Part shown: positions 1 through 64,000 of the stretch, in pieces
Layout of the letters: every line of letters begins with the position of its first letter
How positions within the stretch are numbered: the first letter of the stretch is position 1
The notes under the pieces: generated by a model
The model's input: the letters and a program-made list of their open reading frames with translations, nothing else
Told to the model about the DNA's origin: nothing
The model's database searches: none
Position numbers and translations under genes: made by a program
Source of the DNA: Pristiophorus japonicus
Lineage: Eukaryota
Assembly: GCF_044704955.1 (NCBI RefSeq)
Contig: NC_091980.1
Coordinates: 274,474,001-274,538,000 of the forward strand
DNA: 64,000 nt
Direction of reading: 5' to 3'

Positions 1-2115
1 CTCTCCCACGCTGGCTAAATAGCCCTCAGCCTGGTACAGCCCTCATCTTCGCTCCCTCAAGTCAAAAGGACGCAGACTTGAGCGGATGTGGCGGACAACT
101 GGTTTACCCATTCACCGCCAGATCTGGCTCGAACAAATAAAACATTATCGGTTCCTACTCTTGTCTACAAAAACTGCTCACTATTCCAGGAGCATTCTGG
201 ATTGCAAAAATAACCCCCGGTTACTATTTTCTACTGCTAACCGTCTCCTTAAAGCCCTCTCCTCTGTCTCCACCACATTCACCTAAAACAAGTGTGAGGA
301 GCTCATGGACTTCTTTGTCTCAAAGATAGAGACCATCCAATCAGCTGCCTCTGCGAGTTTCCTTCCTTGGCCTAGCCCACAGGGTCAAACTTCACCTGAG
401 GCTCCTACCTGCCCGAGCCCTAAACGCACATCTTTCTCTAGTTTTTCTTTGATCTCTGTTCTTGATCTCTCCAAGCTCAGCTTGTCCATAAAACCCACTT
501 CCTGCTCCCTTGACCCTATTCCCACGAAACTGCTGACCACCCAATTTCCTTTTTTGGCTCCCATTTTAACCGACATTGTTAACGGTTCTCTCTCCTCAGG
601 CACTGTCCCCCTCTCCTTCAAATCTGCTGTCATCACCCCTCTCCTCAAAAAAAACAACCCTTGACCCTACTTTTCTTGATAGCTATCGCCCCATCTCCAA
701 CCTCCCTTGCCTGTCCAAAGAACTTGAACGTGTTGTTGCCTCCCAAATCCATGACCATCTTTCCATAAATTCAATGTTTGAATCCCTTCAATCTGGTTTT
801 CGCCCTTGCCACATGTACCGAAACGGCTCTCATCAAAGTCACAAATGACATCCTTTGTGACCGTGACAAAGGTAAACTATCCCTCCTCATCCTTCTGGAC
901 CTGTCTGCAGCCTTTGACACAGTTGATCACTCCATCCTCCTCCAATGCCTCTCCACTATTGTCCAGCTGGGTGGGACTGCACTCGCCTGGTTCTATTCTT
1001 ATCTATCTAATTGTAACCAGAAAATCTCCTGCAATGGCTTCTCTTCCCACTCCCACATCGTTATCTCTGGTGTCCCCCAAGGATCTGTCCTTGGCCCCCT
1101 CTTAATTCTCATCTATATGCTGCCCCTTGGCGATATCATCCGAAAACACGGAGTCAGTTTCCACACCCAGCTCTACTTCTCCACCACGTCTCTCGACCCC
1201 TGCTTAGTATCTAAATTGTCAGATTGCTTGCCCGACATCCAGTACTGGAGGAGCAGAGATTTTCTCCAATTAAATATTGGGAAGATCGAAGCCATTGTCT
1301 TTGGTCCCCGCCACAAACTGCATTCCCTAACCATCCCTCTCCCTAGCATCAATCTGAGGGTGAACAAGACTGCTCGCAACCTGGGTATCATATTTGACCC
1401 TGAAATGAGTTTCCAGCCACATATCCACAGCATAACAAAAACCACCTTTTTCCACTCCGTAACATTCCCCTGCCCCCGTCTCAGCTCTTCTGCTGCTGAA
1501 ACCCTCATTCATGCCTTTGTTACCTTTAGACTTGACTACTCCATATCACTCCTGGCTGGCCTCCCACATTCTACACTACGTAAACTTGAGGTCATCCAAA
1601 ACTCAGCAGTCCGTGTCCTAACTCGCACCAAGTCACGATCACCCATCATCCCTGTGCTTTCTGACCTACATTGGCTCCTGGTTAAACACACTTCGATTTC
1701 AAAATTCTCATCCTTGTTTACAAATCACACCACGGCCTTGCCCCTTCCTATTTCTGTAATCTTTTTCAGCCTCACAACCCCACAAGATGTCTGTGGTCCT
1801 CAAATTCTGCTTTCTTGAACAGCCCTCATTATAACTGCTCAACCATCGGTGGGAGTGCCATCAGCTATTTGGGCCCTAAGCTCTGGAACTCCCTCCTAAA
1901 CCTCTCCGCCTCTCTATCTCTCTTTTCTCCTTTAAGACGCTCCTTAAAACCTACCTCTTTAACCAAGCTTTTGGTCATCTGCCTTAATTTCTTCTTTTCT
2001 GGCTCGGTGTCAAATTTATCTTGTTTTGTCTTGTTAACACTGCTGTGATGCGCCTTGGGACGTTTTACTATGTTAAAGGCGCTATATAAATAAAAGTTAT
2101 GAAGTTATTATTATT
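1..2115 (+). mobile_element. L2-clade LINE, ORF2 (RT) with frameshifts and 3' tail
   Basis: ORF pieces [38 protein letters not shown]; tail ...aaaggcgctatataaat..gttattattatt. Confidence 0.9.
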
Positions 2116-3479
2116 AAAGGAACTCTACCTCCATATTGGCTTTTATAGGACTAACAAAACTCTCTGTGACACTCTTTTTCTCCCTGTTTTGGTTACTCAC
2201 TTATTTTGCTCATCCCCCTTCTTCTCTACCACCAATCTACTTGGAAAATGAAAGATACATGCAATTTCAAAGTTTTAATCATTGAGGTTTACATGTTTTT
2301 TTCCACACAAGTACAGCCACATTTTGGATCATCTGATTTAATCTTTTAGAATGTGGCCTTCTAGAAATGGTACAACAAAGAGGGGGATTGGGGAAGCTTT
2401 AAATCAATACAGGTGTAGGCATTATAACTCGAAGGATTCTGCAAAAGCATGCCAGAATTTTAAAATTCTAATTCTGGCAGCTTTAAAAATCTACTTTCTA
2501 CCAACATTTAGCACAATTGTACACAGAAACTATATTAGAATTGTCATTAATGCTGATAGTGATAACAACCCCTTCCACAAAGTGCGTTTATAGTTTTGTC
2601 AGATACCTTAAATTAAGGTTTGGCTAATTAAAATAATTTATTATGCATATATACAGCTCTAACAATATTACCGCCACCCTTACTTCCAAAAGTGAAATAA
2701 TGCCAGTTCCAGTTACATTGGCTAATTTAAACATAAGCATATGATAGGGTTGTGCAAAAGTTTAGCTGCAAAGCTGTATTGAAATTGTCTCAAATTATGG
2801 TTTTGTTGGCATGTATAAGCAAATTATAGCTCAAAAGTGTTAAAAATCACAATTTAGCACTGCTATTTCCATTTACTTTAAATTGTAAGGTCAAACATGA
2901 TGCAAAGAAATTATAATAGCAATTGCAAAATCAAATAAAGCTGTGTATGGGTTTTACTTAAGTAAATGACAAATGTAGTAGAACCAGTCTGGCTATTTTA
3001 AAGGTTGCGAGAAATAGACAAGATTCCAGTTGTCCTCCTGTTCATTGCTAACTTCAAGAAATCTCTCCGTTACTTGATAATTCCTCCTAGCCATCTACTG
3101 TCAGTCTCTCTCTTACTTTGGAATACTCAGGCCTTGCTTGCCATTTCAGCTAAAAACTCTGGAAATGATACATGGCACTGTACTTCCTCCAATTGGAAGA
3201 CTAGAAACCAGCCCCTGCACAAGTATTTGGCTGGAATAACAACCAGCAACCTAAGGAGACACGCTGGTCAGAAATGAGTGCTGATGAGAAGCGGGTAGGA
3301 ATTTTCCAGATTCACACAAACAGAAGGGGGGTCATGAAGGAGGGGCTAGGAATCTCAGGCGTCAGTAAAACAACAGTGCCCACAAAGTTTTCTTCGGGTG
3401 GGAAAGGAGAGAGATCTATATTGCCTACCATACATTGCATATGTAAAAATCCTCTATTTTACAGTGAGAAAAATACAGC

Positions 3480-6466
3480 AAAATAACACATTTTAATGCA
3501 AGACAATAAGTTTCTTCGTGAAACCCAAAGCAAAAATCAAAAAAGGCCACATTACAGCAAAAGTCTAAAAGGACAAAGAGTGTTAAAAAGACAAGCCTGA
3601 AGGCTCTGTGCCTCAATGCGAGGAGTATTCGGAATAAGGTGGATGAATTAACTGCGCAGGCAGCTATTAACTAATATAATATAATTGGGATTATGGAGAC
3701 ATGGCTCCAGGGTGACCAAGTCTGGGAACTCAACATCCAGGAATATTCAACATTCAGGAAGGATAGACAGAAAGTAAAAGGAGGTGGGGTAGCATTGTTG
3801 GTTAAAGAGGAAATTAACGCAATAGTAAGGAAGGACATTAGCTTGGATGATGTGGAATTTGTATGGGTAGAGCTGCGGAATACCAAAAGGCAGAAAACAC
3901 TAGTGGGAGTTGTGTACAGACCACCAAACAGTAGTAGTGAGGTTGGGGACAGCATCAAACAAGAAATTAGGGATGCGTGCAATAAAGGTACAGCAGTTAT
4001 CATGGGCGACTTTAATCTACATATAGATTGGGCTAACCAAACTGGCAGCAGGAGGAGGATTTCCTGGAGTGTATTAGGGATGGTTTTCTAGACCAATATG
4101 TCGAAGAACCAACTAGAGGGCTGGCCATCTTAGACTGGGTGATGTGTAACGAGAAAGGACTAATTAGCAATCTTGTTGTGCGAGACCCCTTGGGGAAGAG
4201 TGACGATAATATGGTAGAATTCTTTATTAAGATGGAGAGTGACACAGTTAATTCGGAAACCAGGGTCCTGAACTTAAGGAAAGGTAACTTCGATGGTATG
4301 AGACGTGAATTGGCTCGAATAGACAGGCAAATGATAATTAAAGGGTTGACGGTGGAAAGGCAATGGCAAACATTTAAAGATCACATGGATGAACTTCAAC
4401 AATTGTACATCCCTGTCTGGAGTAAAACTAAAATAGGGAAGATGGCTCAACCGTGGCTAACAAGGGAAATTAGAGATAGTGTTAAATCCAAGGAAGAGGC
4501 ATATAAATTGGCCAGAAAAAGCAGCAAATCTGAGGACTGGGAGAAATTTAGAATTCAGCAGAGGAGGACAAAGGGTTTAATTAGGAGGAGGAAAATAGAG
4601 TATGAGGGGAAGCTTGCTGGGAACATAAAAACTGACTGCAAAAGCTTCTAGATATGTGAAGAGAAAAAGATTAGTGAAGACAAAGGTAGGTCCCTTGCAG
4701 TCAGAATCAGGTGAATTTATAATGGGGACAAAGAAATGGCAGACCAATTGAACAAATATTTTGGTTCTGTCTTCACTAAGGAAGACACAAATAACCTTCG
4801 GGAAGTACTAGGGGACCGAGGGCCTAGTGAGAAGGAGGAACTGAAGGAAATCCTTATTAGTCAGGGAAATTGATGGGATTGAAGGCCAATAAATCCCCAG
4901 GGCCTGATAGTTTGCATCCCAGAGTACATAAGGAAGTGGCCCTAGAAATAGTGGATGTATTGGTGATCATTTTCCAACAGTCTATCGACTCTGGATCAGT
5001 TCCTATGGACAGGAGGGTAGCTAATGTAACACCACTTTTTAAAAAAGGAGGGAGAGAGAAAACAGGGAATTATAGACCAGTTAGCCTGACATCGGTGGTG
5101 GGGAAAATTTTGGAATAAATTATTAAAGATGAAATAGCAGCACATTTGGAAAGCAGTGACAGGATCGGTCCAAGTCAGCATGGATTTATGAAAGGGAAAT
5201 CATGCTTGACAATTCTTCTAGAATATTTTGAGGATATAACTAGTAGAGTGGACAAGCGAGAACTAGTGGATGTGGTGTATATGGACTTTCAAAAGGCTTT
5301 TGACAAGGTCCCACACAAGAGATTGGTGTGCAAAATTAAAGCACATGGTAATGGAGGTAATGTATTGACGTGGATACAGAACTGGTTGGCAGACAGGAAG
5401 CAGAGAGTCGGGATAAACGGGTCCTTTTCAGAATGGCAGGCAGTGACTAGTGGGGTGCCGCAGGGCTCAGTGCTGGGACCTCAGCTATTTACAATACACA
5501 TCAATGATTTAGATGAAGGAATTGAGTGTAATATCTCCAAGTTTGCAGATGACACTAAGCTGGGTGGCAGTGTGAGCTGTGAGGAGGATGCTAAGAGACT
5601 GCAGGGTGACTTGGACAGGTTAGGTGAGTGGGCAAATGCATGGCAGATGCAGTTTAATGTGGATAAATGTGAGGTTATCCACTTTGGTGGCAAAAACATG
5701 AAGGCAGAATATTATCTGAATGGCGGCAGATTAGGAAAAGGGGGGGGTGCAACGAGACCTGGGTGTCATGGTACATCAGTCATTGAAGGTTGGCATGCAG
5801 GTGCAGCAGGCAGTGAAGAAGACAAATGGTATGTTGGCCTTCATAGCTAGGGAATTTGAGTATCGGAGCAGGGAGGTCTTACTGCAGTTGTACAGGGCCT
5901 TGGTGAGGCCTCACCTGGAATATTGTGTTCAGTTTTGGTCTCCTAATCTGAGGAAGGACGTTCTTGCTATTGAGGGAGTGCAGCGAAGGTTCACCAGACT
6001 GATTCCTGGGATGGCTGGACTGACATATGAGGAGAGACTGGATCGACTGGGCCTGTATTCACTGGAGTTTAGAAGAATGAGAGGGGATCTCAAAGGAACA
6101 TAGAAAATTCTGACGGGACTGGACAGGTTAGATGCAGGAAGAATGTTCCCGATGTTGGGGGAGTCCAGAATCAGGGGTCACAGTCTAAGGATAAGGGGTA
6201 AGCCATTTAGGACTGAGATGAGGAGAAACTTCTTCACTCAGAGAGTTGTTAACCTGTGGAATTCTCTACCGCAGAGAGTTGTTGATGCCAGTTCATTAGA
6301 TACATTCAAGAGGGCGTTAGATATGGCCCTTATGGCTAAAGGGATCAAGGAGTATGGAGAGAAAGCAGGAAAGGGGTACTGAAGTGAATGATCAGCCATC
6401 TTATTGAATGGTGGTGCAGACTCGAAGGGCCGAATGGCCTACTTCTGCACCTATTTTCTATGTTTC
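3480..6466 (+). mobile_element. CR1 LINE, near-complete ORF2 (APE endonuclease + RT), disabled
   Basis: LCLNARSIRNK, GVVYRPP, MGDFN, DFQKAFDKVPH, KFADDTKL, RPHLEYCVQFWSP; tail ttttctatgtttc; several stops and frameshifts. Confidence 0.95.
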
Positions 6467-6683
6467 ATTGATGTGAATGTTCATGTACTGAATGATTCAG
6501 AAATACAACAGAACGATTAGAAAACTTAAACCTTGAAAATTATGCTTCACATGCCTCCCAACTTATGTTTAAAAGCATAGAAAGATTAAAAAGTTCTAAA
6601 ACCCTCTATCGCTGCGATTTGAATGTGACAATGGTACTGGTCCGTGTTTGGTGAAAGCCCTTTCAATTTGGTTTTCAATATCA

Positions 6684-6839
<156 letters not shown>

Positions 6840-6864
6840 TTAGCTTGTAAGTAGTACCCTTAGT

Positions 6865-7310
6865 AGGTTGTACCTCTCCAGTCCGGTACCCTGGGACCTG
6901 ACCAGTGCCAGACCAGAGAATTTTCCAAACCACGGGAGGTCAACTAGACAACGCTGCTGACAACGACCCATTCTGTGCATGCGCTGTGCAGAAGCCTACT
7001 GTGCAGCATTTAGTCGTCCAGAAGACGAGAGGAGAAGCGGCGGGGCGAGGTGAGAGAGCTGAGCCGCAAACCGCCAAGCCGAGCCTCCGACCGGGCCCTG
7101 AGCCTCCCACTGAGCCGCAGTGGGAAAGTGGTAGTAGTGGCGGCGGCAGCGGGCGGCAGGGGGAGAGAGAGACAGAGAGCCCGGAGCTAGGCCTAGCTTC
7201 GGCGCCTCAGACAGCCGCCTGCCCTTCCCTTTCCTTGCCCAGCCCACTTAGCTCAACAAACAGCGCAGGACACCACCCACATTGGGACTGATGGCGGACC
7301 AGGGATGTTT
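6865..7310. mobile_element. Probable Tigger/pogo-type MITE remnant with CpG-rich interior
   Basis: Left end aggttgtacctctccagtccgg resembles the CAGGT..CC..TCCGG ends of the MITE at 61045; right end not identified. Confidence 0.35.
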
Positions 7311-7949
7311 CCCACCTAAAGAGGTGCAATCTGTGATTATTTTTGAAACTGCTTCCACCAAGGTCCATGCACATATTTGGTCGTAAAGTTATTAGCAACA
7401 CACCTGACTTGGGTCAAAGTACAAAGATTTCAGATTTTGTGTGGTAGGCCTGTAACAGCCATCTAAAGACACATGCACAAAGCATAGCACATAGTCCGTG
7501 CAGTGTAAAAAAATGTAGAGGAAAAGATTAGGTTAAAAATGTAAACAAATAAATAATCCAAGTGTTTGATGATTTTTGACAACTATTACGTGATAGGGTT
7601 TAACATAGTTTTCTAAACTGTGCACATTATTTATTACTGCTTCTTTCTCCTGTGCAATTCAGTTCATTTTTCTCCTAAACTCTCATCTTGCTTTCTGCAT
7701 GTAAACTTTCAAAGGTGTCAAAAAATAAATGGGTATATACAGCAAGACTGGAAGGTTGTGGAGAAGAGGTGAAGTGGTCCGACTTGCACCACACATACTG
7801 TTTATTATTAAAAACACACTGTTTCACGGACAGCTTTGTCTAGGTTTCTTCTGAAGATTTTGACGATCTTATTATCTGGTGCTGTACATGGGTTTTCACA
7901 AGTAAATGTTACATACTGCTGCTAAGCCGACACTAGCAATGTTACTCAC

Positions 7950-8079
7950 ATTTCTCTCTTATGGTTAAAGTCAACTCCATACACAATCTCCTCTTCTCCA
8001 TCTTTCACAATCTTCCAAATTGTTCCTCCAATCATGTGACCTGCAGGCAAAGGAGTTATGGATAGACCATGTCCCTTAC
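7950..8079 (-). CDS. CPSF2: CPSF2 coding exon 4 (130 nt)
   Basis: ctAG|GT AAG GGA...GAA AT|GTGAGT; [43 protein letters not shown]. Confidence 0.97.
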
Positions 8080-9134
8080 CTAGATACAAGACAGAAAGGA
8101 AAAAGTTCAACAACCGAGTGCGAAAGATACCAGTTTTCATATTGGATTTTTAAATATTCACTGGACCAGCTCATGCACAAACCATTAGGCCTGAGGCTCA
8201 ACAGAAAATGAGCCTTGTTGTTATAATAGTGCTGAGCTGCTGGAGCCTGTCGTGCCTCCAGTGACAGCTTTCCCATTTACCGGGATGAATTTAGGACAGC
8301 TGTCTAGGCGGTGGCGGCCTTCAGGTAAGTGCTGGGGCGGGGGGTTGGGGGGAGGGGAACAGAGAACAGGAAGGGTGCTGAGCAAAGCCCCCCCATTAGC
8401 TGCACTGCCTCCTGCACAGTCCATTCAAATGTTTGTGTCTGTGTGATATCTACAATGTAAAAGCCGGTGAGGGGATGCGCAGGACCTCTCAGACCACGGT
8501 GCAATCGCGCGCGCGCTTTAACAGGAACTCTGGTGCTGAGCATGGGCTGGCAGCATCCCGCAGTAGTACTGTAGAACCAGGAGAACACCTACTCCTCCTG
8601 GCTCCACTTCAATGTAAGTATATTAAAAACTTTAAAAGTTTTGGTGCTGTCTCCTTAAATCTACTGGATACATCACACGTACTCTGTGCTGACAGATTTG
8701 CTGGAGGAGTCTTGAACCAGGCATTATGCCCATCATTTACATATGTGGGCACTACGGATGTCTGGAAAGCCACCTCCACTAGTACAGCTGTGTCCATACT
8801 CCTGACACAAATCAGAAGTGCACAAATCAGGGGCGGAACATTGTGCCCTGAAATCATTCCTTGTTGTCCCCATTTTGTGCCCAGGCGGAACAAGGACAAC
8901 TTTCCCTGCCTATTAAGTTTTATTAACTAATCCGAAATCCTGTTTAGATAATATTTTCAATTATATTCTATCTTTTTGGAGATGGAAGAAGGACAAGAGC
9001 GAGGGTTTTTAAGTGTTCTGCACAATTCCCCAGCCAAGAGCTAAGCCAGCCCCGGGTATATGATAATACTGCAACAATAGGTGTGGTGCAAGAGTAGACT
9101 GAATAGGCTCAACCGACTTTACCTCCCTCCCTCA

Positions 9135-9585
9135 GGTGTCAGCTATGGCTGTTAGTAGCACTCTTGCCTCTGAGTCAGAAGGTTGTGGGTTCAAGCCCCA
9201 CTCCAGAGACTTGAGCACAAAATCTCGGCTGACATTTCAATGCAATACTGAGGGAGCGCTGTGCTGTGCTATCTTTCAGATGAAACATTAAACTGAGGCC
9301 CCGTCTGCCCCCTTAGGTGGATTTAAAAGATCCCGTGGCACTATTTCGAAAAAGAGCAGGGAAGTTCTTCCCGGTATCCTGGCCAATATTTATCCCTCAA
9401 CCGACATCACTGAGAAAAAACAGATTATCTGGTCATTATCTCATCGCTGTTTATGGGACCTCACTGTGCGCAATTTGGCTGCCGCATTACCTACATTACA
9501 ACAGTGACTACACTTCATTGGCTGTAAAGTGCTTTGGGACGTTCTGAGGCCATGAAAGGCGCTATATAAAGGAAAGTCTTTCTTT
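9135..9585 (+). mobile_element. tRNA-headed Deu-domain SINE (SacSINE1-like)
   Basis: B-box-like gggttcaagccc; core taaaagatcccgtggcact..cctggccaatatttatccctcaac; L2-like tail gaaaggcgctatataaa. Confidence 0.8.
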
Positions 9586-9809
9586 CTCAGGTGAAGGGCT
9601 TGGTCTCCGTATGACATATCTTCAAACAACCCAGCTGAGATTGGAAAATCATGTAATACGACATGGAGGCACAAATCCGTAAGCTATCCACCTGCTACAG
9701 CACACTGACATCAATCCGTACTACCACTGTAAATTCCCCATTATTTAATGGTTCTATTTTAATAAATTCAACTAATGGATCTCAATCCATGTTCTGTTTA
9801 TGATTGTAC

Positions 9810-9915
9810 CTTTTAAGTTGACAATCTGGGAATATTTCAGTTGCTGAATCTTGTCAAATGCTGCATCAACATCATCCAAAGTAAATAGGGAGAACTCTTC
9901 AGTGTTGTGCCGAGA
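9810..9915 (-). CDS. CPSF2: CPSF2 coding exon 3 (106 nt)
   Basis: ttacaAG|TCT CGG...TTA AAA G|GTACA; [35 protein letters not shown]. Confidence 0.96.
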
Positions 9916-10168
9916 CTTGTAAGAAGAAATTAAAGCAATTTACAATTTTCCAGTAGCAAATTAAATACTTTCTTTGGATTCAATGCATGGTTTAAGCAAA
10001 AACAATGATACATCGGGCTGAATTGTAGAGCCATGCTGTAGTCAGTAGCTCCTGCGATCTCTACAGGAATGCTGTTACTACCAATAGTAAGGTGTCCAGA
10101 CATTGGTGAACATCAACAGTATTCTTAATGACATAACTGAGAACACAGATATACTTCAATTAACTCAC

Positions 10169-10328
10169 CTGATAGAGGTCGTACATAAACATCTGCCCCA
10201 TCTTGTAAACAGGAATGGTGGCATAAATTGCACAGTTTAAACCCAGTCTCCCAACAGCATAAGGGAGAGCTCCCAGGTGTAAGGGGTCAGGATGAGAAAG
10301 TAGGATCGCATCAACCAAATGAACATAT
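10169..10328 (-). CDS. CPSF2: CPSF2 coding exon 2 (160 nt), metallo-beta-lactamase fold
   Basis: ttgcAG|A TAT GTT...TAT CAG|GTGAGT; [53 protein letters not shown]. Confidence 0.97.
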
Positions 10329-10438
10329 CTGCAACAAAAATTGCAATTCATTGTAAGACAGCCACAAGCAATTGTCTTCAAATTGAATTGATTGTTTTAC
10401 TCAAATGAGTACAGACAAGTAATTATAAACAAAATATT

Positions 10439-13140
10439 GGGCTTAATTTTTCCCGATGCCGTTTTTTTGCGTACTGCAAGAGTTACACCTGTTTTTTTTG
10501 GCCTCGACTACTCCAAAAAGATAACTAGCAAGTTTCTCCGTTCTATTTCTTTTTAATTGGTGCGTGCAGCCTATCCTTTAGCTTCAGGAAGTGGAGCCTA
10601 ATGTCTGCGCCGAAGAAACAATGCCACCCCTGCCTTCTGCGCATGCACGAAAAAAAAAGGACGTTTTTGACGTGACTGCTATGGGTGCACATGCCCAGTA
10701 TAGCTCTCGATCTGCATTCGACCATTTTTAAAGAGCACATTGTGTGTGAGAACTTTAATTCTCATTGGAAAAATCAGAGCTACAATGCAATATGCAATGC
10801 CGCTCAAGGACCAAGAATTTCTTACAGGATGAAGTGGAGGCACTAGTTACTGTGACTGAAGCCAGATGGCACGAACTGGACACCAACAGAGGTCACATAA
10901 AAGTTTCACCAAAAGAAATGAAGATATGCTGGAACCAAGTTGCAGAAGGTTACTGCACAATGGTGGCCACCCAGAGGTCTGGAGGCCAGTGCAAAAAGAA
11001 GTGGCAGGACCTTGGTCAAGTAGTTAGTGTAAGTAATATTTTCATTTATTCAATGGAATTGCAATTGTAAATGTGACCATCTGTATATGTCCCACCCAGT
11101 AGAAAGACACCCTCTCTAAAAAGTTACATTTTCATCTTTGCAGAGGAAATTGGCACACAAGAAAAGGGAAAGGACTAGAACAGGAGGAGGCCCGGCAAAT
11201 CTGCACTCACTGACGCCCTTGGACTTCAGGGTCGCTGCTTTGGTGGGTCCTGCCTGGAGAAAAGCAACCACCACTGCACAAGCTGGGCCCACACTCAGGG
11301 AGAGGGTAAGTCCTGCAAATTCCACAGTCTGGCTTTGCTAAGTGTTAAGTACTCCGTGAGCTGGCCATGTTTCGGTTCATGGGGATGTCTCCGTCAGCTA
11401 TGCTTCGGTTGATGCAATGTGCTGTCATTCATCGTGGTCCTTCAAATGAGCCTGCTGCCTGCACTATGTGCTTACTCATGCCACCCTTCCCCCTCCTCTG
11501 TTGCTAACCATTTGTCAATTCTGTTATATTTTGCAGAACTTGAGGCCAACCCTGATGAGGCTGAAGCTAATGCAGAAGAAGATTCAGACGCGAACAAGCC
11601 TGAAGAGAAGAACATCTTCCAATCCCACCTTCCAGACCAAAATCATGGGGGTGAGGGGGAGGGGGAGGTGATGGATGAAGCCCCCACTATTGTACTCACT
11701 CTGGAGGAGGTGCAGATGCTGCCCATTGAGGAGCCAGGCCCATTCCTGAGTGGTACGAGTGTTGGGACATTCTATGGTTTCTCATAGTCCGAGGCTGAGG
11801 ATTCCAGTGGGGTGCAACGAGACACACCCAGGGCCCCACCGTCCGAAGCTGCCGGTCCCAGTGGAATGCAGCTAGCCACAACCAGGGTGAGGAGGGAAAG
11901 GAGAGCTCGAAACCGCTTTCCTGAGGTGCAGGATCTAACAGATGTGGTTCAGATGATAGCAATGAGTGCGGAGAGCATTGACCTTACACGATCACTCCTG
12001 GACACCATCAGTGGGGTGGGTGATGAGGTATCGTGACTGTCGGGAGAAGTAACAACACTCTCACGAGAAATGGGAACACTGTCGGTACACATGAGGGAGG
12101 GAATGTTGCTGCCACTCCCACTCCAATACCCAGACCAACCTCTGAAGTGCCCAAGCCGGGCCTTCCACATTACCACCTGCACCGCCCCCCCCACCATCAA
12201 GAAGTGCGCATTACTCGAGATGTTCAAAAGAATAAGCTTGGTGCCAATCCGAGGAATGCTGCACCATCACCTGCGGGCAGGGGTGGAGTCAACAATACCA
12301 CACGCAGCGGGCGGTCTTAGAATAAGGTGGAAGAGAGATGAGTGCAGCCTTTCTTTGCTGCTGTTATTATTATTGTTGTTACTGTTGTAACCGTTCTAAA
12401 ATTTAAAGTTTTTTGTAAGTTATGTAAATTTACAAGTTTGTAAGTGATCTTAAAGTTTGTAAGTGATTTTAACTGAAAACTTTAAAGTTTGAGAATAAAG
12501 TTAAGTACAAACAAGTGTTTGTTATACTTTTGAATAAAATATATTTTAAATTATAACTGAATCATTTCCATTATTTGTTCCATTATTAAAACTTATTAAC
12601 ACAACTTATTGAAGTAAAGATCCATTTCCATTATTTGTTCCACTAACACAACACAACATTACAGAACAGGTCCAAACAGTAAACATGGTCCATTTGGAAT
12701 AGTTGCCGCTGAGCCTTCAGGCAGCAAAGCGTTCACGGATGAGCTGCTGGTGCAAGGCTCAAGCAATCGTTAAAGGGGCACGACAACCCGTCCCCCTCCG
12801 CCATCGTGCTCCGGGTTCAGGTAGTTGCATGGCTTCCTCGTCCTCCTTCTCATTATCTGCATCTTCCTCCTCATCATCAACCACTCTCACCTCAGGTGGG
12901 TCTTCTACTACCAGCTGCTGCTGCCTCATGATGGCTAAGTTGTGCAGCATGCAGCACACAACAGTTAACTGACCGACAATCTCAGGGGAGTATTGCAAGT
13001 AGCCTCCGGAATGGTCCAGGCATCGGAAACGCTGTTTCAAGATGCCAATGGTCCTCTCTATTATGCTGCGCGTGGCAATATGCGACATGTTGTATTCCTG
13101 GTCAGCTTCTGTCCAGGTTACGCATAGCAGCGTCATGAGC
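10439..13140. mobile_element. PIF/Harbinger transposon copy 1, right part missing
   Basis: Left terminal inverted repeat (TIR) gggcttaatttttccc; Myb/SANT gene on +; transposase C-terminus on - (IERTIGILKQRFRCLD...CCMLHNLA, 12759-13136); colinear with the copy at 37472. Confidence 0.9.
10792..12320 (+). pseudogene. Harbinger Myb/SANT accessory gene, 3 exons (10792-11028, 11144-11305, 11537-~12320), disabled
   Basis: RTKNFLQDEVEALV...WNQVA...RSGGQCKKKWQDL|gtaagt; ttgcag|RKLAHKKRERTRTGGGP; 1-bp deletion at the end of exon 2 relative to copy 2; stops in exon 3. Confidence 0.85.
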
Positions 13141-13310
13141 TATCCCCTTCCTGGCCACTGTCTGAGGCTGAACCTTTCGCAACCTTAGCATCCTATTCAA
13201 CCCCAAGCTGAACTTTCAACCCCATATCCTCTCCAGGACCAATAACTTCCACCTCCATAAAGTGCCTGTCTCCACCCCTGCCTCAGCCCATCTGCTGCTG
13301 AAACTTTCTT

Positions 13311-14715
13311 ATAGAATAGAATCATAGAATGGTTGCAGCACAGAAGGCCATTCGGTCTGTCGAGCCCGTGCCGGCTCTCTGCAAGAGCGCTTCAGCTAGT
13401 TCCACTCCCCTGCCCTTGCTCCGTAGCCCTGCAAATGTTTTTCCTTCAGGTATATATCCAGTTCCTTTTTGAAAGCCAGGATTGAATCTGCCTTCAGCAC
13501 CTTTTCAGGCAGTGTATTCCAGATCCTAACTACTCGCTGCGTAAAAATATTTTTCCTAATGTCGCCTTTGGTTCTTCTGCCTATAACCTTAAATCTGTGT
13601 CCTCTGGTTCTCGACCCTTCTGCCAATGGGAACAGTTTCTCTCTTTCTACTCTGTCTAGACCCTTCATGTACCCCCTTTAATATTGTACCTATTTGTTTA
13701 TATTGTCTCTCCTCGTTCTTCCTACAAAAATGTATTACTTCGCACTTTTCTAAGTTAGATTTCATCTGCTACGTGTCCGCCCTATCAAATCTCCTCTCAA
13801 CCTTCTCGGCTCCAAGGAGAACACCCACAGCTTCTCTGGTCTATCCACATAACTGCCTGGAACCATTCTCATAAATCTTTTCTGCACCCTCTCTAAAGCC
13901 TTCACATCCTTCCTAAAGTGCGGTGTCCAGAATTAGACACATTACTCCAATTGAGGCCGAACCAGTGTTATATAAAAGATACATCATAACTTCCTTCCTT
14001 TTGGACTCTATGCCTCTATTTATGAAGCCCAGGTACTGCATGCTATTTTAGCCGCTTTCTCAATCTGTCCTGCCACCTTCAACAATTTGTGCACATATAC
14101 CCTCCGGTCTCTCTGTTCATGAACCCCCTTTAACATTGTACCCATTGGTTTATATTGTCTCTCCTCGTTCTTCCACAAAAATGTATCACTTTGCACTTTT
14201 CTACATTAGATTTTATCTGCCATGTGTCTGCCCATTCCACCAGCCTGTCTATGTCTTCTTGAAGTCTATCACTATCCTCTTCACTGTTCACTATACTTCT
14301 AAGTTTTGTGTCATCTGCAAATTTTGAAATTGTGCCCTGTACACCCAAGTCCAAGTCATTAATATACATCAAGAAAAGCAGTGGTTCTGGTACCGACCCC
14401 TGGGGAACACCACTGTATACCTTCCTCCAATCCGAAAAACAACTGTTCACCACTACGCTCTGTTTCCTGTCACTTAGCTCATTTCGTATCCATGCTTGCC
14501 ACTGTCCCTTTTATTCCATGGGCTTCAACTTTGCTGGAAAGCCTATTATGTGGCACTTTATCAAACACCTTTTGGAAGTCTGTGTACACCACGTCAACCA
14601 CATTGCCCTCATCAACCCTCTCTGTTACCTCATCAAAAAACTCGATCAAGTTAAACACGATTTGCCTTTAACAAATCCGTGCTGGCTTTCCTTAATTAAT
14701 CCACACTTGCCCAAG
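13311..14715 (-). mobile_element. CR1 LINE 3' part (older subfamily)
   Basis: GVPQGSV, KFADDTKL, RTRGHRFK, FTQRVVRIWN; (ttcta)-type tail at the left. Confidence 0.85.
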
Positions 14716-14739
14716 CTTTTGTTACCTCCAGACTTAACT

Positions 14740-15115
14740 GTTACAATGCTCTCCTGACCAGCCTCCCATCTTCCATCCTCTGTAAACCTGAGCTTGTCCA
14801 AAATTCTGCTGCCCGCATTCTAACATGCACCAAGTCATGCTCATCCAGCACCACTGTGTTCGCCAACTTACATTGGTGCCTGGTACCGACCCCTGGGGAA
14901 CACCACTGTATATCTTCCTCCAATCTGAAAAACGCCTCGAATTTAAAATTTTCATCTTTGTTTTCAAATCCCTCCAATTCCTCACATTCCATCTCTGTAA
15001 CCTCCTCCAACCCTACAACCCTCCAAGAACTCCGTGTTTCTCCAATTCTAGCCTTTTATGTAGCGCCAATTTCCTTCACCCCACCACTGGCAGCTGTGCC
15101 TTCAGCTACCTAGCT
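14740..15115 (+). mobile_element. L2 3' fragment
   Basis: Similar to 1545-1880 (aaaattctgctgcc, tacattgg, aaaatt..catc..tgttttcaaatcc). Confidence 0.7.
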
Positions 15116-15149
15116 ATAAATTAAGTCATTATAAATAATATTTTGCTTA

Positions 15150-15308
<159 letters not shown>

Positions 15309-18190
15309 TCAAATAAACAAACGCCACTGGAAAATTGAGCAAGATATTAACACACAAACAGAACATATAGGATTTAAATAGAAATGTCACTGAGAAAGTG
15401 ACATCAGATTTGGAGATCAGTGCATAAAAAATAATAAGTATCTATTTCTGAATTCAGCAGCTGTATTTGAATGTATTTTATTCCTAAGAGATCTTTCACG
15501 CTGTAGTGGGACTTTTTGGCTATTCCTGTTATGAACCTATTGTAAGGCCTTATGAGGAAGGAAAATGTCAAGTAGAATTCGTCTGCCTGGTGGGAAAAAC
15601 ATATTTGGACTCCAACATTCGCTGACCTCCAACATTCATGAAGATATGGGAAGCAAGACAGGGGATGGTTGAAGGGGGCACACAGCTGCATGTTTGTTCT
15701 TACTGATATCTGCTTGTTTTTCTGCTGATAAAGGGGAACTGAATGTTTAAACATTGACCTCAGGGTCTCATGTACCTTGTTGCGGAATGTGTCTATTCTT
15801 CTGTTGTAACCTTGATGACACATGCAGTTGTAGTTTGCGAGCTGAAATATGGGGCACTTTGGGCCAGTCGGGGAGTTCTGGGGTTATGGGTTGCAGAACC
15901 TGAGCACAGATCTCCGAAGTGGCCACATCTTCAAATACGTATATTAAACTTATGTGTTTTCCCACTTAAAGCAGACGGGTGTCTCGAGTCTTGTTCTTTG
16001 ACATAGATTTGTACCCCAACAACGCTTAGTGATGAATAGTTTAACAGTTTGGCGTGGTGCACACAGGACTTTCAATTCTGACAGATTAGTGAATATGTGC
16101 AGCTGCTAAATTTCATTTGTCTGCTATCGCTTCCATCTTCCTATAAGATACTAAATCACCAAATTTTCTTTACGGATGGGCTGTCGATAGGCAGGAAGGA
16201 GATTGATGAGATTAGGCCCTAGCAGACTTACAGGGTGCAAAATTTGGTGAAGGAGAACTGTGATTGATGCTCGTAAGGTAGGGTAACTTCTCAAGTCTCT
16301 ATAACTTAACATTTCATTGTACCACTTCACACTTTCATTTAATTCTATCTGCCATCTTTTGCCTCTTTCATCATCTTATCAATTTCCACTTGCAGCTTTC
16401 TTTAGTCCTCAGAATTATTTACAATGCCTCCTATTTTAGTAGACTGCTAATTTGGATACTACTGCCTCGAGCCCTATATCCGAAGTATCATGTGTGGCAC
16501 TTGTCCATGTACACCACATCCACTGCATCTCCTTTCTGAATTCCATATTGGCTCCTTCTAACTATTTTTTATTCTTCTATAATTCAGAGAAATAACAAAC
16601 TTTAGCTGCTCCTTTTTTGTCTTTTCCTTTCTCCCTTGTGGTCTTCCATTCCATATCCTCCCAGGCCATCTCTTGATCTTAGTCTCATAAACAAGTAACC
16701 AAGACACAAAATCCAACACAATGTGAGAGTGACTCCTTTTCCCAATTTCACACCTCTACTAATGAGTATGTAATGCTCCGCTTTCACAAAAAATTAGTCA
16801 TTGTCTCATTTAACTGCATTCCTTAGGCTTTAAGAGTATGAGTTTTACATCAGTCAGTGTACCAAGTCCCATTGTATAACATTCAGCAATTTGAGGGGGA
16901 AATTAGAATTCTATTTTTAACAACTCACCTGCATTGAATTACTGTGAATTCTATATTATATACATAATACTGGTTGTGCTTTCCAAAAATATTGTAGAAA
17001 TTTGGTCTGGATGTTCTTGCATTCTATTAAAACCTTTTTCATTTTAATCATGATAAAGAAATAATAAATTATAGCACTTTACGTTGATTGTTGTAATAAA
17101 CTAAAAACAAATCACACATCAACTGTGGCATTTGGACAACAACAACAACTTGTATTTATATTGTCATGTATCCTACATGGCTGCTGTTGGTACTATCTCA
17201 ATGTGTGCCACCAAGGGCACAGCAGTGGGAGACTTTAGGTTACCTGAACAAGTGTGCTTGGCCTAGTATAAAAGGCAGGCCACCAGGTGTGATCCTCACT
17301 CTGGAGTTAACTAATAAAGGACTAAGGTCACTACAGTTCAAGTACAACACATTGCCTCGTGGAGTCATTATTAGAACATCTAAGGACACAATAATTGGCG
17401 GCGAGATTACAAACTTTCATGTGAAAATGGCTATCCTTGGTACGTTGCAGCAGTTCGCCGATGGTGATGATTGGGACGCTTTTGTGGAGAGGCTCGAACA
17501 TTTCTTCACAGCAAACGACCTGGCAGGCGACAATCCGGCCACACTGGCTGATAAGCGTCGAGCTATCCTGCTAACCAGTTGTGGGCTCACCGTCTATGGC
17601 CTCGTCAGGGCCTTGCTGGCACCAGCAAAGACAACGACCAAGACGTACAAGGAGCTCGTAACCCTGATCCATGAGCAACTCAAGCCCAAGGAGAGCATCC
17701 TCAAAGCCAGAAACCGGTTCTATACCCACTGATGGCCCGAAGGCCAGGAAATCGCGAAGTACGCCGCAGACCTCAGGAGGCTGGTGGCACCGTGCGAGTT
17801 TGGCACCCACCTCAATCAAGCGCTGCGGGACATTTTTGTCATTGGAATCGGCCATGAGGGCCTTCTTCATAAGTTACTGTTGGCGGATACCACAGTCACA
17901 CTGCAGAAAAGGCCATCTCTGTGAGCCAGTCATTCATGACCTCGACCTGCAGTTCGAGGCAGATAACTCACCCTCAGGACTCAAACCCGGCAGGTACTGT
18001 GCACAGAATGGCGCTTTTTAGAGGCTGGACTGTAGAGCGCGAACCCTCTCAGGGAAGAGAGAACAGACCCCCTAGTCCCTTAACTCAGAGTTCTCCGACG
18101 GGGGGGCTAATCGAGAAGCACCATGCTGGCGTTGCAGAGGGAATCACAGGGCTCACCTGTGCCGCTTTAAAGACTATGTATGCAAAGGCT

Positions 18191-18495
18191 CCACTGGTAC
18201 GCTCGCGGCCTTCCACGAGAGGTGGGCACCGGAGGGACTGGAGTGCATTATTACCCCCAGCAACCAAATTTTAATTTGATTTTATATGTTTTAAAAGTTT
18301 AATTTGTTTTAATTGCCGGTTTTAGTGTCCCCCTCCCCTTTTACAGGGGTCACTTGTAAATTATGGTTTTACTGCCTAAACAAAAAGAAAACACAAAAAT
18401 CACCAAAAAAAACAAAAAAAGGGCACGTGAAAATTGTTTGGAGTGTCCCCCCGGGGACACTCGATTTAATGAATTATGGTTTTCTCCAAAAGAGT
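18191..18495 (+). mobile_element. Tx1-clade non-LTR element, 3' end, inserted in the gag zinc knuckle
   Basis: STGTLAAFHERWAPEGLECIITPSNQILI* resembles the Tx1 ORF2 C-terminus; 14-bp TSD tgtatgcaaaggct (18177-18190, 18496-18509). Confidence 0.75.
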
Positions 18496-20858
18496 TGTAT
18501 GCAAAGGCTGCAGCATAAAGGGCCACCTCCAGCGAATGTGTAAGAAAAATATGACTCACTGTGTCGATGAAGAGTCTGCACATGGCCAGGAATCCAGCGC
18601 GCATTATGAACCGAAAGGCAGAGAGGCAGCCCAGCCCCACGGGGAGGTACATAGCATGTTAACCTGCACCACCGAGTGTTCCCCACTGAAGATGGAAGTC
18701 GAGATAGAGGGCGTTCCAGTTTTCATGGAAGTGGACATGGGGCGAGCTAGTCAGTGATGAATCAAGAAGCCTTTGAGAGGCTAGGGGATAATCAAGCTGA
18801 ACGACCCAAGTTGGTCCCGGTTCAGGCAAAGCTGTGCACCTACACTGATGAAATTATCCCAGTCGTTGGTAGTGCGAATGTAAAGGTACTCCATGATGGC
18901 GCGGTGCACAATTACCTCTGTGGATTGTTGCAGGTGATGGACCAACACCTGCTCGGCAGAAGGTGGGTGGAGAAGATCCATTGGAAATGGGAAGACTCAC
19001 CTCTCTAGTGATCGACGTCCTCTGCGCTCAGAGGCAAAGCAAGCCCTTACCTGAGGGTGGACGCAGCACCAGAGAGCAGACCAGCGCGGCACCCGAGACA
19101 CAGACCGCTCAGCACGAATGCGTGGAGATGATCCAGCTGAGACGACTCGAAAGAACCTTCCAGGCTCCAGTGGCAAGACTCCGGAGGAAGAAAATCGGAT
19201 CCAGAGGCGACTTCCCAGCTTCGGAGGCAGAACCCGGGAAGAAAAGGATCACCGCAGTTGACATCGTGGATGGTGAAAAGATGGCGCCCAAACCACGAGG
19301 TAAGGCGCTGTAGACAAAGATGGCCGCGGCCAGACCACAAGGTGCAGCGCTGATGGAGCATCAAGTGGCACGAAACGGGTTGGGGTAAAGCAACCTCCCT
19401 ATCCTTTCTTTATACCCTGGGTCGCTGCTGCTTCCTGAGGAGCTGTCTAGCAGTGCACAGGCAACTGCTGACTCGCTGGCCTGGGTGTTGTTTGGTTTAG
19501 GATCCTGGCTGGTCCCGGTTCCCTTTGGGAAAGCAAGGCTCTCTTAAAGGAGGCCTGCAACCCACCACAATTAAAGAGACATTTCCACACACTTAAGCAA
19601 TGTAACAGTAATTGTACGTCAGAGACAAAAGGTGTAATTGATCATGTAAAATGTACAACTGATAATCTGAACTGTGTACATGCAACCAGCGAGAAAAAGT
19701 CGCATGATCGCAATTGGACCCACAGTGTGTCCATCATAAGTAATGAAAAGTTGTGCGATGCAGGGTTTTAACTGCACGCAGCCAATGCAGCGGGCAGACA
19801 CTCATCGGGAGCACACAGGTCCAGCGAGCTACCCAATGCTGTAACCTGCGTCCCGGGGACCTGAGTTATGCACCATGGAGTGTGGCCACAAGCAGCCAAC
19901 ACACATGAGCTGCAGAGCAAGCGACCTCAGCAGGGTAACGGCACCGGTATCAATACCATGCCCCTGATCGGCTCCACCTCTCAGGCACCTGATGGCACCA
20001 ACTGCCACGAGCCTGAAGGGGCAGGCTGTACCAAGGTGCAGTCCCCAGACCCCATTGCCACCAAGGCCATACCCGTAAACTAAGGGTTACCCGCCACAGT
20101 TCCCCCAAAGGGAACCGGGACCAGCCAGGATCCTAAACCAAACAACACCCAGGCCAGCGAGTCAGCAGTTGCCTGTGCACTGCTAGACAGCTCCTCAGGA
20201 AGCAGCAGTGACCCAGGGTACAAAGAAAGGACAGGGAGGTCACAGGCATCTGTGAACCGGCCCAACGCTAGGGACCACGGCAACAGCCCCGAGAGCAGGC
20301 AACTCGAGCCAACCGGGTTCCCACTGCCAGCACCAGGCACTGAACTGCCACCAGACTGCAGGGACACAACCCAACAGCTCTGGAACTAGTTGGTCCTCAC
20401 GCACCAGTCACTGCATCGATAAGGCATCCCGCCAGTCTAACGTACTTGTTTCACAACGGAACCACAAATGTAATGCAAACCTATTTTCCTGAACTTGAAT
20501 GTACATGAAAGCTAGGAGCCTCCGCCATAATCGATGGGGACACACACAAAAAGAAACCACCAGCACTCTACTGCACCAACCACTCACCCAAGATTGAAAC
20601 GACCTGCCAAAGGTCAATCAGACAAAGTCCACATAGAGCTAAGCCCAGAGCAGTCAATGCAGAGGTGATTTGCACTAAAGGCTTAGGGGAGACTGATGTC
20701 ATGTATCCTACATGGCTACTGTTGGTACTATCACAAGGTGTGCCACTAGAGGGCACAGCAGTGGGAGACTTATAGGTTACCTGTACAGGTGTGCCTGGCC
20801 TAGTATAAAAGGCAGGCCACCAGGTGTGATCGTCACTCTGGAGTTAACTAATAAAGGA

Positions 20859-20997
20859 AAAATTTGATTTTAGCGCCCCAAAAAAAAAAAAAAAAACCCC
20901 AAAAAAAAAGGGGGGCCTTGAAAATGTCTGCTGTGTCACCCAGGTCGGGTGGCATGGTTTTAATGTTTTATGTTTTTGCAGGTTAACTCAAAAGAGA
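20859..20997 (+). mobile_element. Second Tx1-like 3' UTR fragment, inserted in the 3' LTR
   Basis: 15-bp TSD ttaactaataaagga (20844-58, 20998-21012); shares the A-run, ggg..tgaaaat and terminal caaaagag with the 18191 insert. Confidence 0.65.
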
Positions 20998-21084
20998 TTA
21001 ACTAATAAAGGACTAAGGTCACTACAATTCAAGTACAACACAGTGCCTCGTGGAGTCATTACTGGAGCATCTAAGGAAACAACA

Positions 21085-22770
21085 TATATCGTGCCTTATA
21101 TGTAGTTAAACATCCCAAGGCACTTCACAGGAGTATTGCAAAACAATATTTGACACCGAGCCACATAGAGATAGTGGGATAGGTACGGTACACACTTTAT
21201 GGAGCATCTTAAAGGAGGGAAGAGAGGTAGAGATTTAGGGAGGGAATTCCAAAGCTTAGGGTCTTGGCAGCTGAAGGCATGGTCACCAATGATGGTGCGA
21301 TTAAAACCGGGGATGCTCAAGGGGCCAGAATTAGAGGAGCACAGATATCTTGGAGGGTTGTAGGGCTTGAGAAGATTACAGAGATAGGGAGGGGCAAGGG
21401 CATGGAGTGATTTCAAAACAAGGATAAGAATTTTTAAATCGTGGCATTCCTTAACTGGGAGCCAGTGTAGGTCAGCAAGCACAGGGGTGATGGATGAACG
21501 GACTTGGTGCGAGTTAGGACACAGGCAGCCGAGTTTTGGATGATCTCGAGTTTATGGTGGGTAGAATGTGGGAAGCCGGCCAGGAGTGCGTTGGAATAGT
21601 CAAGTGTAGAGGTAACAAAGGCATGGATAAGGGTTTCAGCACCAGATGAGCTGAGGCACAGGTGGAGTCGGGCGATGTTACAGGGAAATAGGCGGTCTTA
21701 GTGATGGCACAGATATGTGGTCGGAAGCTCAGCTCGGGGTCAAATGACACCAAGGTTGCAAAATGTCTGGTTCAGCCTCAGACAGTTGCTAGGGAGAGGG
21801 ATGGAGTCGGTGGCTCTGGAACAGAGTTTGTGGCGGGGACCAAAGACAATGGCTTCAGTCTTCCCAATATTTAATTGGAGGTGATTTCTGCTCATCCAGT
21901 ACTGGATGTCTGACAGTTCAGAGACCATGGAAGGATCAAGAAAAGTAGTGATGAGGTAGAGCTGGGTGTTGTCAGCATACATGTGGAAACTGACACTATT
22001 TTTGCATGTAGATGAAAAATAGGAGGGGCAGGAACACCAAAGGTAACGATGCGGGAGCGGGAAGAGAAGCCATTGCAGGTGATTCTCTGGCTATGATTTA
22101 ATAAGAACGGAAACAGGCGAGTGCAGTCCAATCAAGCTGGATGGTGGTGGAGAGGCATTGGAAGAAGTATGATCAATTGTGTCAAAGTCTGTAGAATAGT
22201 TGAGAAAGGTTGTTTAACCTTTATCACAGTCACAGAGGATATAATTTGTGACTTTGATAAGAGGCGTTTTGGTACTGTGTAAGGGGCGGAAACCTGTTTG
22301 GAGCGATTCAAACATGGGGTTTTGGAAAAGATGGGCATGAATTCAAGAGGCGATAACATGTTCAAGGACTTGAAGAGTGTTTGGGGCAGTAGTTTGGAAG
22401 GACAGTGGGGTCAAGGAATCTTTTTTTGACAGGGATAATGACAGCATATTTGGAGAGGGGGACAGTACTTGAGGAGAGAAACCCGATAGCTGATACTGTT
22501 AACATGGGAGTCAGGAAGGGAAGTTGGGTGGTCAGCAGTTTACTGGAAATAGGGTCAAGGGAGCAGGAAGTGGGTTTCAATAAGAGAGGGCAGATAGGAG
22601 AGAAACTGGAGAAAGATGTGAATTCAGGGCTAGGGCAGAGGGGAACCTTCGAGGAAGTTTGGCCCAGTGGGCTTGGAGGAGGGAGGGAAGCGGCAGAGGC
22701 AGCTGATCGAATAGTCTCAATCTTAGTGACAAAGAAGTCCATGAACTCCTCACACTTGAGAAGAACTACT
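21085..22770 (-). mobile_element. L2 LINE; its (gtt)n tail lies at 17137-17161, split off by the LTR element
   Basis: MDFFVTKIETIRSA, YADNTQLY, LHWLPV; tail sequence resumes on the other side of the TATAT TSD. Confidence 0.85.
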
Positions 22771-23070
22771 GTGTAAACTCCAGAACTGCTGTTTTGCCTC
22801 AGTCCCTGTTCATTTTAAAGTTTCTGGACGGGTATTACCCCAGAAGAGGAACATGCAGACAGGTTAGATCCAGTGTGTCTCTGCGGCCTCCCCTTCCCCA
22901 GTTAGTCTTTAAACTCCAGTCCCTCGCATTCCCCCGTGCGTTAAACCGGGGCCGGCGGCGCGGTGAGCCTCGGGCCCGAAGCACAACCCGTTGGTTTTGA
23001 ATGAAGAGAATGTGACTCCTCACAATAAACATACCGGGTTAAATGTAAGCGCCGAGGCCGTTTGTCTCAC

Positions 23071-23185
23071 CGGGCCATGGGCGCCGCCGCCAAGGGCCTG
23101 TGTGTCTCTCCCACTGTGTGTGTGTGTGTGAGACTCTTCACATCGCGAGCCCGCCAGCCGCCGCCATCTTCCACCGCGCCGCCGG
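23071..23185 (-). other. CPSF2: CPSF2 putative first (5' UTR) exon; start site uncertain
   Basis: Donor CCG|GTGAGA within the CpG island, facing CPSF2. Confidence 0.65.
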
Positions 23186-23389
23186 GTCAGGGGTGAACGG
23201 ACCCGACCATTCCCCACGCTCATGAGACTCGCGCTATTTTGAATCGCTTTCTTCCGAGGGATTCTAGTTTAGAAGTGTACTTGATAATAATGAACTTGAT
23301 GGTGAAGGCGGCGGTGTGCGGGTTGTCCCAGGGTGAGGGGTTGTGGCTGCTTCACCCCCGTGTGTTATGGTGAGGTGGGTGAGCCCGTT

Positions 23390-23452
23390 GCCCTTCGCTC
23401 CGGTGGCTGAGGAGGAGGCGGCGGCGCGGGCGGAGTGGGAGACCTGCGCCAG
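23390..23452 (+). other. NDUFB1: NDUFB1 putative first (5' UTR) exon; start site uncertain
   Basis: Strong donor CAG|GTGAGT at 23453. Confidence 0.7.
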
Positions 23453-23754
23453 GTGAGTGTGTGAGTGGAGTGAGTGAGACCTGGGCTCCAGGCAGGGCCG
23501 GCCAGCCGGCGGTGCCCTTGTCCCTGTCCTCCCGTATTGCCGAGAGCCGGTGAACCCGTTTGTCCTTGTTGCTTGTCTCCTGCGGCCTAACCAATGCAGC
23601 CTCGAAAGGTCGTGTGAGGGCCATTGCTTCCAGTGCACGCTGGGGTCCTTGGATTTGGGTAAAGAGGACACCAACAGTTATGAAAATGTGCACAGACGAC
23701 ACAAAAAATGAGTATGGTTAGCTGTGAGGAAGAATGCTAGTGACTTCAGGACGA

Positions 23755-24800
23755 TAGACTTGCATTTATATAGCGCCTTTCACGACCACCGAACGTCCAA
23801 ACCACTTTACAGCCAGTGAAGTGCTTTTTTTTTAAAGTGCAGTCACAATTGTAATCATCATCATCATAGATAGTCCCTCGGAATCGAGGAAGACTTGCTT
23901 CCACTCCCAACGTGAGTTCCCTGGTGGCCGAACAGTCCAAAACGAGAGCCACAGACTCTGTCACAGTTGGGACAGACATTCGTCGAGAAAGGGGTGGGTG
24001 GGTCTGGTTTGCCGCGCGCTCCTTCCGCTGTCTGCGCCTGACCTCTTCACGCTCTTTGCGTTGAGACTCGAAGAACTCAACGCCCTCAGGGATGCACTTT
24101 CTCCACCTCAGCCGGTCTTCGGCCAGGGTCTCCCAGGTGTCAGTGGTGATGTCGCACTTTACCAGGGAGGCTTTGAGAGTGTCTTTGTAACGCTTCCGCT
24201 GCCCACCTTTGACTCATTTACCATGAAGGAGCTCCACATAAAGCATTTGCTTAGGGAGTCTCGTATCTGGCATGCGAACTATGTGGCCTGCCCAGTGAAA
24301 CTGATCGAGTGTGGTCAGTGCTTCAATACTGGGGATGTTAGCCTGGACGAGGACACTGATGTTGGTGCGCCTGTCCTCCCAGGGCATTTGCAGGATCTTG
24401 CGGAGGCGTCGTTGGTGATATATCTCCAGCGACTTGAGGTGTAATGTAGAAAACGCGGCAGCCAATTTGCGCACAGCAAGCTTCCACAGACAGAAATGTG
24501 ATAATGACCCGATAATCTGTTTTTAGCGATGTTGATTGAGGGATAAATATTGGCCATGACACTGGGGGAAACCGCCCTGCTCTTCTTTGAAATAATGCCA
24601 TAGGTTCTTTTATGTCCACCTAAGAGAGCAGACATGACTCAGTTTAACGTCTCATCCAAAAGACAGCACCTCTGACAGTGCAGCACTCCCTCAGTACCGC
24701 ACTGGGACTGTCCGCCTAGATTTTTGTGCTCAAATCTCGAGTGGAACTTGAACCCACGAGGTACTAACTCAGAGATGAGAGTGCTACCAACTCAGCCATG
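23755..24800 (-). mobile_element. Deu-domain SINE split by an RTE insertion
   Basis: Tail 23755-23853; body and head 24440-24800; tgtaat duplicated around the insert. Confidence 0.8.
23855..24439 (-). mobile_element. RTE-clade LINE 3' end
   Basis: LEIYHQRRLRKILQMPWEDRRTN, WAGHIVRMPDTRLPKQ; terminal CPNCDR..H..TH finger; (atg)n tail. Confidence 0.88.
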
Positions 24801-25367
24801 GTAATGTCAAGATTAGGCAGAAACATGTTGGATGAACTTTAATGTGGAGAAATATGAACTGGTACATTTTGGGAGCAACAGTAAAAAAGAAATATACAAC
24901 AAATGGTTACATTTTGAAAGTCGAGGACCAGAAAGAGAGAGGGAGGGTCACGTACATCAATCTTTAAAAACGAGTGGTCAAAATTGATACTGCTGTTTTT
25001 AAGGGAAAAAGCATAAGGGATTCAATGTTGTATAAATAGATATAACTGTTTACATCCCTCCAGTGTGAAAAATATCCATCAACCATTGTTTTCTGTTTAT
25101 ATGTGGAAATAGAGGTTGTGCCCTCCACGCAAACAAATTAACCCAATCAACATTTACCTGTCCGAATCCCATACTCCTTCATCCCCTTTTCCTTGATTCA
25201 CCTATCCAATCTAATCTAATCTTGAATGATGAATAGTTTCTGTCTCAACCACTAACTCTGGAAGTAAATTCAACAGCTTCCTAACTCTTTGTAAAGAGTT
25301 TTTGCCCTCATCTTGTCCTGACCAATATTTATCCCAACATTACTAAAAACACATTATCTGGCCATTA

Positions 25368-25468
25368 CAAAAACAAGATACTGTGGATGCTGTAAATACT
25401 CAAAGCTCAGGCAGCATCTATGGAGAGAGAAACAGGGTTAACGTTTCAGGTCGATGACCTTTCATCAG
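25368..25468 (-). mobile_element. Penelope-type terminal fragment with hammerhead core, inserted in a Deu-SINE 3' half (25315-25595)
   Basis: Minus strand CTGATGA A AGGTC atc GACCT GAAAC GTT AAC; same repeat at 46707 and 55166. Confidence 0.65.
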
Positions 25469-25713
25469 TTCTCATTGCTGTTTATGAGACCTTGCTTACA
25501 ATACAACGATGACAATACTTCAGCACTTCATTGGCTGTAAAATACTTTGGAGTGTTCTGAGGTCATGAAAGGCGCTATACAAATGCAAGTTCTTTAAATC
25601 TCCTGCATTTAATCTTGTATTATGACTCCTTGTTCTAGACCTGAAATAGTCTGCATCTATCATTTTACAAAAGGAGTTGGTTTGATGGGCCAAGTAGACC
25701 TTTTTTCTACCAA

Positions 25714-27006
25714 AATGGCCGGGCACTGTGGACACTCTGCGTCTCTGGGAGTCGTTAGGTTGGTAGCGAGGCGCTGGCTGAATAGGGCTTTGAGTGCACC
25801 AGCGTTGATCTTCCTGCAGCATTGTTTCTGTTCTCACCGCTGTTTTGGGACAATGTTGATTGTGATGACAAAGCGAATTAGGCGGTGGTCCGTCCAATAG
25901 TCGTCAACTCCTGTCATGGTGCGGGTGATGCGCACGTCTTTGCAATCCCTCGCTCGCATGATAACGTAGTCTAGCAGATGCCAGTGCTTGGAGCGAGGGT
26001 GTTGCCATGAATCTTTATATTTGTCCTTCTGATGGAACAGGGTATTAGTTATGACGAGGCTGTGTTCTAAGCATTTCGTCAGGAGGAGGGTACCATTGTA
26101 ATTGGTTTTCCCTAACCCCTCTCTGCTGATCATACCTCCCCACAGGTCAGTGTCCTTTCCGACTCTCGTTGAAGTCACCAAGGAAGATCAGCTTGTCGCC
26201 CGTTGGGACTCGAGACAGGGATTGTTCGAGGCTGGAGTAGAATTCCTCTTTGGTCTTGTCTGTAGCTTCCAGTGTTGGGGCGTATGCGCTAAAGACCATA
26301 GCGCACTGGTTCTGGGCTAGGGTGAGCCGAAGAGTCATGAGGCGTTCGTTTATCCCGCAGGGGGAATCTCTGAGTCAGCCCACTAGTTTGTTTTTTACGA
26401 CGAAGTCAATCTCATAGAGGTGGCGTTCTGCTTCTGGTTTGCCTTTCCAGAAGAAGGTGCAGCCACCACCTTGTTCTTTGAGCTGGCCTTCCCCTGCCCG
26501 CCGGGTCTCGCTTCGGGCAGCTATGTCAATGTTGAAGCGCCCGAGTTCCCGGACAACGATGGCGGTGCGACGTTCCGGTCTGTTGCTGTAAGGGTTGTCC
26601 ATAAGGGTCCTGATGTTCCAGGTCCCAAACTTTATCTTAAAGTGTGGAAGACGCCTGTGCATGAGTTCTTTTAACGTGGGGTGGCCATTGCACACCAGCT
26701 ACCACATGGGTTTGACTAAGCAAGGTCTTGGTCCAGTGGCAAAGGGATACAAGACGACTGGAGACCAGGCTGTGCTGTATGGGCCTTGTTCATACACACG
26801 CATACTTCGACTGTCCTCCTTCCCCCGGGCCTCTATCCCTGGGTTTCGGAGGACACAATGGTGGTCTCACAAACTCGCTGCTGGCCCATGCTGCATTACT
26901 CCTGGGCCACGACCCCGCTGCTGGTTTGTGCTGCGCCGCTCCTGGGCCATGACCCTGCTGCTGTCCTCCGACCTCCGGGCTCCCGTTTCCTCCACCCTCC
27001 GGGCTC
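25714..27006 (-). mobile_element. RTE LINE 5' UTR plus APE endonuclease, 3'-truncated
   Basis: KFGTWNIRTL, SETRRAGEGQL, SAYAPT, LGDFN, HWHLLDYV, WTDHRL. Confidence 0.88.
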
Positions 27007-27591
27007 GTCTGCATCTATCATATTTTGCAAAAGGAGTTGATTTGATCAGCCAAGTAGACATTTTTTTCTACCAATGCTTATATTCTGAATGGCAGAGGCC
27101 AAGAGGCTCACAGCTCCTCTACCCCAGAAAATATTGCAGGATGAAGAGAAAGCTAACAAGAGGGAGAAACACATATTTCAATTGTTTGAAAAAGTTTTCT
27201 CGTTTCTGATTCTTTCATTACTTCATCAATGCCTTGTGGATCATATGGATTCTGAATACCTCCAATTTTTCCTATTTTGTCCCTAATAGTAGCAGATTTG
27301 AGCTATGATGGGCTGAATGCCCTTTTAGCTTTGACTTTTATGATACAGCTTTACTTTGTAAATGGCTTTTATTTCCTGTTTCAGTTTTGAAAGTCAACTT
27401 TTATATTCGAACCAATGCTCCTCCTAAGACACAGCAAATTTAAAAGATCGCGTGCACAAAAAATTGAGGGAACATTGATTAGAACATACCATTAGCTATT
27501 GTAACTGGCCAAATATTTAGCGCTATAGTTAAGCTATCGTGGTGAAAACATTTTACTGTTCGAGACACTAATCATAGCAGAAAATGAGCCA

Positions 27592-28364
27592 CAGACTATT
27601 ATCTGAACGGTGACAGATTAGGAAAAGGGGAGGTGCAACGAGACCTGGGTGTCATAGTACATCAGTCATTGAAGGTTGGCATGCAGGTACAGCAGGCGGT
27701 TAAGAAAGCAAATGGCATGTTGGCCTTTATAGTGAGGGGATTTGAGTACAGGGGTAGGGAGGTGTTACTACTACAGTTGTACAGGGCCTTGGTGAGGCCA
27801 CATCTGGAGTATTGTGTGCAGTTTTGGTCTCCTAACTTGAGGAAGGACATTCTTGCTATTGAGGGAGTGCAGCGAAGATTCACTAGACTGATTCCCGGGA
27901 TGGCGGGACTGACATATCAAGAAAGACTGGATCAACTGGGCTTGTATTTACTGGGGTTCAGAAGAATGAGAGGGGATCTCATAGAAACGTTTAAAATTCT
28001 GGCAGGTTTAGACAGGTTAGAAGCAGGAAGAATGTTCCCAATGTTGGGGAAGTCCAGAACCAGGGGTCACAGTCTAAGGATAAGGAGTAAGCCATTTAGG
28101 ACTGAGATGAGGAGAAACTTCTTCACCCAGAGAGTGGTGAACCTGTGGAATTCTCTACCACAGAAAGTTGTTGAGGCCAATTCACTAAATATATTCAAAA
28201 AGGAATTAGATGTAGTCCTTACTACTAGGCTGATCAAGGGGTTTGGCGAGAAAGCAGGAATGGGGTACTGATAAAGTTGCATGTTCAGCCATGAACTCAT
28301 TGAATGGCGGTGCAGGCTCGAAGGGCCGAATGGCCTACTCCTGCACCTATTTTCTATGTTTCTA
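27592..28364 (+). mobile_element. CR1 3' fragment (young subfamily)
   Basis: Open 212-aa ORF2 C-terminus; tail ttttctatgtttctat. Confidence 0.92.
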
Positions 28365-29208
28365 TAAGTTACTTTGTATTGTATTGACCATCTAATGTGT
28401 GACCAGTTGTCCAGATAATTCAAATATAAGCTAAAGTACATGTTTATATTATTTGTAATGTTGCCAGCAGTGTCAGTCTAGCCAATTTAAATACATTTAG
28501 CTGCCAAATGCCAAGAGCCAACGTTCCCGAAGATTGATGTTTGAGTTCACAATGTAGCAAGAGGCATGCAGTATCCATTAAAAATGTTCAGATGAGAAGA
28601 CCAAGTTCTTCTAAAATTCCTTCTTCCACCAAAAGACAGATTAATTGGTCATTCATCTCACTGCTGTATGTGGGTTCTCTCTATGCAGAAAATGGCTTCC
28701 ATGGTTACCTACATAAGTCACTGCACTTCAAAGTAATTAACTTGTATTTGAAGCACTTTTGAAACATTTCTGGCAGAAATGAGAGAGGTATGTAAATGTT
28801 TTTTAAAATGCTGTACTGATGAACTACAAACTGCAAACAGTAAAGAAAAAAAATCCTGTTCTAGTGATGTAGTTTACATGAATGCATTTTCTCACTTCAA
28901 GTTGTCATCCTTGTTCACTTTCCACACTAATTCTGAATGAAGTGAATGAATAACACCTTCATGCAGGTTCTTGTAACTCATAAAACATGGGGACAGTGAG
29001 AGCTCTTTTGTCATCTGTTTTCTTGGAGTACATATCATAGATATAACTTTTAGACCAATTTATCAGGATCTCTATTACAGCCAAAGTAAATGGGTAGCCA
29101 CGCCTATGCTGTATTTCTATGTAGGTAGAAATACATCACCTTTTCATCAGGAATTTGTTTTGTGCACTTCAGTCATTTTTTTTGTTTTACTTTCCTCCTC
29201 TCAGCATA

Positions 29209-29345
29209 ATGAATCTGGTTAGCATCATACGTGAGCATTGGACCAATATCCTTGTCCCTCTGGGTTTTGTATTGGGATGTTATCTTGATAGAAGAAATGA
29301 TGGAAAACTTACTGCATTCAGAAACAAAAGTATATTGTACAGACG
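29209..29345 (+). CDS. NDUFB1: NDUFB1 first coding exon (exon 29205-29345)
   Basis: ctcAG|cata ATG; [45 protein letters not shown]; donor CG|GTGAGT. Confidence 0.95.
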
Positions 29346-29567
29346 GTGAGTACAAGATTTACATTTTGATTCCATATTGCCTTATTTACAGATTAATTTG
29401 GGTGACTGCGATATCCCTTATTAAGGATTTATTATTTTACTACAATACTGTATTGGTCTTGATGAGTGTCATTCATTTAGTGATCAAAAGGTTTAGCAGA
29501 ATAAAAAAAATACATTTATTTATTCCAACTGTAAAAAACTGTGGGAAAGAGAAAAGTTGAGCCAATT

Positions 29568-30115
29568 GGTTAGACCTCAGCTAGAGTATCATGTCCAATT
29601 CTGCGTCCCACAATTTAGAAATAATGTCAAGGTCTTGGAGAGGGTGCAAAGGAAATTTACCAGAATGGTATCACTGATGAGGGAATCCAGTTATGTAGAG
29701 AGACTAGAGAAGTGGAGATTGTTCTCCTTGGAGCAAAGAAGATTATAGGGATATTTAATAGAGGTGTTCAAAATTATGTGGGGTTTTGACAGAGTATAGG
29801 AAGAAACTGTTTCCAGTGGCAGGAGGGTCGGTAACCAGAGAACACAAATTTAAGATAATTGGCAAAAAAGCCAGTGGGACATGAGAATTCTTTTTCCTCA
29901 GTGAGTTATGAGGAGCTGGAATACATTGCCTGGAAGGGTGGTGGAAGCAGATACAGTAGTAACTTCCAAAAGGGATTGGATATATACTTAAATGTGAAAA
30001 ATTTGCAGGGCTATGGGGAAAGTGCTGGGGAGTGGGACTAATTGGTAGCTCTTCCAGAGAACTGGCACAGGCATGATGGGCTGAAAGGTCTCCTGTGCTG
30101 TGTGATTCTATGAAT
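29568..30115 (+). mobile_element. CR1 3' fragment (older)
   Basis: LVRPQLEYHVQF, LFSLEQRRL; tail gattctatga. Confidence 0.8.
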
Positions 30116-30284
30116 CAAAGCTGTTCTGATGCTTTGCAACCTATTACAAAGAAGCATTTTCAGAGACCTTCTACGTTGTCTGCCTACCTTAATCATGGAA
30201 TCATAGGGTAGCAGGGGAAAGAAAACCTTAAACTGTTGAGCGCAGTAGCTCTGACCTGTTTTCTCCCTTTTGTCATCACATTCC

Positions 30285-31755
30285 TCTCTGTAATATTGCC
30301 CGACTCTGCCCATGCCTCAGCTCATCTGCTGCTGAAACCTTCACCCATGCCTTTGCTACCTTTATTCCGACGCACTCTTAGCCGCCCTCCAATTTTCTAC
30401 TTACCGTCAACTAGAGGTGATCCAAAACTCTGCTGCCTATGTTTAAACTCGCACCAAGTCCCGTTCACTCATCACTCCTGCGCTCGCTGACCTACATTGG
30501 CTCACGGTTAAGCAACGCCTTGATTTTAAAATTCTCATCCTTGTTTTCTAATCCCTCTATGGCCTTGCTCCGTCCTATCTCTGTAATCTTCTCCAGCCCT
30601 ACAACCCTCCCAGATATCTGCACTCTTCTAATTCTGACCTTGCGTATCCCTGATTTTAATCGCTTCACCATTGGTGGTCGTGCCTTCAGCTGCCAAGGCC
30701 CTAAACTCTGGAATTCTCTCCCTCAACATCTCCACCTCTCTACCTCTCTTTCCTCCTTTAAGACGCTCCTTAAATCATACCTCTTTGACCATGCTTTTGG
30801 TCAGCTGACCCAATATCTCCTTATGTGGCTCGGTGTCAAATTTTTGTTTGATAACAACATCAACTTATATTTACATAGCGCCTTTATCGTAGTAGAACGT
30901 ACGAAGGTGCTTCACAGGAGTATAATAAGACAAAAATGTTGACACCGAGCCACATAAGCAGAAATTGGGCAGGTCAAAGAGGTAGGTTTTAAGGAGCGTT
31001 TTAAAGGAGGAAAGAGAAGCGAAGAGGGTTAGGCAGGGAATTCCAGAGCTTGGGGCCTAGGCAACAGAAGGCATGGCCACCAATGGTTGAGCAATTATAA
31101 TCAGAGATGCTCAAGGGAGCGGAATTAGAGGAGCGCAGATATCTCTTTGGGGGGGGTTACAGAGATAGGGAGTGGCGAGGTCATGGAGGGATTTGAAAAC
31201 AAAGATGAGAATTTTGAAATCGAGGCATTGCTTAACTGGGAGCCAGGAAACCAATATAGGTCGTCAAGCACAGGGGTGATAGGTGAGTGGGGCGGTGCGA
31301 GTTAGGGCACGGGCAGCTGAGTTTTGGATGACCTCAAATTTACATAGGGTAGAATGGGAGGCCGGCCTGTAGTGCATTGGAATAGTCAAGTCTAGAGATA
31401 ACAAATACATGGATGAGGGTTTTAGCAACGGATGAGCTGAGCAAGAGTCCAGACGGGCGATGTTACTGAGGTGGAAATAGGTGGTCTTAGTTATGCCGCG
31501 GATATGTGGTCGGAAGCTCATTTCAGGGTCAAATATGACACCAAGGTTGCGAACAGTATGGTTCAGCCTCAGACAGATGTTAGGGAGAGGGACAGAGTTT
31601 GTGGCAGGGACTGAAAACAAGGCTTCGATCTTCCCAATATTTAATTGGAGAAAATTTCAGCTCATCCAGACGGTCCTGTGAAGTCACATTCCTGTCAAAT
31701 ACCTTGGGACGTTTTACTATGTTAAAGGCACTATATGAATGCAAATTCTTCTTCA
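30285..31755. mobile_element. Plus-strand L2 3' part with a minus-strand L2 (~30853-31669) nested in its tail
   Basis: Plus copy stops at gataac; its remaining tail (cctgtgaag..cttgggacgttttactatgttaaaggc) resumes at ~31675. Confidence 0.8.
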
Positions 31756-32574
31756 GACATAAAATCAACAACAAAATTACATGGATAGACTGTTAATCCC
31801 AAATATTTACAATTTTGTTCATCCCAATTCTTTGTAACTGGATATTGCTTTTTTGGTATTTTGCTTCTCTGGGGTAGTGAGTCTTAGAAGAAGTGCTTCT
31901 TTAATTTCTATAGGACGGAATCCCATGACATTAACATTTTTTTATATAGGAAGTTACAATATGCAGCTGCCTAAACCCAGCATTACTGAGCTTATCGTGC
32001 TGTTAAATCTGTGTCTCCCTGTGACATAATTGCTTCTAAATCAGGCAGTTTATTTCCCACACTGAATATTGCAATGTATACACTCTTTGTTTATATTTAA
32101 CGTAATACATTTTCCCTTTATTTTGATTTTGTCCAAGTTAACGTTTCTTTCCTTTATCTATTTCCGGCTTATAACTGATTGAATTTTCCTCCTCCATTTA
32201 TTCGATCTGCATACTATCCTTTTTGCTAAATTCTTTTCTAGTTATATATTTACCTCATCAACTTCAACTTTGTGTTTTTGATTTATTTTTATTGCCCTCT
32301 TTCCTCATTTAATTGATTCTAACACCTTGGAAGCCATATGTAAAAACTACTAATTTTATTAAGACACAGAAATAAGAGAAGTAAGATGATTAAATCAGTG
32401 GTACGAGTCCGGTATTACAATACTTGATTTCTTATCAGTACTTTAAAATAGTTCCAAGACAAAGCTCAAGATACCTTAACAGTTCTCTGCAGTAATCTGG
32501 ACCACGTGTGCAATGCAGTGGCAAATAATGAATATCAATGTGCACAAATTCAAAAGGATCTTGACTGGCTCAAT

Positions 32575-33330
32575 CATAGACAAATGCAATTTAATACAGG
32601 GAAATGCTAGGTTATGGCAGAGGAAAGATTGGTGTAGACTGGAGGTATTGGAACAGGAGAAATATCTTGGGGTTTCAGTGCGACGGTCACTTAAAAATCA
32701 GCACAATGATTCCAGGCTGCTTTTTTTAAAAAAAAGCAAATAGAATGTTGGATGCACAGCAAAGGGTGTGAATATAAATCCAGAGAGGTTATTTTCAAAC
32801 TGTATTTGGCCCTGGTGGGGCCACATCTAGAGTAGTGCATGCAGTTTTGGTCTCCCTATTTTTAAAAAGCTTATTCAGTTATTAGAGGGAGTATAGAGAA
32901 GGGCTACATGGTTGTTTCCAAATGAGGAAAGATTGGCTAGATCTTTTCTCTCTTGAAAAGAGAAGACTGAAATGGGTTTTGATAGAAGTGTTTAAAATTA
33001 CAAAAAAGTTTAAACAAATTGGGCCCAGGTCAATTTTACAGCCGTACAGAATTTAAGCATAAGGGGATCATATTTATACATTATACAACACAAGAATATA
33101 GGAAGTACACAAGGAACATCTTTACTGAAAGGGTGGGAAGTATGTGGAAGATTACCAGTATGGGTGATGGAGCCAGAAACCTTAATGGGTTTCAAGAATG
33201 AACTGGACAAATTTTTGTCAACAAATGGGATTTAGGGTTATTCGTAATGCACCAAGTGAATAATGTGGATAATTGGGCTAAATGTGCCAACGGTCTTCTC
33301 CTGCCTTAAACTGTTACTATCTTATGGAAT
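32575..33330 (+). mobile_element. Old CR1 3' fragment
   Basis: Degenerate ccacatctagagtagtgcatgcagttttggtctcc and related CR1 motifs. Confidence 0.65.
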
Positions 33331-33404
33331 TCTTCATTAGCTTGTGGCTCATATAGCAGTGCAGTGAGATGGGAATTAGTCAATAATGACTCCAGTCCCA
33401 GTTA

Positions 33405-35521
33405 TATAGAAAATAGGTGCAGGAGTCGGCCATTCCGCCCTTCGAGCCTGCACCGCCATTCAATAAGATCATGGCTGATCATTCCTTCAGTACCCCTTTC
33501 CTGCTTTCTCTCTATACCCCTTGATCCCCTTAACCATAAGGGCCATATCTAACTCCCTCTTGAATATATCCAATGAACTGGCATCAACAACTCTCTGTGG
33601 CAGGGAATTCCACAGGTCAGCAACTCTGAGTGAAGAAGTTTCTCCTCATCTCAGTCCTAAATGGCCTACCCTTTATCCTAAGACTATGTCCCCTGGTTCT
33701 GGACTTCCCCAACATCGAGAACATTCTTCCCGCATCTAACCTGTCACGTCCTGTCAGAATCTTATATGTTTCTATGAGATCCCCTCTCATCCTTCTAAAC
33801 TCCAGTGAATAAAGGCCCAGTTGATCCAGTCTCTCACATGACAGTCCAGCCATCCCTGGAATAAGTCTGGTAAACCTTCGCTGCACTCCCTCAATAGCAA
33901 GAACGTCCTTCCTCAGACTAGGAGACCAAAACTGAACACAATATTCCAGGTGAGGCCTCACTAAGGCCCTGTACAACTGCAGTAAGACTCTCCTGCTCCT
34001 ATACTCAAATCCCCTAGCTATGAAGGCCAACATACCATTTGCCTTCTTTACCACCTGCTGTACCTGCGTGCCCATTTTCAGTGACTGATGAACCATGACA
34101 CCGAGGTCCTCCCCTTTTTCTAGTCTGCCGCCATTCAGATAATATTCTGCCTTCGTGTTTTTGCCCCCAAAATGGATAACCTCACATTTATTCACATTAT
34201 ACTGCATCTACCATGTATTTGCCCACTCACCTAATCTGTCCAAGTCACCCTGCAGCCTCTTAGCCTCCTCCTCACAGCTCACACCGCCACCCAGTTTAGT
34301 GTCATCCACAAACTTGGAGATATTACACTCTATTCCTTCATCCAAATCGTTAATGTATATTGTAAAGAGCTGGGGTCCCAGCACTGAGCCCGGCGGCACC
34401 CCACTAGTAACTGCCTGCCATTCTGAAAAGGTTCTGTTTATCCCGACACTCTGCTTCCTGTCTGCCAACCAGTTCTCTATCCACATCAGTACATTACCAT
34501 GCGCTTTGATTTTGTACACCAATCTCTTGTGCGGGACCTTGTCAAAAGCCTTTTGAAAGTCCAAATACACCACATCCACTGGTTCTCCCTTGTCCACTCT
34601 ACTAGTTACATCCTCAAAAAATTCCAGAAGATTCGTCAAGCATGATTTCCCTTTCATAAATCCATGCTGACTCGGTCTGATCCTGTCACTGCTTTCCAAA
34701 TGGGCTGCAATTTCATCTTTAATGATTGATTCCAACATTTTCCCCACTACTGATGTCAAGCTAACCGGTCTATAATTACCCGCTTTCTCTCTCCCTCCTT
34801 TTTTCAAAAAGTGGCGTTACATTAGCTACCCTCCAGTCCATAGGAACTGATCCAGAGTCGATAAGATTGTTGGAAAATGATCACCAATGCATCCACTATT
34901 TCTAGGGCCACTTCCTTAAGTACTCTGGGACGCAGACTATCAGGACCTGGGGATTTATCGGCCTTTAATCTCATCAATTTCCCTAACATAATTTCCCGCC
35001 TAATAAGGATATCTTTCAGTTCCTCATTCTCACTAGACCCACTGTCCCCTAGTACATTCGGAAGGTTATTTGTATCTTCCTTTGTGAAGACAGAACCGAA
35101 GTATTGGTTCAATTGGTCTACCATTTCTTTGTTCCCCATTATAAATTCACCTGATTCTGACTGCAAGGGACCTACATTTGTCTTTACTAATCTTTTTCTC
35201 TTCACATATTTATAGAAGCTTTTGCAGTCAGTTTTTATGTTCCCTGCAAGCTTCCTCTCGTACTCTATTTTCCCCTTCTTAATTAAACCCTTAGTCCTCC
35301 TCTGTTGAATTCTAAATTTCTCCCAGTCCTCAGGTTTGTTGTTTTTTCTGGCCAATTTATATGCCTCTTCCTTGGTTTTAACACTATCCTTAATTTCCCT
35401 TGTTAACCATGGTTGAGCCACCTTCCCAGTTTTATTTTTACCCAGACAGGGATGTACAATTGCTGAAGTTCATCCATGTGATCTTTAAATGTTTGCCATT
35501 GCTTATCCACCGACAACCCTT
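33405..35521 (-). mobile_element. CR1 LINE (young), RT region and tail
   Basis: ORFs 34822-35421, 34208-34807 and 33617-34207 closely match the 3480 copy. Confidence 0.95.
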
Positions 35522-35854
35522 CAGAAGATATATTTTTCACATATTGCAGAAAGCTTGCATTTCTTTAATCTGCTCATATTACTGATGAGCAGAAGCACGT
35601 CGAAGCCAATTTAAACATTTGTTACCTGGACGATGAAATGCGGAGGGAAATTTTGTACTATATGAATTGCCAGTGTGCAATTGAAAAAAGTTGCCCAGAA
35701 TCAGAATATTTGAGTAAAAAGCTACAGAGGTACTTCTGTCTTAACTTTGAATAACAAGGAAAGTGAGTATTGTGATAATAGGATTTAATACCTATTTAGC
35801 TACTTCTGTAGTTGAACTGTTGTACATTTTAATTAATATTATCGTTCTTTTTAG

Positions 35855-35891
35855 GGAATTGAAACCAGGTGAAGAAACTACATGGAAGTAA
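35855..35891 (+). CDS. NDUFB1: NDUFB1 last coding exon; full protein 57 aa
   Basis: ttttAG|G GAA TTG AAA CCA GGT GAA GAA ACT ACA TGG AAG TAA (RELKPGEETTWK*); phase matches. Confidence 0.95.
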
Positions 35892-36204
35892 AGAACCGAA
35901 AGCTATGCCGAGAAAACATTTGTTTATGCATTTAAAAACCATCCCAACGGCAGTTTTAGTCTTGACGAATCTTTGTTTAGGGATTCAGTGAAAGTTTATT
36001 TGAATAATGCTGGTTTTGTTCTATTAGATTTTGACCCATCACATGAAATGTTTATCTTCATGTAACATAATTGGTTTAAAATTGTAAAATTTGCCAAGAT
36101 TGTCCCCTTTCCATCACTGAAATATAAAATGTAAAAATACATGACAAACAGTTCATTGTATTTATTTCATGAACTTGGATGTATACAAGTTGTAAGTCAG
36201 ACTT

Positions 36205-36210
36205 AATAAA
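36205..36210 (+). terminator. Candidate NDUFB1 poly(A) signal
   Basis: AATAAA ~310 nt after the stop, followed by a T/GT-rich tract. Confidence 0.6.
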
Positions 36211-37471
36211 CCTTATATGATATTTTTTGTTTGAATCTTTTCATTCAACTTTTAAATTTAAAATTGTAAAATGTTAAGTGAGAAATGGTAGGACATGGAT
36301 TTGTGCTTGTAGGTGCCCTTCTCATTCTTTTGCCGTGGGAATTGGCAAGGGAAAAATATAAACATTTCAATCAATTACAAGGGGTCAGCATACTTGTAGT
36401 AGAGTATGTTTGATATTGTTTCATTAGTGTATCTACCAGTTTTGAGCTGTCGATAATCCTACAGAACCTGACTGATATCCTTGTGAATCTTGGTATGTTT
36501 GAGTGGAATTTATGTTCCAATATTTCAGTAGCTTTAAAGTAGCATCCTGGGAGAGTTTGTTTGCTGTCCTTATTTTTCCTCGAGGAAGGGTGGAGGTAAG
36601 AGGGAAAAGAGAAGGAAGGTGGAGAAATCTATATTTCTGACTACGGTGTGGTATTTGTAGGTGGTCTTCAGTCAGGACAAACGGTTTGCTTCTTTCAACC
36701 AAATATGATTTGGCTGCTGCAAGAAAGACTCAGGAATTTATGTTCCAATATTTCAGTAACTTAAATGCTTTGCCAGAGTGAGTGTTTGAAACATCTTCTG
36801 TTCATTTTAAATTTATCTTTTATAGCGGATCTCCTGTGGCATTTTTTTAGTTTCCTGAGGAAACCTTGCAACTTGTAAAGGGTTAGTTTCAGGTCAGAAG
36901 CACACAGGCAACCGGCTTTTTACTCTTTAAAACTTGTTTTGCATCTGTACCAAACTTCAAATTTTGCACGTGCTGGTGTACTGTTTTTAACACAAGAAGC
37001 CTTGAAGAGCGGTGAAGGATCATTTTACTATGATTTTATTTATGTATACACGAGTTGATCTGCTTTATCTTGTTTTTAATGCTATTGAGTTTTTACTATC
37101 TCTGGGTTGGGGGAGGAGGGGGGTCAGGGTTTATAAACAGCAAGTCTTGGCATGCTCTGTAAATGACCTGTCTTTAATTAAAAAAAAATCCTTGTATGTC
37201 ATGTGCTTCCCTGCCCCGGATTTCAAAAAATTATGTTCCTTCGACTCAAAAGAGAGAAGCCTTCATGTGCCTTCTGGGAATTGTAGTCTACAACCTGGTT
37301 AAGGCTCTTCATTTAAGGAAATCCCATGAACTCAACATGATTTTTAAAATATATTTTTGAGTCAATCAAAAAGTGTGATGTGCTAAACTATATGATTCCA
37401 TTTCTAATCTTTCTCGTAGATCTTCCGTGGCATTGGATCGCAGTAAGATTTTTTTTTTATATCAAGACTAT

Positions 37472-40400
37472 GGGCTCAATTTTGCCCAAACCCGTTTTCT
37501 GGCGTATTGCCAGAGTTATGCCCGTTTTTCTCGGCCAGAAATGCACCAGAAATAATTTGCCAAAGTTTCCCTGATGTATAATTCGAATTTTGCGGCATGC
37601 AGCGTGTCCAGTTGCCTCGGTGGTGGGGGGGGGGAATGGAGGGGTGGTGGAGCCAGTTGTCTGCACCGAAACACGATGCCGCATCTTCTGCGCATACACG
37701 GAAAAAAAGTTACGTTTCTGACATCGTTGCAATGGATGTGCATGCCAAGTTGGCAATCGTCCATTTTTAAAGAGCCAGTTGTGTGTGAGAAGGAGTGCTG
37801 TGTGAGAGCATTGAAATAATCGCAGCTGCAGCAGTACAAGATGCAACGCGGTGCAAGGACCAAGAATTTCTTACAGGAAGAAGTGGAGGCACTAGTTACT
37901 GTGATTGAGAACAGATGGCAGGAGCTGGACACCAGCAGAGGTCACCCAAAGAAATGAATAAATGCTGGAACTAAGTTGCAGAAGATTACTCTGCAATGGT
38001 GACCACCACGAAATCTGGAGGCCAGTGTAAAAAGAAGTGGCAGGACCTTGGTCAAGTAGTTAGTGTAAGTAATATTTTCATTTATTCAATGGCATTGCAA
38101 TTGTAAATGTGACCCACCAAGCAGAAAGACACCCTCTTTAAAAAGTTACGTTTTCATCTTTGCAGAGAAAGATGGCACATAATAAAAGAGAAAGAACTCG
38201 AACAGGAGGAGGCCTGGCAAATCTGCACCTACTGACACGCTTGGAAGAGAAGGTCACTGCTTTGATGGATCCTGCCTGGAGAAAAGCAATCACCACTGCA
38301 CACGCTGAGCCCACACTCAAGGGAGAGGGTAAGTTCTGCAAATTCATCGTGGTCCTTCAAATCAGCCTGTCCTGCAATGTGTGAGCCTACTCATGCCACC
38401 CACCCTGCCCTCTCCTCTGCTGCTAACCATTTGACTTCTGTTTTACAGAACTTGAGGCCAACCCTGACGATGCATAAGATTCGAATGCGGACAAGCCTGA
38501 AGAAGAGAACATCTTCCAATCCAACCCTCCAGACTAAGAACATGGGGGGAGGGGGAGGAGGAGGGGATGGAGCTGGATGAATCTTCCACTGTTGTGCTGA
38601 CTTTGGAGCAGGTGCCGCCCATCGCGGTGACAGCCCCTTGCGAGGCACACCCAGGGCCCCACCGTTCCAGGCTGCGGGTTCCAGAGATGGGGTGCAGCGA
38701 GGCACACCCGTGGGGAGGAGGGGAAGGAGAGCTCAACCGTGCTCTCCTGAGGTGCAGGATCTAATGTGGTTCATATGATATTGAGTGCAGAGAGCATTGA
38801 CCTTACGCGATCACTCCTGGATGCCATCAGTGAGGTGAGTGATGAGGTAGCGGGACTGTTGGGAGAAGTAACAACAATGACATGAGAAATGGGAATTATG
38901 TCCGGGACCATCAGAGGGAATAGTGGCCGTGAGAGATGGAATATCAGAGGTAATGCAAACACTCACTGACCATGAGGGAGAGAATGTTGCAGGTCGTTGA
39001 GACACTGTCAGGGCGCATGAGGGAAGGCATGTTGGAGTTAGCTGCTGCAATGAACACACCCAGACCCCGTGCCCATTGACAGAATCGACTGTCACTCCCA
39101 CTCCAATTCCCACACTAGCCTCTGAAGAGTCCAAAGCCGGGCCCTCCAACTTGCTGCCTGCCGCCGACCCCCTCCCCCCCACGAGGTGCGCAGTACCCGA
39201 GATCTTAGAAAGAATAAGCTTGGTACCAAGCCCAGAAACACTGTGCCATCGCCTGTGGGCAGGGGTGGGGGAGTGTCCAAGACCCAGCACAATGGGCGGT
39301 CTTAGAATAAGGGGGATGAGAGATGGGTGGATGCAGCCTTTCTTTGTTGTTGTTATTATTGTTACTGTTGTAACTATTCTCAAATTAAAAGTTTTTTGTA
39401 AGTTATGTAAATTTACAAGTTTAAAAGTTTGTAAGTGATCTTAAAGAATGATCTTAAAATAAAGTTTGATACAAGAATAATTTTATTAAAGTTAAGTACA
39501 AAAGAACCCTTTGTTAAACTTTTGAATAAAATAATTTTACATTAAAACTGAATCATTTACATTATTTGTTCTATTAACACAACACAACATTATGGAACAG
39601 CTCCAAACAGTAAACATGGTCCATGTGGAATAATTGTCGCTGAGCCCTCGGGCATCAGCAAAGCATTCACATGATCTGCTGGCGCAAGGCTCGAACAATT
39701 GTTAAAGGAGCACGATGGCCTGCCCTCTTCCGCCATTGTGCTCTGGCCTCAGGTACTTAGAAACATAGAAAATAGATGCAAGAGTAAGCCATTCAGCTCT
39801 TTGAGCCTGCACCACCATTCAATGGCTGATCATTCACCTCAGTATCCCTTTTCATACCCCTTGATCCCTTTAGCCGTAAGGACCATATCTAACTCCCTCT
39901 TGAATATATCCAACGAACTGGCATCAACAACTCTCTGCAGTAGAGAATTCCAGAGTAACAACTCTGAGTGAAGACGTTTCTCCTCATCTCGGTCCTAAAT
40001 GACTTACCCTTTATCCTTAGACTGTGACCCCTGGTTCTGACTTCCCCAACATCGAGAACATTCTTCCTACATCTAACCTGTCCAGTCCCGTCAGAATTTT
40101 ATATGTTAAAACCGGGGCATGCTTGCATGGCTTCCTCATCCTCGTCGTCCTCTTCCTTCTCATTATCTGCATCTTCCACATCATTATCATCAGCCACTCT
40201 CACCGCAGGTGGGTTTTCCACTACCAAGTGTTGCTGCCTCATGATGGCTAAGTTATGCAGCACGCAGCACACAACAGTGAGCTGACTGCCAATCTCAGGG
40301 GAGTACAGCAAATAGCTTACGGAATGGTCCAGGCATTAGAAACGCTGTTTCAATATGCCAATCGTCCTCTCTATGATGTTGCACATCGCAATGTGCGACA

Positions 40401-42188
40401 TGTATTTATGGTCAGCTTCCGTCTGGATTACGCGTAGGGGTATCATGAGCCAGGTGGCGAGGCTGTATCCTTTATGTCCCAGTAGCCAGCTCTGCCCTTC
40501 TGGCTGCTGCTGCTGAAACATGGCAGATATAACGCTAGGATGAACGCATCATGGGTGCTCCCAGCGTATCTTACATCGACTGACATATGATGCATGTCGT
40601 CACACATGAGCTGTACATTAATGGAGTGGAAGCCTTTTCTGTTCCTGTACATCTCAGAATCCTCCAAAGGTGCTGGCAAGGCAATGTGGGTACAATCAAT
40701 GCAGCCCTGTACCTTTGGGAAGCCAGCAATCCTGAAGAAGCCCACAGCCCTGTCATGGATTGCTTGGGCGATCATGGGGAACTTTATGAAGTCATACAGA
40801 AAGTTGTTGAGGCCAATTCACTAAATATATTCAAAAAGGAGTTAGATGTAGTCCTTACTACTAGGGGGTCAAGGGGTATGGCGAGAAAGCAGGAATGGGG
40901 TACTGAAGTTGCATGTTCAGCCATGAACTCATTGGATGGTGGTGCAGGCTCAAAGGGCCAAATGGCCTACTTCTGCACATATTTTCTATGTTTCCTCCGC
41001 GCATAAAGTGCAGCCGTCACCTGGCAAATGCAGACATGTGTTCATGTTGAGAGATGGCGCACATATCCCCAGTTGTAGCTTGAAACAAGGCGGAGGCATA
41101 GAATGAAAGTGCAGCTGTAACCTTCACTTCAACTAACAAAGCAGTCCTCCTGATGCTTCTAGGTTGCAGGTCTGCTTTGACCAACTCGCAGATCTCAGTT
41201 ACAACTTCTTTGTGGAAACGCAGCTTTCTGACAGTCTGCATCACTCAGGTGGAGGTATGAACACCTGTTTTGATATACCCGAGGTGGGTAAGGCCTCCTG
41301 CCCAGCACCCCATGGGCTCTGATGTTCCTGATGCAATGACGTTGAATCAATTGTCTCCTACGTAGCACCATGATGCACAAGGTATGGTATTGTCAGTATT
41401 GCTGCCATACTTAAATTTAACCTTTGAAAGAAGTTCAAAACGGCAGGAAAGCAGGCTGTTCAGGTTCACAGTTCTGTCTCCCTAAGGATGGACCATACCA
41501 ATGGTCTTGTGACTTCTCCCTTCCCCCCCTGCCCTTATCTAATTGCAGTCTTGTGACTTCTCCTCTCTTTCCCCCCCCACCCCATCCTTAACTAATTGTA
41601 GTCTTCAGAAGCCTTCCGATCGGCACCTCGCTCCCCGGGCTCAAAGCCTTCCGCTCAGCACCTCGCTCTCTCTTTCCCTCACCCCGCAGCTTGTTTTCTA
41701 GCCAAGCCCCTCCCCACCGAGCCGCTGTGTCCGGGCGCAGGGCCGATTCTGCCAGCCAAAGCTACAACCCTCCAGCCCTGCTTCAAGACGTTCGGTGGTG
41801 ATGTGTGTGAGTAAAAAAGAGAACTTCTGAAATCCAGCAAATTTACATTTACTATGTTGACAGGTTAAAAAAAAGTTGAACTTTATTATTGATTTTTAGT
41901 GTTCTTGACTCCCTCCAAAATCTTAGATTTAAAAAAATGGCGTCTTTCATTCCGATTTCTCAACATGCACTGGTTTTCTTAAGTGCCCAGAAGGTTTTTC
42001 GGGGTGCGAAAAATTGAAAAAACCGGCACAGACATGAGGGAACACCCTGTTAAAAACGTTTTTTTTAAAAAACTGGCCTAGAAAAATTGTAATTAAGTCA
42101 GTTACACCAGTGCAGATCACAGGGGGAAACTTGGAAAAAAATCAATACGCCCAAAAAAAAGCACAAATGACCGGGGAAAATTGAGCCC
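37472..42188. mobile_element. PIF/Harbinger transposon copy 2, full length, both genes disabled
   Basis: TIR GGGCTCAATTTT(G/C)CCC; TSD TAT; Myb gene + from 37841; transposase - ~41408-39640 (GFPKVQGCIDCTH, RNRKGFHSINVQ, GSTHDAFIL, IERTIGILKQRF); CR1 tails inserted at ~39758-40105 and ~40796-40993. Confidence 0.93.
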
Positions 42189-43120
42189 TATATTATACCA
42201 TGCAATGCAGCACGTAGCTACACCTTAGCAGCAGAATAATATTTCCTCTTACAGGCACAAGTCTTTTAAATAACCACCGGATGAATCAGTTTAATTACTG
42301 TTCTTTTTAGCGGAGTGATTATGTTCATGAACATTTTTGTCCTGCGCGTATGCCATAGACTCCATCCCTTTTTGCGCATGCTCACTCGATCCAGTCATGC
42401 ATACGCAGTACGATATATGTGGAAGCTGGTCGTAGGGTCGAACCGTGTTGCCGAGCTTGGAGCTCGAGTCTGAACCTGATGCTGGGACTTTTGGGTTATC
42501 TATCGAAAATCAATGACTATACTATACTAAAGTAGCCTCCAGGACTTTTACCTAGAATATCACTGTGATTATCTACACAAACATTTGTGCGGCCTTCTGA
42601 GAGAGAGGAAATCGGAGAGAGTGTGGGACGCGGGGAGGGGGGGGGCAAGTGAGAGACTAGGGAAAGAGAGGGGCAGAGAGGAGATCGGAGGGAACTCTGA
42701 GAGGAGGTAAGGAACTCGTGTGGCGGGGGGGGAGGTAAAGAGCACAGAACAGTGGGGATGGAGGAAGAAGTGATCCAGGTCTAAAGGGGGGGGGGTTCAG
42801 AGCGAGATGTGATCCAGATGGTAAGATCGATCACATTTCTTCCAACCCCACCCCCTTTACACCCGCACTACATTCTCCCTCTACACCGGGTTCATTTCTC
42901 GGAAAGCTCAGTACATGTGTGGCAAGTGACATCATTGGACTGGACAGAATCTGGAAGTCACAACACTGTCGCTATTCACATACCCAATAAACTTGTTAAC
43001 AATCTGTGACCCACACACAATGCCCCATCTACAGGGGTGTGGGGGGTAGAATCTAAGGTCAGGGAATTATTGGGGGGAGAAAGTCATGAATTCGTAGGGT
43101 TGGGGTGGTGGGGGGGGGCT

Positions 43121-43340
43121 ACTTGGGCAGGGGGAGAAGGACAGGATCTCGGTGGGGAAAGAAGATCAGGAACTTGGGCAGGGGGAGAAGGATAGGAACT
43201 CGGTGGGGAAAGAAGATCAGGAACTTGGGCAGGGGGAGAAGGATAGGAACTTGGGTGGTGGGGCAGGAGGTCAGGTATTTGGGCGGGGGGAGAATGTCTG
43301 AACTTGGGTGGGAGAGAAGGTCAGAAACTTGGGCAGGGGG
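43121..43340. repeat. G-rich minisatellite, 51-bp unit
   Basis: acttgggcagggggagaagga at 43121, 43172 and 43223, then degenerate copies. Confidence 0.85.
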
Positions 43341-43892
43341 GGTCGGGGATGGGGGCAGGAAATTGTTTGGGTGGTGGGATAAGGTCTTAACCCATGAGAG
43401 TGAGCCCTGTCCCAAGTGAGCTCTTTCTGCCTGGAGTCGGCAGTCTGAATGACTCAAATTACACTTTGCAAAGTCACTGACAGGGTAGTTCTAATTACAC
43501 AATCCAGAGAAACTGCTGGCTGCGTATTTTCTTCCAAGGGGACCAATCAGGTCTTGTGATCAAGGGGACCCAATCAGAGCCTTTGGTGTTGCAAACTAAC
43601 GCATCCTTTTTTTAAAACTGATTTTCTAAGTCCACTCACTTTACAGACATACTAACTCCTGTGTCAAATGACTGCTTTTGCAAAAATTGGAGTGACAGAG
43701 TTAACATGAAGTACAGTAAATGTGCTCTAGTCTTAGTTTATATAATAAAAGTTGTGACTAACACACATTTGCTGTTTGTCACATTTACTTCCTGTAATCT
43801 CGTACTTTGTCACACTTTGTTGAAGCAAAAACACAAAAAGGTACATGAGAATCAAAAACGAGAAAGTGGCGAGAAAACTGCCAATAGAACTA

Positions 43893-44401
43893 CAGGCAAC
43901 TCTCGATTATCCGGGTCCCTCGGGGATTGGGCTATTCCGGGTAAACGATTTTTCCATTAGGGTGAGTCTACATTTTAAAGTTAAAACTTTAATGAATAAA
44001 TACAATCGTTAGGGCGAGTTTACATTTATAAGTTAAAACTTTAATGAATCAATACAAACAGTAACAAAAGATGGACATTACCAGCATGCATGTACAGGTT
44101 CTGTGCCTGGAACCCGGTGCCGGTACTGCCCGTTTCCAACGTCAGCGGCGGTCGCGAGAGACAGCGGCTGCAGCAGCGCGCACACACACACCAGCAAAGC
44201 AAGGGCAGAGGAGGGTGATTTTTATGGTGAGTGAGAGAATGTGTGAGAGAGCGAATGAGCAAATACAAATGAGCACAGTGTTTGGAAGGAGATTTTTCCA
44301 AATTATTTGGGGCTGTTTTTTCACTTGTCAGCAACAGAATTTAAAATCCCGTTACAACGGTTTTCCGTTGGATCCTTGTACGGATAATCGAGAGTTGCCT
44401 G
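43893..44401. mobile_element. Tc1/mariner (Tigger/pogo-like) MITE
   Basis: Perfect 21-bp TIR CAGGCAACTCTCGATTATCCG; TA TSD; internal ~52-bp tandem duplication. Confidence 0.9.
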
Positions 44402-44419
44402 TACTAAGGATGTCATAAA

Positions 44420-44850
44420 AAAATAACTTGCATTTATATAGTGCCTTTCATAACCCCAGGATGTCTCGAAGCCATTTACAGCCTATGGGGTATTTTAAAA
44501 GTGTAGTCACTTATAATTTAGGAAATACGACAGCCAATTTGTGTACAACGAGGTCCACAAACAATGTGATAATGACCAGATAATCTGTTTTTTAATAATA
44601 TTGGTTGGAGGATAAATATTGTCTAGATCACCGGGAGAGCTCCCCTGCTCTTCTTCAAGATGGTTCTAACGGAGAGTGCTTTGGTTTAACATTTTATCTG
44701 AACGACGGCAACTCCAACAGTGCAGCACTCCCTCAGTACTGCAGCGGAGTGTCAGCCTAGATTTTGTGCTCAAGTCTCTGGAGTGGGACTTCAATCCACA
44801 ACCTTCTGTCTCAGAGGCAAGACAACTACCACTGAGCCACGGCTGACACC
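44420..44850 (-). mobile_element. Deu-domain SINE
   Basis: Reverse complement of the 9135 family. Confidence 0.8.
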
Positions 44851-46049
44851 TAAAAATAGGTACTTTTAAAAAAATAATTCAAAAAAATGTTTTTTCCACC
44901 TCTCAGATGATGAGTTAATTGCTGGAAGTGATTGACAGGAAGAATATCCATTTGTGAAGGTTGTTGGTTGTAAACCCTGCCCCTTTCCAAACATTTACCA
45001 AGAAATGCAAAAATTGCTGCCTGAATTTTGCTGATTTAAAATTAAAATTAAGTTTTATCAAAGCAGCCATGAGTTTATTTACCATGCCAAGGAGGCAAAG
45101 TCACAAATAGTGGACTCTTAATTATTTATGAAGCAGTGATGCATTAATTTTACCTCCCCCCTCCCAATTCCACCTTCCATGTTGCTCAACCACAGTACAT
45201 CCACCCCACTGCTGAAAAAAATCCCAGATCTCTATCCCAGTGCTACTGAATCTCAGGACCAATCCATCTGCATACTGCCAAAGCTTAGGAGTACTAAACT
45301 GTACTGCTAATCAGGGATCTATCACTAACATTGTTATATATTGCTGGATATCACAGCTTTAAAAAGGTATGGGACAAAATTTAAATACATAGATAAAGAA
45401 ATATAAATAAAATAATCAAAACCAGATTTAGTTTTCACAGAAAAATAAACAGTTACAAAATTCAATCCCTTAAACGCATTCATAATTTAAGAATACCATA
45501 TAATTAGAATAGAATTTGACTTATTCAGTCATCATAAATTAGTGGCTCAAAGCACATTATGCATTACATGGCAACACATCCGTATAAAACAGTCACTGGA
45601 GATCTATTTATGTATGTATATACATTGATTAGTGTGTACTTTTTTGTTCTTGCGATGCAAGCCATGAATGCATTTTTATTGCCCACCCTTAGTTGCTCTG
45701 AAACGGTGGAGGTGGGTCTTGTTCAATTGCTGCAATCCTTGTGCTGATTGTGTTCCCATTAACCTATTATATAGAGAATTTCAAGACTTTGACCCAGTGG
45801 CAATGAAAGCATGCTGGTATATGCCCAAGTCGGGTTGGTGTCAGACTTGAAAGGAAACTTGTTCCCACTGTCTTACTGCTCTTGTCCTCCTTGGTGGTAG
45901 AGATTGAGGGATTGTCAAAGTAAGCTTGCATAAGTTGCTGTAGGGCATTTATTGTGTCACGACTTTGGAGCAACATTTTTATGTCAACATTAAAATGGGG
46001 AAATCCTAAGTCAACATTTGCATGTCATGCTTTTGAATATAAATCATTG

Positions 46050-46370
46050 CAACAGGTACTGCATATCAACACAGAGCTTACGGGAAGCTGCCATAACGCC
46101 TTTATCCTGTGGCATTCAGCCATCACACAGCTATTCAGGGAACACTACCCCTTGATGCCATGACACAATTCTGTGTGACCTGCGATGAAGAACAGCAACA
46201 TCACAATTAGCCTATGCAGCAACCAGCTAGGTGATGGATAGGATCATGGAGGTTCTGAAAGGTCAAATCTGATGCCTGGACAAGTCATGGGGTGTCCTCC
46301 AGTACACGTCATAGAGGGTGGTAAGAATAATTGTGGCCTGGTGTGCACTTCAGAATTTCACCTTATTGGG
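46050..46370 (+). pseudogene. Decayed Harbinger transposase C-terminus (third element)
   Basis: TGSCHNAFIL...I*CLDKSWGVLQYTS*RVVRIIVAWCALQN aligns with GSTHDAFIL...RCLDHSGGYLQYSP...VCCMLHN. Confidence 0.75.
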
Positions 46371-46706
46371 GGGTTGCTCAGTCTGGACAGACGTGCATGG
46401 AGTCCATGATACCAGAAGATCCTAAGCCAAAGATCCTGGGAGCCTATGGATAATGTCCGCTCAGATGTGTCACCATTTTGAGCTGCCAGGACTATCAGAG
46501 GGCAGCTTGTTACAGAGGTGTTCAGCACCGGATTGCCTCCTCCTACAGAACACAGCTTGCCCACTTTCTCCCTCGCTCTCAGACAAAAAGGACTATTTGA
46601 AAGCAATGCCACACAAGCACAACAATGCATTAGCCCTCTTATCCCCCACAGCACTATGTCAACTTTCATCAGTTGAGTGAACACTGACCCATTTGTGTGG
46701 ACCATT

Positions 46707-46793
46707 GTGACGAAGGGTCTCAGACCTGAAACGTTAACTGTTTCTCACCACAGATGCTGCCTGGTCTGTTGAATGTTTCCAGCATTTTCTGTT
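46707..46793 (+). mobile_element. Penelope-type fragment with hammerhead-like core
   Basis: gTGACGA A GGGTC tca GACCT GAAACGTTAAC; 15-bp TSD tttgtgtggaccatt. Confidence 0.65.
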
Positions 46794-46914
46794 TTTGTGT
46801 GGACCATTCCCTGTGTGACTGATTTCAATGATTAATGAACCAGAGAATTAAAGTGAGAATTCAACTTTAATACAACAATGAAGAGAACACAAACAGGCAT
46901 ATCCAAGTACTTTT

Positions 46915-47590
46915 TAAATGCGATGAGGGTTTCTGCCTCTACCACCCTTTCAGGCAGTGAGTTCCAGACCCACACCACCTTCTGGGTGAAAAAAATTCTC
47001 CTCACTCCCCTCGACTCCTTCTGCCAATTATTTTAAATCTATGCCCCCTAGTTATTGACCTTTCTGCTTAGGGAAATAGGTCCTTCCTATCCACTGCATC
47101 TAGGCCCCTCATAATTTTATACTCAATTAAATCTCCCCTCAGCCTCCTCTGTTCCAAAGAAAATAACCCCAGCCTAAACAACCTTTCCTCATAGCTAAAA
47201 TTCTCCAGCCCAGGCAACATCCTAGTAAATCTCTTCTGTACCCTCTCTAGTGCAATGACATCTTTCCTATAATGTGGTGACCAAAACTGCACAAGTACTC
47301 TAGCTGTGGCCTAACTAGTGTTTTATACAGTTCTCAGGCAAGAGTGACCTTTAACAAGCACTCCGACGTCACCAGTTGTGAAGCTTATGCAAGTCAAGTT
47401 CTAGCATAACCTCCCTGTTCTTATATTCTATGCCTTGTCAGATAAAGAAAAGTGTGCCTCAACCGCCTTATCTGTCTGTCCTGCTACCTTCAGGGATCTG
47501 TGGACATGCAGTCCAAGGTCCCTCTGTTCCTCTGTACTTCTCAGTATCCGACCATTCATTGTGTATTCCCCTGCCTTGTTTGCCCTCCCC
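46915..47590 (-). mobile_element. CR1 fragment
   Basis: QFWSPHYRKDVIALERVQKRFTRMLPG. Confidence 0.8.
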
Positions 47591-48014
47591 ATTAACTGCA
47601 TTAACTCAGAAAAAAATAAGTGCAAAAACGACATACATTAACTGCAAGATATAAAACATTCTCCACAGAACTGTTAGTGCACGTTGAACCTTAATAAAGA
47701 AATATCCAAAGACAAACAGGCCTGCATCAGTGACTCAGTACAGAATAACGCGCTGTCAAACTGCAGACATTAATCACAAGATTATAAACCAACTCCATAG
47801 AATTGTATAAGTGCTCATTGAACCTTGATACAGAAATGGCCAAAGACAAATAGGCCTCCTTCAGTAATTCAGAACAGAAACAGTGCAAAGTCAACTGTCA
47901 TGTAGTTATGGCACTGTACAAAGCAGGAACAATCTAAGTAAGTACAATCAAAGTAAGTGCACTTTGAACTGGACATGGTAAGTGACCCGATGCAATCAGA
48001 CTCTTACTCTTACC

Positions 48015-49371
48015 TTACTCTTTCAAGACATGCGCATCCCACCTGGTGCCTAGACGTGCCTTTCTGACAACTATTCTACTGCTGCGTCTGACATTGTCTT
48101 CAGGACCAGTAAGGTGGGAAGTGGTGGGCTCCTGATGCTGGAGTGAATAGTCATGCTCTCGACTCATGGCAGCTAACTCCTGGCATGGAGCTGCTGCTGA
48201 TTGCATCTCTGGAGCGGGCACCTGTGTAGCCTGGTCTCGCCTGCCATGTTCCACTGGCATGGTGGTCTGAGGGTGAAGGCCAGAGACCTGGCAAGTGCTG
48301 TTGCCCTGAGAGTCACCAGTATCAGGCACTTGGACTGCAACCACCGCCCTTCCCCTTGGTCCTGGAATTGTGGCCCCAGTCTTAAGCTGGATGGCTAGTC
48401 TGATGGCAGCCACCAAATCCTGGAAGCCCTGAGTCACTGCATTAGTCAGAGACTGGAAGCCATTATTCAAGGTGTCCTCCAATCTGTCCCCTAATGCCAC
48501 CAGGGCTGCAGTATGAGCTTCCAAGAAGGCGGAGGCCCCGACTGCATCTTGTCTGGCTCGAACGTGGGGATCTACTGCATGCCCCAATGCAGCTGCAACT
48601 TGTTGCATCGGTTCACGCAAAGCAGACACCGCCTCCATGATGTTGCCACTTATCACAGCGTACCTTTCATGTTCCTGGAGCACGTGTCTTTTAAGGCGAC
48701 AACTCATGGGGTCTGGGTCCCATGATTCTTCAGTCCTTGGCCGCTTTCTACTCTGCCTCTGTGGAGAAGTGGCCACATCCTCCCCAACTTCCCACTCTTC
48801 CTGGTCCCTCGAACTGTCAGCCTTAGCCGGTAAGTTTACCTGGCTCCGCCGAACTAGCTGCCCCCGAGGGCCTGTCTCTGCACTGGTGCTTGGAATAGAT
48901 GAGCTAGGTGACACTGCTGTTGAGATGGAGGGTCTTGGAGGAGGTAATGATGGTGTGCTCTCAGACGAGGACAGAAGACTAGACCCCTGGTTGGCTTCCG
49001 CCTCATCATCTTCCTCATGAAGGTCTACAGGAATATGGAGGCCCAGGCACTCTTCATTCATTTCTTCCTGGAGCTTCTCCTCTTGCTCCTCCTCAGTTAG
49101 CTGCTGCGGCTTTGGTGGATCTGTATGGGGAAAAAGCGTAAGGTTATGGATGCAGTCTCCATTTAAAGGGGGCAAACGGTCGGGTCTGCATAATGGTGCA
49201 AGGGCTACCATGCAGAGATAACAGGAATTTAGATATTTACCACTGCCGACCTCAGCTTCCGTCGCAGCCCAGGTGCTGAATGGCTTTCTCTTCATGGGAG
49301 GTCAAGGTTCTGAGAATGGAGATCTGCTCTACAGTGATCTTCCTCTCTCTGGCGTTGTACGCCAACTTATC
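48015..49371 (-). pseudogene. Harbinger Myb-type accessory gene, exons 2 (49241-49371) and 3 (48015-49120); exon 1 not found
   Basis: tttgcAG|DKLAYNARERKIT parallels RKLAHKKRERTRT; G|gtaaat...catacAG|AT phase-1 intron as in copy 2; exon 3 open for 367 codons. Confidence 0.7.
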
Positions 49372-49557
49372 CTGCAAAGAGAAAAGAGAATGTAGGTTAG
49401 GATTGCAATTGATCACTGTAAGGTTGCAAGGGTGTCAAATTAGTGTAGCATGTTTAGGGGTTGTGCTCGTCAGTTCCTTTGTTTAGGGAGCTATTCAGGC
49501 ATGTGCACTGCAGGTTTGGGTGACAAAGGTACCCTTAGCAGAGTGCAGTCTGAAGAG

Positions 49558-51355
49558 TACATAGAAATACATAGAATCTACAGCACAGAATAAGCTATTT
49601 GGCCAAACTGGTCTTTGCCGGTATTTAGATTTCATACCAGCCTTTTCTAACTCTAATTATCTCTCCCCACTCTGCCCCCATATCCCTCCATTCCTATCTC
49701 ACTCAAGCCTCTCCTTGAAAGCATCAGTGTTCTCTACTTCAACCACTCTATATGGCAGCAAGTTCCACATTCTCATCATTCTGTATACAAAGAAATTCCT
49801 CCTAAATTCTTTACCTACCTTTAATGACTATCATATTCTGCCCCCTTATTCTGGATTCATCTACAACTGGAAACAGTTTCTCCACATCCACCCTATCAAA
49901 CACTTCACGATGTTAAAGACCTCTATCTGGTCTTCTCTTAGTCTTCTCTTTTCCAGAGAAAAAAGTTTCAGCCTACTCAATCTTTCCTGACATTTGCATC
50001 CTCTCAATTCTGCTCACATCCATGTAAATGTATTCTGCACTTTAGCCAGTGCTTCAATATCCTTTGTGTAGCATGGAGAAGAGAACTGCACACAGTGCTC
50101 CAAGGCTGGTCTAACCAACGTTCTACATAAATTTACCATTAGCTCCCTGATTTTGTATTCTATTCCTCTAGAAATGAACCCCACTACTTTAGTTGCACTC
50201 TTCTGGGCCTCATCGTTGCTACTGTTAATGATTTACATATCTCTATTCCCAGATTTCTTTGCTCTTCTGTCCCATTTAGTTTCTTGCCTCCCAAGGAATA
50301 AGCGGCCTCCCTTTTCCTCTTGTCAAAATGAACCACCTCACACTTCGCTATATTGAATTGAATTTTCCATTTATCTGCCCACTCTGCAAGTCTGTTTCAT
50401 GTCTTCCTGTCATCATCATCATAGGCGGTCCCTCGAAGCGAGGATGACCTGCTTCCATGCCAAAAAGGAATGAGTTCACAGGTGTTTCAATGAAAGACCT
50501 AATATTCCAGATCCCGAACTACATCTTGGAGGGTGGAAGATGCCTGTGCATGGATTTTTGTAACGTGTGGTGGCCGTTGCACACCAGCCACCACACGGGC
50601 TTGACAGAGCTGGGTCTTGGTCCAGTGGCAGGATTACCCAAGATGACTGGAGACCAGCTCTACTGCACGGACCTAGCGCGCACACATATAGCAGTGTGGG
50701 CTGGCTTGTGCTGCCCCTGGGCCCTCCCCTCTCCTGGGCCTCCGGTCACTTCCTTCTACAAACACTTGCCACTCCTTCGCCCCTCCTGCTGTGCCTGCTC
50801 GCACAGGCTGGCCCGTTCCCAGCCTGCAAGGCCAGCAGCAGGCCGGGGCCATCAGAGGGAGCAGCGTGCGGCGGCAGCATACCAGTGCAGGAGGGCGACG
50901 ACTGCAAGTCAGGTCACTGATTGCAGTACGAGCAGCCGCAGCAGGAGGGGCAAAGGAGCGGCAAGTGTCTTCCTGTATTTTGGTGCTGTCTACCACATTA
51001 TTAGCTATTCCCCCAATTTAGTATCATCTGTAAATTATGACACTATATCTCCTGAGACCAAATCATTTATAAGTACGGTACTGTGGTTGTAGCACAGATA
51101 TCTTGGACACCACTTCCCACTTTCTGCCAATCTGAGAAACTTCCCTTAACTCCTACTCTCTGTTTTCTGTTTTCCAGTCATCTTTCAATCCATTTTGTTA
51201 CTTGGCCCTTAACTTCGCGTGCTCTGACCTTTGTCATGAACCTCTTAAGTGGCACCTTATCGAGGGTCTTCTGAAAGTCCATTAATGCCACAACCACTGC
51301 ATATCCCTTGCCTACTCTTTCTGTTACTTCTTTAAAGAATTTAATAAGGTTGACT
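49558..51355 (-). mobile_element. Old CR1 split by an RTE derivative
   Basis: Tail at 49558; DFQKTLDKVP at ~51270. Confidence 0.7.
50411..50965 (-). mobile_element. Bipartite non-autonomous RTE derivative with an inverted 5' segment
   Basis: (atg)n tail and 3' end like 23855, fused to the 5' region like 26610-26790; TSD tgtcttcctgt. Confidence 0.8.
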
Positions 51356-51359
51356 ATCG

Positions 51360-52135
51360 ACAGCATCATCCAAAATAACGGCAGATTACTCAACGCTTAC
51401 AACACCCAGCTCTACCTCACATCACCACTCTTAACCTCTCCACTGCCTCGGTGTTGTCAGATTGCTTGTCTGACATCCGGTCCTGGAAGAGCAAAAATTT
51501 CTTCTAATTAAACATTGGGAATCATTAAGCTCCTACTGCCTCTTTCATCATTGAATTACTTCAACTCCTTTTATCCACCTTTCCTCCATATCCCCTGATA
51601 CCTTTATCTAATAAGAATCTATTGATCTCAAATTTCTCCAATTAAATATTGGGAAGACCAAGGCCATTGTCTTTGGTCCCCACCACAAACACTGTTCCCT
51701 CGCCACTGAATCCATCCCCCTCCCTGACCACTGTCTCAGGTGAACCAGTCTGTTCACAACCTCATCGTCCTATTTAACACTGAGATGAGCTTCTGACACC
51801 ACATCTGCTCCATCACAAAGAGCGCCTACTTCCACCTCCGTGACATCACTCGTCTTCGCCCTGCCTCAGCCCACCTGCTGCTGAAATCCTCATCCATACT
51901 TTTGTTACCTCCACTCACCTATTCCAATGTTCTCCAAACCGGTCTCCTATATTTCACCCTCCATAAGCCCCATTCATCCATCACTCGTGTTCAGTGACCT
52001 ACATTGGCAACACTTTGACTTTAAAATTCTCATCCTCGTGTTCAAATGGCCTTGCCCTTCCCTATCTCTGTAACCTACATTCTTCCAACTCTAGCTTCTT
52101 CTGCATCTCCCACTTCCTTTACTCCACCATTGACA
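51360..52135 (+). mobile_element. Decayed L2 pieces
   Basis: acacccagctctacctc, ctccaattaaatattgggaagacc, cctacattggc. Confidence 0.65.
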
Positions 52136-52397
52136 TTAAGCTATTGATCTGTAGTTCCACCTCCCTTTCTGAAGATAGGAATTACATTTGCTATCTGCCA
52201 TTTTTCTGGCACTACTCTCTTATCTATTGAATTTTTATATGTGGATACTATTGTCTCGACTATCTCCTCTTTTCTATGAGTATCCTCAGGTTCAATCCAT
52301 CTAGACCTTGCCTTCCTCAGGTTTCTCCAGTATCTCCTTTCTTTTTATTGTAAATGTTCTAATATCCCTCTTCATCTTTTCCATTATTGTCATTTAA

Positions 52398-54180
52398 TAG
52401 GAACAGGAGTAAGCCATTCAACCCCTTGAGCCTGTTCCGCCATCCAATTAAATCATTGCTAATCTGTGACTTAACTTACCCACCTTGGTTCAATAATCCT
52501 TAACACCCTTGTCTAACACAAATCTATCACTCATTTTTTTCTTTCAGGTACTTAACCAACTCCCTTTCGAAAGATTGAGTCTGCCTCCACCACCCTTTCA
52601 GGCACTGCATTCCAGATCCTAACCACTCGCTGGGTAAAAAAACATTTTCTTATGTCGCCTTTGGTTCTTTTGCCAATCACTTTAAATCTGTGTACCCTGG
52701 TTCGTGACCCTTCTGTCAATTTGAACTGTTTCTCTCTATCAATTCTGTCCACTCATGATTTTGAACACCTCTATCAAATCTCCTTTTGATCTTCTCTGCT
52801 CTAAGGAGAATAACCCCAGCTTCTCCAGTCTATGCACGTAACTGAAGTCCCTCATCCTGGAATCATTCTCGTAATAGTACCAGGGATGAGGGACTTCAGT
52901 TATGTGGAGAGACTAAAGAGAACTGGTGTTGTTCTCCTTGGAGCAGAAAAGGTTCAGAGGTGCTCAAAATCATGAACAGTTTTGATGGAGTAAATGAGAA
53001 GAATCAGTAACCAGAGTACACAGATTTAAAGTGATTGGTGAGCAAAACATCCGGAGGCGACTTGAGAAAACTTTATTTTTTTACAAGCAAATCGATGTGA
53101 TCTGGAATGCACTGCCTGAAAGGGTGGTGGAAGCATATTCAATAGTAGCATTCAAAAGAGAATTGAATAAATAATTGAAGGGAAAAAAATTGCTGGACTA
53201 TGGGGAAAGGGCAGGGGAGTGGCACTAATTGGAAAACGTTACAAAGAGGCACGATGGGCCGAATGGCCTCCTGTGCTGCATTATTCTATGATTCTGCACC
53301 CTTTTTTAGGCCTTCACATCCTTTCTAAAGTGCGGTGCCCAGAATTGGACACAATACTCCAGTTGAGGCCGAACCAGTGTTTTATACAGGTTCATTATCA
53401 TTTCCACACTTTTGTACTCTGCACCTCTATTCATGAAGCCCAGGATCCCATGAGCTTTTTTTAACCGCTTTCTCAACCTGACCTGCCACCTTGTGCACAT
53501 ATACCCTTTGGTCTCTCTGTTCATGCACCCCCTTTAGGATTGTAATCTTTAGTTTATATTTTCTTTCCTCATTCTTTCTACCAAAATGTATCACTTCACA
53601 CTTTTCTGTGTTAAATTTCATCTGCCACATGTGCGCCCATTCCACCAGCTTGACTATGTCATCTTGAAATCTATCACTATCCTCCTCACTGTTCATTATA
53701 CTTCCAAGTTTTGTGTCATCTGCAAATTTTGAAATTGTGCCCTGTACACCCATATCCAAGTCATTAAAATATATCTAGAAAAGCAGTAGTCCCGGGGAAC
53801 ACCACTGTATAACTTACTCCAGTCCGAAAAACAACTGTTCACCACTTCTCTCTATTTCCTGTCACTAAGCCAATTTTGTATCCATGCTGCCACTGTCCCT
53901 TTTATTCCATGGGTTTCAACTTTGCTGGCAAGCCTATTATATGGCATTTTGTCGAACGCCTTTTGGAAATCCATGTACACGTCAACCACATTTCCCTCAC
54001 CAAAAAATCCGATCAAGTTGGTTAAACTCAATTTGCCTCTAACAAATCCGTGCTGGCTTTCCTTAATTAATCCACACTTGTCCAAGTGACTGTTAATTTT
54101 ATCCCTGATTATTGTTTCTAAAAACTTCCCTACTACTGAGGTTAAATTGACTGGTCTATAGTTGTTGGGTTTATCTTTAA
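52398..54180 (-). mobile_element. CR1 cluster, with a plus-strand CR1 3' end at ~52875-53292
   Basis: QHGFVRGK, DFQKAFDK, KFADDTKL, RPQLEYCVQFW. Confidence 0.8.
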
Positions 54181-54599
54181 ACCCTGTACACTAGCTTTTA
54201 GTGACTTTTGTATTTGGACCCCAAATCTTTCTGCTCATCCACAGTTCCTAACTTTTCGCTATTTAGAATATACTCTGATCTATCTTTCCGGGAGGGAGCA
54301 AATGAGCTATGCAGGAAACTTTGGGTGTAAATTTCTGTCGGCACGATCAGCGTAGGACGCAGCGTGATTTTGACGCAAATAAGATTGAGGAAAGAAAGAC
54401 TTGCATTTATATAGCGCTTTTCACGACCACCAGACCTCCCGAAGCACTTCAAAGCTAATTAGGTACTTTTAGAAGTGTAGTCACTGTTGTAATGCAGGAA
54501 AATTCCAGGCCTGTGTTATTTAAGTCTTCATCAAAGAGTTGCACTCTGTGTCACTCTTTTTTATCAATGTCACTGAGACTCCAGCAGTTTGACCAGTAC

Positions 54600-55140
54600 A
54601 GGCCTCAGCCCTGCCGCCACCACCACTTCTGCCAGCTGCTCGCACTGTTTACGTAGAGAGGCCGGTCGGCGGTGTGTGTGTGTGTCCCGGGCGCTGATTG
54701 GTTCGTGGCGCTTGACCCGGCGGGGTCACGCCGCACAGGACTATGGTCCATTATCCATCATGGAGGCGATATTTCACGAGAAAGTAAGTTGAGGCGGAAA
54801 TTATTTTTTTTAAATGTCAGCGGCGGCGGCTGGAGGAAAGACCCGTTGTGGCGTTACCGTTCAGTTGAAAAAGGCACCCCCCCCCCTCCCTCTCTCTCCG
54901 CCCAGCCCGCGCGGGTTCGTGATGAAACGGCCGCGGGCGGGAAGCTTTCGAGCTTCGCAGAACCGGCTGGCAGGGGCAAGCAGGGACAGCCCGGGCTTGT
55001 TCCCTCCCTCGGGCCAGCCGGTGGTGGAAAGCTAGACGCCGGTTACTGGGGCCGCTCAGAGCTCGGTGCGGTGGGTGAGCTGAGTCGCAATACAGTCATT
55101 GCACTTAAGTCGGTGTGTTGGGGCTTGGGAGGGCGATTAA
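54600..55140 (+). promoter_or_regulatory. ATXN3 CpG-island promoter
   Basis: CpG-rich; inverted CCAAT (ctgATTGG 54697-701); palindrome TGACCC-n4-GGGTCA 54713-28. Confidence 0.75.
54760..54783 (+). CDS. ATXN3: ATXN3 exon 1 coding part
   Basis: ATG GAG GCG ATA TTT CAC GAG AAA|GTAAGT = MEAIFHEK. Confidence 0.93.
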
Positions 55141-55165
55141 CATCTCAGCCCAACCGCTAAAGGGA

Positions 55166-55333
55166 AACAAAACCAGAAAAATGCTGGCAATACTCAGCGG
55201 GTCAGGCAGCATCTGTGGAGAGAGAAACAGTTAACGTTTCAGGTCGATGAGCTTTTGTCAGAAGTGGAAATAGTTACAGATGTAACAGGTTTTATTTCAG
55301 GTTTCCAGCACCCGCAGTATTTTTGTGTTTTTT
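55166..55333. mobile_element. Penelope-type fragment with partly inverted ends and a degenerate hammerhead core (-)
   Basis: Matches 25368 and 46707; right end is similar to the reverse complement of 25369-25397. Confidence 0.6.
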
Positions 55334-56112
55334 TTGGTATCTTAAGAGAAAGCTGTAGCGACCCGCAGAACCGGCTATTCAACAGATGAGTGTCAAATAC
55401 TATCAAGTAATGTTTATGTAAGTCCTCTGAAATTGATCTTTCCGTTCAGTTCGTTGAAAAGTCAAATAAACCGTTTGCAACAGTTTCTGACCTTTCGTTT
55501 TTGATCCAAACAACTTTAATGATTATCATCAAGCAAGCATAGGAAAACAGTCTGCAGAGTACACCTCTAATTACTATACCTGGTATGACTCAGACAACAC
55601 ACAGGGATCATCCCCACATGGAAAAGTAGGACGTTTAGTCTGAAAGACTGCTACTGCACTGTATAAAAGTACAATTGTATTATAATGGTTGGTAAAGTTG
55701 CTGGAAATATGACTGTTTACACAGTTTTATTCCAGTTTGAATGATTATTCATGGAATACTATGCAAGTTCAGCTGCCTTCATATTAGGTTATTGAATAGA
55801 TAGAATTATTACTCGTTCAAGTAAAATGGTGGTTGTGATTACAATTTGACAAACTTAAATGTATGACTTTAAAATGTGGACTGAATTACAACTGCTCCCT
55901 GGTCCAATTATCCCATGCTCTGAACCTGTTTCATTTGAAGGCAGCACTTTGTCTTGACTCGCAGTGTACAATGGCACGGGCAGTCACTAGTATATCGTAG
56001 TTCTGCTTAATTGTGGTGAATTTCACATTGATTATACAGTTGTTGTTGTTGTTTGGATTCTTTTAGTGTGTATATATTCAGTAAACTTCTGGTAAAAACT
56101 GACCATATTTGA

Positions 56113-57392
56113 TAAGAGCATAAGAAATAGGAACAGGAGTAGGCCATGCAGCCCCTCGAGCCTGCTCCACCATTCAATAAGATTATGGCTGATCTGATCA
56201 TGGACTCAGCTCCACTTCCCTGCCCGCTCCCCATAACCCCTTATTCCCTTATCGTTTAAGAAACTGTCTATTTCTGTTTTAAATTTATTCAATATCCCAG
56301 TTTTAAATGCGCGGCCCCTTATTCTAAGATCATGCCCACTAGTTCTAGTCTCCCTCATCAATGGAAACATCCTCTCTGCATCCACCTTGTCAAGCCCCTT
56401 CATAATCTTATACGTTTCGATAAGATCACCTCTCATTCTTCAGAATTCCAAGGAGTAGAGGCTCAACCTACTCAACTTTTCCTTATAAGTCAACCCCCTC
56501 AAGCCTGGAATCAACCTAGTGAACCTTCTCTGAACTGCCTCCAGAGCAAGTATATCCTTTCGTAAATATGGAAACCAAAACTGCACGCAGTATTCCAGGT
56601 GTGGCCTCATCAATACCTTGTATAGCTGTAGCAAGATTTCCCTGCTTTTGTACTCTGTCCCCTTTTCAATAAAGGCCAAGATACAATTGGCCTTCCTGAT
56701 CACTTGCTGTACCTGCATACCATCCTTTTGTGTTTCATACACAAGTAACCCCAGGTCCCACTGTACTGTGGCACTTTGCAATCTTCATTTAAATAATAAC
56801 TTGCTCTTTGATTTTATTTTTGTGAAAGTGCATGACCTCACACTTTCCAACATTAGACTCCATCTGCCAAATTTTTGCCCATTCACTTAGCCTATCTATG
56901 TCCTTTTGCAGATTTTTTTGTGTCCTCCTTACACATTGCTTTTTCTCCCATCGTTGTATCGTCAGCAAACTTGGCTAAGTTACACTCAGTCTCTTCTCCC
57001 AAGTCGTTAATGTAGATTTTAAATAGTTGGGGTCCCAGCACTGATCCCTGTGGCACCCTATTAGTTACTGATGTGCCAACCAGAGAATAAACCATTTATC
57101 CCGATTCTCTGTTTTTTGTCAGTCAATCCTCTATCCATGCTAATATGTTACCCCCAACCTCGTGAATTTGTATCTTGTGCAGTAACCTTTTATGTGGCAC
57201 CTTGTCAAATGCCTTCTGGAAGTCCAAATACACGACATCCACTGCTTCCCCTTTATCCACCCTGTTCATTACATTTTCAGAGAACTCCAGCAAATTTGTC
57301 AAACATGTCTTCCCCTTCATAAATCTATGCTGACTCTGTCTGACTGAATTTTGCTTATCCAAATGGCTTGCTACTGCTCCTTTTAATAACTT
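56113..57392 (-). mobile_element. CR1 3' part (distinct subfamily)
   Basis: YLDFQKAFDKVPH, KFADDT, RPHLEYCVQFW; tail ttcttatg. Confidence 0.88.
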
Positions 57393-57469
57393 TAAGGCTT
57401 GTGTACGCCCCTGACTCATGCGCACAACAATACAGTATTAGATAAACTGATTAAGTTTATATTGATAAT

Positions 57470-59770
57470 GAAACATAGAAACATAGAAAATAGGTGCAGG
57501 AGTAGGCCATTCGGCCCATCGAGCCTGCACCGCCATTCAATAAGATCATGGCTGATTCCTTCAGTACTCCTTTCCTGTTTTCTCTCCATACCCCTTGATC
57601 CCCTTAGCCATAAGGGCAATATCTAACTCCCTCTTGAATATATCCAATGAACTGGCATCAACAACTCTCTGCGGCAGGGAATTCCATAGGTTAACAACTC
57701 TCTGAATGAAGAAGTTTCTCCTCATCTCAGTCCTAAATGGCCTACCCCTAAGACTATGTCCCCTGGTTCTGGACTTCCCCAACATCGGTAACATTCTTCC
57801 CGCATCTAACCTGTCCAGTCCCGTCAGAATCTTGTACGTTTCTATGAGACCCCCTCTCATCCTTCTAAACTCCAGTGAATAAAGGCCCAGTTGATCCAGT
57901 CTCTCATATGACAGTCCAGCCATCCCTGGAATCAGTCTGGTAAACCTTCGCTGCACTCCCTCAATAGCAAGAATGTCCTTCCTCAGACTAGGAGACCAAA
58001 ACTGAACACAATATTCCAGGTGAGGCCTCACCAAGGCCCTGTACAACCGCAGTAAGACCTCCCTGCTCCTATACTCAAATCCCCTAGCTATGAAGGCCAA
58101 CATACCATTTGCCGCCTTCACCGCCTGCTGTACCTGCATGCCCACTTTCAGTGACTGATGAACCATGACACCCAGGTCTTGTTGCACCTTCCTTTTCCTA
58201 ATCTGCCGCCATCCAGATAATATTCTGCCTTCGTGTTTTTGCCCCCAAAGTGGATAACCTCACATTTATCTACATTATACTGCATCTGCCGTGCATTTGC
58301 CCACTCGCCTAACCTCTCCAAGTCTCCCTCCAGCCTCTTAGCGTCCTCCACACAGTTCACTCCGCCACCCAGTTTAATGTCGTCTGCAAACTTGGAGATA
58401 GTACACTCAATTCCTTCATCTAAATCGTTAATGTATATTGTAAAGAGCTGGGGTCCCAGCACTGAGCCCTGCGGCACTCCACTAGTCACTGCCTGCCATT
58501 CTGAAAAGGACCCGTTTATCCCGCCTCTCTGCTTCCTGTCTGCCAAACAGTTCTCTATCCACATCAGTACATTACCCCCAGTACTATGCGCTTTGATTTT
58601 GCACACCAACCTCTTGTGCGGGACCTTGTCAAAAGCCTTTTGAAAGTCCAAAATACACCACATCCAGTTGTTCTCTCTTGTCCACTCTGCTAGTTACACC
58701 CTCAAAAAAAAATTCCAGAAGATTCGTCAAGCATGATTTCCCTTTCATAAATCCATGCTGACTTGGTCCGATCCTGTCACCGCTTTCCAAATGCGCTGCT
58801 ATTTCATCCTTAATGATTGATTCCAACATTTTCCCCACTACTAATGTCAGGCTAACCGGTCTATAATTACTCGTTTTCTCTCTTCCCTCCTTTTTTTTAA
58901 AAAGTGGTGTTACATTAGCTACCCTCCAGTCCATAGGAACTGATCCAGAGTCAATAGACTGTTGGAAAATGATCACCAATGCATCCACTATTTCTAGGGC
59001 CACTTCCTTAAGTACTCTGGGATGCAGACCATCAGGCCCCGGGGATTTATCGGCCTTCAATCCCATCAATTTCCTGCCTAATAAGGATATCCTTCAGTTC
59101 CTCCTTCTCAATAGACCTACTGTCCCTAGTACATTCGGAAGGTTATTTTTATCATCTTTCGTGAAGACAGAACCAAAGTATTTGTTCAATTGGTCTGCCA
59201 TTTCTTTGTTCCCCATTATAAATTCACCTGAATCTGACTGCAAGGAACCTACGTTTGTCTTCACTAATCTTTTTCTCTTCACATATTTATAGAAGCTTTT
59301 GCAGTCAGTTTTTTATGTTCCCTGCAAGCTTCCTCTTGTACTCTATTTTCCCCCTCTTAATTAAACCCTTAGTCTTCCTCTGTTGAATTCTAAATTTCTC
59401 CCAGTCCTCAGGTTTGTTGCTTTTTCTAGCCAAATTATATGCTTCTTCCTTGGCTTTAACACTATCCTTAATTTCCCTTGTTTGCCATGGTTGAGCCACC
59501 TTTCCCGTTTTATTTTTACTCCAGACAGGGATGTACAATTGTTGAAGTTCATCCATGTGATCTTTAAATGTTTGCCATTGCTTATCCACCATCGACCCTT
59601 TAAGTATCCTTTGCCAGTCTATTCTAGCCAATTCACGCTTCATGCTGTCGAAGTTACCTTTCCTTAAGTTCAGGACCCTAGTTTCCTAATTAACTGTGTC
59701 ACTCTCCATCTTAATAAAGAATTCTACCATATTATGGTCACTCTTCCCCAAGGGGCCTTACACAACAAGA
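57470..59770 (-). mobile_element. CR1 LINE (young)
   Basis: Very similar to the 33405 copy; tail ttttctatgtttctatgtttc. Confidence 0.95.
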
Positions 59771-61044
59771 ATCTCCTGTACAAATGCTGTATACAAATAT
59801 TTACTAATGTTACATGTTTATAGTGTATGTACTGCTTTATTTACTGCTATGTATAACACAGATTGCCCAATTTTGTAAATTATATTTGGATTTGACGCTG
59901 CAATATTTTTTGCATGTTTTTTAAGTTCTATCTGTATTCTAGAAGTGATGCAACCTCTTGCTGTACTTTAAGAAGCTGTTTTCTAGACCTATATTTCAAA
60001 TGAGATTTTTAAAATAATTGATACCCTTTCTCTGGCCATTTCATTTGGAATGTGAAGTAATGAATCATTTTCTACAGATCTAAAGCCTGTATGCTCCATA
60101 CTTGAGACCTGTTAACTTTTAATGCCTGTTACATTGATGTAATTTGACTCTTTACCACTCATTTATTTGGTACTAATTTAATCTTTTTAATCTAATAGAG
60201 AAGATTTATTTAAGCATTGTAAAGGTGCTCAGTACTCTGGGTTAATTGACACATTCATGCATTTGTAATGTAGCAGAAATCTCTGATCTGTCTAGTTTCA
60301 AATCATAAATTTTATCTGAATTTGTAATTAGCTGAGTGGTGTAACAATTTTAATACTGGACTTCTGTTCGCAGCAATCTTGACAATAATTTTTGTATGTG
60401 TGTGTAGGGGCAATGAGGAATACACAAACCCTGTGTCGAGTGTAGGAGGCAGATTTTAAGCGAGATAACTCGCTTCTGATTATACTGATTGCTTATAGGC
60501 AGCCTCGTGGCAGAACAAAATGGTTTGATTGCTTCCTCAAGCAGTATCTGTATGTTTACCACGGCAAAAAAGTCAGTGGTTATCTGTAATGATTGTCCCA
60601 CTAACTTATCTGTTGAGGTTTGCTTTGACCTAGAAGTGTAAGAACCTCCTTTTAAATTGTGGGTGAGGGTGGGGAGTGTTTGCCAGTTGTCTGCTGCTGA
60701 AGGTTGCTTCGGTTTATCCGATTCAACTATTTAGCTCCATGTCGCAATGATGAGCTGGAACTCTATGGTGCTTCGAGTGTGATGTAACCTCACTTGAATA
60801 ATTTGGGATGAAAGGACTTTAAGAATCTCAAACAATTTGCTGTGTTTCATTCAGAGAGCAGATTAATGTATCAGTTAATTACTGTATTGTAATCTCATTG
60901 TTAATTTATTCTTGCTTCTGTATAATTTTACTTTACTTGCCACAGTAAATAATGAATTACTATATAGTTCATCAGTGGGGGGGGGGAGGTTGCAAGCATA
61001 GAGAGAGCTGGAGTATATGGTGGCATCCTGTACTATTTCTGGTG

Positions 61045-61489
61045 CAGGTGCAATGTCCCGAATCCAGAACTCTCGGGACTGAGGCTGTTCCGGATTTTGC
61101 GTTTTGTCAGATTTTGGAACGTCTTTCTGACGTCACAAATCTGGAAACACCCGAGCTCGGGTTCGGGCATTTCCAGATTTCGAAACGTCCGGGGGGGTGT
61201 GGGAGAGGTGCTCAATGTGGAGGTGTTCGGGCGGGGCCCCCCCGCCGTGGAGGAGTTCCTTGTCTGACCCGAGGTAGGTGGAGTCGGGCAACCGAGGTAA
61301 AGGGGAGGATGGGGGGGCCGGGGTGAGGTCGGGCTGCACGAAGTCGGGCCGGGGCAAAATCTGTTTGGCGAGGTGGGGGGAGTCCGGATATCGGAACATT
61401 TTCCGGTTTCCGGACAACCCTGCCATGGATCGGCCCAGATTCTGGAACATTCTGGATTCCAGAACTCCGGATTTTGGAGGTCAAACCTG
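61045..61489. mobile_element. Tigger-like MITE with imperfect TIRs
   Basis: caggtgcaatgtcccgaatccagaa vs right-end reverse complement caggtttgacctccaaaatccggag; TA on the right; repeated tccgga/tccaga motifs. Confidence 0.6.
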
Positions 61490-61825
61490 TATATGCCCCA
61501 ATAGTATAAGGAGTCACTGTTCTATATATTTTGTACATTAAGTCAGAGATAGTAAGGGGAAAAAGTCACTGGTGGGCGTAGTTTATAGTGCAAACTGGTC
61601 TATTGAAATTGAGCTTTAATCCGTATTGGTAAGAGGCCCCAATTGCAATGTACATGTTTTGTCTCCATTGCAGGATTTTTTTTTTAAAATTGAAGTTTAA
61701 TTTTTTGTCACTGCACAAAATACTCAATTGTTTAATGTCGATAGATTTACATAACAGTGCAAGAGACCTCTGTCTCCAGCAGTTCACATGAAAATTGATG
61801 GGTTTTGCTCTGCTTGATTCCACAG

Positions 61826-61990
61826 CAAGAAGGATCCCTCTGTGCTCAACATTGCCTCAACAATTTGCTGCAGGGCGAGTACTTCAGCCCCATAGACCTC
61901 TCTACAATTGCGCAGCAGTTGGATGAAGAGGAGCGAGCAAGAATGGCAGAGGGAGGAACTACTACAGAGGAATACAAAATATTTTTACAG
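61826..61990 (+). CDS. ATXN3: ATXN3 exon 2 (165 nt), Josephin domain with catalytic Cys
   Basis: cacAG|QEGSLCAQHCLNNLLQGEYFSPIDLSTIAQQLDEEERARMAEGGTTTEEYKIFLQ|GT. Confidence 0.97.
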
Positions 61991-62071
61991 GTTTAAAAAC
62001 TACAACTTAAATCAACACCAGTTTTAGCACTGCTGCTCCGCATAGATTGTTTCTGTAAGAACTTCTAACTT

Positions 62072-62515
62072 TTAGGTGTTGGCCATGACTCACCTTTGAG
62101 TCAGACAGTTGTGAGTTCAAGTCCCAATCCAGAGACTTGTGCACATAATCTAGACTGACAGTGCAGTGCTGAGGGAGTGCTGCACTGTTGGAGGTGCTGC
62201 CTTTCAGATGAGATGGTAAACCAAGGCCTTGTCTGCCCTCTCAGGTGGACGTAAAAGATCCCAAGACTTTATTCGAAGAAGAGCAGGAGAGTTCTTCTGG
62301 TATCCTGGCCAACATTAATCCATCAATCATCACTCCTAAAGCAGATGATCTGGTCATTTGTTTCATTGCTGTTTTTGGTACCTTGCTGTGTAAAAATTGG
62401 CTGCTGTTTCCTACATTACAACAGTGACTACATTTCAAAAAGTACTTCATAGGCTGTAAAGCGCTTTGGGACATCCTGAGGTTGTGAATGGTGCTGTATA
62501 AATGTAAGTTATTTT
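62072..62515 (+). mobile_element. Deu-domain SINE
   Basis: Same family as 9135. Confidence 0.8.
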
Positions 62516-63742
62516 CTTTTCATATATTGACTGGGAGGACTTCAAATGCAAATATTACATTTCAATATTGGGAGCCCAATTAAGACAATAGCAGTGTAGT
62601 TCCACAAGACTCACCTCGTCAAGTCAACTTCATTAAGAGAAGAGGGAAGAAAATCAGTAACAATATCCGATACTCAAACAGTTTGGGCGCTTAATTATAT
62701 TTTCCCTTCATCCCTACGATTTTGGATATGAGGGCAATCCAAATTTTTGCAATTAAGGATACTTGTCTGATGCTATTGGATCCCTTTAGTGTTGATCTAA
62801 GTCGGCCAAAATGAGATACAGTTTTGCAGCTTTTTCTAAACGACAGGATGTGTAAAGAAGTCCTTGCCATTTTGTACCTCCCTTTGCATAGTCTCTGGGC
62901 ACCATCCTTGTATGAGGGCAGGTGAGAAACATGCTCGTGAGCTCTTCCTGTGCTACTCTTATGCCTAGCTGCAAAGATGTTCTTGTGAGTGTCTTGATTG
63001 ACTCTCGTTCCTCTGCTTCCCTGTGTCCACTTTGTGATGTGGCTAAGACCAGGAATACACTGTGTGGGGAATCATAGATGCAGAATGTGTTCTTACCACT
63101 TTGTAAATGATTGAGATTACTAAATTATTTGATTTGAAACTATAGTTTGATCTAATTCATCAAATTACACTAGAAAACCCACACAAAATATGCTAATTAT
63201 TTGTTGACTTGGTAGCCTTCAAAAGGGATTGGATAAATACTTGAAGGAGAAAAAATTACAGGGCTATAGGGAAAGAGTGCAGGTGGGACTAACTGGATTG
63301 CTCTTTGAAGGAGTCAGTGCAGAATCGATGGGCTGAGTGGTCTCCTTCTGTGCTGTTCTATTCTGATTCTATCTTATCCCCTCCACCAGATAGAGCAGTC
63401 AAAAGACTCCTTGAGGAGAATTTCCTTACACTACAGAGGATTTCAGGCTCCCTGGACTGGCTCATTTTTTTTAAAGTTTTAACTCTTGCACTATGATGCT
63501 GAAACAGATTCCAAAATTACAATAGTAAATTCACTCTGATGTCAAGAGCAGCTTTATAACTAATATTAATCCTGTATTACTAAAACACCATCCCAGCCTT
63601 GGTGCTTTTAGTTGTCTGGTGAAATGATGCAGATATTCACATCATGTCTGCCATTCAACAATAGGCACCTTTGGCCATTTTAGTCTGTGTACAATGAACG
63701 TTCGTGTTATCCTAGCTTTACTTTTTCTTTCTCTCAATATAG

Positions 63743-63787
63743 CAACCTTCAGGGAACATGGATGATAGTGGATTCTTTTCAATTCAA
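63743..63787 (+). CDS. ATXN3: ATXN3 exon 3 (45 nt); gene continues beyond the right edge
   Basis: atAG|QPSGNMDDSGFFSIQ|GTAAGT. Confidence 0.95.
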
Positions 63788-64000
63788 GTAAGTGTCTGAT
63801 TTTAAACCCTGTAACCTATTACCTTTAGCAATAAAACTTTTGTGAAAAAAAAATTCTCTCCCCTTTTATGCACACAATTATTATCATTAATTTGTCTTTG
63901 TAATTGATACATAAGATTATTAAATACAATCATAGTGAATGGGGCTAGCAAGCTGAATTTAATTTATCCTTTTTTTCCATTGCTCGCTTGCATTATCCTT

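What the first reader, a model, noticed from the sequence alone, without database searches (positions are those of the whole stretch)
25437..25468. Minimal type-I hammerhead ribozyme core in a short dispersed repeat
Seen (minus strand): CUGAUGA-A-[AGGUC auc GACCU]-GAAAC-GUU-AAC. Both catalytic boxes are intact, helix II is a perfect 5 bp, and helix III is a loop-less palindrome (AACGUU). Known: Penelope-like elements and animal retrozymes carry minimal hammerheads with palindromic helix III that cleave as dimers. In this copy the 5' strand of helix I is truncated, so it is probably inactive alone. Three copies in 64 kb suggest a very abundant ribozyme-bearing family.
Basis: partly seen in the sequence, partly recalled or inferred. 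Interest (0 to 1): 0.7.

Follow-up and report, generated by a model that had tools for sequence, protein, structure and literature searches.

The report
Dead Penelope-end minimal hammerhead copy
This is a 100-base broken-off end of a very common Penelope-type jumping gene that carries an already described miniature self-cutting RNA motif; this copy has lost one arm of the motif and is predicted to be inactive, so it is ordinary, although short copies pile up at the motif's front edge rather than at its cut site, which suggests they were likely copied from uncut RNA.

Summary
The motif is real and not chance: both catalytic boxes, a 5-bp helix II and a palindromic ACGU. It is the 3' end (pseudo-LTR hammerhead plus 'tail') of a Penelope-like retrotransposon with RT, a Cys-linker and a GIY-YIG endonuclease: 27 of 30 endonuclease-picked loci carry it downstream. 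About 40,000-60,000 copies genome-wide. This copy starts at C3, lacks helix I, has A-U instead of G-C at 10.1/11.1, has no partner nearby and sits inside another repeat: predicted dead. The other two window copies have broken cores. The family has a 4-bp helix I. The core is not better conserved than the downstream tail; one helix II pair covaries. 5' ends pile up at the ribozyme's front edge (15 of 77; about 6,200 genome-wide) and not at the cut site (2 of 77; about 480), so copies likely come from uncut RNA that may start at helix I. Known kind (Cervera & de la Pena 2014). The scan found this family before on other DNA, in this genome and others. Cleavage and the RNA start are untested.

The parts
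25368..25468 (-). 5'-truncated 3' end of a Penelope-like retrotransposon (hammerhead core plus tail, about 101 nt; about 30 nt deleted between two short direct repeats of the tail)
   Evidence: Profile of 24 endonuclease-linked copies matches 25468-25376 at E 8e-23; tail end read by eye against aligned copies
25462..25468 (-). Catalytic box C3-A9 (CUGAUGA), intact; the copy begins here
25448..25460 (-). Helix II, 5 bp with 3-nt loop, preceded by a bulged A (25461); closing pair A-U, where 46 of 97 copies have G-C, 28 G-U, 13 A-U
   Evidence: pair probability about 0.85
25440..25447 (-). G12-A13-A14, palindromic ACGU (predicted intermolecular helix III) and U17; predicted cut between 25440 and 25439
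   Evidence: architecture as in PMC4209133; cut site inferred
25436..25439 (-). 3' strand of helix I (AACC here, AACU in most copies); its 5' partner is missing in this copy
25314..25367 (+). Left part of the host repeat into which the element end inserted (no target-site duplication seen)
   Evidence: 36 hits in window and loci; contiguous with the right part in L054
25470..25595 (+). Right part of the host repeat (resembles a Deu-domain SINE; name recalled, not from a call)
   Evidence: 69 hits in window and loci
46704..46798 (+). Second copy: solo hammerhead + short tail, C3 replaced by G, flanked by an 11-15 nt target-site duplication
55144..55294 (-). Third copy: 3' part of the pseudo-LTR, hammerhead with G8 to A and a helix II mismatch
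55295..55324 (+). Short inverted tail piece at the 5' junction of the third copy (PLE-type inverted 5' partner); weak by score
   Evidence: (E 0.61), read by eye

Best explanation
The motif is the minimal type-I hammerhead at the 3' end of an abundant Penelope-like retrotransposon (RT, Cys-rich linker, GIY-YIG endonuclease), and this copy, which starts at C3 and lacks helix I, is predicted to be an inactive insertion relic. Shown: family structure [pseudo-LTR with hammerhead and tail]-ORF-[pseudo-LTR], two 3' ends about 35 nt apart, inverted 5' partners, variable target-site duplications, tens of thousands of copies. Inferred from published PLE work: in the intact element two hammerheads would pair through ACGU to form a double hammerhead and cut after GUU, slowly and probably only with protein help; a monomer is predicted to fold into an off state in which U4-G8 pairs with the cleavage-site strand. 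Inferred here: the element's RT starts in the tail about 70 or 105 nt after the cut site and copies uncut RNA; it most often stops at the front edge of the ribozyme, most likely because the RNA begins there, which produces 100-140-nt solo ends like this one.
For: Upstream of long copies lie a GIY-YIG domain (PF01541, E 8.5e-5, above cut-off) and an RT region (PF00078, E 8.7e-6, below cut-off; YIDD and DKG seen). 27 of 30 endonuclease-picked loci carry the motif downstream. 19 of 30 loci picked by the ORF's 5' part carry the same pseudo-LTR end just upstream, running on into the ORF. 3' ends of 77 unique tail-picked copies cluster near +68 and +105, the PLE 'tail' (PMC11167929; PMC8557442). 14 of 77 have an inverted 5' partner. 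Counts: 5,911 exact core-pattern and 15,739 exact tail-pattern matches, 0 in reversed controls; three estimates give 37,000, 57,000 and 59,000. Helix I and II pair in 93% of cells; 10.1/11.1 runs G-C 39, G-U 27, A-U 11, other 3. Monomer MFE of intact copies is the off fold; a double-hammerhead fold scores -14.9 (L155) and -10.9 (L014) against -4.5 kcal/mol for this copy. 5' ends: 15 of 77 at -35..-23, 2 of 77 at the cut site (Poisson P 4e-7, window chosen after seeing the data); flanks of the short copies score at null level against true upstream sequence. Genome-wide boundary counts 359 (-32/-31) against 43 (+1), 25 (-1), 65 (+4); normalised about 6,200, 480, 300, 690. In PAc the hammerhead is not needed for insertion and no reads end at its cut site (PMC11167929).
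Against: No cleavage was measured. Within the family the core is no better conserved than the tail (96.7% against 95.8%, P 0.41, 47 copies); only 1 of 10 pairs changes on both sides, which is probably one or two events, and G-C to G-U fits CpG decay. The double-hammerhead fold is far less stable than other predicted dimers (-14.9 against -31.3 for L155). No single locus with both pseudo-LTRs and an open ORF was shown. The RNA start is not observed; the excess of G before the junction is modest (20 of 41 and 21 of 46, P about 0.02 each, hand-tallied) and only 1 of 9 copies with a duplication shows extra G's outside it. Clade assignment rests on motifs, not a tree.
Confidence: 0.88

Rival explanations
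1. The short copies are a separate non-autonomous family (a SINE-like mini-element or a non-LTR retrozyme) with its own master copies, moved by the PLE enzymes.
For: 51 of 176 unique core-bearing copies have no pseudo-LTR upstream; several have 9-15 nt target-site duplications; non-LTR retrozymes are reported to derive from PLE pseudo-LTRs (bioRxiv 10.64898/2026.07.22.740005).
Against: Short copies share no private 5' sequence and their starts spread over -35 to +10; they show the same helix II variants as long copies; 0 of 77 have a direct neighbour within 700 nt, while retrozymes are defined as tandem arrays.
Confidence: 0.08
2. The ribozyme cuts the element RNA in vivo and the cut makes the 5' end of the copied template.
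For: Proposed in PMC4209133. 43 genome-wide boundaries at +1 exceed the 25 at -1; about 8 of 30 inspected are inverted junctions at +1 without obvious helix I microhomology (by eye).
Against: +4 has more boundaries (65). Of 30 inspected +1 loci, 17 score as inverted junctions, about 11 are internal indels or partial inversions and 2 are clean truncations. 2 of 77 sampled copies start within 3 nt of the cut, at background rate. A footprint of up to about 1% of copies is not excluded.
Confidence: 0.1
3. The pile-up of 5' ends at the ribozyme's front edge comes from a 3' splice site or an RT stop/template switch there, not from a transcription start.
For: The site reads as pyrimidines + CAG before helix I; in D. 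virilis Penelope the intron ends at the 5' end of helix I (PMC4209133; intron 46 bp after the start, PMC2377424); 18 of 51 short copies have an inverted partner, so switching occurs there.
Against: Where a duplication is seen it abuts the element at -34 to -28 with no shared exon piece; none of the split alignments among 77 copies ends at -31.
Confidence: 0.3
4. The motif is a chance look-alike or a fully neutral remnant with no ribozyme function even in the master elements.
For: No Rfam hit; core not better conserved than tail; little covariation.
Against: All defining positions are the majority state, while N7 and loop 2 vary (75.5% against 96.7%); position in the pseudo-LTR and architecture match published, weakly active PLE hammerheads.
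Confidence: 0.05

Closest known systems
Minimal hammerheads (min-HHR) in pseudo-LTRs of metazoan PLEs, Cervera & de la Pena 2014 (PMC4209133; parts 1-2 of 4 read; supplements searched, one file not searchable)
   Same: Type I, no loop 3, palindromic 15.2/16.2, bulged base between A9 and 10.1, short helix I, mostly solo dispersed copies, some inverted pairs, predicted dimer.
   Different: Helix II 5 bp; cut triplet GUU; this copy has A-U at 10.1/11.1 where the paper finds G-C highly conserved; about 40,000-60,000 copies against 4,000-9,000 listed for coelacanth and Xenopus; no shark entry found in the two searchable supplements.
PAc, Poseidon element of Anolis, Frangieh et al. 2024 (PMC11167929; parts 1-2 of 4 read)
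   Same: Hammerhead followed by two RT start sites that make the optional tail; uncut RNA is the template; no reads at the cut site.
   Different: PAc lacks the Cys linker (Poseidon clade) and its ORF starts in stem II; here the long ORF appears to begin about 200 nt or more after the tail, behind a pyrimidine-rich stretch, and its start codon was not found.
Neptune/Nematis-type EN+ PLEs, Craig et al. 2021 (PMC8557442; passages) and Arkhipova et al. 2013 (PMC3846280; passages)
   Same: C-terminal GIY-YIG with CCHH, CX2-5CxxC linker, DKG motif, 5' truncation, partial tandems, inverted 5' copies, tail, variable or absent duplications.
   Different: No tree was built, so Neptune against Nematis rests on motif and host type; a strong 5'-end peak at the ribozyme edge was not seen in the passages read.
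Non-LTR retrozymes of animals (bioRxiv 10.64898/2026.07.22.740005; part 1 of 5 and passages)
   Same: Type I hammerhead, PLE origin, reported in one cartilaginous fish.
   Different: Those are tandem arrays of 51-972 bp units; these copies are dispersed and tied to the PLE ORF.

Membership tests
Minimal type-I hammerhead (min-HHR), family level | CUGANGA and GAAA boxes with UH triplet | tested here: met
   Majority state at every core position in 97 copies picked without regard to the core; 43 of 97 keep all
Minimal type-I hammerhead (min-HHR), family level | Helix II with bulged base after A9, G10.1-C11.1 | tested here: met
   5 bp, 93% of cells paired; G-C 39, G-U 27, A-U 11 of 81 rows
Minimal type-I hammerhead (min-HHR), family level | Helix I of 4-5 bp | tested here: met
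   4 bp, 93% of cells paired, no compensatory change; low probability in monomer folds
Minimal type-I hammerhead (min-HHR), family level | Palindromic 15.2/16.2, no loop 3 | tested here: met
   C-G in 51 of 97, CpG-type decay in 33
Minimal type-I hammerhead (min-HHR), family level | Self-cleavage as a dimer | not testable with these tools
   Needs an in vitro assay
Minimal type-I hammerhead (min-HHR), family level | Core better conserved than flanks | tested here: inconclusive
   96.7% core, 80.9% upstream, 95.8% tail, 75.5% N7 + loop 2 in 47 copies
Complete hammerhead, this copy (25468-25436) | Helix I present | tested here: not met
   1 of 4 pairs possible
Complete hammerhead, this copy (25468-25436) | Second same-strand motif nearby for a dimer | tested here: not met
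   Next same-strand copy 30 kb away with a broken core
EN+ Penelope-like element | RT followed by C-terminal GIY-YIG endonuclease with CCHH in one ORF | tested here: met
   501-aa frame in L094 spans RT core to endonuclease; Pfam (RT below cut-off)
EN+ Penelope-like element | Pseudo-LTR with hammerhead on both sides of the ORF | tested here: met
   27 of 30 downstream and 19 of 30 upstream, in different loci; both ends in one locus not shown
EN+ Penelope-like element | Optional 30-40 bp tail; inverted 5' partner | tested here: met
   3' ends near +68 and +105; 14 of 77 inverted
Neptune/Nematis clades | CX2-5CxxC linker between RT and EN | tested here: met
   C-x4-C-x2-C in L029, L092, L094 and others
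Neptune/Nematis clades | RT phylogeny groups with Neptune | not tested
   No named reference PLE proteins were available; PDB search gave nothing
Non-LTR retrozyme | Head-to-tail tandem array, each unit with a hammerhead | tested here: not met
   0 of 77 within 700 nt; isolated close pairs in L021 and L235
Non-LTR retrozyme | Circular RNA accumulation | not testable with these tools
   No raw-read RNA run was offered

The most novel reading that the evidence does not exclude
The element's RNA starts, capped, at the first base of helix I (an initiator-like site, motif recalled), so the hammerhead is the very 5' end of the transcript. Held off by a built-in mispairing of its own core until the element's protein or a second RNA refolds it, it would cut away the first 32 capped bases and act as a decapping or off switch rather than as the tool that frees unit-length RNA. 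The thousands of mini-copies are run-off products of RT started 100-140 nt from that cap, and so map both the RNA start and the RT starts of a vertebrate PLE.
Probability: 0.3. Interest if true: 0.5.

Novelty: new member of a known kind. Interest (0 to 1): 0.22.

Why it matters
The copy itself matters little. The family matters modestly: what PLE hammerheads do is still open (PMC8557442; PMC11167929), and tens of thousands of copy ends give a natural read-out. They show that insertion here uses uncut RNA and point to a defined RNA end at the ribozyme's first base, which makes one role (cap removal or shut-off) directly testable by 5'-end and cyclic-phosphate sequencing. It also shows that Rfam misses this very abundant motif class.

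Tried and rejected
Rfam scan: no hammerhead. Box-only pattern: not above chance. Search for other minimal-hammerhead families with a free helix II: 3,517 matches against 448 control, and nearly all of the 100 listed were this family, so no cross-family covariation was obtained. Sequencing runs: no RNA holder listed; two guessed-RNA contig sets with share 0.05. Laid on a 5' pseudo-LTR/ORF stretch and a 3' stretch, they gave no listed joint at the putative acceptor and cannot show starts or levels; no conclusion drawn. Cleavage footprint at +1: not found above neighbours. Cap-derived G outside duplications: 1 of 9, inconclusive. PDB: no relative. Lunse et al. 2017 (dimer cleavage of PLE hammerheads) is not held; seen only as a title and through a review (PMC6765202 passages). 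Literature searches for a shark PLE hammerhead or a capped start listed no such paper; most subscription papers and repeat databases were not searchable, and supplementary figures of PMC4209133 and the bioRxiv supplements that I could not see may list shark motifs. Rows dropped: 13 of 90 tail-picked loci as duplicates; 6 of 30 endonuclease loci left out of the profile; 11 of 97 gapped rows left out of alignment A1; 1 of 98 duplicate row.

Full report
Observation. The minus strand at 25468-25437 reads as described. A structural descriptor finds only this site in the window and 2 of 300 Markov controls have any hit; the two boxes alone are not above chance. Rfam reports no hammerhead. Two more copies lie at 46704-46798(+) and 55294-55144(-); both have broken cores, so 1 of 3 window copies keeps the catalytic boxes. 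The 5' strand of helix I is absent here: the copy begins at C3 and only 1 of 4 pairs could form.

What it belongs to. A search of the 5.9-Gb genome returned many 89-94% identical copies. Long copies continue upstream through about 400 nt of non-coding sequence into a GIY-YIG endonuclease with two cysteines between its motifs and a C-x4-C-x2-C linker and further into an RT with YIDD and DKG motifs. Of 30 loci picked by the endonuclease alone, 27 carry the hammerhead and tail downstream (the 27 include the query locus and one duplicated pair). Of 30 loci picked by the ORF's 5' part, 19 carry the same pseudo-LTR end just upstream, with the tail running on into the ORF. This is the pseudo-LTR/ORF/pseudo-LTR layout of EN+ Penelope-like elements, with the linker of the Neptune/Nematis type (PMC8557442; PMC3846280). 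No intact full-length copy was shown; copies are about 10-15% apart. The repeat landscape resembles a cartilaginous fish (recalled; earlier notes of the scan say the same; not tested here).

Abundance. Exact patterns give 5,911 (core) and 15,739 (tail) matches with 0 in reversed controls. Scaling by the share of independently picked copies that match (11 of 26; 8 of 77) gives 37,000 and 57,000; 2 copies in 200 kb of evenly spaced stretches give 59,000 with a wide interval of 7,000-214,000. The window is about five times denser than that average.

Ribozyme anatomy in the family. In 97 copies picked without regard to the core, every core position is the majority state; 43 keep the whole core, 66 helix II, 69 helix I, 51 the C-G palindrome, and 16 keep everything. 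Helix I (4 bp) and helix II (5 bp) are paired in 93% of cells; only pair 10.1/11.1 changes on both sides (G-C 39, G-U 27, A-U 11, other 3 of 81 rows), with 6 of 500 shuffles reaching the covariation score, which relatedness alone can give. The core (96.7%) is better conserved than the upstream flank (80.9%) and than N7 plus loop 2 (75.5%), but not than the tail (95.8%, P 0.41; 47 copies). Structure therefore fits the published minimal hammerhead (PMC4209133), while selection on catalysis is not shown. Folding predicts that intact monomers pair U4-G8 with the cleavage-site strand (frequency 0.75 for L155), an off state; N7 is C or U in 89 of 97 copies, both able to pair there. This would fit the low activity and protein dependence reported for PLE hammerheads, but it is a prediction. 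The double-hammerhead fold is possible for intact copies (-14.9 and -10.9 kcal/mol), is not the most stable dimer, and is nearly lost for this copy (-4.5).

This copy. It spans 25368-25468, has an internal deletion in the tail, and splits another repeat whose two halves are contiguous elsewhere, without a visible target-site duplication. It lies between LINE fragments. It has no same-strand intact partner in the window. It is predicted to be inactive.

How the copies arise. In 77 unique copies picked by the tail alone, 3' ends cluster near +68 and +105 from the cut site and 14 have an inverted 5' partner, as published for PLEs. 5' ends pile up at -35 to -23, the front edge of the ribozyme: 15 of 77, 0.020 per base against 0.003-0.005 elsewhere; 2 of 77 lie within 3 nt of the cut. 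The flanks of the short copies are unrelated to true upstream sequence. Genome-wide boundary patterns agree: 359 at -32/-31 against 43 at +1, 25 at -1 and 65 at +4, about 6,200, 480, 300 and 690 after rough normalisation. Of 30 inspected +1 loci only 2 are clean truncations and 17 score as inverted junctions. So self-cleavage did not make the usual 5' end, and the template was mostly uncut, as for the Anolis element in vitro. The simplest cause of the peak is that the RNA starts there and RT, primed in the tail, runs off. Support is indirect: duplications abut the element at -34 to -28 and G is modestly in excess before the junction (hand tally of the 100 rows), but extra G's outside a duplication were seen in 1 of 9. 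A splice acceptor at the same place, as in D. virilis Penelope, or an RT stop are live rivals. RNA data could not decide.

Comparison and verdict. It works like, and at family level meets the testable features of, the minimal PLE hammerheads of Cervera and de la Pena 2014; it is not a tandem retrozyme. This single copy fails membership as a complete hammerhead. The scan has noted this family before on other DNA, in this genome and in others, including the front-edge start; those notes are unchecked and were not counted as support. One note's cleavage footprint, reported for another genome, was tested here and not found above neighbouring positions. New member of a known kind; interest 0.22.

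Noticed in passing
L229, L226, L231, L234 and other 5' pseudo-LTR loci, about 150-220 nt after the tail: The long ORF seems to begin right after a long pyrimidine tract ending in AG, with no clear start codon; a second intron between the hammerhead region and the ORF is possible.
   Followed up: partly
window 25314-25595; also L006, L013, L048: Several PLE ends sit in or beside the same short host repeat, one (L006) about 17 nt from the site used here; may be chance given its abundance.
   Followed up: partly
rows; L279, L285, L289, L298, L299, L310, L319: Many inverted junctions fall on the 4 complementary bases of helix I, which suggests template switching through helix I.
   Followed up: partly
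window 30804-30979 and 52833-52908: Two long hairpins hit by miRNA models below their cut-offs; probably inverted-repeat transposons.
   Followed up: no
window 23746-24444, 25834-26187, 27588-28477: Fragments of RTE-like and CR1-like LINEs flank the finding (family names recalled).
   Followed up: no
G000 C1 0.6-3.3 Mb (L104-L120): 13 of the first 17 tail matches are duplicates of four loci with their flanks: a segmental or tandem duplication.
   Followed up: no
L235:792-1136 and L021: Rare close direct pairs of hammerheads (about 300 and 640 nt apart), the natural candidates for a cis dimer test.
   Followed up: no
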